Shown here: positions 1 through 64,000 of the stretch, piece after piece | How positions within the stretch are numbered: the first letter of the stretch is position 1 | Layout: each line of letters starts with the position of its first letter | Origin: Escherichia phage VEc25 | Sequence record: MW175414.1 | Reading direction: 5' to 3' (one strand) | DNA: 64,000 bases | The notes under the pieces: generated by a model | The model's database searches: none | What the model saw: the letters and a program-made list of their open reading frames with translations, nothing else | Told to the model about the DNA's origin: nothing | Made by a program: the position numbers and the translations under genes

Positions 1-89
1 TGGTGGGGCTACACCCCTTACACCATAAGCACCCCCCCCCTGTCTTTACTAGTGTAGCCTTAGCCTACCCCACCTTGTACACGTTACAC

Positions 90-102
90 GTTGCTTCGCA
101 AC
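90..102 (+). promoter_or_regulatory. Candidate hairpin promoter for virion RNA polymerase (5-bp stem, 3-nt loop)
   Basis: Inverted repeat gttgc-ttc-gcaac upstream of the first early ORF; the bottom-strand loop is GAA. N4-type vRNAP promoters are 5-7 bp stem / 3-nt loop hairpins. Confidence 0.35.
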
Positions 103-153
103 TTATGGACATGTTGTCCATATCTTATCAATCAACTATTGGAGACTAATACT

Positions 154-480
154 ATGACTACTCAGGCTAACGTTCGTATGACTGTAGGAACTCTGTTGGG
201 TACTGTTAACGAAGCAGCAACTACTGTAGCTGATACATTCGGTACTGCTACTAAAGCAGTAGGTATGCTTAATCGTTATGTAACTAAACAAGCAGATAAA
301 CAAATCATTCGTGACAAATTAGAAATGCATGAGTTTACCAATAAACTTATTGAAGAAACTGCAATGCAAGAAGCTATTCGTCAGAAACAAATTTTAGACT
401 TCTGCAAAGATGAACAAAACAAAGAATTGTTCTCTAATGCCTATGACCGTCTTAGCAAAATCTTAGCAGACTCTAAATAA
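154..480 (+). CDS. Hypothetical early protein
   Basis: ORF-track frame 91..480; first ATG at 154 is preceded by a ggaga RBS. Confidence 0.5.
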   Translation: MTTQANVRMTVGTLLGTVNEAATTVADTFGTATKAVGMLNRYVTKQADKQIIRDKLEMHEFTNKLIEETAMQEAIRQKQILDFCKDEQNKELFSNAYDRLSKILADSK

Positions 481-556
481 TAACAAACAAATGGAGGCTC
501 CTCGGAGTCTCCTTTTACATAGAACCGATAGTTCAATAACTATCTACTTTAAAGAT

Positions 557-573
557 AAGAAGCTCCGCTTCTT
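557..573 (+). promoter_or_regulatory. Hairpin promoter for virion RNA polymerase (7-bp stem, 3-nt loop)
   Basis: aagaagc-tcc-gcttctt followed by ttgg; the bottom-strand loop is GGA. The same ATAAG..GC-TCC-GC..CTT-TTGG pattern recurs at 4546. Confidence 0.55.
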
Positions 574-684
574 TTGGATGAAGTAATGCATCCAATCCTG
601 TATGAAATCTTAACCTTTTGTCTGGGATTACTTACCGACAAAGTAGTCTCAACTAATCAAAATCAACTATCTGGAGAGTACAAA

Positions 685-1071
685 ATGGCTATCACTACTT
701 TTGCTAAAACTTTTGGTCAGGCTTCTACTAAAACTGAATCCAACAATGGTTCTCGTCCGAAAGCTCAGTTCTGGATTAACGTTGGCTATGTAGCTAATGA
801 AGGCACTGAAGATGAACGTTTCATCTCTCTACCTACTGGTATTCCACTGGATACTCAGGAACATCTGCCAACCAATTCCTCTAACGAAGACTTCCGTGCA
901 ATGCGTTGTGCACAGAACGATTTGTTAGATCAACTGATGGAATTTGCTAAGACTCTGGAACCAGGTCAGGAAGGAGTTATCTCACTGCAAGTTCAACTTC
1001 GTCGAGTTAAAGAAGAAGCTCCTGCTATCTCAGCAAGTGAGAATAAATATGCTCGTAAACTGACTTTCTAA
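685..1071 (+). CDS. Hypothetical early protein
   Basis: ORF-track frame 574..1071 begins at a TTG inside the promoter hairpin; the ATG at 685 has a ggaga RBS (alternative ATG at 586). Confidence 0.5.
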
Positions 1072-1078
1072 TCTCTAT

Positions 1079-1105
1079 AGGACTACCTTCGGGTAGTCCT
1101 TTTTA
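1079..1105 (+). terminator. Rho-independent terminator
   Basis: aggactacc-ttcg-ggtagtcct stem-loop followed by TTTTT. Confidence 0.5.
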
Positions 1106-1171
1106 ATTTTAACTATCTAAATACTAAAGTAGAGATTTTGACCCTTTTCGACGAAGGGATACTAAAAAGTA

Positions 1172-1528
1172 ATGGATAGTTTGAGCAGATGTTTTAGAAG
1201 AAGGAGTATACAGATGCATCCTCTTATAAAACGATTCCTGATGGACTATCAGGAGTGGTTAGATAATGGAGCCAGTGAACCTCATTACCTGTTTGATAGG
1301 GGTAGTGGACTGTGTGTTCAACTAGGCAAGTATCTTAGAAGACAGCCAATCAGTGAAGAAACAGTAGATGCTCTGTGTAAGAGCTTTACTCATTTACTTC
1401 CTGATAATGATACCAATCTACCATTCAATGTAGATGTTCTCGACTACATGATGGAATGTTCTGATGGAAGATGTCATCTGAACCAAAGTCGAATTAATTG
1501 GATTAAGAGTCAGTTGGAGAGTAAGTAA
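1172..1528 (+). CDS. Hypothetical protein
   Basis: ORF in the early + strand operon. Confidence 0.4.
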   Translation: MDSLSRCFRRRSIQMHPLIKRFLMDYQEWLDNGASEPHYLFDRGSGLCVQLGKYLRRQPISEETVDALCKSFTHLLPDNDTNLPFNVDVLDYMMECSDGRCHLNQSRINWIKSQLESK

Positions 1529-1531
1529 ATT

Positions 1532-1969
1532 ATGTCATATGAAATTGTAAAACATTGGACTTCTAAGGCTGGGCTGAAGGCTTGGGTATTGCTGGTAAAT
1601 GGTGGTAGTCATCATTGCGGTTACGTAGAAATACCTGAAGCATTACTGGATAAAAACTTCTATGACTATATCTGTGATGGTGAAGAAACACTTCATATTG
1701 CAGTACATGGTGGAGTTACCTATCAAGGTGTTCCTCAGTGGGCTGATGGGATTAAAGTCATAGGTTATGACTGTGCTCATGCAGGGGATAAACTGAAATG
1801 TCCTAAACAATTCATTGGCTCTCTTAGGGAGAGACTCTATGAGGATTCTTATGGAGTATGGCGAGATGAAGAATACTGCATCAATGAATGTGAAAGCATG
1901 GCAGACCAGTTAATTAACCTGATACCAAAATTAGGGTTTAACGATGAAATTCAGAACAGTAATGGTTAA
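1532..1969 (+). CDS. Hypothetical protein
   Basis: ORF tightly packed after the preceding gene. Confidence 0.45.
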   Translation: MSYEIVKHWTSKAGLKAWVLLVNGGSHHCGYVEIPEALLDKNFYDYICDGEETLHIAVHGGVTYQGVPQWADGIKVIGYDCAHAGDKLKCPKQFIGSLRERLYEDSYGVWRDEEYCINECESMADQLINLIPKLGFNDEIQNSNG

Positions 1970-2309
1970 TGCTCTTGATACCAGGGGTAATGAAATCATT
2001 AGCTATAAAGTGCAAGGCTTTAAATGGTTCAAATGGAAAACATTAACTAGCTTTAAAGAATTTGAGAAAGATAAAGCTATTAAGTTAACCAAGAAATTGA
2101 ACCAACGTAAGAAGATTAAATTAGTTACTGTAATTAAATAAGGATAAGGCAATGCGTAAATCACTAATCATGGGAACCAAAGAAGACGTTGCTAAGATGA
2201 AAGCTAAACGTCAGATGAATAAAGCAGTAACGTTTGCAGAACGTTATAGTACGTCTGAACCAGTACGTCGTATTGTTACTTTCAACCATCCAGCTATTAA
2301 GGGTATGTA

Positions 2310-2519
2310 ATGCAAACTAAGGATAAGAAAGACTTAGAACGTCTTCTCCGTGTATATGGTGATTATGCATTGTTAGCAGAGATAACTAATATTATCGAAG
2401 AAGACTGTCGTAACGGTTATGCCAATAACCCACAAGCAATAATTCATCGTGATGCAGTAGTGCTTAGAGAAGCAGTCAGTAAGATGCAAGCATTACACCC
2501 ATTAAGGCAACGAGCATAA
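2310..2519 (+). CDS. Hypothetical protein
   Basis: ORF on the + strand. Confidence 0.4.
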   Translation: MQTKDKKDLERLLRVYGDYALLAEITNIIEEDCRNGYANNPQAIIHRDAVVLREAVSKMQALHPLRQRA

Positions 2520-2592
2520 ATAGGAGGGGGCTACTAAGCCCTCTTCTTATTTTTATCGTGGTTATTAAGCAACTATCTTAGAGGAAGGAATA

Positions 2593-2808
2593 ATGGAACA
2601 GTTAAACTACGGTTATAAGATTAAACGCAATCAAGTAAGAGGTTCTTGGTTATTTCTCATTTATGGCAAACCAATCTATGAATTACATCGTGGAGAGAAA
2701 TCCAAGACCTATTACGTAACTCATATTGCTACAGGAAAGACTCCTGCATGTGCAGGATTGCTTCGTGATGCAATTATGAAAGCATGTATGTTAGAAGGAC
2801 TTCTATGA
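2593..2808 (+). CDS. Hypothetical protein
   Basis: ORF with a ggaagg RBS. Confidence 0.4.
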   Translation: MEQLNYGYKIKRNQVRGSWLFLIYGKPIYELHRGEKSKTYYVTHIATGKTPACAGLLRDAIMKACMLEGLL

Positions 2809-3119
2809 ACCAAATCATTGCTATCCCGCAGCATAAAGCTCGTATTGCTGACAGGAATATTCGTATTCATTATCCAATGCCTTTGAGCAATCCATTTCAG
2901 AAAAATGAGAGAACCACGGATGAAGATATAGCAGCAGCTTATGAGGCATATCTTCGTAACCGTTTGGTAAGTGGTGACAAGCTCATTACGGCCGAAATGG
3001 AACGAATTGCTAAATTCGTTATGGATACTACTGACAAACCAGTTGGCCTCATCGGTAATGAACTGGAAGTGAATGTAATCCGTAAGATTATTATGGAGGC
3101 TCTTAATGGGAATCAGTGA
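2805..3119 (+). CDS. Hypothetical protein
   Basis: ORF-track frame 2784..3119; the ATG at 2805 overlaps the upstream stop. Preferred over the antisense ORF 2721..3155. Confidence 0.4.
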   Translation: MNQIIAIPQHKARIADRNIRIHYPMPLSNPFQKNERTTDEDIAAAYEAYLRNRLVSGDKLITAEMERIAKFVMDTTDKPVGLIGNELEVNVIRKIIMEALNGNQ

Positions 3120-3281
3120 ATCCCAGGCTATGGCTATTAAACAGTTAGCCTTCAACTGCCTTAGTGCTATGAAGGCATTTAATGAAGCAAAAACTTTCCC
3201 TGACCAGAATAAAGCTCGTATTCAACTTTATCAGTCTAAGAAAGATTTTGAAGAATATCTGGAAAGTATTACGGTGAAATA

Positions 3282-3602
3282 ATGAAAACAATATTAATTG
3301 TTCATGATGCTGATTTTAATGATGTTGATAAAATGATGCGTAATATTGATTATGTAGCTCAGACAACTCCAACATTTAAAGAAGAATTTACTCTATATTG
3401 TGATGCTAATTCACCATTAGTTCCCATTCTGAAAGAAGCCGGTTTACCCTTCTCTACAGATAATTTCCCTGAAGAACCTGATTATGTAATTTCATTTATT
3501 TATGACTTACATGATGGCTCAGAACCAAGTGAATTGGCTATGAGTCAATGGAAATCCAGAAGACCTGTATATGCATTTCAGGTAGTTAAATCAAGGGGTT
3601 AA
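3282..3602 (+). CDS. Hypothetical protein
   Basis: ORF on the + strand. Confidence 0.45.
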   Translation: MKTILIVHDADFNDVDKMMRNIDYVAQTTPTFKEEFTLYCDANSPLVPILKEAGLPFSTDNFPEEPDYVISFIYDLHDGSEPSELAMSQWKSRRPVYAFQVVKSRG

Positions 3603-3604
3603 CT

Positions 3605-3973
3605 ATGTTAGGTGATAACACTAATGCTCTGTTTGGGGTGTCAGCCAGACCCATTATCATTGTTAATAAACATCATGGTAAGAAAGGTGAATATATTGGG
3701 CGTGGTTCTCCTCTGGGTAATCCATTCGTTATTGGTAAAGATGGAACCAGAGAAGAAGTAATTGCCAAATATAAAGTATGGCTACAAGAACAGATTGATA
3801 AAGGTAATCCAGATGTACTGGATGAATTAAATCGTCTTGGTAATAAAGCCATTGATGAAAAAGGATTAGCTTTACAGTGCTTCTGTTATCCAAAACCTTG
3901 TCATGGCGAGGTTATTAAAGAGAAGTTAGTGAAAGCTATGTATAACTATTTTGTGGAAAATCCTAATGGATAA
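3605..3973 (+). CDS. Hypothetical protein with GRGSPLGNPF motif
   Basis: ORF; the GNPF-type motif is reminiscent of small phage-associated domains of unknown function. Confidence 0.45.
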   Translation: MLGDNTNALFGVSARPIIIVNKHHGKKGEYIGRGSPLGNPFVIGKDGTREEVIAKYKVWLQEQIDKGNPDVLDELNRLGNKAIDEKGLALQCFCYPKPCHGEVIKEKLVKAMYNYFVENPNG

Positions 3974-4151
3974 ACAATGCAAATGTGGTAAAGGCTATGT
4001 ATCCCAATGGGATGGTAAATGTGGTCATTGTAGAACCAAGAAAGAACAACGTGACCATGAATATGCACTTCAGGAAATGATTGTACCTGTTGAGAATTTA
4101 GGTATGGCTCCACTTGAGGCTTACAAATACATAAGGAGATTATGCAAATGA
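3966..4151 (+). CDS. Small Cys-rich (zinc-ribbon-like) protein
   Basis: CKCGKG...CGHC arrangement; ORF-track frame 3951..4151 with an internal ATG at 3966. Confidence 0.35.
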   Translation: MDKQCKCGKGYVSQWDGKCGHCRTKKEQRDHEYALQEMIVPVENLGMAPLEAYKYIRRLCK

Positions 4152-4528
4152 AAGAAGTATTCGTATTTGGTTCTAACCTTGCTGGTGTACATGGTGCAGG
4201 TGCTGCAAAGACAGCATATAAGAAACATGGAGCCAGATGGGGTAAAGGGCATGGTCATTATGGTGACAGCTATGCCATTCCCACTAAAGATACCAATATC
4301 AAAACGATGGCTATTGAAGACATTCGTACATTTGTAAATGCCTTCATTGTCTATGCTGCTAATCATCCAGAACTTAACTTTAAAGTTACTCGTGTAGGGT
4401 GTGGATTAGCTGGTATTGATGATTCTGTTATGGCCTCTATGTTTAAAAATGCCACTGGTAACTGTTCCTTTGACTTAGCATGGAAAAGTTACTTAGGGGA
4501 TGATTTCAACTACTGGGGAACGTTCTAA
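4142..4528 (+). CDS. Hypothetical protein with glycine-rich Rossmann-like motif
   Basis: N-terminal VFVFGSNLAGVHGAGAAKTA and C-terminal RVGCGLAGID motifs. Confidence 0.45.
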   Translation: MQMKEVFVFGSNLAGVHGAGAAKTAYKKHGARWGKGHGHYGDSYAIPTKDTNIKTMAIEDIRTFVNAFIVYAANHPELNFKVTRVGCGLAGIDDSVMASMFKNATGNCSFDLAWKSYLGDDFNYWGTF

Positions 4529-4545
4529 CTCATACATTAGGCAAT

Positions 4546-4562
4546 AAGCTGCTCCGCAGCTT
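4546..4562 (+). promoter_or_regulatory. Hairpin promoter for virion RNA polymerase (7-bp stem, 3-nt loop)
   Basis: aagctgc-tcc-gcagctt followed by ttgg, 40 nt upstream of the RNAP II genes; same pattern as the hairpin at 557. Confidence 0.55.
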
Positions 4563-4602
4563 TTGGTAATTAATATGTTTAACCAATTTTGGAGAATATG
4601 CG

Positions 4603-5412
4603 ATGTCTACTATCGAACATCAGATGCACCTCGAAAAGCTGTACAACAAGAACCAACTGTTACCAAGAATGCGTCAGGAGTTTGAAGAAAACTCCGGTAT
4701 TGATTTCAAAGCCTTCTTTGCACATATAGGCATTGATTACAAATTTGGCATTGATGCAATGGTTCAAATGGCTCTGCATAAGCGAGCTGACCTACCAACA
4801 TTAGTTGGTACATTGCGTCATCACTGCAAATCTGCACAGGAAGTAGCAGACAACCTTTTTAAGATGGCAAGTGAGGATTGCTTTAACTTTGACCCGACCA
4901 TCGACAAGTTCATTGTCATTTATACAATCAGCGATGACGTACAGCATGAACTGGATTCATTTCAATATCCACTACCTATGGTAGTACGTCCTAAGCTGTT
5001 AACTAAGAATTACGGTACTGGGTACTTCACATGTAATAAGAGTGTGATTCTTAAGAAGAACCATACTGACGATGACATCTGCTTAGACCATCTGAACCGT
5101 ATGAATAAGATTCCATTGTCTATCAATTGGGATGTAGCTCATATGGTTAAAAATGAATGGGCTAATTTGGATAAACCGAAAGAAGGTGAAACTCGTCAAG
5201 AGTTTGAAAAACGTGTACGTGCATTCCAGAAATACGACCGTACTGCACATGAAGTGATGGGTTTATTGACCCGGGAAGGCAATAAGTTCTATCTGACTCA
5301 TCGTCCGGATAAACGTGGTCGTACCTATTCTCAGGGATACCATGTGAACTACCAGGGAACCAGTTGGAACAAGGCTGTCCTTGAATTTGCTGAAAAAGAA
5401 GTAATTGATTAA
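4603..5412 (+). CDS. Phage RNA polymerase II, small subunit (N4 gp15-like)
   Basis: 269-aa ORF immediately upstream of the T7-like catalytic subunit; size and position match the N4 heterodimeric RNAP II. Confidence 0.65.
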   Translation: MSTIEHQMHLEKLYNKNQLLPRMRQEFEENSGIDFKAFFAHIGIDYKFGIDAMVQMALHKRADLPTLVGTLRHHCKSAQEVADNLFKMASEDCFNFDPTIDKFIVIYTISDDVQHELDSFQYPLPMVVRPKLLTKNYGTGYFTCNKSVILKKNHTDDDICLDHLNRMNKIPLSINWDVAHMVKNEWANLDKPKEGETRQEFEKRVRAFQKYDRTAHEVMGLLTREGNKFYLTHRPDKRGRTYSQGYHVNYQGTSWNKAVLEFAEKEVID

Positions 5413-5459
5413 GTAATCCATTAATGCAAGCCAATAGGCTAAGACGCGAGGAATATACA

Positions 5460-6674
5460 ATGCAAACTTTTACTGCCCGTGAATATCTGAAAATTGACAT
5501 TGCTAATAACTATGGTCTGGATAAAGAAGACTGGGATGACCGTATTGCATGGTTCGATAAGAATGAGAACAACCTACTGAACCTTGTAAGAGAAGCTGAA
5601 GAACCAGCCCTGTTCTACGCCGGTGTTAAAGCATGGATGGACGTTAAGGAAGGTAAGCCAATTGGTTATCCTGTTGCACTGGATGCTACATCATCTGGTC
5701 TACAGATTCTGGCTTGTCTGACTGGTGACCGTAGAGCTGCTGAACTATGTAACGTTGTTAACTATCGTGATGAAAGTGGCAAAGTTAAACGTCGTGATGC
5801 TTATACAGTTATCTACAACAAGATGCTGAACACTCTTGGTAAAGGTGCTCGTATCAAACGTAATGACTGTAAACAAGCAATCATGACTGCTCTGTATGGT
5901 TCAGAAGCTAAACCAAAGGAAGTATTTGGTGAAGGCATTATGCTCAACGTATTTGAAAGCACAATGAATGTGGAAGCACCTGCTGTATGGGAACTGAATA
6001 AATTCTGGTTACAGTGTGGTAATCCAGAGGCTTTCGTATATCACTGGGTAATGCCAGATGGCTTTAACGTATATATCAAAGTAATGGTAAATGAAGTGGA
6101 GACTGTCCACTTCTTAGATAAGCCATATGACTGTGTTCGTAAAGTACAAGGTACTGAAGAGAAGACTCGTATGCTATCTGCCAATACCACTCACTCTATT
6201 GATGGCCTAGTAGTACGTGAGCTGGTTCGTCGTTGTGATTATGACAAGAACCAGATTGAATACATCAAGGCTCTTTGCAATGGTGAAGCTGAATATAAGG
6301 CTTCTGAAAAGAACTATGGCAAAGCAATGGAACTGTGGGGCTATTATGAGAAGACAGGATTCCTGACTGCTCGTATCTTTGATTATCTGGATTCTGAAAC
6401 TATTAAATTAGTAAATACTCAGGACATTCTAGACCTGATTGAATCCATGCCTAAGAAGCCATTCCATGTACTCACTGTACATGACTGCTTCCGTTGCCTG
6501 CCTAACTATGGCAATGACATTCGTCGTCAGTACAACAACTTGTTAGCTACTATTGCTAAAGGCGACTTACTCTCTTTCATTATGAGCCAGGTTCTAGGCC
6601 AAGAAGTTACTATTGGCAAACTAGACCCGACTCTATGGGAAGATATATTAGAAACCGAATACGCTCTATCTTAA
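5460..6674 (+). CDS. Phage RNA polymerase II, catalytic subunit (T7-like, N4 gp16-like)
   Basis: 404 aa from the ATG at 5460; motif A-like VALDATSSGLQILA, motif B-like K..MTALYGS and motif C-like LTVHDCF. Confidence 0.75.
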   Translation: MQTFTAREYLKIDIANNYGLDKEDWDDRIAWFDKNENNLLNLVREAEEPALFYAGVKAWMDVKEGKPIGYPVALDATSSGLQILACLTGDRRAAELCNVVNYRDESGKVKRRDAYTVIYNKMLNTLGKGARIKRNDCKQAIMTALYGSEAKPKEVFGEGIMLNVFESTMNVEAPAVWELNKFWLQCGNPEAFVYHWVMPDGFNVYIKVMVNEVETVHFLDKPYDCVRKVQGTEEKTRMLSANTTHSIDGLVVRELVRRCDYDKNQIEYIKALCNGEAEYKASEKNYGKAMELWGYYEKTGFLTARIFDYLDSETIKLVNTQDILDLIESMPKKPFHVLTVHDCFRCLPNYGNDIRRQYNNLLATIAKGDLLSFIMSQVLGQEVTIGKLDPTLWEDILETEYALS

Positions 6675-6681
6675 TAACTAA

Positions 6682-6715
6682 GGCTATCCCTACGGGGGTA
6701 GCCTTTATTTTTTTA
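6682..6715 (+). terminator. Rho-independent terminator
   Basis: GC-rich stem-loop ggctatccc-tacg-ggggtagcc followed by a T-run. Confidence 0.6.
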
Positions 6716-6725
6716 GTAAATCATA

Positions 6726-7598
6726 ATGGATAGGCATTTAACCTATGAGGAAATTAAAATGCCTGTTCTTAAAGTGATGTTTCATAAAGACACCAACGTA
6801 GCTACTGTACTGGATGCCAGTGGTAGCCTTAGTGATGGTTCCGTTGAGGTGGGTACTTTCCATCACCCTGATGAAACGTATCCCGATAGTGTAACTATCT
6901 ATCATGGTGTCCGTGACCTGCTGTATAAACGCAGTGCTAAAGACCCATCTCAAACTGCTTCTTACCCAAATAACATTATCAATATGCAAGTTATCAGTAT
7001 TGATATGAAGGCAACTCCTCGCTTGATTCTGGGTACTGCATTGCCTCGTGTAATCTCTACTATTGAAGGTAAAGATGTAACCTGGCATGTAGATGTTGCT
7101 GGTGGTAAAGCACCATTGACTTACAAGTGGCAGTTTAAAGCTAATACTGTAGGTGCTGCTTTCGCTGATATTGATTCCGGAGAGAATCCTACAGCTAAAA
7201 CTGCAACTCTTATTAACCATGCAGTAACTGCTGAATCTGCTGGTACTTATAAAGTCATCATTACTGATGCTAACGGTACTACTATCGAGAGTTCTTCTCT
7301 GCTGGTTGTAGGAGTTCAGGAACCACCTGAAGTAGCTTCTATTGTTGCTTACCCAAGTCCACTGGCTCTATCAGTGGCTGATGATATTACTGAAGGTAAA
7401 ACAGTTAAGTTTTCTTCCCTGCCTGCTGGCTCTTTGATTGGTACTCTGTCCATTAAGACCCAGCCTGACAGTGGTAAAGCTACTGCTGAGATTAGTGGTA
7501 ATGTACTGACAGTTAAACCTGTAGCCGCAGGTGACACTACTGTAGTAGTCACCAACGGAACCAAGGAAGTAACTGTTACGGTTAATGTTACAGAGTAA
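6726..7598 (+). CDS. Ig-like domain protein, probable capsid decoration protein (N4 gp17-like)
   Basis: Repeated beta-rich T/V/S segments typical of bacterial Ig-like folds; position directly after RNAP II as in N4. Confidence 0.5.
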   Translation: MDRHLTYEEIKMPVLKVMFHKDTNVATVLDASGSLSDGSVEVGTFHHPDETYPDSVTIYHGVRDLLYKRSAKDPSQTASYPNNIINMQVISIDMKATPRLILGTALPRVISTIEGKDVTWHVDVAGGKAPLTYKWQFKANTVGAAFADIDSGENPTAKTATLINHAVTAESAGTYKVIITDANGTTIESSSLLVVGVQEPPEVASIVAYPSPLALSVADDITEGKTVKFSSLPAGSLIGTLSIKTQPDSGKATAEISGNVLTVKPVAAGDTTVVVTNGTKEVTVTVNVTE

Positions 7599-7620
7599 TG
7601 TGATTGTTTTTATGAATGTA

Positions 7621-7645
7621 GCCCTCCTTGTGAGGGCTTTTTAGT
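7621..7645 (+). terminator. Rho-independent terminator
   Basis: gccctcc-ttgt-gagggc followed by TTTTT. Confidence 0.6.
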
Positions 7646-7667
7646 ATTTATAGGAGAGTAAATAATT

Positions 7668-7982
7668 ATGGCTAATAAGAACTGTCTTCGTGTATGGCAT
7701 ATCCCTCAAGTACCCGGCAAAGCCTTCTATGTTGAAGTAGATTCAGTAGAAGAAGGTGTACGTATCATTGATATACTAGCCAACTATGACCTATTCCAGT
7801 ATGAGAACAATATCAAAGGTGATTACTGCAATGTCTCTGGTTTACAGATGTATGATGAACATATCACTGATGATGAAATGGAAGAGATGGGTCTGACTGA
7901 CCGTTGGGTAGACTGGTACTATGAAGATGACCAGAGCTTTTTTGATAACCCGAAAGAGTATTTGAATAATCTCAAGAAGTAA
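7668..7982 (+). CDS. Hypothetical acidic protein
   Basis: ORF with RBS; D/E-rich. Confidence 0.45.
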   Translation: MANKNCLRVWHIPQVPGKAFYVEVDSVEEGVRIIDILANYDLFQYENNIKGDYCNVSGLQMYDEHITDDEMEEMGLTDRWVDWYYEDDQSFFDNPKEYLNNLKK

Positions 7983-8022
7983 TTTCTTGGGGTTAATGAC
8001 CCTTATTAATTCCTTATCCTTT

Positions 8023-8046
8023 GCCCTCCTATGGAGGGCTTTTTTA
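8023..8046 (+). terminator. Rho-independent terminator
   Basis: gccctcc-tatg-gagggc followed by TTTTTT. Confidence 0.55.
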
Positions 8047-8056
8047 CGGAGTACAA

Positions 8057-8263
8057 ATGTTTAAGTTCTTAGACCTTATCTGGGCAGTCATTTTGCTGGT
8101 TGCTACAGGCTTTGTATATGGCTTCTTGCTCCCATCAATGATGTCTGCTTTAGACAGCATCATTGTTGTTATGGGCTTGATAGTCTGTATTGTGTGGCCT
8201 CTTATCGTAGGCCGTATCGTTTATCTTACAGTTAAGAAAAGGATGAGAAGAAAACATGTATAA
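8057..8263 (+). CDS. Small two-helix membrane protein (NfeD-like partner candidate)
   Basis: 68-aa hydrophobic ORF with C-terminal basic tail; overlaps the start of the SPFH gene by 8 nt. Confidence 0.45.
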   Translation: MFKFLDLIWAVILLVATGFVYGFLLPSMMSALDSIIVVMGLIVCIVWPLIVGRIVYLTVKKRMRRKHV

Positions 8264-9092
8264 GTACATTGCAGTAGCAATTGCAGGGCTAATCATTGCT
8301 CTAAGTTTAACGAGCTGCTATGACCGAGTTGAACCAGGTAATGTAGGTATTATCGTTAACCGTCTTGGTGAAGATAAAGGTGTGGAAAATGAGGTTAAAG
8401 GTGTAGGCCGTTACTGGCTCACTTGGAATGAAGAACTTTATACATTCCCGACCTTTAAGCAGATGAAGACCTATGACGGTCTGTTCTACTTCCAACTGTC
8501 TGATGGTACTCAGATAGGCCACCAGATGGCTATCAGCTATAAAGTGAACCCTACTAAGGTAACTAATATCTTCCAGACGTATCGTAAGGGAGTTAATGAA
8601 ATTACCGAGCAGGATTTACGACAACGTATTGCTGATGTACTTAACAGACAGGGTAACCTGATTAACACTGATACCTTTATTGATGGTGGTAAATCTAAGC
8701 TACTGGATAGTGTCACTGACACAATCCGTAAAGAGATGGAACCAGTGGGGATTGATATTATTGCTATCTCCTGGATTGGTGCTCCTGAATACCCTGATAA
8801 CGTTAAACGTGCCATTAATGCCAAAGTAGAAGCTACTCAGAAAACTCTGCAACGTGAGCAAGAGATTCAGCAACGTGTAGCAGAAGCTAATATGGAACGT
8901 GAACAAGCTAAGGGTGTAGCAGATGCTATTCTGATTAAGGCTAAAGCAGAGGCTGATGCTATTCGTTTACGTGGTGAAGCACTCACTGAGAACCCAAATG
9001 TAATGCAACTGGAAGCCATTAATAAGTGGAATGGTACATTACCTACCACAATGATTCCTGGGGCTACTACACCTTTCGTTAATGTGAAATAA
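8256..9092 (+). CDS. SPFH/band-7 (HflK/C-like) membrane protein
   Basis: N-terminal TM helix, then a C-terminal coiled-coil rich in A/E/K/R (EATQKTLQREQEIQQRVAEANMEREQAKGVADAILIKAKAEADAIR) typical of SPFH proteins. Confidence 0.55.
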   Translation: MYKYIAVAIAGLIIALSLTSCYDRVEPGNVGIIVNRLGEDKGVENEVKGVGRYWLTWNEELYTFPTFKQMKTYDGLFYFQLSDGTQIGHQMAISYKVNPTKVTNIFQTYRKGVNEITEQDLRQRIADVLNRQGNLINTDTFIDGGKSKLLDSVTDTIRKEMEPVGIDIIAISWIGAPEYPDNVKRAINAKVEATQKTLQREQEIQQRVAEANMEREQAKGVADAILIKAKAEADAIRLRGEALTENPNVMQLEAINKWNGTLPTTMIPGATTPFVNVK

Positions 9093-9098
9093 CTAAGC

Positions 9099-9128
9099 AA
9101 ACCCACCATTACGGTGGGTTTATTTTTT
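9099..9128 (+). terminator. Rho-independent terminator
   Basis: aaacccacc-attac-ggtgggttt followed by a T-run. Confidence 0.6.
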
Positions 9129-9154
9129 GAAGTTATCTAACACTGGGTATTCCT

Positions 9155-9379
9155 ATGAAAGTAAATGTTTTACGTCGTAAGAAAGTTCCTTTCTTTCAAA
9201 TCAATTGTGGTTCATGTTTTCAACACGATGATGACTACTATATGAAGTGTAGTTATCAATCTAAAGAACACTTCTACGGTGTGAATTTACAAACAGGGCA
9301 TCTGTTCACATTTGATAATAATGACTTTGTTTATCCTGTGACTTTAGAAGCATGTATTCCTGACCCACTTAATAAATAG
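9155..9379 (+). CDS. Hypothetical protein
   Basis: ORF on the + strand. Confidence 0.35.
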   Translation: MKVNVLRRKKVPFFQINCGSCFQHDDDYYMKCSYQSKEHFYGVNLQTGHLFTFDNNDFVYPVTLEACIPDPLNK

Positions 9380-9380
9380 T

Positions 9381-9737
9381 ATGGCTCAAGAAAAGAATCG
9401 TCGTCAGACACTTATCGAACGTATTCAGGCCAGAATCAAATTACAGGACTTAGGCTATACCGTTAATGGTCAGCCTAGTCTCTGTCACATCTGGACTGGT
9501 TCACATTCAGGTAATGGACGTGGTGGGCAATATGGCAGGATTTCCGTGAATGGAGTTACCTCTGCAACTCATATTATTGCCTATACCCATTATCATGGTT
9601 ATATCCCCAATAAGATGCAAGTAGACCATCTCTGTAATAACCGTCTGTGCTGTAACCCTGAACATCTTGAATTGGTTACTCACCAAGAGAACCAGAGAAG
9701 AAGGGCTAAGCGTTCTAAATCTAAAGGAAATAAATAA
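9381..9737 (+). CDS. HNH endonuclease
   Basis: HNH motif region HYHGYIPNKMQVDHLCNNRLCCNPEHLELVTHQEN. Confidence 0.65.
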   Translation: MAQEKNRRQTLIERIQARIKLQDLGYTVNGQPSLCHIWTGSHSGNGRGGQYGRISVNGVTSATHIIAYTHYHGYIPNKMQVDHLCNNRLCCNPEHLELVTHQENQRRRAKRSKSKGNK

Positions 9738-9908
9738 ATGATTAAAAAACTTATTTGTAAACTTATTGCAGCAATCTTAATTAGTATTATTGGTATTGCA
9801 TGGGTAATTTCTACGCCAGATAACGTTATGCAACAAATTTATTATGCTGTATATACATCAACCTCTTTTGTTTGGGTTTATGTAATGTACCGTATTTGTA
9901 GCGACTAA
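9738..9908 (+). CDS. Small hydrophobic membrane protein (56 aa)
   Basis: ATG overlaps the stop of the HNH gene; two hydrophobic segments. Below the 60-aa ORF-track threshold, read by hand. Confidence 0.3.
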   Translation: MIKKLICKLIAAILISIIGIAWVISTPDNVMQQIYYAVYTSTSFVWVYVMYRICSD

Positions 9909-9937
9909 TACTTAATATAGCTTAACTGGAGAGTAAA

Positions 9938-10996
9938 ATGGCTAGTATTGATTCTATTGCCGTATGTAATCCACGGCAGGTACGTAAATTTGTTGAACAC
10001 TGTATCCGTTCAGGATTGGTTCCATTTATCACTTCATCTCCTGGTATGGGTAAATCTGCAATTGTTCGTCAGATTGCAGAAGATTTTGGCCTGAAACTGA
10101 TTGACCATCGTCTGTCTACTTCAGCACCAGAAGACCTGTCAGGTCTGCCTCGTTTTAAAGAAAATGGTCGTGCTGAATTTGCTCCATTTGATGAGCTATT
10201 CCCATTGGAAGGGGATGTTGTACCTGAAGGATTTAATGGCTGGCTTCTCTTTCTCGATGAGTTTAACTCTGCTCGTAAAGAGATTCAGGCTGCTGCTTAT
10301 AAATTGGTACTCGACCGTATGACTGGTCAGAAGAAGCTACATCCTTATGTAGCTATCGTATGTGCTGGTAACAAAGCAACTGACCGTGCCATTACTAATA
10401 ACCTATCTACAGCTATGCAATCACGTCTTATTCATCTGGAAATGGAGACTGATTTTGATGTCTTCATGGAAGATGTAGCCATCCCTAATAAGTGGGATGA
10501 GCGTGTAATTGCATTCCTGAATGCTAACCCAAATAAACTGAATGATTTTGAACCAGACCATCAAGAGAAGACTTTCTGTTGTTCTCGTACATGGGAGTTC
10601 GTTAACAAGATTGTTTCCATTCTCCCACCAGGACCAATTAATAGTGAAATGACTCTACTGTTAGCAGGCACTATCACTTCTGGTGTAGCAACATCATTCG
10701 TCCAGTTTACTCAGGTCTATAGCAACATGGTGTCTTTGAATGAGATTTTGGATAATCCTAAGAAAGCTCGTATGCCTGAAGACAATAACCTGTTGTGGGC
10801 TGTAGTCACTTCACTGATTAACAATACTGACGAAGATAATCATTCGAAAATCTTTGATTACGTTGAACGTATGCCATTTACGTTCAAGGTTTTGTACTAC
10901 CGTTCCGTAGGTAGTCTGGTTCCAGCTTTGGTTAAATTACCGAACTGGCGTGTTGCTGCAATCACATTATCTAAATACGTTCATGGTTCCAATTAA
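9938..10996 (+). CDS. AAA+ ATPase, MoxR-like
   Basis: Walker A SSPGMGKSA; Walker B-like LLFLDEFN; downstream VWA partner. Confidence 0.65.
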   Translation: MASIDSIAVCNPRQVRKFVEHCIRSGLVPFITSSPGMGKSAIVRQIAEDFGLKLIDHRLSTSAPEDLSGLPRFKENGRAEFAPFDELFPLEGDVVPEGFNGWLLFLDEFNSARKEIQAAAYKLVLDRMTGQKKLHPYVAIVCAGNKATDRAITNNLSTAMQSRLIHLEMETDFDVFMEDVAIPNKWDERVIAFLNANPNKLNDFEPDHQEKTFCCSRTWEFVNKIVSILPPGPINSEMTLLLAGTITSGVATSFVQFTQVYSNMVSLNEILDNPKKARMPEDNNLLWAVVTSLINNTDEDNHSKIFDYVERMPFTFKVLYYRSVGSLVPALVKLPNWRVAAITLSKYVHGSN

Positions 10997-11163
10997 TAAG
11001 AAGGGAGTTACAGACCTCCTGTATGTTGCTGGCTTTAACGGTGAAGAAATTACCGTATATGCCTCAAGTCTGGCTGCTGCTAAACAAAAGGCAGTTGAAT
11101 ACTTTCGTCCAAAGAAACGTGTAGCCCATACTATTTGGGTTCATCTCGCAGAGGAAAACTGAT

Positions 11164-12306
11164 ATGTCCATGACAGATGCTCAATTAACCCGTGAATATG
11201 ACAGATGTCAGGCTAAAGCCTTTATGGGCAAAACTGCTGCATTCTTTGGTTCACTGTTATGTTCTCTGAAGTTCCGTTGGGTAAAAGATGGCTGTGATAC
11301 AGCACAAACCGATGGTGAGCATCTCGAATGGAATCCTGATTGGTTTGAAAGTCTATTACCTGAATCTCGTGTAACAGTACTTATGCATGAACTATGGCAT
11401 GTCGGCTTACTGCATTCTGTTCGTATGGGTTCTCGTGACCCAGAAGTATGGAATTATGCCTGTGATATTTATATCAACAATCAGCTTATTCAGGATGGCT
11501 ACAGCTTTATAGAAATCGAAAATTGCTGGAAAGACCTTAAGTATGCTGGTTGGGCTGAAGAACAAATCTATGATGACCTCATGAGCAAACAGATACGTCC
11601 TCCTAAAGCATCAGGTGCTTTTGGGACTGGCTCAGGTGGTGACATGAAACCTTCCACTTCGAAGGCTAGTCAGGTGAATATTGTCAATAATGTAGTAAGA
11701 GCCATGCACCAACAGAAACTATCTGGTGGCTCTTTGCCTGGGGTATTACCTGGAAAAATGGAAGAAGTTATTACTCAATTCCTGAAACCAGTAGTACCGT
11801 GGCAGGTTTTACTTGAACGCTTCTTCAATGACCTGCAAGAAACTTACTACTCATGGCAACGGCCTAATCGTAGATACCCTGATATGTACCTACCATCTCC
11901 TATGGATGATGACGGTAAACTGGAACATCTGGCTTATTTCCTCGATACATCTGGCTCCATTAAACCTAAAGATGCTTTACGCTTTAGCTCTGAAGTGGCC
12001 TATGTAAAAGAGAAATATCAGCCTCAGAAGATGACTCTAGTTCAGTTCACTACAGAGATTGTAGACGAACAAGTCATTGAAGATGGTGATAAGTTTACTG
12101 ATGTCACTATCAAAGGACGTGGTGGTACTAGTCTGGTTCCTGTACGTGAGTGGATTATTAAGCATAAGCCTACTGCTGCCATTATCTTTACTGACTTAGA
12201 AGTCAGACCGATGGAGCCATTGCCATTTGACATTCCTGTCATATGGGTAGTTATTCGTAACCCTGGTGCACAAGTTCCATTTGGGAAAATTATTAACATT
12301 ACATGA
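11164..12306 (+). CDS. VWA-domain protein with N-terminal HExxH metallopeptidase-like domain
   Basis: HELWH motif N-terminally; MIDAS-like FLDTSGS in the C-terminal half; adjacent to the MoxR-like ATPase. Confidence 0.6.
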   Translation: MSMTDAQLTREYDRCQAKAFMGKTAAFFGSLLCSLKFRWVKDGCDTAQTDGEHLEWNPDWFESLLPESRVTVLMHELWHVGLLHSVRMGSRDPEVWNYACDIYINNQLIQDGYSFIEIENCWKDLKYAGWAEEQIYDDLMSKQIRPPKASGAFGTGSGGDMKPSTSKASQVNIVNNVVRAMHQQKLSGGSLPGVLPGKMEEVITQFLKPVVPWQVLLERFFNDLQETYYSWQRPNRRYPDMYLPSPMDDDGKLEHLAYFLDTSGSIKPKDALRFSSEVAYVKEKYQPQKMTLVQFTTEIVDEQVIEDGDKFTDVTIKGRGGTSLVPVREWIIKHKPTAAIIFTDLEVRPMEPLPFDIPVIWVVIRNPGAQVPFGKIINIT

Positions 12307-12312
12307 GGTTTT

Positions 12313-12819
12313 ATGGTTGTTAATGGAAAACTATTGTTAGGTGCTATGCCCATTAAGGGCATGGTTAACAGTAAACTCAGTTCAGGTGAGACTACATTTG
12401 GACTGGGAGAAGCTGGTTATGACATCCGTATTAAACAGGATGTTACCTTCTACCGATTTCTTGGTTTGATTCCCTGCATCAAGATTAAAGATGAAGGAAA
12501 GACCAAGTGGAAGTTTGGCACTTTCACATTAGCTTCTGCAATGGAACGTTTCAATGTACCTGCTGGCCTAGTAGGTATTGTCCATGACAAATCCACATGG
12601 GCAAGGCGTACATTATCTGTATTCAATACCGTTATTGAACCAGGATGGTCAGGCTATCTGACTTTAGAACTGGTTTATCACGGTCGTAAAAAACTTCATA
12701 TCCCTGCTGGTTCAGGTATTGCTCAGGTCATCTTCCATGAGACAGTAGAGAATACTGCCTACAATGGGCGATACCAGAACCAGCCTAATCAACCTGTAGC
12801 TGCTAAGTCAGCTCGTTAA
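12313..12819 (+). CDS. dCTP deaminase / dUTPase-fold protein
   Basis: GLGEAGYDIRI motif and beta-rich 168-aa size typical of dCTP deaminases. Confidence 0.5.
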   Translation: MVVNGKLLLGAMPIKGMVNSKLSSGETTFGLGEAGYDIRIKQDVTFYRFLGLIPCIKIKDEGKTKWKFGTFTLASAMERFNVPAGLVGIVHDKSTWARRTLSVFNTVIEPGWSGYLTLELVYHGRKKLHIPAGSGIAQVIFHETVENTAYNGRYQNQPNQPVAAKSAR

Positions 12820-12832
12820 TTAAGGAAATATC

Positions 12833-13033
12833 ATGTCTATCTTTACTACTAAGGTTAATGGTCAGAAAGTTACTGTTGTTGCTCGTAACGTAGCTTACGT
12901 TACTGAAAACAGTGAAGGCCGTGGTGTAATTACTTTTACTAACGGTGATTCCATTGATACTCAGGTAGGTTATGACTCTATCCGTCGTAACGTAGCTAAA
13001 GCACTTGATGGTGCTAAAGACATCGCAGAGTAA
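12833..13033 (+). CDS. Hypothetical protein
   Basis: 66-aa ORF with RBS; preferred over the antisense ORF. Confidence 0.4.
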   Translation: MSIFTTKVNGQKVTVVARNVAYVTENSEGRGVITFTNGDSIDTQVGYDSIRRNVAKALDGAKDIAE

Positions 13034-13108
13034 GGTGTTTACAGTAATGGGGTTATATAGTAGCCCCATTTATGGAAATTCCTTTCTCCATTGCTTAGTC
13101 CCAACTAT

Positions 13109-13132
13109 GCCCACTTTATGTGGGCTTTTTTA
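13109..13132 (+). terminator. Rho-independent terminator
   Basis: gcccac-tttat-gtgggc followed by TTTTTT. Confidence 0.5.
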
Positions 13133-13146
13133 ATTAGAGACTATGT

Positions 13147-13389
13147 ATGAGCAAACTAGGTATACACGTTTACATAGATGAAGCCGAGAAGATATACCCC
13201 TATACCTTATTTAGTTCCAGTGATTTACTTCAGATGAAGGTAAACTCCATCATCGTAAACTACTGGTATAACGATAAGAATTGGGATTACTGGGCTGCAC
13301 GACAGAAGAGTAAGAACAAGAAAGATATATTCAAAAGCAAATCAACTCCACATATGTTTCCTTGGTATCACAGAAACCGGAGATATTGA
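13147..13389 (+). CDS. Hypothetical protein
   Basis: ORF on the + strand. Confidence 0.35.
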   Translation: MSKLGIHVYIDEAEKIYPYTLFSSSDLLQMKVNSIIVNYWYNDKNWDYWAARQKSKNKKDIFKSKSTPHMFPWYHRNRRY

Positions 13390-13850
13390 TGACAAGAATA
13401 CCATTTTTAAAGCCTAGAAAACGAACACCAAAGCTGTATCAAAAGACTTCAGAAGACGGTTTAGCCTTGAACCAGAAAGCTATTAAGGCCGTTAGTGCAC
13501 TGGTTCAAGGTAAACAGGATGCTGTTGCTTTACGTCTTGTTGTTGAGCAAATCTTAGTTGCTCTGACACTGGCTCAAGTAGCTAAACAAGAAGGTAAACA
13601 AGAAACCTGTAAAACAGCATTAGGTGCTTTGTACTGGTTGTATAAAGACCTTGCTGACAACTTTGAAATGTCTATGGATAAGTGGCAGGGCATTTCTTGT
13701 GTACTTGCTCTTAGAGAAGGGCAGGAATTACTGTCTACTCTACCAAAAGCAGAATTTAAACTAGCCTACACTGGAGCACATAAGATTGTTCTTGGTTCCA
13801 GTAAGGACATCTTTAACCACCTCAAGCTATTCAAGGCTTTCTATGATTAA
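13362..13850 (+). CDS. Hypothetical protein
   Basis: ORF; the start may be the internal ATG at 13389. Confidence 0.4.
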   Translation: MVSQKPEILMTRIPFLKPRKRTPKLYQKTSEDGLALNQKAIKAVSALVQGKQDAVALRLVVEQILVALTLAQVAKQEGKQETCKTALGALYWLYKDLADNFEMSMDKWQGISCVLALREGQELLSTLPKAEFKLAYTGAHKIVLGSSKDIFNHLKLFKAFYD

Positions 13851-14784
13851 TGCAAAAATCCTCGCTGATAGTATTACTCTTTCTGGTGACCGCCTGGTAA
13901 CAATGGAACTGGTTTATCCGCGTTTCATTCATTCAGAATTTATGACTCACCGAGCACTTAATCGTAATGCTTCCAGTAGTCGTGCTATTCCTACCCAACG
14001 CCTTATTGAGCAAGTTCGCAATGAACCAGTAATGCCAGTACATTGGGGTAAGAACCAGAAAGGAATGCAGGCAAGTGAAGAACTCACTCCTATGGAGATT
14101 AAGGATGCTGAGTTCATTTGGGAAAATGCTGCCTCTGCTGCTGCTGTATATGCTGAACAACTTCGTCGCGGACAAGTACATAAGCAGATTGTTAATCGTA
14201 TTCTGGAACCATTCACGCATATCCGTGTAGTAGTGACAGCTACTCAATGGAATAACTTCTTTGGTTTACGCATTCATCCCGATGCTCAACCAGAGATTTG
14301 TGAATTGGCTACTAAGATGAAGGAACAGTATGACCAATCAAAACCCCGTACCCTGTTGGCTGGGGAATGGCATTTGCCGTACATTACTAATAGTGATTAC
14401 CTCGATGCTTACGATTATTGCAAACATCAACGAATTACTCGTGATGAACCAAGTAGTGATGAGATTAATTGCCTGTTAGTAAAAATCTCTGCTGCTCGTT
14501 GTGCCCGTGCTTCCTATAACAACTTTAAAGGTACTCCTTCTACTATCGAAGAAGACCTGCGTTTGTTCTCTAAATTGGTTGAAAGTAAGCCTGTTCACGC
14601 AAGTCCTACTGAACATCAAGCAACTCCTCAGCATGTAATGAGTAAAGGCTTAAATGAGCCTACTGACCCATCTACATGGGAAAATGGCATTAGCCACATG
14701 GACAGAAATTTACGTTTATACTCAGGTAATCTATGTGGCTGGATTCAATTCCGTAAGCTGCTTGCAGATGAATGCATCCACTAA
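13843..14784 (+). CDS. ThyX-like flavin-dependent thymidylate synthase (divergent)
   Basis: THRALNRNASSSR segment aligns with the ThyX RHRx7SxR signature, but the first Arg is replaced by Thr; ATGATTAA overlap with the upstream gene. Confidence 0.45.
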   Translation: MINAKILADSITLSGDRLVTMELVYPRFIHSEFMTHRALNRNASSSRAIPTQRLIEQVRNEPVMPVHWGKNQKGMQASEELTPMEIKDAEFIWENAASAAAVYAEQLRRGQVHKQIVNRILEPFTHIRVVVTATQWNNFFGLRIHPDAQPEICELATKMKEQYDQSKPRTLLAGEWHLPYITNSDYLDAYDYCKHQRITRDEPSSDEINCLLVKISAARCARASYNNFKGTPSTIEEDLRLFSKLVESKPVHASPTEHQATPQHVMSKGLNEPTDPSTWENGISHMDRNLRLYSGNLCGWIQFRKLLADECIH

Positions 14785-14829
14785 GTAGGTCTTTTGTGGG
14801 TGTAGACCACTCATAATAAACTCCGCTAT

Positions 14830-14857
14830 TTGCCTCCTACATGGAGGCAATTTTTTT
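14830..14857 (+). terminator. Rho-independent terminator
   Basis: ttgcctcc-tacat-ggaggcaa followed by TTTTTTT. Confidence 0.6.
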
Positions 14858-14881
14858 GATTCCATGTACATAGGAGGCTAT

Positions 14882-15115
14882 ATGGCTAAACCACGTAAAT
14901 TCCGTATTAAGGATAAGCCTGTAATGGGTAGTGCTGCCGGTCAGTCACATGAGAAAGGAGACATTGTTTATGAATGCCTTCAGTATGATTACGGCGTTGC
15001 TCATGATGACACTCGTGCTACTGGTGTCCCACATACCTCAGTAACTCTTGAGGAAGATGGTAGCTACCCATTCTTCACTGTTCCTACTCATAACCTGGAA
15101 GAAATTCATGATTGA
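14882..15115 (+). CDS. Hypothetical protein
   Basis: ATG with aggaggc RBS. Confidence 0.4.
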   Translation: MAKPRKFRIKDKPVMGSAAGQSHEKGDIVYECLQYDYGVAHDDTRATGVPHTSVTLEEDGSYPFFTVPTHNLEEIHD

Positions 15116-15434
15116 CCCAAATATCATCCATGCCAAAACAGGCGAATCCCATAAGCTGTCTGAATATTCCAAAGTAGAAGATATTGCAGTTTGTCCTGCA
15201 AATATTGCTTCTCTTTGTATCTGTATTGCAGAGCTATCTAAAGAACGCCAACTATGGCTATCTCCTAATAAAACAATGGTTCAGGCAGGTCTGGCAGAAG
15301 TGCAACGTATGCTGGATGAATGGTCTGAAGACCAGATGTTCATTGATGGCAATGCAGAAGCAATAACCGATGACATGGCCTCTGATATGGCTGTGTTTGT
15401 ATTACAAGCAATGGCTGAAAAGCGTAGTAGTTAA
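15108..15434 (+). CDS. Hypothetical protein
   Basis: ATG overlapping the upstream stop (ATGATTGA). Confidence 0.4.
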   Translation: MIDPNIIHAKTGESHKLSEYSKVEDIAVCPANIASLCICIAELSKERQLWLSPNKTMVQAGLAEVQRMLDEWSEDQMFIDGNAEAITDDMASDMAVFVLQAMAEKRSS

Positions 15435-15459
15435 TTAATAATTTACTGGAGAAAATTCG

Positions 15460-17985
15460 ATGCAAGTAGCTGACTCTACTGAACTGACCACATCAGCAAC
15501 GTTGGGTGCTCAAGATGCTATGGCCTTCGGTATTTCTGAAGACCCAGCATTCTTCCAAATACTCAGTGCTAACCTCTATTCTAATCAGAAACTGGCAATG
15601 GTACGTGAGACATTGTGCAATAGCTGGGATGCTCATATTGAGGGGAATAAAACAGATATTCCTATCCATGTAACCATTGATAAAGATGGTTTCCTTATCT
15701 TCCGTGACTATGGTTCTGGTATTCCTAAAGATAAGATTCAAGAGGTCTATGGGGTATATGGTGCATCTACCAAGAAAGCTAATACTGCTTCCACCGGTGG
15801 CTTTGGCTTAGGATGTAAATCCCCTATGGCCTATACAGACAGTTTTACTGTCACATCTATGTGTGACGGAACCAAGACTGTCTATCACATTGCTAAATCT
15901 TCTGTTGAGACTAACGGTAAACCAGGGATTATTCCTATTGTTAGCGTACCTACTGAAGAATCCGGGCTTGAAGTTAAAATTCAGCTTCAGTCAGAAGATA
16001 TTTTAGAAATTGATTCATATATTCGAGCCATTGTATTACATGGCGAGATTAAATGTATTTACTACAATCAGTATACAGGACCAAATACAGTAGAATTACT
16101 GCCTGTACTGGGTATGTCTTTTGAACCAGGTAGCTATAACCTAGACCATAGCACATGGCATAAATATTACATGGGCAGTCATTCAATATTTATCCGTTAT
16201 GGTAATGTTATGTACCCTGCTTTGGATACCCCTGCTACACATGAAGCATTAAAACTGGTTAAACAGTTTATGCAGGTTATTAACTGTAGCCGTATCGTTG
16301 TTCAAGCTGCCCCATCATCACTAGCTGTAGCACCTAGCCGTGAAACACTGTCATCTCAAAAAATGACCGAAGACGGTATTGTAAATTTGGCTGTAGCTTT
16401 AGTAGATAAAATGGAAGCAGATATTAAAGCTCGTCTTCCAAATGCTATTGAATATATTGGGAAGGCTATTAAAGAATATAGTCCTCACCGTTTTGAAGTA
16501 AATAGTTATTTGCCTTACACCAATTTAGTGCCTGATGTTATTGTCAGTCGTTATATGTCCTCTACTTTATTCAGTAAGCAATATGCCCATCTGTGTAAGA
16601 AATGGGGAAATATGGAAATTGACCGTCAACTAGAACATCCTGCACTGGCTCATTTCTCTGGTTCTCAAAAAGCCCATCTCCGTAAGCATTTAAAGAGGGC
16701 TAAGGATTTACGTAATTACAGGGAATTAACTAAAGTATTTACTGATATGGCTATTAAGCCAATGTTCAAAACCTTTGCTAAATTGGGGATTACTAAAGGT
16801 ATTTCCCTATTTCATTATCAATATGGTGTTGAACTGTGGCGTAATAATATTGTTAATAGTGTTCGTAGAATACACTCATTAAACTTCATGACTTATAGTT
16901 CTAAGAAGTGCCGTGTATTTGTTACCCCACGTATTACCAATATTGAAGATAGTCTGGCTGGGTATCCAGAGTTTGATAATCTTTCTACTGAGACACTGGT
17001 GAAATATAACTCAATCATTGTCAAAGTTGGAACCAAGAAAGGTGAAGCAGAAGCTATGACTAATCTACTCACTAAAGCAGGATACGAAGTCATTAATATG
17101 GCTGAATATCATGAGTGGGATTGTATAGCTCGCAGACGTAAAGAGGAACAAGAGGCTAAATTAGCCATTTCCAAATTACAAGCTAAGAAGGCTACTAATA
17201 AGAAAAAGGTTAGTCCTAATCGTCTTATTAGTATGAATATCCTTGAAATACCAAAAGAGCATCGTAGCTATTCAAGTGAGGTATGTGGTTCTCACTACGC
17301 TTCTCGTTCTCATGACCGAATGGTTGATGTAGATACTCCCCAGTATTACATCATGCAGGAAGATATTAATAACTACACAGGAAGGCTTGGTGTTCTTTCT
17401 ATGTGGCAATTAACCCCTGCTACCATTAAAGCTGTAACTGTTGTTTGTCGTAATAAAATTGAACGTAATAAAGCTATTAAGCGAGGTGCTGTTCATTTGG
17501 ATGAATGGACTGCTCCGTATATTGCTTCAGTTCTTACATCCAAACAATTCATTAAGTATGTCACTAAAGAACGTCAGAAAACGTTAAGTGATATTGGTAT
17601 TTACTCCAAACACCTCAGATTACTGAGAGAACTGGATATTACATATGCCCCATTGAAAGGTCTGCGTTATGACCCAGAACTGGAGAATGCTTATCTCTTC
17701 TTACAAAGTAGTAGCTACCCTAAGCTACGTGCATTGTTAGGGAAGGGTCTGATTACTGAAGAAGAGTATCACTTCCTCAGTGATGTTGATGTGCATTGCA
17801 AGACTTTCAGTAAGTACTCGGAACTTCGTAGGATACCGAAGATGTTCCTTGATATTGATGCTGGGGGTTATATGTTGGCTGCATGTACTGTAGACACATT
17901 GCTTCGTGAAATCGAACAATTCCCTGAATCAATCCCTGCAATCAAACTGCTTGTAAAAGCTGCTCTTAAACGGAATACAGACTGA
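15460..17985 (+). CDS. rIIA-like protein (N-terminal GHKL ATPase fold)
   Basis: Bergerat-fold N-box ETLCNSWDAH and G1 box DYGSGIP; large size; followed by a second large ORF with ATGA overlap. Confidence 0.5.
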   Translation: MQVADSTELTTSATLGAQDAMAFGISEDPAFFQILSANLYSNQKLAMVRETLCNSWDAHIEGNKTDIPIHVTIDKDGFLIFRDYGSGIPKDKIQEVYGVYGASTKKANTASTGGFGLGCKSPMAYTDSFTVTSMCDGTKTVYHIAKSSVETNGKPGIIPIVSVPTEESGLEVKIQLQSEDILEIDSYIRAIVLHGEIKCIYYNQYTGPNTVELLPVLGMSFEPGSYNLDHSTWHKYYMGSHSIFIRYGNVMYPALDTPATHEALKLVKQFMQVINCSRIVVQAAPSSLAVAPSRETLSSQKMTEDGIVNLAVALVDKMEADIKARLPNAIEYIGKAIKEYSPHRFEVNSYLPYTNLVPDVIVSRYMSSTLFSKQYAHLCKKWGNMEIDRQLEHPALAHFSGSQKAHLRKHLKRAKDLRNYRELTKVFTDMAIKPMFKTFAKLGITKGISLFHYQYGVELWRNNIVNSVRRIHSLNFMTYSSKKCRVFVTPRITNIEDSLAGYPEFDNLSTETLVKYNSIIVKVGTKKGEAEAMTNLLTKAGYEVINMAEYHEWDCIARRRKEEQEAKLAISKLQAKKATNKKKVSPNRLISMNILEIPKEHRSYSSEVCGSHYASRSHDRMVDVDTPQYYIMQEDINNYTGRLGVLSMWQLTPATIKAVTVVCRNKIERNKAIKRGAVHLDEWTAPYIASVLTSKQFIKYVTKERQKTLSDIGIYSKHLRLLRELDITYAPLKGLRYDPELENAYLFLQSSSYPKLRALLGKGLITEEEYHFLSDVDVHCKTFSKYSELRRIPKMFLDIDAGGYMLAACTVDTLLREIEQFPESIPAIKLLVKAALKRNTD

Positions 17986-20075
17986 TGAAACGAAATTATC
18001 TCACCATTATTGCCCTGTCAGTAGACAGTCGTAACCTCACCCTATGGCAACCAGATGGTTCTACTATGGTCATCCCCCAAGGGGATGCCCGTGTACCACG
18101 TATTGTTGCTGAAGCAAAAGAAAAGAATCTTACCCCAGGTAAGATTATCGAAGTGGATGTCACTATCGAAGCTCAGATTCGTCAGGAGTTTCTGGACGCT
18201 GAACGTGATACAGGTGGCTTTGTTAAATTCTTCCGTATTACCAAGAAGAAGCTACAAGAGTTCTTCTTAGGAGAAGAGGAAGAACAAGTCCCTCATGTAT
18301 CACCTGTAGAGTTAGGTGCTAAACCTACTGCTTTCAATGCTTTTATTGCTAATGCTGTGGGCAAAACTCTTGCTGTACAACATGCATCGTTAAAAGTACC
18401 TGAACCAGAAATGACGGTTACTCATGAGCGTTTTTACGGTAACTATGCTGTATGGATTACAGATGTAGACCCACGGAATCATCGTATTGAGGTTATTCAT
18501 GTTATCCGTGAAATCTCAGGAAGAACCAGTGAATATGTCAATAACCTACTGGCTCAACCAACCCCATTCAAAGTATTTGATTGGCTCACAGAGACTCAGG
18601 CTAAAGAGTTTGTAAGACGTTTGAATAACACTCAGGGTGTTATCTCTGTCTATAACAAACTGGAAGACGGTATTCCTGCTAAGGTTGCTGTAAAGGCCAC
18701 AGAGCCAACCAATAAGGAAAAGCTAGAAGCTGCATCAACTAAGCTGAAAGCTATGGGTGCTGTCGCTACTGATGCTTATGAGTTTCATACTGACTTGAAT
18801 GAGAATGAAGAGACTATCGTAGCTGTAGTGAATGATAAGGTGGTTCCTGATGTTCAGAACCTACACCGTCACATCCGTCAATCTGCAAACCTGAAAGACT
18901 ATAAAGGCTTTACTAAGTTCCTTGAACGTCTGTCTACTGTAATTGATAAACGTCGTCACTCTGTTGAAGACCTGATGAAGTTTATGGAAAAAGGTGACCT
19001 GCCAATTGCAGATGATGGCTCCATTGTTATCTTCAAACGTCTGGAAAGCAAAGACAATCCTGAACATCTCAAAGACGTAATGGATGATGTATTTGTTGAT
19101 TGCCATTCTAAGAAGATTGAGCAATGCGTTGGTATGCGTGTAATGGTTAAAGAAAACCTTGTAGACCAGAACCGTCGTAAAGACTGTTCTCATGGTTTGC
19201 ACGTAGCTTCTCTGCAATACATTCGTAATTTCTCAGGCAACGTAACCATTATTGGTAAAGTTGCTCCAGAGGATGTATTTGCAGTACCAGAATACGATGT
19301 TACTAAGATGCGTGTATCTGCTTATCACATCATTACCAAGCTACCTGATGCTATTCGTGACCATGTTAATAATGGCAATCCAATCTCCACCATTGAGGGT
19401 GGTACGGAAATCCTGAACATGGTTCTCAGTGGTAATCACCCCGAACCTTCCCGTCAGGTACTGGTTGGTGGTCATTATGGAACCAATCTGACTTATTCAG
19501 AACTCACTCGTAATTATCTGGATGATGATGAAGACAGCGTTATTCCAGATGAACCAGTAATTAAGAAAACTGCCTTGAATATGGAAGAGAGCTTTACGGC
19601 AACTAATCCTAAAGCTGAACCAGTGAAGGCAACGGATGTTAAACCTATTAAGAAGACTAAGATGGAAATTCTTAAAGACCTTTGGAACCAGTTCCTGAAA
19701 GCAGAGACTTCTAATGAAGCTATTACACTGGCTGATGAAATCATTGCTGCTAAGGGCAAATGTAAGAAGTCATGGGCTTCTTTAGGCTTCAGTGGTGGCA
19801 TGGTTCAGAAACTGATTGATGCTCGTGCTAATAAACCTAAGCCAGAAAAAGCAGTCAAGCAGGATAAAACTGTTGCACCTAAGAAAACTACAGTCACTCG
19901 TAGTCGGAATGCTGATGTTATTCGTAGTTATCTGAATGACAAAGGTATGTCTGATTACTGTAAAGCTCATGCCATTCACGATGTGAAACGTGCTGCTAAG
20001 AAATCTTATGCTGCACTGGGTCTGACTCCTGAAGAATGCAGCCAAATTGATAAACTGAAGCATCACCTGAAGTAA
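17985..20075 (+). CDS. rIIB-like protein (tentative)
   Basis: Large ORF translationally coupled to the rIIA-like gene; assignment by synteny only. Confidence 0.3.
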   Translation: MKRNYLTIIALSVDSRNLTLWQPDGSTMVIPQGDARVPRIVAEAKEKNLTPGKIIEVDVTIEAQIRQEFLDAERDTGGFVKFFRITKKKLQEFFLGEEEEQVPHVSPVELGAKPTAFNAFIANAVGKTLAVQHASLKVPEPEMTVTHERFYGNYAVWITDVDPRNHRIEVIHVIREISGRTSEYVNNLLAQPTPFKVFDWLTETQAKEFVRRLNNTQGVISVYNKLEDGIPAKVAVKATEPTNKEKLEAASTKLKAMGAVATDAYEFHTDLNENEETIVAVVNDKVVPDVQNLHRHIRQSANLKDYKGFTKFLERLSTVIDKRRHSVEDLMKFMEKGDLPIADDGSIVIFKRLESKDNPEHLKDVMDDVFVDCHSKKIEQCVGMRVMVKENLVDQNRRKDCSHGLHVASLQYIRNFSGNVTIIGKVAPEDVFAVPEYDVTKMRVSAYHIITKLPDAIRDHVNNGNPISTIEGGTEILNMVLSGNHPEPSRQVLVGGHYGTNLTYSELTRNYLDDDEDSVIPDEPVIKKTALNMEESFTATNPKAEPVKATDVKPIKKTKMEILKDLWNQFLKAETSNEAITLADEIIAAKGKCKKSWASLGFSGGMVQKLIDARANKPKPEKAVKQDKTVAPKKTTVTRSRNADVIRSYLNDKGMSDYCKAHAIHDVKRAAKKSYAALGLTPEECSQIDKLKHHLK

Positions 20076-20142
20076 GTAGGTTAACTATTCAAGTAGCTCC
20101 GGTTGAAATATACTGGAGCTATCTTTGAAGAGGATACATACT

Positions 20143-20538
20143 ATGGCCAAAGTTTATCGTGCTAACCGTAAAGCCCATGATGACGATATTATTCGTATGA
20201 ATGCAGTCGGTTTATCATTGGGAACCATTGCTAAAACATTAGGTGTTCACCCCACTACAGTTACCTTACGATTACGCTCTCTTGGTATTGAACCAACCGA
20301 CACACGTCGAACATTTATGGAGAACGTACTAGCACCATTACCTACTCACGTAGCTGATTGGTTATCAGAACAAGTAGGACCAAAGTATGAGATTCGACAA
20401 TACGTTCGAGACTTATTACTGGAAGCCTACAATAATCGTCATAATCATAAGGAAACTGCTCATGAACGATTCCTCAAAAGATACGTTGGTACAAACTCAG
20501 AACTGGTTTCTGAAGGCAGTACCCAACCCAACGAGTAA
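20143..20538 (+). CDS. Hypothetical protein
   Basis: ATG at 20143 with gagga RBS; ORF-track frame 20125..20538. Confidence 0.4.
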   Translation: MAKVYRANRKAHDDDIIRMNAVGLSLGTIAKTLGVHPTTVTLRLRSLGIEPTDTRRTFMENVLAPLPTHVADWLSEQVGPKYEIRQYVRDLLLEAYNNRHNHKETAHERFLKRYVGTNSELVSEGSTQPNE

Positions 20539-20914
20539 AAACATTAGTACCCAGATTGGTTGTCATCTGGAAGAAGTAGCAGAAATGCTAGAAGCAATAT
20601 GCAGCGTCTACAAGGAAGACGATAAGAAAATAGCTTATCTGAGAGAAGCCATTGTTCATGTAGCAGACCTCATTAAACAAAATGGGGGTATTGCTGTGAA
20701 AGACCCAAATGATCTTTTAGATAGTATTGCTGACCAGATTGTTACAGCAACTGGCGTCGGTACTTTCTTGGGTATGAACGTACCTGGAGCACTCACTGAA
20801 GTGAACCGTTCTAATTATTCAAAATTTGAAGACGGTGAGCCTGTTTTCAATGAGAATAAGAAAATAATGAAAGGTAAGAATTACACTCCGCCTGATTTAA
20901 CCCCATTCATTTAA
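20462..20914 (+). CDS. MazG-like nucleotide pyrophosphohydrolase (tentative)
   Basis: HLEEVAEMLEA and EAIVHVADLIKQ resemble the MazG E..E..E/D helix motifs. Start uncertain; it overlaps the upstream ORF. Confidence 0.35.
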   Translation: MNDSSKDTLVQTQNWFLKAVPNPTSKNISTQIGCHLEEVAEMLEAICSVYKEDDKKIAYLREAIVHVADLIKQNGGIAVKDPNDLLDSIADQIVTATGVGTFLGMNVPGALTEVNRSNYSKFEDGEPVFNENKKIMKGKNYTPPDLTPFI

Positions 20915-20917
20915 AAG

Positions 20918-20942
20918 AGCCGCCCATATAGGGCGGTTTTTG
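20918..20942 (+). terminator. Rho-independent terminator
   Basis: gccgccc-atata-gggcggt followed by TTTTT. Confidence 0.55.
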
Positions 20943-20956
20943 TATCTGGAGAACTC

Positions 20957-22276
20957 ATGTATAAAAGTACTACTAAGCTGCCACTAAATCCTGGTCAAGA
21001 GGCAGCGGCAGAAGGCTTCTTCGACTTTCTGCTCGACCCCAATGCTTCTGAACTTCGTATTAGTGGACCTGGTGGTACAGGCAAGACATTTACAATGGCT
21101 CATATGATTGACGAGATTATGCCCCGTTATCATGAGACATGTAGTCTGATGGGAATCCCTGCTCTCTATAACGAAGTTATTATGACTGCTACTACTAATA
21201 AGGCAGCAGAAGTATTAGCCCGTGCAACAGGGCGTCCTACGTCTACCTATCATTCCTTTCAAGGTCTGACAGTACGGAATAACCTAAAGACTGGGGAAGC
21301 AGACCTGATTCCGTCTAAGTCCTTCAGTATCAAAAAGAATAAGGTCATTTTTATTGATGAAGCATCAATGATTGACCGTAAACTGAAGAAGTTTATTAAC
21401 GAAGGTACTCACCAAAGTAAGATTGTTTACTTAGGCGATAAATGCCAATTGTTACCTGTAAAGGAAACTTCTTCACCTGTCTACAATGACAGTAGCATTA
21501 AAGAGTTTATGCTGACCCAGCAGATGCGTACTGATGTCCCTGAACTCCATGCACTGCATGAACAGCTTCGTGGAACCATTGAAGGTAAGCACGGATTCCT
21601 GCCTATTAAAGCAGTTCCGGGTATTATCGACTGGATTGAAGATGGTGATGAAATGAGAAAAGAAGTCAAAGGTCATTTCATGACTAAGACTGACACTCGT
21701 ATTGTTGCCTATACCAACCAACAGGTTGTTAACTATAACACCTTCATTCGAGCCATGAATGGATTCCACGGAGAGTTCTGTATTGGTGAAGAGTTAGTAA
21801 GTAACTCTGCTATTCAGATTGGTGCTGGTGACCGCCTCAGTATTGAACAGGAATGCCAGATTGTTGACCAGGATTCTGCTACTCGTAAGATTCTGATTGA
21901 TTCCTCTGGCATCGAATTAGAAGTACGTGATTGCACCCTGGATACTGGTTATGGTGGTGTCTTTGAAGGTATCCCTATTCCGGTAGATATGGATTATTTC
22001 ATTCGTTTGCAAAAGTACTATGCACACCAAAAGAACTGGGAACGTCACTTCTATTTGAAAGAAACATTCCCTGAACTTCGAGCATTACATGCTTCTACTG
22101 TGCATAAGTCTCAAGGTTCTACCTACGACACCATCTTTATTGATGCTACTGATTTATCTACTTGCCGTCAGCCTGATGTAGTAGCACGTCTGCTTTATGT
22201 AGCAGTATCTCGTGCTCGTCATCGTGTTGTGTTCTATGGCTCTTTGGCAGAGAAATTTGGTGGTCTGGTTCGCTAA
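20957..22276 (+). CDS. SF1 DNA helicase (Dda/RecD-like)
   Basis: Walker A GPGGTGKTF; Walker B VIFIDEASM; motif VI-like STVHKSQGSTYD. Confidence 0.7.
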   Translation: MYKSTTKLPLNPGQEAAAEGFFDFLLDPNASELRISGPGGTGKTFTMAHMIDEIMPRYHETCSLMGIPALYNEVIMTATTNKAAEVLARATGRPTSTYHSFQGLTVRNNLKTGEADLIPSKSFSIKKNKVIFIDEASMIDRKLKKFINEGTHQSKIVYLGDKCQLLPVKETSSPVYNDSSIKEFMLTQQMRTDVPELHALHEQLRGTIEGKHGFLPIKAVPGIIDWIEDGDEMRKEVKGHFMTKTDTRIVAYTNQQVVNYNTFIRAMNGFHGEFCIGEELVSNSAIQIGAGDRLSIEQECQIVDQDSATRKILIDSSGIELEVRDCTLDTGYGGVFEGIPIPVDMDYFIRLQKYYAHQKNWERHFYLKETFPELRALHASTVHKSQGSTYDTIFIDATDLSTCRQPDVVARLLYVAVSRARHRVVFYGSLAEKFGGLVR

Positions 22277-22285
22277 GGAGAACTT

Positions 22286-22813
22286 ATGCAACTGGGTGAA
22301 AAACAAATCCGTGAAATGACTAATAGTAGTGAACTGGTTCAGGAATTATTCTTAGCCGAGTTACGTCGGCTAGATAAAGTACTGGATAGTATTATTACAC
22401 GTAATGGGGAAACATTCGCTGTATACAACTCAACAGGGTTCCTGTATTTAGGGGAGTTCTATTCGAGTTCCCGTTCATCACAACAACCCCCTTCTGGTCA
22501 TCGTCTGGCTCTAGCTAATCACCTACTGGATGATATGCGGGAGTATCTGGAACAAGCAGGTAAACTTCTGCTAGAAGTCCATATGGTAAATCAGATGGTC
22601 TTTCGTCTGGTTCAGGGCTGTAAAACTTATCAAGACGTTCGTGATGCATTGCCAGAATGCCTCATTGCTATGGATAAACAGGGTCATCTGAAATCCTTAC
22701 AGAGAACCAGAAAGGCAGCATTTACTCTGGATAATGATGCTATGGCTCTCCGTCAGTATGAGAAAATCTTACCGATTATCGAATACTATGCGGGAACCCA
22801 TCTTATCTTTTGA
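22286..22813 (+). CDS. Hypothetical protein
   Basis: ORF between the helicase and the DNA polymerase. Confidence 0.4.
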   Translation: MQLGEKQIREMTNSSELVQELFLAELRRLDKVLDSIITRNGETFAVYNSTGFLYLGEFYSSSRSSQQPPSGHRLALANHLLDDMREYLEQAGKLLLEVHMVNQMVFRLVQGCKTYQDVRDALPECLIAMDKQGHLKSLQRTRKAAFTLDNDAMALRQYEKILPIIEYYAGTHLIF

Positions 22814-22820
22814 GGTCTGT

Positions 22821-24785
22821 ATGCGTCACATTACATTCAACAATGAGGGTATCTACCCTATTGCTATCCTTACTACAACGTTACGTAAGGATGATATTGT
22901 CAAAGCATACATGGAACCCTGGGATGTAGATAAAGATTCAGTAATGATTCTTGAACTTCATACAGCCCCAGGGAAAAAGAAAACTCCTGCTAAAGAGATG
23001 CAGGAGTTTATTACCCAAGAATTAGTGCCAGCATTCGAAGCAGCACAAACTCAGTATATCATCTGTGGTGATTCTGAATATTACAAACAGCTAACCAAAC
23101 AAGGTAAAGCTGATGCCAATATTGGCTATGTAATGGATTGTGCTTATGGGAACCAGAAAGTTATTTACGTTCCCAATTACAGACAAATCTTTTATGACCC
23201 GGATAAGGTAAAGACTAAGATTGCTTTATCTATGCAGGCTCTGATTGATTATGTCTCTGGTTCTTATGTTGAGCCAGGAACTAAGATTATCCACTATGCT
23301 GATTATCCATTAACTCCAGAAGCTATATCTAAGTGGTTAGATAAGTTACTGGAGATGAATGTTCCGTTAGCAGTGGATATAGAAACTTTCAGTCTGAAGC
23401 ATTATGACTGTGGTATAGGCACTATTACATTCTGCTGGAACAAGCATGAAGGGATTGCATTCCCTGTGGATTATGAACCAATTGAGGGGGCTACTGAAGC
23501 TCCTTATGGTAGACAAGTTCACAACATGCTTGTTCGTTCTATGCTCAGGGACTTTTTTATTAAGTATCTGAACAGGCAGATGTATCACAATATTGCCTTT
23601 GACGTATATGCACTCATTTACCAGTTATTTATGACAGACCTTCTGGATACGGAAGGGTTGTTGCATGGCATGAGTATCATGCTAAGAAACTGGGATTGCA
23701 CTAAGTTAATTACCTATCTGGCCACTAATTCTTGTGCTGGTAATAAGCTAAGTCTTAAAGACCAGGCTCAGGAATATGCTGGTAACTATGCTCAAGAAGA
23801 AATCAATGACATTACCAGAATCCCATTAGCAGAGTTGTTGGAATACAACTTAGTGGATGGATTATGTACCTGGTATGTCTATGAAAAGCATTGGGATACT
23901 CTGGTTAATGACCAACAGTTAGATGTTTATACAAACATCTTTAAACCTGCATGTGAAGATATTATTCAAATGCAGTTAACTGGTATGCCTATCAATATGA
24001 AGACAGTATTGGAGGTAGAAGAGGCATTAACCCAAGACTATAACAATGCGTTAAAAACAATTGCTGACAGTAAAGTAATCAAAGATTTTACCCGTCTTCT
24101 TAATGAAGAATGGGTAGAAAAACAGAACCAGATTCTGAAGAAGAAACGAGTGACTTTAGCTGATGCTAAAGAGCAGTTTAATCCAAACTCAGGTATTCAA
24201 TTACAGAAGCTACTTTTTGAGTTTCTGGGGTTACCCGTACTGGGTCTGACTGCAAGTAAACTACCTGCTACTGGTAGTGGCATACTCAAGTCTTTGAAGA
24301 ACCATACTCAAGATACCAGTATTCTGGAAATTCTTGATGCTCTGATTGATTACAAAGCTGTAGATAAAATTCTGACAGCATTTATTCCAGCATTAAAAAA
24401 TGCCAGACAAGGACCAGATGGTTGGCATTATCTCTTTGGTAATCTGAACTTAGGTGGGACTGTATCAGGCCGTCTATCCAGTAGTGAACCAAACCTACAG
24501 AACCTACCTTCTGGTTCCAGATATGCCAAGATGATTAAAAAGTGTTTTGAGGCTCCCCCTGGGTGGATATTCTGTGGGCTAGACTTTGCTTCTCTCGAAG
24601 ACCGTATATCTGCTTTAACAACCAAAGACCCTAACAAGCTGAAGGTGTACATGGGTGTGACTGTTTATACAGTTACTATAGAAGGAGTTGACCATCATAT
24701 CCGAGATGATGATACAATCGTTTATGATGGTAAAACTTATACCGGTGAGGAGTTCTATGACGCTTTTACCCGTGGCCTTCTATGA
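22821..24785 (+). CDS. Family A DNA polymerase, N-terminal part (3'-5' exonuclease plus palm motif A)
   Basis: Exo I-like LAVDIETFS; motif A-like GLDFASLEDRI. The ORF stops about 60 codons after motif A; motifs B and C lie in a separate downstream ORF. Confidence 0.7.
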   Translation: MRHITFNNEGIYPIAILTTTLRKDDIVKAYMEPWDVDKDSVMILELHTAPGKKKTPAKEMQEFITQELVPAFEAAQTQYIICGDSEYYKQLTKQGKADANIGYVMDCAYGNQKVIYVPNYRQIFYDPDKVKTKIALSMQALIDYVSGSYVEPGTKIIHYADYPLTPEAISKWLDKLLEMNVPLAVDIETFSLKHYDCGIGTITFCWNKHEGIAFPVDYEPIEGATEAPYGRQVHNMLVRSMLRDFFIKYLNRQMYHNIAFDVYALIYQLFMTDLLDTEGLLHGMSIMLRNWDCTKLITYLATNSCAGNKLSLKDQAQEYAGNYAQEEINDITRIPLAELLEYNLVDGLCTWYVYEKHWDTLVNDQQLDVYTNIFKPACEDIIQMQLTGMPINMKTVLEVEEALTQDYNNALKTIADSKVIKDFTRLLNEEWVEKQNQILKKKRVTLADAKEQFNPNSGIQLQKLLFEFLGLPVLGLTASKLPATGSGILKSLKNHTQDTSILEILDALIDYKAVDKILTAFIPALKNARQGPDGWHYLFGNLNLGGTVSGRLSSSEPNLQNLPSGSRYAKMIKKCFEAPPGWIFCGLDFASLEDRISALTTKDPNKLKVYMGVTVYTVTIEGVDHHIRDDDTIVYDGKTYTGEEFYDAFTRGLL

Positions 24786-25302
24786 ACAACGGTATAAGAT
24801 TTCCGATGAAGGTTTCATCTTAAATCTTGCAAACAATCAACCCCTAAAACCGACTCTCAATCCTAACGGATACCTTAAGGTTGGGTTAGCTAATGGGGAT
24901 GGTACACATCACCAAGAGCTACTTCATATTCTGGTAGCTAAACACTTCATCCCTAATCCTTATGGCTATGAACAGGTGAACCATAAAGATGGTAATAAAC
25001 TGCATTGTCATAAGGATAATCTGGAATGGTGCTCTGCTACTCAGAATGTTGAACATGCACTTAAAACAAGGCTACGTCCTGGTTACATGTCTGCTGACGA
25101 TAAAGAAAAGTATCTCTTTGAGGTGCTGGCAGGTAAGCAAGTTAAAGACATTGCTTTTGAAATAGGTAGACGTCCTGAAACTTTGCATAAGATGCTCAGA
25201 ACTACTGCTGACCGACTTGGTGTTCGAAATGAGTGGGATGATGTTATGAGGAGAAATAGAAAAGATGTTGCTTTACGACAGCTTGCCAAAATCAACTCAT
25301 GA
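24757..25302 (+). CDS. HNH homing endonuclease (HNH_3-like) inserted in the DNA polymerase gene
   Basis: Own gaggag RBS and ATG; N-terminal YKISDEGFILNL and core NHKDGNKLHCHKDNLEWCSATQN; lies in a third frame between the two polymerase ORFs. Confidence 0.6.
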   Translation: MTLLPVAFYEQRYKISDEGFILNLANNQPLKPTLNPNGYLKVGLANGDGTHHQELLHILVAKHFIPNPYGYEQVNHKDGNKLHCHKDNLEWCSATQNVEHALKTRLRPGYMSADDKEKYLFEVLAGKQVKDIAFEIGRRPETLHKMLRTTADRLGVRNEWDDVMRRNRKDVALRQLAKINS

Positions 25303-26095
25303 CTTCACTGGCAAGAAAATTGACAACGTAGTCAAAGCCGGGAGTTCATCAGGTTACGACGGGCATAGTCTACGTGCATATGCTTACTTCGGTGAGATGA
25401 TGCCTGACATTGAAGATACGGTAGAGTCTGTTAATTCTATTCAGGAGAAGTACAAAGCATATCGTCAGGATTCTAAAGCACCTACCTTTGCTCTTACCTA
25501 TCAGGGCACGTATATCACTTTGATGAAGAACTGTGGTTTCCCTGAACAGAAAGCTCGAATGGTTGAGGAACGTTATCACACACTTTATAAGGTAAGTGAT
25601 GACTGGGTTCAGGCTAAACTAGACCAAGCTGCAAAAGATGGTTATGTAACCGTAGCATTTGGCCTGAGAGTCAGAACCCCCTTACTTCAACAAGTTATCC
25701 GTGGAACCAGTAAAACTCCTTATGAAGCTGAAGCTGAAGGACGTACTGCTGGTAATGCATTAGGCCAAAGTTGGTGTCTTCTGAATAACCGTGCTGGTTC
25801 AGAGTTCATGCGTAAGGTACGGAATAGTAAGCATCGTCTTGATATTCGTCCAAGTACCCATATCCATGATGCTCAGTATTTCCTTATCCGTGATGATATG
25901 GATGTTGTGATATATACCAATACTCATTTGGTGAAAGCAGTACAATGGCAAGACCATCCTGATATTGCTCATCCAGATGTTCATTTGGGTGGGGAACTCT
26001 CCTTATTCTACCCAACGTGGGCTAACGAGATTGAGATTCCAAACTACGCTACGCCCGAACAAGTCCATGAAGCAATCCAAAAGGCATTTAAATGA
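25265..26095 (+). CDS. Family A DNA polymerase, C-terminal part (fingers/palm, motifs B and C)
   Basis: DGHSLRAYAYFG (Pol I DIHRATA-like), motif B-like SKAPTFALTYQGTY, motif C-like STHIHDA. Confidence 0.65.
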   Translation: MLLYDSLPKSTHDFTGKKIDNVVKAGSSSGYDGHSLRAYAYFGEMMPDIEDTVESVNSIQEKYKAYRQDSKAPTFALTYQGTYITLMKNCGFPEQKARMVEERYHTLYKVSDDWVQAKLDQAAKDGYVTVAFGLRVRTPLLQQVIRGTSKTPYEAEAEGRTAGNALGQSWCLLNNRAGSEFMRKVRNSKHRLDIRPSTHIHDAQYFLIRDDMDVVIYTNTHLVKAVQWQDHPDIAHPDVHLGGELSLFYPTWANEIEIPNYATPEQVHEAIQKAFK

Positions 26096-26430
26096 CCAAA
26101 CAAATTGAAGAGAAAAAGCATCACTGGTTAGTAGCAGCTCAACTGACTTTTGTTATTCCTGATAACAAAGATGGTCAGGAAGGTGCTGTTATTGTTCAGA
26201 ACACTATGCTGCTTACTGAAGAGAAACAGGTAACTTTCCGTGACCTGGGACGTGCTCAGTCTGCTCTGTTTCAGAATCTGAATGACCGTTTTGGTCAAGT
26301 GGTAGATGTACGGGATATTGTATTCCTGAACGTCAGCTACTTGGGTCATATGAGCCAGCCTGACTTTCAGCAAAATCTGGTAACTAAAGATACTGCTGCG
26401 AAGAAAGCTAAACTGAAAGCTGTGGAGTAA
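26092..26430 (+). CDS. Hypothetical protein
   Basis: ORF with ATGA overlap to the polymerase C-terminal ORF. Confidence 0.4.
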   Translation: MTKQIEEKKHHWLVAAQLTFVIPDNKDGQEGAVIVQNTMLLTEEKQVTFRDLGRAQSALFQNLNDRFGQVVDVRDIVFLNVSYLGHMSQPDFQQNLVTKDTAAKKAKLKAVE

Positions 26431-26432
26431 TC

Positions 26433-27041
26433 ATGTCTGAAAAACTATCAGGTGGTTTTAATAACTACTATCTGGTTCAGGTAACCAACCCTCAACGTAT
26501 GGAACAGCCTCCATATCAGGCCGAGTGTGAGGATATTATCCAAGCACTAAATATGACCTTTGATGAAGGGTGTCTGTTCAAGGCATTGTGGCGTAATGCT
26601 GCTGCTCGTTTAGGTAATGGTAAACCAGGTAACAGTGCCGTTTATGATGCAGAGAAGATGATTCATTATGCTAACCGTATTTTTACTAAAGAATCCGGTG
26701 GGCAGAAAAAAGAAGCAGAAGAACCAATCTCTGAAGCTCTGAAGAAGGGTGAAGAGATTCATATGTCTCTGTCTGAATTATTCACCCTGTTAACTGGTGA
26801 AGCAGCAGAAGGTGAAGTAATGAGCCTTGCTGGTTGGCATACCCATGTACCCAACCGTTTGGGTGTTATGCCTGTTGCTGTTGCAATGAGCAAAGCAGAA
26901 CAAGTTGATGTAGTACGTGCCGATGGAACGACTATTACTCATGTATTTCCTCATGAGATTGACTGGTCTGATAAGATTGCCCCCTTTGCTCGAATCACTG
27001 CATGGCGTTTCAGTAACCCATCTAAGGTCGCTTCTAAATGA
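26433..27041 (+). CDS. Hypothetical protein
   Basis: ORF in the replication module. Confidence 0.4.
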   Translation: MSEKLSGGFNNYYLVQVTNPQRMEQPPYQAECEDIIQALNMTFDEGCLFKALWRNAAARLGNGKPGNSAVYDAEKMIHYANRIFTKESGGQKKEAEEPISEALKKGEEIHMSLSELFTLLTGEAAEGEVMSLAGWHTHVPNRLGVMPVAVAMSKAEQVDVVRADGTTITHVFPHEIDWSDKIAPFARITAWRFSNPSKVASK

Positions 27042-28012
27042 AAATCACGAACAATCATGACGTGTCCTTGCCATTAGCTGTCTGGCTTTTGCATGACGAG
27101 TATGATTACGTGAAGGATAAAAAGTATCTTTCTGTGACTACCCTGCTTAAGCCAATTAAGCACATTGTCATGAAGCATCGTGTAGACCTTTCTGTAGAAA
27201 GCATGGACATCATGGATTTGGTGTCCACTTCTATGGGTACAGGCTTACATGATTCTATTGAGAAGGCATGGCATAACGGACACCACAATGCATTACGCAA
27301 GTTAGGGTATCCTGAGCGTGTCGTTCAGAATGTTGTCATCAACCCTACCCCTGAGCAGATTGCATCAAATCCAAACTTAATTCCTGTATGGATAGAACAA
27401 CGAGCAACTAAAAAGATTGCTGGTTGGACTATTGGGGGTAAGTTCGACATCGTTACTGAAGGTCTTCTTCAAGATGTAAAATCCACCTCCACTTACACAT
27501 GGGTAAAGGGTGGACGTGATGAAGAACATAAACTTCAGGGGTCAATGTATCGTTGGTTGCATGACGACAAGATTACCGAAGATGTGATTCGTATTAACTA
27601 CATCTTCACTGACTGGATGAAAGCATTAGCTACATCTCAAGAAAACTATCCAAAGCATCGTGTGCTGCATAAAGACATTCCATTGATGTCTTATGAAGCG
27701 ACTGAAGAATGGATTAAAGCCAAGCTGGCTCTCATTGATAAGTACTGGGATGCTCCTGAAAGCGAGATTCCAGAATGTACTGATGAAGAGTTATGGCGTT
27801 CTGACCCAGTGTTTAAATACTTTGCTGACCCAGAGAAAGCAAAACAACCTGGTGCTCGTTCTACCAAAAACTTCCCTACTCTCTTTGAGGCTCGGAAGTT
27901 CATGGCAGAGAAGGGCAAAGGCACTATTCTTCATGTTCCTGGTGAACCTAAACGATGCAATTATTGCTCAATTTTTAACATCTGCGAACAAAGAAAGAGA
28001 TATTTCCCATGA
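27038..28012 (+). CDS. PD-(D/E)XK nuclease, RecB/Cas4-like with C-terminal Cys cluster
   Basis: GKFDIVTEGLLQDVKS (D...DxK) and C-terminal CNYCSIFNIC (CxxCx5C) as in Fe-S RecB-family exonucleases. Confidence 0.45.
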   Translation: MKITNNHDVSLPLAVWLLHDEYDYVKDKKYLSVTTLLKPIKHIVMKHRVDLSVESMDIMDLVSTSMGTGLHDSIEKAWHNGHHNALRKLGYPERVVQNVVINPTPEQIASNPNLIPVWIEQRATKKIAGWTIGGKFDIVTEGLLQDVKSTSTYTWVKGGRDEEHKLQGSMYRWLHDDKITEDVIRINYIFTDWMKALATSQENYPKHRVLHKDIPLMSYEATEEWIKAKLALIDKYWDAPESEIPECTDEELWRSDPVFKYFADPEKAKQPGARSTKNFPTLFEARKFMAEKGKGTILHVPGEPKRCNYCSIFNICEQRKRYFP

Positions 28013-38200: not shown

Positions 38201-41200
38201 GCAGGGTTAGTACTATCAGGGTCAGCCATGAAATGTTCTACCGTAAGGTGTTTCATTACATGGGTATAAAGTTCCTGAGCACGAGCCATAGCATGTGGGT
38301 CAATTACAGCTTCAGTTGCTAATGCAGCAGTAACCATCTGGAATACAGATTGTTCCTGAGCAGTCATATTGAAGCCACGAGACTGAACATCACGAACTAG
38401 TCGAGTAGCACTCATTAATGCATTAGCCACATTGCCACGACGTTCTACTTCTGTAACTGGGTCAGTACGAAGGTAATCAGTTACCAGTTTATCGAAGGTC
38501 TGATTTAACTGAGACAGACGTTCATTGTTACCATATGCTTTGCTATGGAACAGTGTGCCATCTTTAGCTACTGCCTGAGTTGTAGGTTGGCTACGCATCA
38601 GAATTGCAGAATTAAACAGCAGATTAGAGAACATATCTTCTCCCAATGCAGGAGCTTGTTTACGTCCCCAAATCAATTTCTTAATGGCCTGATAAACATC
38701 TTTCACCATTTGAACCAGTGAAGATGTTCTCTTCTGTTTAGCAGCCAGAGCACGGTTAGCTAACCCCCAAGCCATAAACTCATTAAGAGCAGCAGCTTTA
38801 GAAATAGCTGGGTCAACAAAGCCATTACTCAAATGACCTTCAATAGTTGCAATAGCATCAGCATATGCTTCTCTCATTTCTGGAGAATCTTTGGAAATAT
38901 CCAGAGAACGGAACTGTTCCATCAGACCTTCAAGGTTCTCAATAGCCTGCTTAGATGTAGGGCTTACTTCATTACCCTGATAGAAGGAATAAACTTCCTC
39001 GAAGGTAGAAGCATGAACCAGTTCATGAATGAGGGTTTCCATAGATGGGCTAACCAGATAAATGGTCTTATCGTCGAAGTTAGTCCAGCCATAAATATTA
39101 CCTGCCTGAGCTTCTTCCATTTCCTGAGAAGTCAATTCAGTAACATTCTTCTGACGAGCATATTCTGCAACCTGAGTAGGTGTACCGTAGATAATCTTAT
39201 AGTCTTTAGCTGCCAGTGATTTCTGAATCTCTGCAAGAGTAGCTGCCTGAGTAGATGGCAGATTACTAATCTTAGCCAGGTTACGAATAGCAGTAGCAGA
39301 CAGGATACGAACACCGGATGCCTTATGCTCACGGCCTACCATACCAAAGTCTGGATTCACTGGTTCTTTTTCAGAAACAGTTTCTTCTTTGACTTCAGCC
39401 TTAGCCTTAGCGACTTTTTGTTTACGGGCTTCTAACTCTTCACGGAAAAGTTTATTCAGTTCATCAGCCTGTTGTTCAGGAGTCATATTGCTGAGGTCAA
39501 TCTTACCGTTGTTCTGATAAGGAGCACCTACAGCAGCCATCTGGTCAATGGACAGATTTACCTTATCCAGTACCTTATGGCGAATATCTACACCCAGTGC
39601 AATATTACGTAAGTTACGTTCAATCAGAGATGCAGCATTAGCAATATCATCTACAGTAGCATTCTCACGTTGGTCATATTCCAGGGCAGATTTACCAATT
39701 GCTTCCAATGCTTCAGGGGACAACTTGCTGAAATCTACATTCTTCATGAACTTAGTATATGATTCGTAAACATTCTTAATAGGGTTACCCTGCCAAGAAG
39801 TGTAAACAGCTTCATTAGCCTTACGACTAGCATCAGTAATGTCATTCAAACCAATGTTCATACCATCAAAGATTTTGAGGGTATTCTTTGGTGCACCTTT
39901 CATAGTGGAAAGAGTTTGCATCATCATGCCATCACCAGTACCAATAGTCATAAATGGAATACCTGCTACACCAGCCTGTGCTGGGGCATAGATACTCATT
40001 GGTACACGCATACGGTCATCAAGGTTAGTAGCTAATACCTGATTTGCTACTTCTGCATTTTCTGAGCCAGCAATGTAGAAAGTCTGAGAACCAGTCTCAA
40101 TCATAGGAGCTAAGTTATTCAGAGAAGCCTGAATATCATTCAGTTCTTTCTGAGTAAGGAAATCGCCTTTCTTCCATGTCGGGTCTTTAGCCTTCTCTGT
40201 CAGTTTCTCCTGTACTCGTTGTTTGAACATATCTTCCAGCACTACAGATTGAATCTGAGTAGCTTTCTGTAATTGTTCAGTGGAGTACACCAGACTTTCA
40301 CCTACAGTCTGAGTAATACCATTACGTAGTGGTTCTACAAAGAAGTGCAGCATATTTTCCTGAAGTGCCTTCAGTTGCTCACCCTTAATGGTATAGGTCT
40401 TAGGATTGATTTTCCCTTTGGCTCCTGCACCTGTGGATTGTAGTTCCAGTACACCTTTACGTTTAACAGGAACAGTAGAAGTCAGTGTTTCCATATCTTT
40501 CAGGAAACGAGCAAGAAGTTCTTCAGCATGTGCTTCTGAAGCAGCTTGCTTACCAAACATTGCCATAGCAGCAGAGATGTTTGGGTCTTTAGCACGAGCT
40601 TTCAGTACATCAGACATACGCTCATAGATGGCATCAGTAACAGAACTAACCAGCTTACCTGCAATACCACGAGCACCAGAACCATAGATAGTAATAGTCA
40701 GTGGGTTCTTAGCAATACCACGTTTAAGTTCTAAAGCACCATTCTCACCAAGATTAATATCCGGTAAGAACAAATCCATCAGAGAAAGAAGACTGTCTAT
40801 CTGGGACTGAATAGGCATATTAGAAGCGTAGTTACTACGTAACTTACCCAACGATTCCATCAAAGCATTAGTGGATGCTTGATATAAATCATTATTGTCA
40901 GCAGTAGAACGATGCTCATTCATGGTCTTATTTGGAGAACCAATGAATAAACCACCTTTGGCAATGTTACGAATCCAGTCAGGGGTAAACAGGCCACCTG
41001 TCATTAGCATCATGGCATTGATTGGACCATTAGTAACACCATCTGCTTCTACATACAGTGGGGTTACAAATGCAGATTTATCCTCTGCTACTAAGTAACG
41101 GGAATACTCCATAAGAGCCATCAATGCTACGAATGACTTCCTATCTCCTAATGCTGTATTCAGAACATCAACTGCATTTTCTGGTAAGGAACCAGTGGTA

Positions 41201-44200
41201 TTAAACTCAACCATCATATCAATGGCTGGTTTCAGATTACCTTCCAGTAATTTAGTTAACTCATCTGACATAACCTCACGAGTCATAGTATGGACTTTAA
41301 TGTCCAATGCCTGAGCCAGACCTAACTGGAATGCAGAGAAGTCTTCATTGTTCTGGTTCGATAAATCCAAAGTAGCTTTAGTAGGTAGGATAGCCTCACG
41401 AACCAGTTTGGCTGATTGAGGATTGTATTTACCTAACATCTGCATACGACCAACACGGGTCATATTGTATGCATAGTGAATAGGCACAGTAGAGATGTCT
41501 TCACTCTGTGCTCTTACCTGCTCAATGACGGAGAACAGTTGGTTGTAAGAGTCCTCTACTGAACGGTTCTTACCTTCCAGAGATTTAGCATGATTATCAT
41601 TAAGTAACTCTTTATTCAGAGTACCAGCACCCATCAGTTCGAGAATACGGTCTTTACCTAACGTCTCATAGAATTGAACCATTGGAGTGTGTACATAGAA
41701 CTCTGTAGCCTGTTCTGCTTTCAATGCAGCCTTCTGTTCTGGAGTATTACGAACAGCAGGATTACGAAGCTGAGTATTAGCTACAGGAGGAATGTCATTA
41801 CCAAAGAACATCTTCTCTGTAGGATTTACTAAAACAGCTTCTTCAATAGCAGTAGGGAAGCTATTAATTGGGTCGAAGGAATCCAGTTCAGTAATGGTGT
41901 ACAGACCAATCGTCTTCTTATTATCTGGGTCAATTTCTGACATATCCACGATGTTCTCTACAACATCAGTAGACTCTACAAATGCAGCCAGAATTTCAGC
42001 AGCCATTGCTGTAGGGATACCTTTGGTATAACCCAATGGAGCATTTGGATTACGAGATAATCCCCAGTAAGACTCAATTTTCTGAGCCAGGGAACTAACT
42101 GCTTCAGTGAGTGTCATACCAGTATCAAATTGCTCTACTAAACCCTCTGGCAGCAGAGCTTGGTCAATACCAGTAATAGCAGCAACATCTTTTGCATCTT
42201 TGATAGCAGTATTGCTGGTAGCAGTAAGTCTCCACTGAAGACCTGCTAATACAGCAGTCTGTAGCAATTGCTCGTTGTACTTAAAGGTATCCCCATCCTG
42301 TTCAACGATGTTAAGTAACTTACCACCTACCCAACGGTTGGCTTCTGTACCCTGAGCAAAACGTTTACCAACATCCTTAGTGTTAAGGAACTTAGCCAGA
42401 CGGGAACGAAGAATACCAGCAATACCTTCCCCATGTTCCATGAGTTCTTTATATCGCTTAATAACTTCCCCATTAAAAGCAGGATTAGCAACTTCTTTCT
42501 CAGTAAAGAGTTCATAACGAGCACGAGAAGACAGAGCTTGAGCTACCTCTTTTAGAGGTGCTTCTGAACCAACAGTACGGGATTTCTGTTCTTCCGGTAA
42601 GGTAAAGGACAATTTGAAATAGTTCTTAATACCCTCTGCTTTAGAATCAGCAGTACCTACTAGTGAAGGGTAAACAGCATCAATACCTTCTCTTAATTCT
42701 TCTGTAACTGTACTTTCTTTTGCAGAAGTTTCAGTTTCTTTAACAGATTCAGTAGGTTGCTTGATGTTGTCCTCATTAGTAAGGTTAACATCCCGTTTTT
42801 CAGACTGGCTCACAGGTTCTTTTATAGCCTGTGGTCTAGACTCTTTAGTAGTAGGTTCTGTTTTAACAGGTTCACTAACAGGAGTCTTAGTCTGTACAGT
42901 AGATGTAACTGGTTCCTGTTTTGTAACAGGAGTTTCTTTAACCTGATTCACGGAGTCAGCTTTCTGTTGAGAAGAAGCAACGTCTCGATTGCCTTGACGG
43001 AATGCCTTGACCACCTCAGCAGCAGGGGCGTTAAGACGTGAATCCAATGGAGTAACTTCTATATGACTGACCTTCAGTTCCGGGTAAGCCGAAGCGAGGG
43101 CATTAGCAATATCCGCTACCGTTTTCGCTTCAAGAGCAACTTGCTGGGCAAATTTAACCGACTTAGTGTCATAGGGATTGACCCCCAATCCGGTACGGCT
43201 ACGAACCCATTCTCTGTCGGCAGTAAGAGCTTGGTAGTGGACAGACTTATTCTTATCCGCATTCCCCGTAACAAGATGCTCATTCAACGCTCCAACCTTA
43301 TTCTGCATGTGCTGGGCGAACTGCATAAAGTCGTTCAGGTAAGCGGAGGCCAACTCGAAATTACCAGAGTTATACGCAGACCGAATCCTATTCGCATGTT
43401 GCAACGCAGAGTATTGTCCTTCCTGAGTTCTGCTCTCATCCGTTTTAATCTGTTTACTCACAATGTCTTGAGGACGTAATCCAAGACGGGCAGCTTCTGC
43501 ATCATATTCCCGTGCCCCCTTCAGGATTGCAGCAGCATTCTGAAGGGCAGCAATTTGGCGATTATTCAGTTTAATACGACCATCAGCAGCATGTTTAAGA
43601 ACAACATTTACAGATTCTGGATTGAGCTTTTCAGGAGCTACTTCAGCAGCTAATGCTACGTTCTGCATTTCCTGTGGACTGGATTCTTCAGTCACATCCA
43701 AAGAACCATTCTGGGCAGATTCATTAATCATTCGATTAATGACATTCAATGCACCAATTACTTTTGGTGTGTTCTGAATATTAGCTGTCAGATTTGTGTA
43801 ACGATTGAGTAACTCAATAGCCGGAGAATCTTTAGGAATGCTATCCAGTGCAGCAGGGTCACGGTTAATGAATTGCTCAAACTCTGAAACAGCATCATAC
43901 ATATAAGATGCAGCTTCCATCAGTGCTTGAGGATTAGATTCATCTAATGTGTTAACTAGGTCTGCTAACTTTTGAATAACCTGTACTTGGTCAGTAGAAC
44001 CAGCTACAGCATTACGAATATGCTCTGGTGCTTCCTGATAATTTTCAGGATTAAAACGAGTAGCATTCATTAAGTCAGAAACATACTGGTGTGCTGCAAC
44101 TTTCTGTTCTGGAGTAGCATCAGTTGCTTCAACAGCATCACGAATAGTAACTTCTGCTTCTGGTGCTTGAGCCATAGCTTCTTGTGCTGCCTGTGCAACA

Positions 44201-45708
44201 TAGTCATCAGCAACAGGAGATGCTTCTTCATTCTGCTTCATAACCCGTTCACCACGAGCTACCAAAGTGTTCTTAATAGGGGAAACAACCTTACCTGCTA
44301 CACTACCAGCAGCTTTAACACCAGCCATTGTGGTACGCAATACAGGAGCAGTTGCAGCACCTGCTAAACGAGCAGCACCAGCCGGAGCCTGTACAACACC
44401 AGCAGAACCAAAGCCATAAAGAGCACCTAAACCAGCTTGTGTACCGACACCTTTAAGCAGGTCTTGGTTCTTATCAATGTTTTGTTGCTGTGCAATATTC
44501 TGAGCCAGTTGGCCTGTAGCACCCTGAACACCTTCTTCCACTGTTTCACGGGCAAGGTTCATACCTACAGCACCTAAAGAACCAGCACGGAAAGGAGCCA
44601 TCTCAAAACGAGATACCAGAGGACCAGTTGCAGCAGCAATAGGTAATTGAATAGCAGCAGCAGTAAGACCAGTTTCAGATGCAGTCTGACGACGAGCCTG
44701 TTCTGGAGACATACCATCTTTAATATGTTGTTGATAAACAGGAGACTTCTCTAAGTCTTTAAGACTCATCTTCATAATTTCATCAGCAGTTTGTTGGTAT
44801 GCACCACCAGCTTCCATTGCACCAACACCAACTATACCTGGTGCAGCTCTGCCTACAGTAGAAGCAATACGAGCCAGGGACTGAGTACCAGTACCTGCAT
44901 CAATAGCACCAGCCAATGCAGCACTACGAAGAGTATTTACTGGAACAACTGCTTTACCCAGTAAAGATGCACCCCTTAATACAGGACCAGCACCTAATAG
45001 AGAACCTACCCCTTCCGCTAACCCATCAGAAATAATAGAGTCAGTTTGAGCAGCGTTCTCAATTGAACCTACAAAATCACGTCCAAATTTAGATAAGGAA
45101 GCTACTATGTCATTAGTGCCTTCTTTCTTATCTGTTTGATACTGACGTTCACTCTCTACTTCACTCATTAAGTTACGAGCAGCAAAGAGCTTACGTTTAT
45201 CTTGTAATGCTTGGCTTTGGGTAGCATGGACAGCATCATTAAACTTACTCAATTGTTGAGCAACAACAGCACCTGCATCATCGTTGAGTAAGCCTGCTCC
45301 AAGAGCACCAATGCCCCCAAGGGTATTAACAAAACCAAGACCAACACCAGTAGCAATATCCCCCAGTTCTTCCCCAGGAGTTCTTGTAGTAACTGAATCA
45401 TTAAATACCTGGTTCCCTGCATCAGCACGAGCGTTGATAAGTTGTAAGCCTTGCTCAACCCCATACTTATTCATGATTTGCATTGGAGTCAGATTCATGA
45501 AATCTGATTGCACTGTCCCTGGTTCAAATGCATTAGCCCCAACATTACCAGTACGGGCAGCTTGCATTTGATAAGCAGCATCAGGAGAAACAAGAGGAGT
45601 AGTGACACCTTGTTCAGCTTTCTTCTGGGCGGTTGCAGTAGAGACGTCAACTTGCTTTGCATTGGTTACGCTGTCTGCGAACCCAGCCAGTCTATCAAAT
45701 ACTGACAT
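35206..45708 (-). CDS. Virion-encapsidated RNA polymerase (N4 gp50-like), 3500 aa
   Basis: Giant ORF with an ATG at 45708; the central region carries T7-like motif A (EADGVTNGPINAMML), motif B (KRGIAKNPLTITIYGSG) and a motif C-like IFDGMN segment. Confidence 0.85.
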   Translation of the reverse strand: MSVFDRLAGFADSVTNAKQVDVSTATAQKKAEQGVTTPLVSPDAAYQMQAARTGNVGANAFEPGTVQSDFMNLTPMQIMNKYGVEQGLQLINARADAGNQVFNDSVTTRTPGEELGDIATGVGLGFVNTLGGIGALGAGLLNDDAGAVVAQQLSKFNDAVHATQSQALQDKRKLFAARNLMSEVESERQYQTDKKEGTNDIVASLSKFGRDFVGSIENAAQTDSIISDGLAEGVGSLLGAGPVLRGASLLGKAVVPVNTLRSAALAGAIDAGTGTQSLARIASTVGRAAPGIVGVGAMEAGGAYQQTADEIMKMSLKDLEKSPVYQQHIKDGMSPEQARRQTASETGLTAAAIQLPIAAATGPLVSRFEMAPFRAGSLGAVGMNLARETVEEGVQGATGQLAQNIAQQQNIDKNQDLLKGVGTQAGLGALYGFGSAGVVQAPAGAARLAGAATAPVLRTTMAGVKAAGSVAGKVVSPIKNTLVARGERVMKQNEEASPVADDYVAQAAQEAMAQAPEAEVTIRDAVEATDATPEQKVAAHQYVSDLMNATRFNPENYQEAPEHIRNAVAGSTDQVQVIQKLADLVNTLDESNPQALMEAASYMYDAVSEFEQFINRDPAALDSIPKDSPAIELLNRYTNLTANIQNTPKVIGALNVINRMINESAQNGSLDVTEESSPQEMQNVALAAEVAPEKLNPESVNVVLKHAADGRIKLNNRQIAALQNAAAILKGAREYDAEAARLGLRPQDIVSKQIKTDESRTQEGQYSALQHANRIRSAYNSGNFELASAYLNDFMQFAQHMQNKVGALNEHLVTGNADKNKSVHYQALTADREWVRSRTGLGVNPYDTKSVKFAQQVALEAKTVADIANALASAYPELKVSHIEVTPLDSRLNAPAAEVVKAFRQGNRDVASSQQKADSVNQVKETPVTKQEPVTSTVQTKTPVSEPVKTEPTTKESRPQAIKEPVSQSEKRDVNLTNEDNIKQPTESVKETETSAKESTVTEELREGIDAVYPSLVGTADSKAEGIKNYFKLSFTLPEEQKSRTVGSEAPLKEVAQALSSRARYELFTEKEVANPAFNGEVIKRYKELMEHGEGIAGILRSRLAKFLNTKDVGKRFAQGTEANRWVGGKLLNIVEQDGDTFKYNEQLLQTAVLAGLQWRLTATSNTAIKDAKDVAAITGIDQALLPEGLVEQFDTGMTLTEAVSSLAQKIESYWGLSRNPNAPLGYTKGIPTAMAAEILAAFVESTDVVENIVDMSEIDPDNKKTIGLYTITELDSFDPINSFPTAIEEAVLVNPTEKMFFGNDIPPVANTQLRNPAVRNTPEQKAALKAEQATEFYVHTPMVQFYETLGKDRILELMGAGTLNKELLNDNHAKSLEGKNRSVEDSYNQLFSVIEQVRAQSEDISTVPIHYAYNMTRVGRMQMLGKYNPQSAKLVREAILPTKATLDLSNQNNEDFSAFQLGLAQALDIKVHTMTREVMSDELTKLLEGNLKPAIDMMVEFNTTGSLPENAVDVLNTALGDRKSFVALMALMEYSRYLVAEDKSAFVTPLYVEADGVTNGPINAMMLMTGGLFTPDWIRNIAKGGLFIGSPNKTMNEHRSTADNNDLYQASTNALMESLGKLRSNYASNMPIQSQIDSLLSLMDLFLPDINLGENGALELKRGIAKNPLTITIYGSGARGIAGKLVSSVTDAIYERMSDVLKARAKDPNISAAMAMFGKQAASEAHAEELLARFLKDMETLTSTVPVKRKGVLELQSTGAGAKGKINPKTYTIKGEQLKALQENMLHFFVEPLRNGITQTVGESLVYSTEQLQKATQIQSVVLEDMFKQRVQEKLTEKAKDPTWKKGDFLTQKELNDIQASLNNLAPMIETGSQTFYIAGSENAEVANQVLATNLDDRMRVPMSIYAPAQAGVAGIPFMTIGTGDGMMMQTLSTMKGAPKNTLKIFDGMNIGLNDITDASRKANEAVYTSWQGNPIKNVYESYTKFMKNVDFSKLSPEALEAIGKSALEYDQRENATVDDIANAASLIERNLRNIALGVDIRHKVLDKVNLSIDQMAAVGAPYQNNGKIDLSNMTPEQQADELNKLFREELEARKQKVAKAKAEVKEETVSEKEPVNPDFGMVGREHKASGVRILSATAIRNLAKISNLPSTQAATLAEIQKSLAAKDYKIIYGTPTQVAEYARQKNVTELTSQEMEEAQAGNIYGWTNFDDKTIYLVSPSMETLIHELVHASTFEEVYSFYQGNEVSPTSKQAIENLEGLMEQFRSLDISKDSPEMREAYADAIATIEGHLSNGFVDPAISKAAALNEFMAWGLANRALAAKQKRTSSLVQMVKDVYQAIKKLIWGRKQAPALGEDMFSNLLFNSAILMRSQPTTQAVAKDGTLFHSKAYGNNERLSQLNQTFDKLVTDYLRTDPVTEVERRGNVANALMSATRLVRDVQSRGFNMTAQEQSVFQMVTAALATEAVIDPHAMARAQELYTHVMKHLTVEHFMADPDSTNPADRYYAQQKYDTISGANLVEVDAKGRTSLLPTFLGLAMVNEELRSIIKEMPVPKADKKLGNDVDTLLTNTGTQVMESLNRRMAGDQKATNVQDSIDALSETIMTAALKRESFYDAVATPTGNFIDRANQYVTDSIERLSETVIEKADKVIANPSNVAAKGVAHLAKLTAAIASEKQGEIVAQGVMTAMNQGKVWQPFHDLVNDIVGRTKTNANVYDLIKLVKSQISQDRQQFREHLPTVIAGKFSRKLTDTEWSAMHTGLGKTDLAVLRETMSMAEIRDLLSSPKKVKDEISTLEKEIQNQAGRNWNLVQKKSKQLAQYMITGEVGNNLLRNAHAISRLLGERITNGPVADVAAIDKLITLYSLELMNKSDRGLLSELAQSEVEGMEFSIAYMVGQRTEEMRKAKSDNRTLLNHFKGYIPVENQQGVNLIIADDKEFAKLNSQSFTRIGTYQGSTGFRTGSKGYYFSPVAARAPYSQGILQNVRNTAGGVDIGTGFTLGTMVAGRITDKPTVERITKALAKGERGREPLMPIYNSKGQVVAYEQSVDPNMLKHLNQDNHFAKMVGVWRGRQVEEAKAQRFNDILIEQLHAMYEKDIKDSSASKSQYVNLLGKIDDPVLADAINLMNIETRRKAEELFGKDELWVRRDMLNDALGYRAASIGDVWTGNSRWSPSTLDTVKKMFLGAFGNKAYHVVMNAENTIQNLVKDAKTVIVVKSVVVPAVNFLANIYQMIGRGVPVKDIAVNIPRKTSEINQYIKSRLRQIDAEAELRAAEGNPNLVRKLKTEIQSITDSHRRMSIWPLIEAGEFSSIADAGISRDDLLVAEGKIHEYMEKLANKLPEKVRNAGRYALIAKDTALFQGIQKTVEYSDFIAKAIIYDDLVKRKKKSSSEALGQVTEEFVNYDRLPGRFRGYMESMGLMWFYNFKIRSIKVAMSMIRNNPVHSLIATVVPAPAMFGNVGLPIQDNMLTMLAEGRLDYSLGFGQGLRAPTLNPWFNLTH

Positions 45709-45765
45709 AGTAGGTTTCCTATACAAACTTATATCTATTAGAAATCACACTATACCTAGTGTAAG

Positions 45766-45795
45766 GACGAGAAAAAAGCCCCGAAGGGCTTTTGT
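45766..45795 (-). terminator. Rho-independent terminator (minus strand)
   Basis: Minus-strand hairpin aagccc-ttcg-gggctt followed by TTTTTTCT, between the upstream virion gene and the vRNAP gene. Confidence 0.5.
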
Positions 45796-45808
45796 ATTAT
45801 GGTAGAAA

Positions 45809-47743
45809 TTAACGAGGAAATATATCAGGGATACCCAATCGACGTCCGGCATCTCTGCCTAAACTTCTCCGGTTTGCCTCGCTCTCTTCCTGTTTAATAT
45901 TTTGTAGGCTCTTAATATCCAAATTCTGAGGGTCAGCAGCTACAGCATTACGAGCACCATCAAGAAGACGTTTAGCAGTGTTAACTCGCTCTTGATAGCG
46001 AGGTAGTACACTTCTAAGGTTTTCCTGACCGGTCTGAATACGACGCTGTACTTCACGTAAATCAGCAAGTGCAGTATCTAACGTATTCTGTGCTGCATAG
46101 ATGTTTGATTGAATTTGTGCAGTAAGCTGATTACGAGCATTCTGTTCAATAGCAGTACCAGTAGTTGCAAGTTTTGCATTTGCTTCTACGGCTGCTTTAT
46201 CCAGTTGGTAATCACCGCCCAAATCAATAACATCAGTATCAAAGGCATTTCGAATACCACTAAACCATCCCTCTGGTTTACCAGTGATACTACGTTGAAT
46301 GATTGCTCCTGCCATAGCGGGAGAAATAGCATTCTGTTTTGCTACCTCATTGATTTGTCGAACCAGTGCACCTTGGTTAATGCCTTTCAGTTCATTGCTA
46401 TCAATAATACGTTTAGCCACCTGACCAGTCGTAGAAGGGTCAACAGTAGCAGCTTGGTATTCAGGCAGCAGAGTATTACCAATATTCTGCATATTACGAG
46501 TACCAACAGTATTACCAGCAACAGAAGTGAATGCTTGTTCTTGTAATGGATTAATAGAATTACCTGTTTCTGCTTGAGCAATGTAATCCTTCATTTCATC
46601 CCATGACAGGTTCTTATAAGCACCAGGAGTATCATCTGGTAAAGCAGCCCATGTACTCTTCAGATTGCCATTCTTACGGGCATTAAAAATAGCTTCACCC
46701 AGTTTGTCTTGGTTCTCCGGAGACATAGGAATGTTCTGCCAATCTTCACCAAATACCTTTGGAGCAAAGTCTTTAAGGGTATCTTGGTTAATCTGGTATG
46801 CACCAACAGGAGAAGCACCTAGTGTCTTCTTCATAGTGTCTTGATGCTGAACCACCTCACCTAAGTTCATCTGAGTAATAGGTACATCAGTTGGTGTGAA
46901 CTTATAGGTAGTGTCATATGCAGAACCATTCCGAGTACCCTGAGTACCAGGAGGAGATAGAGATGCAGAACCAGTTCCCGGGGTATATGCACCTGGATAT
47001 GCTCTATCTAACTGAGATAGTGCACGACTTACTGCTCCTGGTGACATTTGGTCGAACGTACCCTCTGCAAGCATACGAGCATCGTCAGCACTGTATGCAC
47101 CACGACGAATATTATTCAGTAACTGCATAGCAGCCTGAGTATCCGCATCGTTACGCATATCAACACCTAAGTCGAATAAGCTACGACGTTGACCAATACC
47201 AGCAGTACCCTGCCCTTGAAGGTTGTTCATGTAGTCCATAACAACACCAGCAGGAAGGGTTTTTAATACATCCCCATACTGAGCCTGTGCTGCCTGAACC
47301 TTTCTTGGGTCACCAGATTGATAAGCCAGAGCCAATTCCTGCAATGCAGGAGCAGCAGCATCAGTAGCTGCATTTACCTTCATGATTCTGTCATTACTGT
47401 ATCGAGTGAAATCCAGATTTTGTTGTTTAGATGCTTGGTCTAACAGATTGCCAGCACGATTATCTAAGTTCTCCATAGTACGAGAAGAAATTAGAGAAGG
47501 GTCATAGCCAGCAAATAATGCTCCAGAAGCTAAGGCATTACGATACTCATTAGGGTCTTGGTAACGCATGGCTTCAGCCATAATTGCATCACCAGCTTGC
47601 TGTCTTGCAGAGTTTCGAAAATCACCTAATGCATTACTCAATCCGGCAGTGGCATTACCCAGCATATTGGAGAAAGTACGAATACTATCCCCAACACCAG
47701 AGAAAGAAGGAGCATCAACATTACGCCAGGTTATCTGACTCAT
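45809..47743 (-). CDS. Virion structural protein (hypothetical)
   Basis: 644 aa from the ATG at 47743 (ggaggc RBS, ATGA overlap with the upstream gene); located in the late operon next to vRNAP. Confidence 0.5.
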   Translation of the reverse strand: MSQITWRNVDAPSFSGVGDSIRTFSNMLGNATAGLSNALGDFRNSARQQAGDAIMAEAMRYQDPNEYRNALASGALFAGYDPSLISSRTMENLDNRAGNLLDQASKQQNLDFTRYSNDRIMKVNAATDAAAPALQELALAYQSGDPRKVQAAQAQYGDVLKTLPAGVVMDYMNNLQGQGTAGIGQRRSLFDLGVDMRNDADTQAAMQLLNNIRRGAYSADDARMLAEGTFDQMSPGAVSRALSQLDRAYPGAYTPGTGSASLSPPGTQGTRNGSAYDTTYKFTPTDVPITQMNLGEVVQHQDTMKKTLGASPVGAYQINQDTLKDFAPKVFGEDWQNIPMSPENQDKLGEAIFNARKNGNLKSTWAALPDDTPGAYKNLSWDEMKDYIAQAETGNSINPLQEQAFTSVAGNTVGTRNMQNIGNTLLPEYQAATVDPSTTGQVAKRIIDSNELKGINQGALVRQINEVAKQNAISPAMAGAIIQRSITGKPEGWFSGIRNAFDTDVIDLGGDYQLDKAAVEANAKLATTGTAIEQNARNQLTAQIQSNIYAAQNTLDTALADLREVQRRIQTGQENLRSVLPRYQERVNTAKRLLDGARNAVAADPQNLDIKSLQNIKQEESEANRRSLGRDAGRRLGIPDIFPR

Positions 47744-48276
47744 ACGTATAGCCTCCATCCACGGTGAGATTCACAAGTACCATCTCGCAAACGGTACATT
47801 TGCTTACGACTTAACCCGTGCTCACGGCAGAATTTGTTTAAATTAATAATTTCCACAACATCACCATTGGGGTTTATGTACCAATGAGACTTACTATTAG
47901 CCTTAGCTACGTTGTCAGACACTGGGATTAGTTTACAAACTTTTGGACTATACTCAGGGGCAAGTCCATTATCTTTATCCAACTGGTAGTTATTGTTTTC
48001 TGGGTCAATGCCTAAAAGGGAGCAAGTATCATAGTACCACTGAGCGAAGTCTTGGTAGTTACCCCATTCTTTACTAACAACAACCCCTTTCGCACCGTAT
48101 TGGGAATACCCAGGATTAGCCGGATTGTAGCACCGCATAAACATCCCCCACCATCTTATGTATGCAGAGCATGTTTTACTGCCATCTTTTGTTTTAGTAG
48201 AAAACTTACAACCAGAGTTAACCATATGAGCAGGTTTCCACTGAACGTTAATATTTGAGTTTGGGTATTGTTTCAT
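47740..48276 (-). CDS. Hypothetical protein with W-x2-M-x2-RC-x-NP / YGxxG motif (homing-endonuclease-associated domain candidate)
   Basis: 178 aa from the ATG at 48276 (aggaga RBS); IRWWGMFMRCYNPANPGYSQYGAKGVVV resembles a motif seen in phage proteins often annotated as HNH/homing endonuclease. Confidence 0.4.
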   Translation of the reverse strand: MKQYPNSNINVQWKPAHMVNSGCKFSTKTKDGSKTCSAYIRWWGMFMRCYNPANPGYSQYGAKGVVVSKEWGNYQDFAQWYYDTCSLLGIDPENNNYQLDKDNGLAPEYSPKVCKLIPVSDNVAKANSKSHWYINPNGDVVEIINLNKFCREHGLSRKQMYRLRDGTCESHRGWRLYV

Positions 48277-48346
48277 AGTTGTTCTCCTAATATTGGCACA
48301 CACTAACTAAACAATACCCAAATCTCAATGAGCCATGTGATACCTC

Positions 48347-48799
48347 TTAACGAGTTAAGCGATTAGCTGCAATGTAAGCATCAGCCGTAGATTGGTCACG
48401 ATTTTCTGCAACAGCACGACTACGAGCACGGTCTTCCAGAGCAGTGTTATAGGACTTAATCTGGTTATTCAGATTAGTGTTAGTAACATCTTTAGCAAAA
48501 GAGAACTGATTCTTAGCTAACTTGTTAGCCTGTAATGCACCATAGATATTACCCAGTGCATTAAGACCACCTAACCCCAACTGGAAGGTAGGAATGTTCA
48601 GACCCAGTTGGTCAGTAAGCCCTTGAGTCTGTCCACCGGTATTCCCTGTAGCACCACCAGTAATGTTCTGAAGCCAGTCATTACTAAGGATGCCGGATTG
48701 CATAGGGTTATAGTTCATGGTTGGGGTATTAAAGGAACCATATCCATAGCCAAAATTGCTTTGTGCAGATGGGGTTCCAAAAAGGAAATTAGTATCCAT
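48347..48799 (-). CDS. Hypothetical virion protein (Gly/Asn/Thr-rich)
   Basis: ORF with ATG; low-complexity G/N/T/Q-rich. Confidence 0.45.
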   Translation of the reverse strand: MDTNFLFGTPSAQSNFGYGYGSFNTPTMNYNPMQSGILSNDWLQNITGGATGNTGGQTQGLTDQLGLNIPTFQLGLGGLNALGNIYGALQANKLAKNQFSFAKDVTNTNLNNQIKSYNTALEDRARSRAVAENRDQSTADAYIAANRLTR

Positions 48800-48812
48800 A
48801 AGGATTCTCCTG

Positions 48813-51470
48813 TTACGTATCTAAATCAAGCTGCAACGTTATATCTGCAAAGTTGGTAATCATGTTGTTAGACATATCAGCTATATCATGACCAGTCATA
48901 AGAGTACGGCTAAGGAATGAATCCAGTGGTTCAAATTGTTGGCCTACATTAGTTAGGTTCATTGGGTCAATGTAACCCATGCCCTCAGTGCCAAACATTT
49001 CCTTGTACTTTTCCTGAATGGTTTTCATCTGGTCACGGTACTCTGCCATAAGTTTCTCTGTCTTTTTGACAGTTTCCATAGCAGAAGCATTAATGTAATC
49101 ACTTATGCCATTTCCTACAGATGAAGTGAGTTTAATGATGTTGTCTGCTTTCATCATTTCACCCAGCATCGTAGACATGGATGAACCAGTGGATAAAGCT
49201 GTGCCGACATTCATGGCTACCATAGAGGCAATAGTAGCAACAATGATTCCAATTTTATCCCCAAGCAGACTAACAGAGACTGTTTGAATAATGGACATCA
49301 GAATCATAGCTGCAATGGCATTAGCCACAGCCCCAACGATAATAGCAGCTAACCCTGCAAAACCTAATGCAGCACCAATAGAAGCAGCAGTACCCATTAC
49401 CCCAGCACCAGCAGCAGGGGTAAAGAACACAGACACCACTACTGCAACAACAACCACTACTACTTTAAAGATGCCAGACTGATACCATTTCTTCTTAACT
49501 TTCTTATATGAGTTAAGAACCAGATAACAACATGCAGTAGATAACTGAGTACCATTTACCAAAGACATACTACGATAAATGTTGTTATGAAGCGGGATGA
49601 TAAATCCGGACTCTTCATCATCATTTAGTGCATCTACACCAGAAATGCTTACAGACTTATTCTTGTAAACATTATTGTTATGGTTCAGGCCATAGACAGA
49701 AATCTTCCTCCATGAATTATCCCCATCCTGCCAATACATTGTTATCTTATCTAGCCTGTAGATAGTAAACCCAACTTTGTCATTACCCTTTTCAGAGTAC
49801 ATAACGGCTTTCTGCATAAGGACTACAGTACCTTCATAAGCAAACTTGAGCTGCCCTTTCTTGGCTCCAGAGAATGCTTTACCTGAACCAACTGATTCTT
49901 CAATGAAGTTCCAACTAATAGTCATGTTGTAACGGTATCCACCGTTAGAACGAATATTAATGGATTTAGAAGGTATTGTTGGATATACGGGTCTTTTAGG
50001 AGGCTTCCCTATGGGAATATCCCTATTACCACTGCGAGATTCCCACCATTCCTGATAAGCATCAAAGTCCCTGTTAGCCTGAGCAAAGCCTTCTACCAAA
50101 GCATCCATAGTTGGGTAGTTTGGGTCAGCAGGCATTGATTGATTCACTAACTGGAAGAATCTGTATATGTACTCTTTAGCTGTATTTTCAGGACTATTAA
50201 GAGAACAACCAAATACAGCATAGATATACTGAATATCACCAATATCTTTGTTCTTCTTCAGGTCATCCATAATGTCAGAAATCTTACCCCCTGTAGCCTT
50301 CTTAAAGGCTTTCTTACAAAGAGTATATGTAGAGCCAGAAATCCAGTTCTTATCACTACGGATAGGGATGAATGAATAGAATCTGTTATTGGTCGTCTTA
50401 TTAATAAACAGAGCATCAAGGATGGCATTACCACTGTTCTGTTTATAAATAAACAATTGAGGCATACCACCAGCAGACATAGTAGTAACTACATCTGTAT
50501 TCTGATAAGACCATGTATAACCTAAAGTATCTGTAGTTACTGTAGTAGTTCTGGTTTCAGTAACCCCACCACCTAAATCAATAACTTCAGTGTTTGTAGT
50601 GGAACCAGTAGATACAGTGCCAGTCTGTACCTGGGTCATTGTAGTCTTACGAATAATGATTAAGCCTACTTCACTTGGTTCACGAAATTCTTTCTCGTAA
50701 ACATCTGAGAAGTTAGTCCAACTAACCTGTTCTTCTTCAGTATTGGTACTTTCCTCATCAGGTCTGCCATCAGAGAATACACTCTTAATATGAGTAACTG
50801 TCTTCAGGGTAGCTGACTTAGGAGTATGGTTCTGAGATACCTGAGTCCATTCAGAAGTAGAAGGTAAGTCATCAGCAGATGATACAGGTACAACAGGGTG
50901 AACCACTGGGTCTGCAACACTAGTAGGCTGTATGTAGTAATAGTTCACATACAGATACATTGCATCCTGACTGAAATTCTCTGGGTAAAAGGATAACTCA
51001 CTACCATCAGTAGCAGTGAGTACAATCCTGTCATCATCCATGATATCTATTTCAAACTCTTCAGTAATACGGTCTGGATAATTCTCATAGAGGAATTTAT
51101 CAGCCCATTCCTCAAAATCACCAAATCCAATCCTACTGCTCTGAACCTGTACCTCATAACCTGCTTTTTGAGGAACTTGCCATTTAACTACTTCAGGGTC
51201 TATCTGAGACAGTATTGACAAGTTCCCGTAAGCAATACCAATTGAAGGGTCATAGTTAGTTGCAGCCCAACCAGGGAATCTACGTAAACGAATACCAGGT
51301 CCATTTAAATAAGAGTCAGTGATGGTATCACCCATACTAAAGTCAGATTTACTGACGATGTTACCAATCACCGTAGTCTTTAAATAATTTGGACGTTTAT
51401 GTATATCCCCTGCCAAATTGTAGACAGAGGATGCTACGTAGATTTTAGTCTTACTGCTAAACAGTCCCAT
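48813..51470 (-). CDS. Large virion protein with extended hydrophobic Gly/Ala-rich membrane-like region
   Basis: 885-aa ORF; residues around 640-750 form an approximately 100-aa hydrophobic stretch (VVVVVVAVVVSVFFTPAAGAGVMGTAASIGAALGFAGLAAIIVGAVANAIAAMILMSII...). Confidence 0.5.
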   Translation of the reverse strand: MGLFSSKTKIYVASSVYNLAGDIHKRPNYLKTTVIGNIVSKSDFSMGDTITDSYLNGPGIRLRRFPGWAATNYDPSIGIAYGNLSILSQIDPEVVKWQVPQKAGYEVQVQSSRIGFGDFEEWADKFLYENYPDRITEEFEIDIMDDDRIVLTATDGSELSFYPENFSQDAMYLYVNYYYIQPTSVADPVVHPVVPVSSADDLPSTSEWTQVSQNHTPKSATLKTVTHIKSVFSDGRPDEESTNTEEEQVSWTNFSDVYEKEFREPSEVGLIIIRKTTMTQVQTGTVSTGSTTNTEVIDLGGGVTETRTTTVTTDTLGYTWSYQNTDVVTTMSAGGMPQLFIYKQNSGNAILDALFINKTTNNRFYSFIPIRSDKNWISGSTYTLCKKAFKKATGGKISDIMDDLKKNKDIGDIQYIYAVFGCSLNSPENTAKEYIYRFFQLVNQSMPADPNYPTMDALVEGFAQANRDFDAYQEWWESRSGNRDIPIGKPPKRPVYPTIPSKSINIRSNGGYRYNMTISWNFIEESVGSGKAFSGAKKGQLKFAYEGTVVLMQKAVMYSEKGNDKVGFTIYRLDKITMYWQDGDNSWRKISVYGLNHNNNVYKNKSVSISGVDALNDDEESGFIIPLHNNIYRSMSLVNGTQLSTACCYLVLNSYKKVKKKWYQSGIFKVVVVVVAVVVSVFFTPAAGAGVMGTAASIGAALGFAGLAAIIVGAVANAIAAMILMSIIQTVSVSLLGDKIGIIVATIASMVAMNVGTALSTGSSMSTMLGEMMKADNIIKLTSSVGNGISDYINASAMETVKKTEKLMAEYRDQMKTIQEKYKEMFGTEGMGYIDPMNLTNVGQQFEPLDSFLSRTLMTGHDIADMSNNMITNFADITLQLDLDT

Positions 51471-51473
51471 GTA

Positions 51474-52382
<909 letters not shown>

Positions 52383-52395
52383 TCATTGGTTCATT

Positions 52396-52431
52396 AAAAG
52401 AAAACGGCTCACGGTTTTACCCAGTGAGCCG
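52396..52431 (-). terminator. Rho-independent terminator (minus strand)
   Basis: Minus-strand hairpin cggctcac-loop-gtgagccg followed by TTTTCTTTT. Confidence 0.45.
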
Positions 52432-52452
52432 TGCTGACTTACAGATTAACTC

Positions 52453-53079
52453 TTATTGAGAGTCTACGCTACCAGCAGCAATCTGAGCAGCAGCCAGAGT
52501 TTGCAATTCTTCCTTAGTCAGTGGAGGCAGAACTTCAATGGCAAACTCACGTACCCATGCAGACGTAATATTAGGCTGACCATTCTTACCTTTGGTAACT
52601 CGAATGTTCAGGAACTTACGTTCTTTGAGGAAGTTATAAATACAGTAAGGGATGTGATAGCCCTCATCAGTAGCTTCACCAAATGGAACGAATTTACGAA
52701 CAGTACCAATATATTCGTTAGCTACTGTAATAATCTCACCAGGCAGGTCTTTCTTCTTAGGGTCAAGGTTCTGAATACGTACTCGAACCAGCTTTAATTG
52801 TTCTAAGCGTTGCTGGTGACGTAAAGAAGTTGCCGTAGTTACTGTACCTGTAGACAGAGCCAGAGGATTAGGCTGAGGTTCTACTGGTTCCTGAGCTTTA
52901 TTTTCCTGTGCTGCTTCAATCTTCTTACGAAGAGTTTCAGCACTAATATTATTTGAGTATGAAATACCCATCATATTAGCTCGTTGTTTCAGCAGAGAAA
53001 GTTCATCAACCTTAACTTCATCAACGGTGTCATCGTTGCCCTGAGTTAAATCAGCGGTCGGTTTATCGTTAATGCTCAT
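52453..53079 (-). CDS. Hypothetical structural protein
   Basis: ORF with ATG immediately downstream of the capsid gene. Confidence 0.45.
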   Translation of the reverse strand: MSINDKPTADLTQGNDDTVDEVKVDELSLLKQRANMMGISYSNNISAETLRKKIEAAQENKAQEPVEPQPNPLALSTGTVTTATSLRHQQRLEQLKLVRVRIQNLDPKKKDLPGEIITVANEYIGTVRKFVPFGEATDEGYHIPYCIYNFLKERKFLNIRVTKGKNGQPNITSAWVREFAIEVLPPLTKEELQTLAAAQIAAGSVDSQ

Positions 53080-53141
53080 GTGTATATATCCTATTCATAA
53101 AGTAAGGGGAGGTTTCCCTCCCCCTGATGTTAGCCCAACTA

Positions 53142-54347
53142 TTACAGCGGAGCTACAGTTTTAATAAGAGCCAGACGTTCTGGACGTTTAACCAGAATAC
53201 CGTAGTACCATTTGATGCTGGAGAAGCCAGTTTCACCATATGGGTCATTACGGTCAGCAGTTTCTTTACCAGGCATTTTAGTCATAACGGTAAATTTAAG
53301 TGACTTACCGTCAGTCTGGAAGCCAATAGAGGTAAAGGAATCATCACCTACTACCAGCATTGGGTAAACGTCATAGTGCTCTTGACCAGATACCATAGAG
53401 GTACGGTAACCAGGGTTAGCTCCAGTAGCCTGTGCACCAGCACCTGCCCAGTGCAGCATCTCAGGAACCTGAATGATACGGAACTTGTCAATAGAACCGA
53501 CTTCACCATTCATGATAGTACCTGCATCAGCATAGTGCTGAGTTTCGATAAAGGCTTTATTACCGAACAGGTCTTTCATTGCTTTCAGTTCTGGAACCAG
53601 TTCAGAACCTACATACATAACACGAGTAGCACCGATGACTTTAGTATCAATCATACGGGAACCAGTGATGATGGTAGTCTGAGTAGGAGTACGGTTCTCC
53701 GTCAGAATCTGGTCAAGACGCATCAGGTTCTTATAAGAAACTACAGACGGGGTAGAACCTTCACCAGTGATGGTGGAATCAGAAGTAGCAGCACCAGCAT
53801 ACAGAACAGTACCAGCAGCAGCCAGCAGGTCTTTTTGCAGTACAGCCTCAGTAATCTGAGTAGCACCATTCATCAGTTCACGGGACAGGTGTTCCATCAG
53901 GCCATCATCAGAATCGAAGTCAATTGATTCCTGAGTGAACTCATAGAAGAAGCCAAACTTGTGAATAGAACCTTCACGAGCAATACGAGTAAAACCAACA
54001 CGGTTAACTCGACCACCGTTTTCAGTCAGTAGAGGCAGTTTGGAAGTAATGTTACCGATGTCTTTGCTGGAACCATACAGGTTACCATTAACGATAGTAG
54101 CACCACTTGCATCAATACCCTGGTCATTGATGTTACGGTCATCCAGCAGAGGAACATATTCATATACCTTGATGGTCTTACCGTAATGCTTCGGCATGTT
54201 AGTTACAGAGGCCAGTGGCATGAAGTACTGCTCTTTACGGGCAGTGATGATTGCTTTCTTCAGCCAGAAGAAGGTTTGCATCTGGTCAGAGTTAGCACCA
54301 TCAATACTAGATTTCTGACCGTCAATAGGAGCGTTATAGTTCAACAT
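53142..54347 (-). CDS. Major capsid protein (N4 gp56-like)
   Basis: 401-aa ORF between a scaffold-like gene and downstream structural genes; a GC hairpin follows the stop. Size and position match the N4 MCP. Confidence 0.6.
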
Positions 54348-54358
54348 GTCTCAATTCC

Positions 54359-55576
54359 TTATAGGCCGTTCAGCCGAGGTAGTTTCATAAAGTCCTCATC
54401 ACTCATTGCAAGAGGATTAACAAGGACTTCTGTCTTACGCGGTGTAACCCGTGATGGGGATGCCGCTGCTGCCTGTTGAGTATTAGTGATTTCAGACTTA
54501 GGAGTTGCAACACGAGTTGCTACTGGTTGAACCACTGGTTTAGGTTGTTCAACAGGTTTCTGCTTAATCAAATCATTAAAACCACCATTAGCAGCAAGGT
54601 AGTTACCGACTTGATTATAAGCATCCAGGAATGCTGTACCGATTGGGATTTGGCCTAAGATTTTGAGTCGTTCAATTTCAGAAACAATACGGTCGTAAAT
54701 ACCGTTAGCTTTCTGTTCAACGATGGTATTAACCAGACCACGATTTTCCAGCAATGCCTGTTTGCTGTGGTCATCCCACGTAGTCGAAATTAACTGAAGA
54801 GTAGCTTGTCCTTCTGGAGTGGATTTAGCATCTTCCAGTTCGGTTACAAATGCTGCTTCAGCATCTGACACACGGTGATTACCAGCTTGGTATTTAACTT
54901 CCTCTTCCGGATTAATATCCAGAACATCAATACCAGATTCTTTAACCAACTTCTTAATAGCATCAGGATTCCCTTTAACTAAATCGATAGCATAAGAGAG
55001 TTGCCCTTCATCTAATAATCCGTTGTTTTCTAACATCAGGAGATACTTACGATACGGCTGAATCTCCTGCATTTTACGGGTATAGTTAGCTCCCATTTGC
55101 ATCAAGCTAATGACCTCTTCAGGACTCTGAGGAGTAATCATTTTGCCGTTAGCTTTAAACGGAGCCATTATCCGTTCATAACCAGCCTTATAGTCGAAGT
55201 CAGTTTTCTGGTCTGATACCTGCTTGTCTTCTACTACTTTTGCTTGGCCTTGCTCAGTAGTAGAAGGTGCATTATCAGTAGCAGGCTTACTGTTGCTGTC
55301 AACCTTATTTGGGTCAACTGTAGCACTATCATTACCAGTTGTGAATGCATCTGAATTGCTTTCTGATTCAGAAGTATTTTCTACTTCAGTTGGTTCAGTA
55401 GTTACTTCTGGTTCATCAGTTTGTTCAACTTCAACAATTGGGTCTGGTTGTGCAGGAGTATTATTTTCTACCGGTTCCGGGTTGTTCTGAATGCTTGATG
55501 GACCAGGCATGTTCAGAATCTCTTCATCCGACATTTTAAAAATGTCGGAAGCTGTTTTTGCAGCTTCCGTAGTCAT
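54359..55576 (-). CDS. Scaffolding-like protein (acidic, low complexity)
   Basis: 405 aa, acidic N-terminus (TDEPEVTTEPTEVENTSESE); lies between portal and capsid genes. Confidence 0.4.
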   Translation of the reverse strand: MTTEAAKTASDIFKMSDEEILNMPGPSSIQNNPEPVENNTPAQPDPIVEVEQTDEPEVTTEPTEVENTSESESNSDAFTTGNDSATVDPNKVDSNSKPATDNAPSTTEQGQAKVVEDKQVSDQKTDFDYKAGYERIMAPFKANGKMITPQSPEEVISLMQMGANYTRKMQEIQPYRKYLLMLENNGLLDEGQLSYAIDLVKGNPDAIKKLVKESGIDVLDINPEEEVKYQAGNHRVSDAEAAFVTELEDAKSTPEGQATLQLISTTWDDHSKQALLENRGLVNTIVEQKANGIYDRIVSEIERLKILGQIPIGTAFLDAYNQVGNYLAANGGFNDLIKQKPVEQPKPVVQPVATRVATPKSEITNTQQAAAASPSRVTPRKTEVLVNPLAMSDEDFMKLPRLNGL

Positions 55577-55601
55577 GGGGGTATCTCCGAGTTAGGATTA
55601 A

Positions 55602-55949
55602 TTAAACTTCTTCAGGTTCACCACGAGCAACATCCAATGCATTCTCAATATCTGATTGGACACCTACCAGTGTTTCTGCTTTCTGAAGAGTAATTTCCAG
55701 ATAACGTTTTAAACAACCAGCAGCTTGAGCCATAGCAAGAGCATCAGCACGTTGACGGTCTTCAAGCAATGGGTCACAGGATTCTTGTACATAACGAGCA
55801 CAGTCTACAGTACAGAATTGCTCAAGAATTACTTTACGGAAAAGGGAATTACCCATCAGCTTACGAACATCTTCTGCATAAGCACGAGCAGCTTTAATAC
55901 CCTTCAGTTGGTGTTCCAGTCCTTCAATTTCTTTTTCTTTGCTGTACAT
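55602..55949 (-). CDS. Hypothetical protein
   Basis: 115-aa ORF between the portal and the scaffold-like gene. Confidence 0.4.
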   Translation of the reverse strand: MYSKEKEIEGLEHQLKGIKAARAYAEDVRKLMGNSLFRKVILEQFCTVDCARYVQESCDPLLEDRQRADALAMAQAAGCLKRYLEITLQKAETLVGVQSDIENALDVARGEPEEV

Positions 55950-55951
55950 AA

Positions 55952-58735
<2,784 letters not shown>

Positions 58736-58755
<20 letters not shown>

Positions 58756-59362
58756 TACACCTCTCCAGAGGGACATTACCAATACGATTAGCAATCCATC
58801 CTGTAGTGTACTCAGGCATATTAAGAGATAAATAGTAGTTTAACTGTTTACCATCTAGAGACTTCAAAATGAGCTTACAGGCTTCTACTTTGCCTCGTTT
58901 ATTCTGAAGGCTTTTATATGCACTTAGAGTTCCAGAACCGACTTTACCATCAACTTGTATTTTAGGGTAGTCTTTGCCATTTCTGGAGAAAGCATTAAGA
59001 GATTCTTGTAACCAACGAGATGGTCTTGCAGGTCCAGTATTAACACCAGCATCTACTAGTTTTTCTGTTACCGCTGGTGATACATCTGCAAACTTAACAA
59101 AGCCAGGCTTCAAGATGTAATCGTTGTAATAAATACTTGATGCCATTTCCTGAGTTAAGTTCTTCATTGAACCATCCCAGTTATACATCGACTCTAGTTC
59201 TTGCTTATGCTTTTGAGCAACCTGAATAGTTACACCATGATTAGTTTCACCTCCTGGGTCTTTGGGGTCATTAACGTATCCACCCTCAACAGCAAATACA
59301 GCAGCAATGATTGCTGCAATAACCCCTCCAACACCGCCAACCTTCTTCTTACTTATTGCCAC
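58736..59362 (-). CDS. Endolysin, GH108 N-acetylmuramidase with N-terminal SAR/TM segment (N4 gp61-like)
   Basis: EGGYVNDPKDPGGETNHGVT GH108 signature after the hydrophobic segment GGVGGVIAAIIAAVFAV; GTG start with aaggagg RBS; 208 aa. Confidence 0.75.
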
Positions 59363-59612
59363 ACCAATCCTCCTTTGGTTTCAAACGAACCAGTCGGCAA
59401 ATAATATTCAGCACAAAGAGTGCTATAGCAATGTTATTGCCATGTGGAATATCTTTGAGGATATGTTGGGGTAATGCAGAGAAAGAACTGGATAAGACAT
59501 CCACACAAGAGAAGAACAATATTGCTAATGTGCTAATCTGAATAGATGCCCATTTCCAACAACGTTTCCAATTAGGAACCATTTCCACATGTTTGGTTAA
59601 CTTGCGAACCAT
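59349..59612 (-). CDS. Holin-like protein (two TM segments)
   Basis: ATG at 59612 with gggaga RBS; two hydrophobic helices; ORF-track frame extends to 59678. Confidence 0.4.
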   Translation of the reverse strand: MVRKLTKHVEMVPNWKRCWKWASIQISTLAILFFSCVDVLSSSFSALPQHILKDIPHGNNIAIALFVLNIICRLVRLKPKEDWCGNK

Positions 59613-59929
59613 GCAAAAATCTCCCGTCTGGCAGCAGCCAGTATACCAATAATGATACCTGCTCCAGCCCATACCCATTTACCAAACAATCCAGCACCAA
59701 CAACTTTGTGTTTGATGGTAATGAACTCTTCAATAGTAGGGGCAGACTCAGCCAGAGACTTTTCTACATTCTCCAGTCGAGTGTCCATCTTATTAATAGA
59801 CAGTTGAAGGTTACGTACAGCATCATCTAAATCTTGCCGAGATTTAGCATCACGGGCATTATTTTCGAAGAGTGTCTTCATACGTTCCTCCATTCGAGCT
59901 AGGAGCACCTCTACGGATTCATGACTCAT
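59597..59929 (-). CDS. Membrane protein with C-terminal TM anchor (lysis-associated candidate)
   Basis: Coiled-coil N-terminal part and C-terminal TM LFGKWVWAGAGIIIGILAAA; adjacent to the holin and endolysin. Confidence 0.4.
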   Translation of the reverse strand: MSHESVEVLLARMEERMKTLFENNARDAKSRQDLDDAVRNLQLSINKMDTRLENVEKSLAESAPTIEEFITIKHKVVGAGLFGKWVWAGAGIIIGILAAARREIFAWFAS

Positions 59930-60032
59930 GCTAAATCCTTATCGAAAAAGCCGGGTATCCCCGGCTCTGTTAGTCCTAATGAACAGAGAGTGTGTTTATA
60001 CACCCGTCAAATAGTACCGATATTTACTAGTA

Positions 60033-61289
<1,257 letters not shown>

Positions 61290-61318
61290 TTAATACCCCC
61301 GTTGCTGGGGGTTCCTTG

Positions 61319-64000
<2,682 letters not shown>

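Follow-up and report, generated by a model that had tools for sequence, protein, structure and literature searches.

The window analysed here, a 64,000-nucleotide stretch of Escherichia phage VEc25 (MW175414.1), an Enquatrovirus, carries in its late gene cluster an ORF for a protein with an exceptionally long hydrophobic segment in its C-terminal part, which raises the question of whether this segment is destined for a host membrane. A first-pass annotation had suggested that it is, reading the protein as an ejection protein that inserts into the membrane and could provide the channel for passage of the virion RNA polymerase (vRNAP) and DNA across the host envelope. The features discussed below are listed in Table 1.

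Table 1 Features of the tail-plug gene and its neighbors in the window.
Feature	Coordinates	Strand	Description	Basis
gp53 tail-plug gene	48813..51470	(-)	885 aa + stop codon, ATG start	ORF list
gp53 residues 29-56	51303..51386	(-)	N-terminal helices completing the knot	PMC13434306; AF2 helices 29-40, 46-55
gp53 residues 209-332	50475..50846	(-)	long beta-sheet 'feather' protrusion	AF2 strands, high pLDDT; PMC13434306
gp53 residues 666-760	49191..49475	(-)	hydrophobic stretch (95 residues)	hydropathy, conserved in homologues
gp53 residues 670-716	49323..49463	(-)	C-terminal half of 'hydrophobic knot'	PMC13434306; sequence identity to 9YFT
gp53 residues 725-885	48816..49298	(-)	rest of hydrophobic stretch and conserved helical C-terminus, tail lumen	PMC13434306, AF2
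gp54 tail-tube gene	51474..52373	(-)	299 aa, directly upstream of gp53	ORF list, phrog_2050, PMC13434306
gp52	48347..48799	(-)	150 aa, lumenal ejection protein, putative outer-membrane channel; directly downstream of gp53	PMC13434306, synteny
gp51 ejection protein	45809..47758	(-)	649-aa ORF (periplasmic tunnel)	phrog_6126
gp50 virion RNA polymerase	35206..45726	(-)	about 3500 aa	ORF list, N4 gene order

The ORF product is, as judged from its sequence, the Schitoviridae tail plug, gp53 of phage N4. The ORF shows 98.2% nucleotide identity to N4 gp53, and the same gene is present in some fifteen Enquatrovirus genomes at 98–99% DNA identity. N4 gp53 also consists of 885 residues, from which the VEc25 protein differs by about 11 strain-level substitutions, none of them within residues 613–816, and the hydrophobic stretch is identical. 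In a sequence search of the PDB, chain FA of 9YFT ('Gp53') was matched over its full length (1980 bits), with residues 613–816 identical on sequence comparison, and chain M of 9ZE4 ('N4 gp53-like protein' of Pseudomonas phage DEV) was also matched, with a best-aligned region (623–881) that includes the hydrophobic stretch. The protein is assigned to phrog_2220 in PHROGs (E = 0, residues 1–884 covered), a family annotated as of unknown function, and a Pfam scan of gp53 and its neighbors matched no family. The order of genes in the window (portal, gp58, gp57, major capsid protein, gp55, gp54, gp53, gp52, gp51, and the vRNAP gene gp50) is the same as in N4, and the tube–plug–gp52 order is kept in a relative of 36% identity, represented by a 5-kb contig that is too short to span the whole cassette. 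Full-length homology to N4 gp53, the position of the gene, the core fold, and the C-terminal hydrophobic module all place the ORF among the Schitoviridae tail plugs.

The segment of about 100 residues that the first-pass annotation had described as Gly/Ala/Val-rich, and had rightly picked out as unusual, is borne out by the ORF itself, by hydropathy, and by comparison with 5000 shuffles. Between residues ~661 and ~760, the Kyte–Doolittle mean over 19 residues stays above 1.6 with hardly an interruption, residues 670–737 form a 68-residue run without Asp, Glu, Lys, or Arg, and residues 661–765 are composed of 19% Ala, 17% Val, 11% Gly, 11% Ile, and 10% Ser. The best mean hydropathy over 95 residues is 1.81, as compared with 0.46 ± 0.14 in the 5000 shuffles (maximum 1.18, none reaching 1.81), and the longest uncharged run (68 residues) compares with a mean of 25.6 and a maximum of 57 in shuffles of the same protein; since the shuffles never match either value, the hydrophobic stretch is real and far beyond chance. 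Its likeness to transmembrane (TM) helices was gauged by Kyte–Doolittle hydropathy, by Eisenberg moments, and by the biological hydrophobicity scale of Hessa (2005), which was summed over 19-mers without position weighting and thus gives approximate ΔG values. Four TM-grade segments were found at residues 666–684 (approximate ΔG of 0.3 kcal/mol), 691–709 (2.7), 710–728 (−0.8, the most TM-like 19-mer of gp53), and 740–758 (2.3). By the same rough measure, the best 19-mers of the neighbors gp54, gp52, gp51, and gp50 score 7.8, 7.9, 10.6, and 4.0 kcal/mol, respectively. The gp53 segments are thus the sole TM-grade ones in the late gene cluster and by far its most hydrophobic. Their Eisenberg mean hydrophobicities are 0.65–0.81 and their hydrophobic moments only 0.03–0.26, the low moments indicating that all four are uniformly greasy and non-amphipathic. 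Small-xxx-small motifs are mildly enriched in the stretch (19 versus 14.3 ± 2.4 in shuffles), to which we give no weight. Taken by itself, the sequence appears TM-like, and the impression that a membrane is involved was a reasonable one.

The fate of this stretch in the virion can be read from the N4 protein. Bellis et al. (Nat Commun 2026) have identified N4 gp53 as the tail plug, one copy of which sits on the 12-mer tube of gp54, the plug density having been assigned by cryo-EM and its identity backed by LC-MS, so that the suggestion of a virion protein is supported by two methods in a 98%-identical homologue (PMC13434306). The DEV homologue gp74 is likewise a single-copy plug (mBio 2026, PMC12892993), and the latter paper credits Zheng et al. 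2025 (Structure 33:1250) with having recognized gp53 independently as the plug. Furthermore, another gp53 homologue, gp74 of LIT1, was detected by virion mass spectrometry in 2010, at a time when the N4 protein had not yet been identified in particles, which fits one copy per virion (PMC3715699). In the N4 structure, the tube is corked by a 'hydrophobic knot' in which six short helices from residues 29–56 and 670–716 come together (PMC13434306), showing the segment to be α-helical and not buried β-structure, as is also suggested by low-confidence helices in our AlphaFold2 model. The globular core and the β-feather, which make up most of the protein, lie outside the tube at the distal tail tip; the cryo-EM model spans residues 9–724 only, the remaining ~160 residues being 'lost in the tail lumen'; and the plug is gripped by domains D9–D10 of one gp65 receptor-binding sheath subunit, giving a 12:6:1 mismatch (PMC13434306). 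We assume that, at an amino-acid identity of ~99%, the 12-mer tube of VEc25 is likewise sealed at its distal tip by a single gp53 molecule.

On these grounds, we consider it most likely, with a probability of about 0.85, that gp53 is the Schitoviridae tail plug and that its greasy segment serves as a self-packing stopper and lumenal tether, not as a channel. In this arrangement, residues 670–716 pack with the N-terminal helices 29–56 as a compact knot closing the tube opening, as shown for N4, and residues 717–760 with the conserved helical C-terminus (to residue 885) would extend up the tube lumen, as has been partly shown and is partly extrapolated here, probably beside the stored copies of gp52. 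According to the published model, the binding of gp65 to NfrA/NGR would release the hold on the plug; gp53 would then swing aside while staying tethered, and the lumen would open, allowing gp52, gp51, gp50, and the DNA to leave in turn and a trans-envelope channel to be built. The best-supported mechanism is that of a receptor-gated stopper, as published. In agreement with this, the plug density was equally strong in full and DNA-emptied N4 particles, for which the authors propose lateral displacement of the plug followed by its re-seating via the knot, although they caution that the particles were emptied in vitro and not into cells, so that a plug staying in place there need not mean the same during infection (PMC13434306).

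These data bear directly on the earlier proposal that gp53 inserts into the membrane and itself provides the conduit for vRNAP and DNA. Such a role would accord with the TM-like sequence and with the location of the gene next to the ejection cassette gp52–gp51–gp50, and membership of gp53 in the apparatus that delivers the genome and vRNAP can indeed be upheld. Its designation as a channel-forming ejection protein, however, fails on the copy number, the location, the retention on emptied particles, and the channel activity of the neighbors. A protein present once per virion (12:6:1 mismatch), with its bulk outside the tube and at the distal tip, and with its density staying on emptied particles, is a poor candidate for a pore, and four helices of one polypeptide would be too few to enclose a lumen of ~35 Å. 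The proteins with measured channel activity in lipid bilayers are gp52 and gp51, not gp53, and the ejectosome roles have been assigned by experiment to the same two proteins: in the published model, gp52 forms the outer-membrane complex and gp51 the periplasmic tunnel, with the C-terminal part of gp51 and the N-terminal domain of gp50 forming the inner-membrane complex (PMC13434306; gp51 and gp52 trade places in its abstract, and the body text, with which the figures agree, is followed here). The PDB matches of gp53 are 9YFT and 9ZE4_M only, neither of which is an ejectosome protein. A gp53 channel is thus highly improbable, and the function proposed for it belongs to its neighbors gp52, gp51, and gp50.

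The same conclusion is reached by comparison with the ejectosomes of other podoviruses. T7 gp14/gp15/gp16, DEV gp73/gp72/gp71, and N4 gp52/gp51/gp50 serve the same delivery pathway, the N4-type genes adjoining gp53. However, podovirus ejectosome proteins occur in several copies, reside in the capsid or the lumen until they are lost from emptied particles, and form channels, whereas gp53 occurs once, lies mostly outside the tube, and stays on particles emptied in vitro; sequence and fold searches revealed no relation of gp53 to the ejectosome subunits (T7 gp14–16, DEV gp71–73, and N4 gp50–52). The gp26 proteins of P22 and Sf6 are trimeric coiled-coil needles that are not known to contain a long hydrophobic stretch. 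They do the same job as gp53, sealing the tail channel after packaging (PMC11445570), and no similarity between them and gp53 was detected in fold searches.

The evolutionary conservation of gp53 also points to the knot. In an alignment of 44 homologues with 36–56% identity, the most conserved regions are residues 1–60, 617–665, and 666–760 (mean top-residue frequency of 0.66–0.73 versus 0.54 overall), that is, the parts forming or adjoining the published knot, and the hydrophobic stretch is kept in all 44. Within it, the poly-Val/Ile segment 666–684 is conserved in hydrophobicity alone, whereas residues 705–735 show a 100-degree (α-helical) periodicity of conservation with an invariant face of Ala709, Gly713, Asn717, and Ala720/Ala721, which points to specific helix packing beyond mere greasiness. 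Glu847, Phe852, Arg855, Thr856, and Gly860 are invariant in the C-terminus. The feature is widespread: all of the 236 full-length homologues contain two to four TM-grade segments, the first starting 208–231 residues from the C-terminus, and a search with residues 620–885 against 1.84 billion cluster representatives (50% identity) gave 1457 matches at E ≤ 0.001, including 552 at E ≤ 1e-30. Among the 150 matches listed, the near-full-length proteins carry the hydrophobic module C-terminally and fall into two length classes, of about 740 aa (DEV-type) and about 890 aa (N4-type).

The knot accounts for half of the hydrophobic stretch; segments 710–728 and 740–758 are largely beyond the cryo-EM model and could therefore have another role. 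We speculate that these helices in particular, together with the lumenal C-terminus, may enter the outer membrane after release of the plug, where they would hold the tail tip in place or serve as a nucleus for inserting the gp52 channel, much like the L-loops of phi29 gp9 but from a single copy of the protein. Four consecutive, non-amphipathic TM-grade segments, unmatched in the late gene cluster, would suit such dual use, as would the label 'TMhelix containing protein' borne by homologues in UniProt/BFVD; moreover, withdrawal of the plug should necessarily expose about 95 greasy residues at the outer-membrane surface. A precedent exists in phi29, in which the L-loops are hydrophobic helices bundled in the distal tail tube, blocking passage as the gp53 knot does, and later form a hydrophobic helix barrel penetrating the membrane (PMC6542822). 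The analogy is incomplete, however, because gp9 is present in six copies whose loops exit to form the ~32-Å barrel (PMC6542822), whereas gp53 is present in one copy with the knot re-seated after DNA release, and because the host of phi29, unlike that of the gp53 phage, is Gram-positive. Searches of the PDB by sequence and by fold disclosed no relation of gp53 to a gp9-type hexameric knob. Re-seating of the plug on particles emptied in vitro, which the authors credit to the knot (PMC13434306), also speaks against a departure of the helices into the membrane, and the invariant face of Ala709, Gly713, and Asn717 fits fixed protein–protein packing no less than the packing of helices in a membrane. 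We hence regard the dual use as rather unlikely. Its most explicit version, in which residues about 717–760 and the lumenal C-terminus would insert into the outer membrane on receptor-triggered unplugging and act as a single-copy pilot or anchor seeding the gp52 channel, is slightly less likely still, and a secondary role of gp53 as membrane anchor or pilot is, in general terms, proposed here with a corresponding reserve. Entry of the greasy residues into the outer membrane, if it occurs, would add an initial step to the current model of N4 ejection and would make the plug the earliest part of the N4 ejectosome to act on a membrane.

The hydrophobic segments might alternatively act during virion morphogenesis, if a chaperone or the inner membrane of the host were to hold newly made gp53, with assembly of the tail tip starting there and the knot representing no more than a storage form. 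A helix with a ΔG of about 0.3 kcal/mol or below on the Hessa scale is usually integrated by Sec/YidC, and two 19-mers of gp53 have approximate values at or below about 0.3 kcal/mol; in addition, gp53 has no known chaperone. Yet the segment comes late in the 885-residue chain and can pack on N-terminal helices that have already folded, and the strict conservation of residues is accounted for by the knot and the tube interface, so that an assembly role of this kind appears improbable.

The stopper reading was also compared with a fold model of gp53 that we built using AlphaFold2 and the 44-sequence alignment. The core was predicted with confidence, as were the strands of the β-feather (residues 209–332), whereas residues 660–885 were modeled as helices at a pLDDT of 30–50, and the model in this region is thus no independent confirmation of the knot. 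A Foldseek search of the PDB showed that the core fold is shared with the solved DEV plug (9ZE4_M), and the sole matches in a fold search of BFVD were podovirus proteins, of which two are labelled 'TMhelix containing protein'. DEV gp74 differs from gp53 in two respects, consisting of 740 residues without the β-feather, which is absent from the about 740-aa DEV-type homologues, and being held by the gp56–gp55–gp54 receptor-binding fibre, whereas N4 gp53 is held by the gp65 sheath subunit (PMC13434306, PMC12892993). Two candidate relatives of the feather were rejected as generic resemblances among long β-sheets, namely, the aerolysin-type β-pore-forming toxins (Foldseek probability ≤0.57, TM ≤0.15) and the maturation proteins of ssRNA phages (a weak Foldseek match, probability ≤0.41).

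Where gp53 is located, that it is present in one copy, and how its hydrophobic segment folds as a knot corking the tube were already known from work published in 2025–2026 on a phage about 98% identical; the present analysis adds the conservation, the generality across homologues, the fold model, and the synteny, and reveals that the TM-grade segments of the plug are conserved over more than a thousand sequence clusters. Finally, gp52 and gp51 are separated in VEc25 by an additional HNH-type gene that is missing from N4, and the 644-aa annotation of N4 gp51 corresponds to a start at the second Met of the 649-aa ORF in the window.

Bilayer channel activity has been measured for gp52 and gp51 (PMC13434306), in neither of which a strongly hydrophobic 19-mer was found, the best segments reaching 7.9 and 10.6 kcal/mol, respectively, in a crude Hessa sum (an approximate ΔG per 19-mer), whereas the tail plug gp53 contains four strongly hydrophobic segments by the same measure. 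In VEc25, therefore, hydrophobicity alone does not pick out the proteins for which channel activity has been measured. As to the roles of these two proteins, PMC13434306 assigns the outer-membrane complex to gp51 and the periplasmic tunnel to gp52 in its abstract, but the reverse in its results, Fig. 6, and Fig. 8; one sentence of the same paper also matches DEV gp73/gp72 to gp51/gp52 in the wrong order.

Between gp52 and gp51 lies a 187-aa ORF matching HNH-endonuclease PHROGs (phrog_2081, E 1e-38). At its end, this ORF overlaps with the beginning of the gp51 ORF. In N4 and vB_Eco_SPSP, by contrast, the two genes are separated only by a 10-nt gap. Among the 50,697 phage records searched, an HNH ORF occupies this position elsewhere only in Escherichia phage PGN829.1, where the counterpart (88% identity) is annotated as an HNH homing endonuclease. 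The ORF looks like an inserted homing-endonuclease gene within the ejection cassette.

Mechanical ORF calling gives gp50 a length of 3506 aa (from a TTG start) and gp51 a length of 649 aa. Compared with the published N4 proteins of 3500 and 644 aa, the called starts thus lie 6 and 5 codons too far upstream, respectively, and internal Met codons are probably the true starts of both. The sign of the GC skew changes from positive upstream to negative downstream at ~35000–36000, coinciding with the point at which plus-strand genes give way to the minus-strand late/virion block, the last gene of which encodes the vRNAP.

The extreme N-terminus of gp53, MGLFSSK(T/K)K, is near-invariant among homologues (M1, G2, F4, and K9), and DEV gp74 has it too; the 9YFT model lacks residues 1–8. 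The beta-feather, a long beta-sheet protrusion of gp53, gave weak Foldseek matches to beta-pore-forming toxins of the aerolysin family (Mpp75Aa1.1, epsilon toxin, and aerolysin) and also to ssRNA-phage maturation proteins. Because the probabilities are ≤0.57 and the TM-scores ≤0.15, these likenesses probably reflect a generic resemblance among long beta-sheets.

Window coordinates of the features discussed
Feature	Position	Strand	Basis
gp53 residues 1–9	51444-51470	-	
gp53 beta-feather, residues 209–332	50475-50846	-	
gp52 and gp51	45809-48799	-	
HNH-type ORF, 187 aa	47740-48303	-	PHROG matches
gp51 upstream codons	47744-47758	-	
gp50 upstream codons	45709-45726	-
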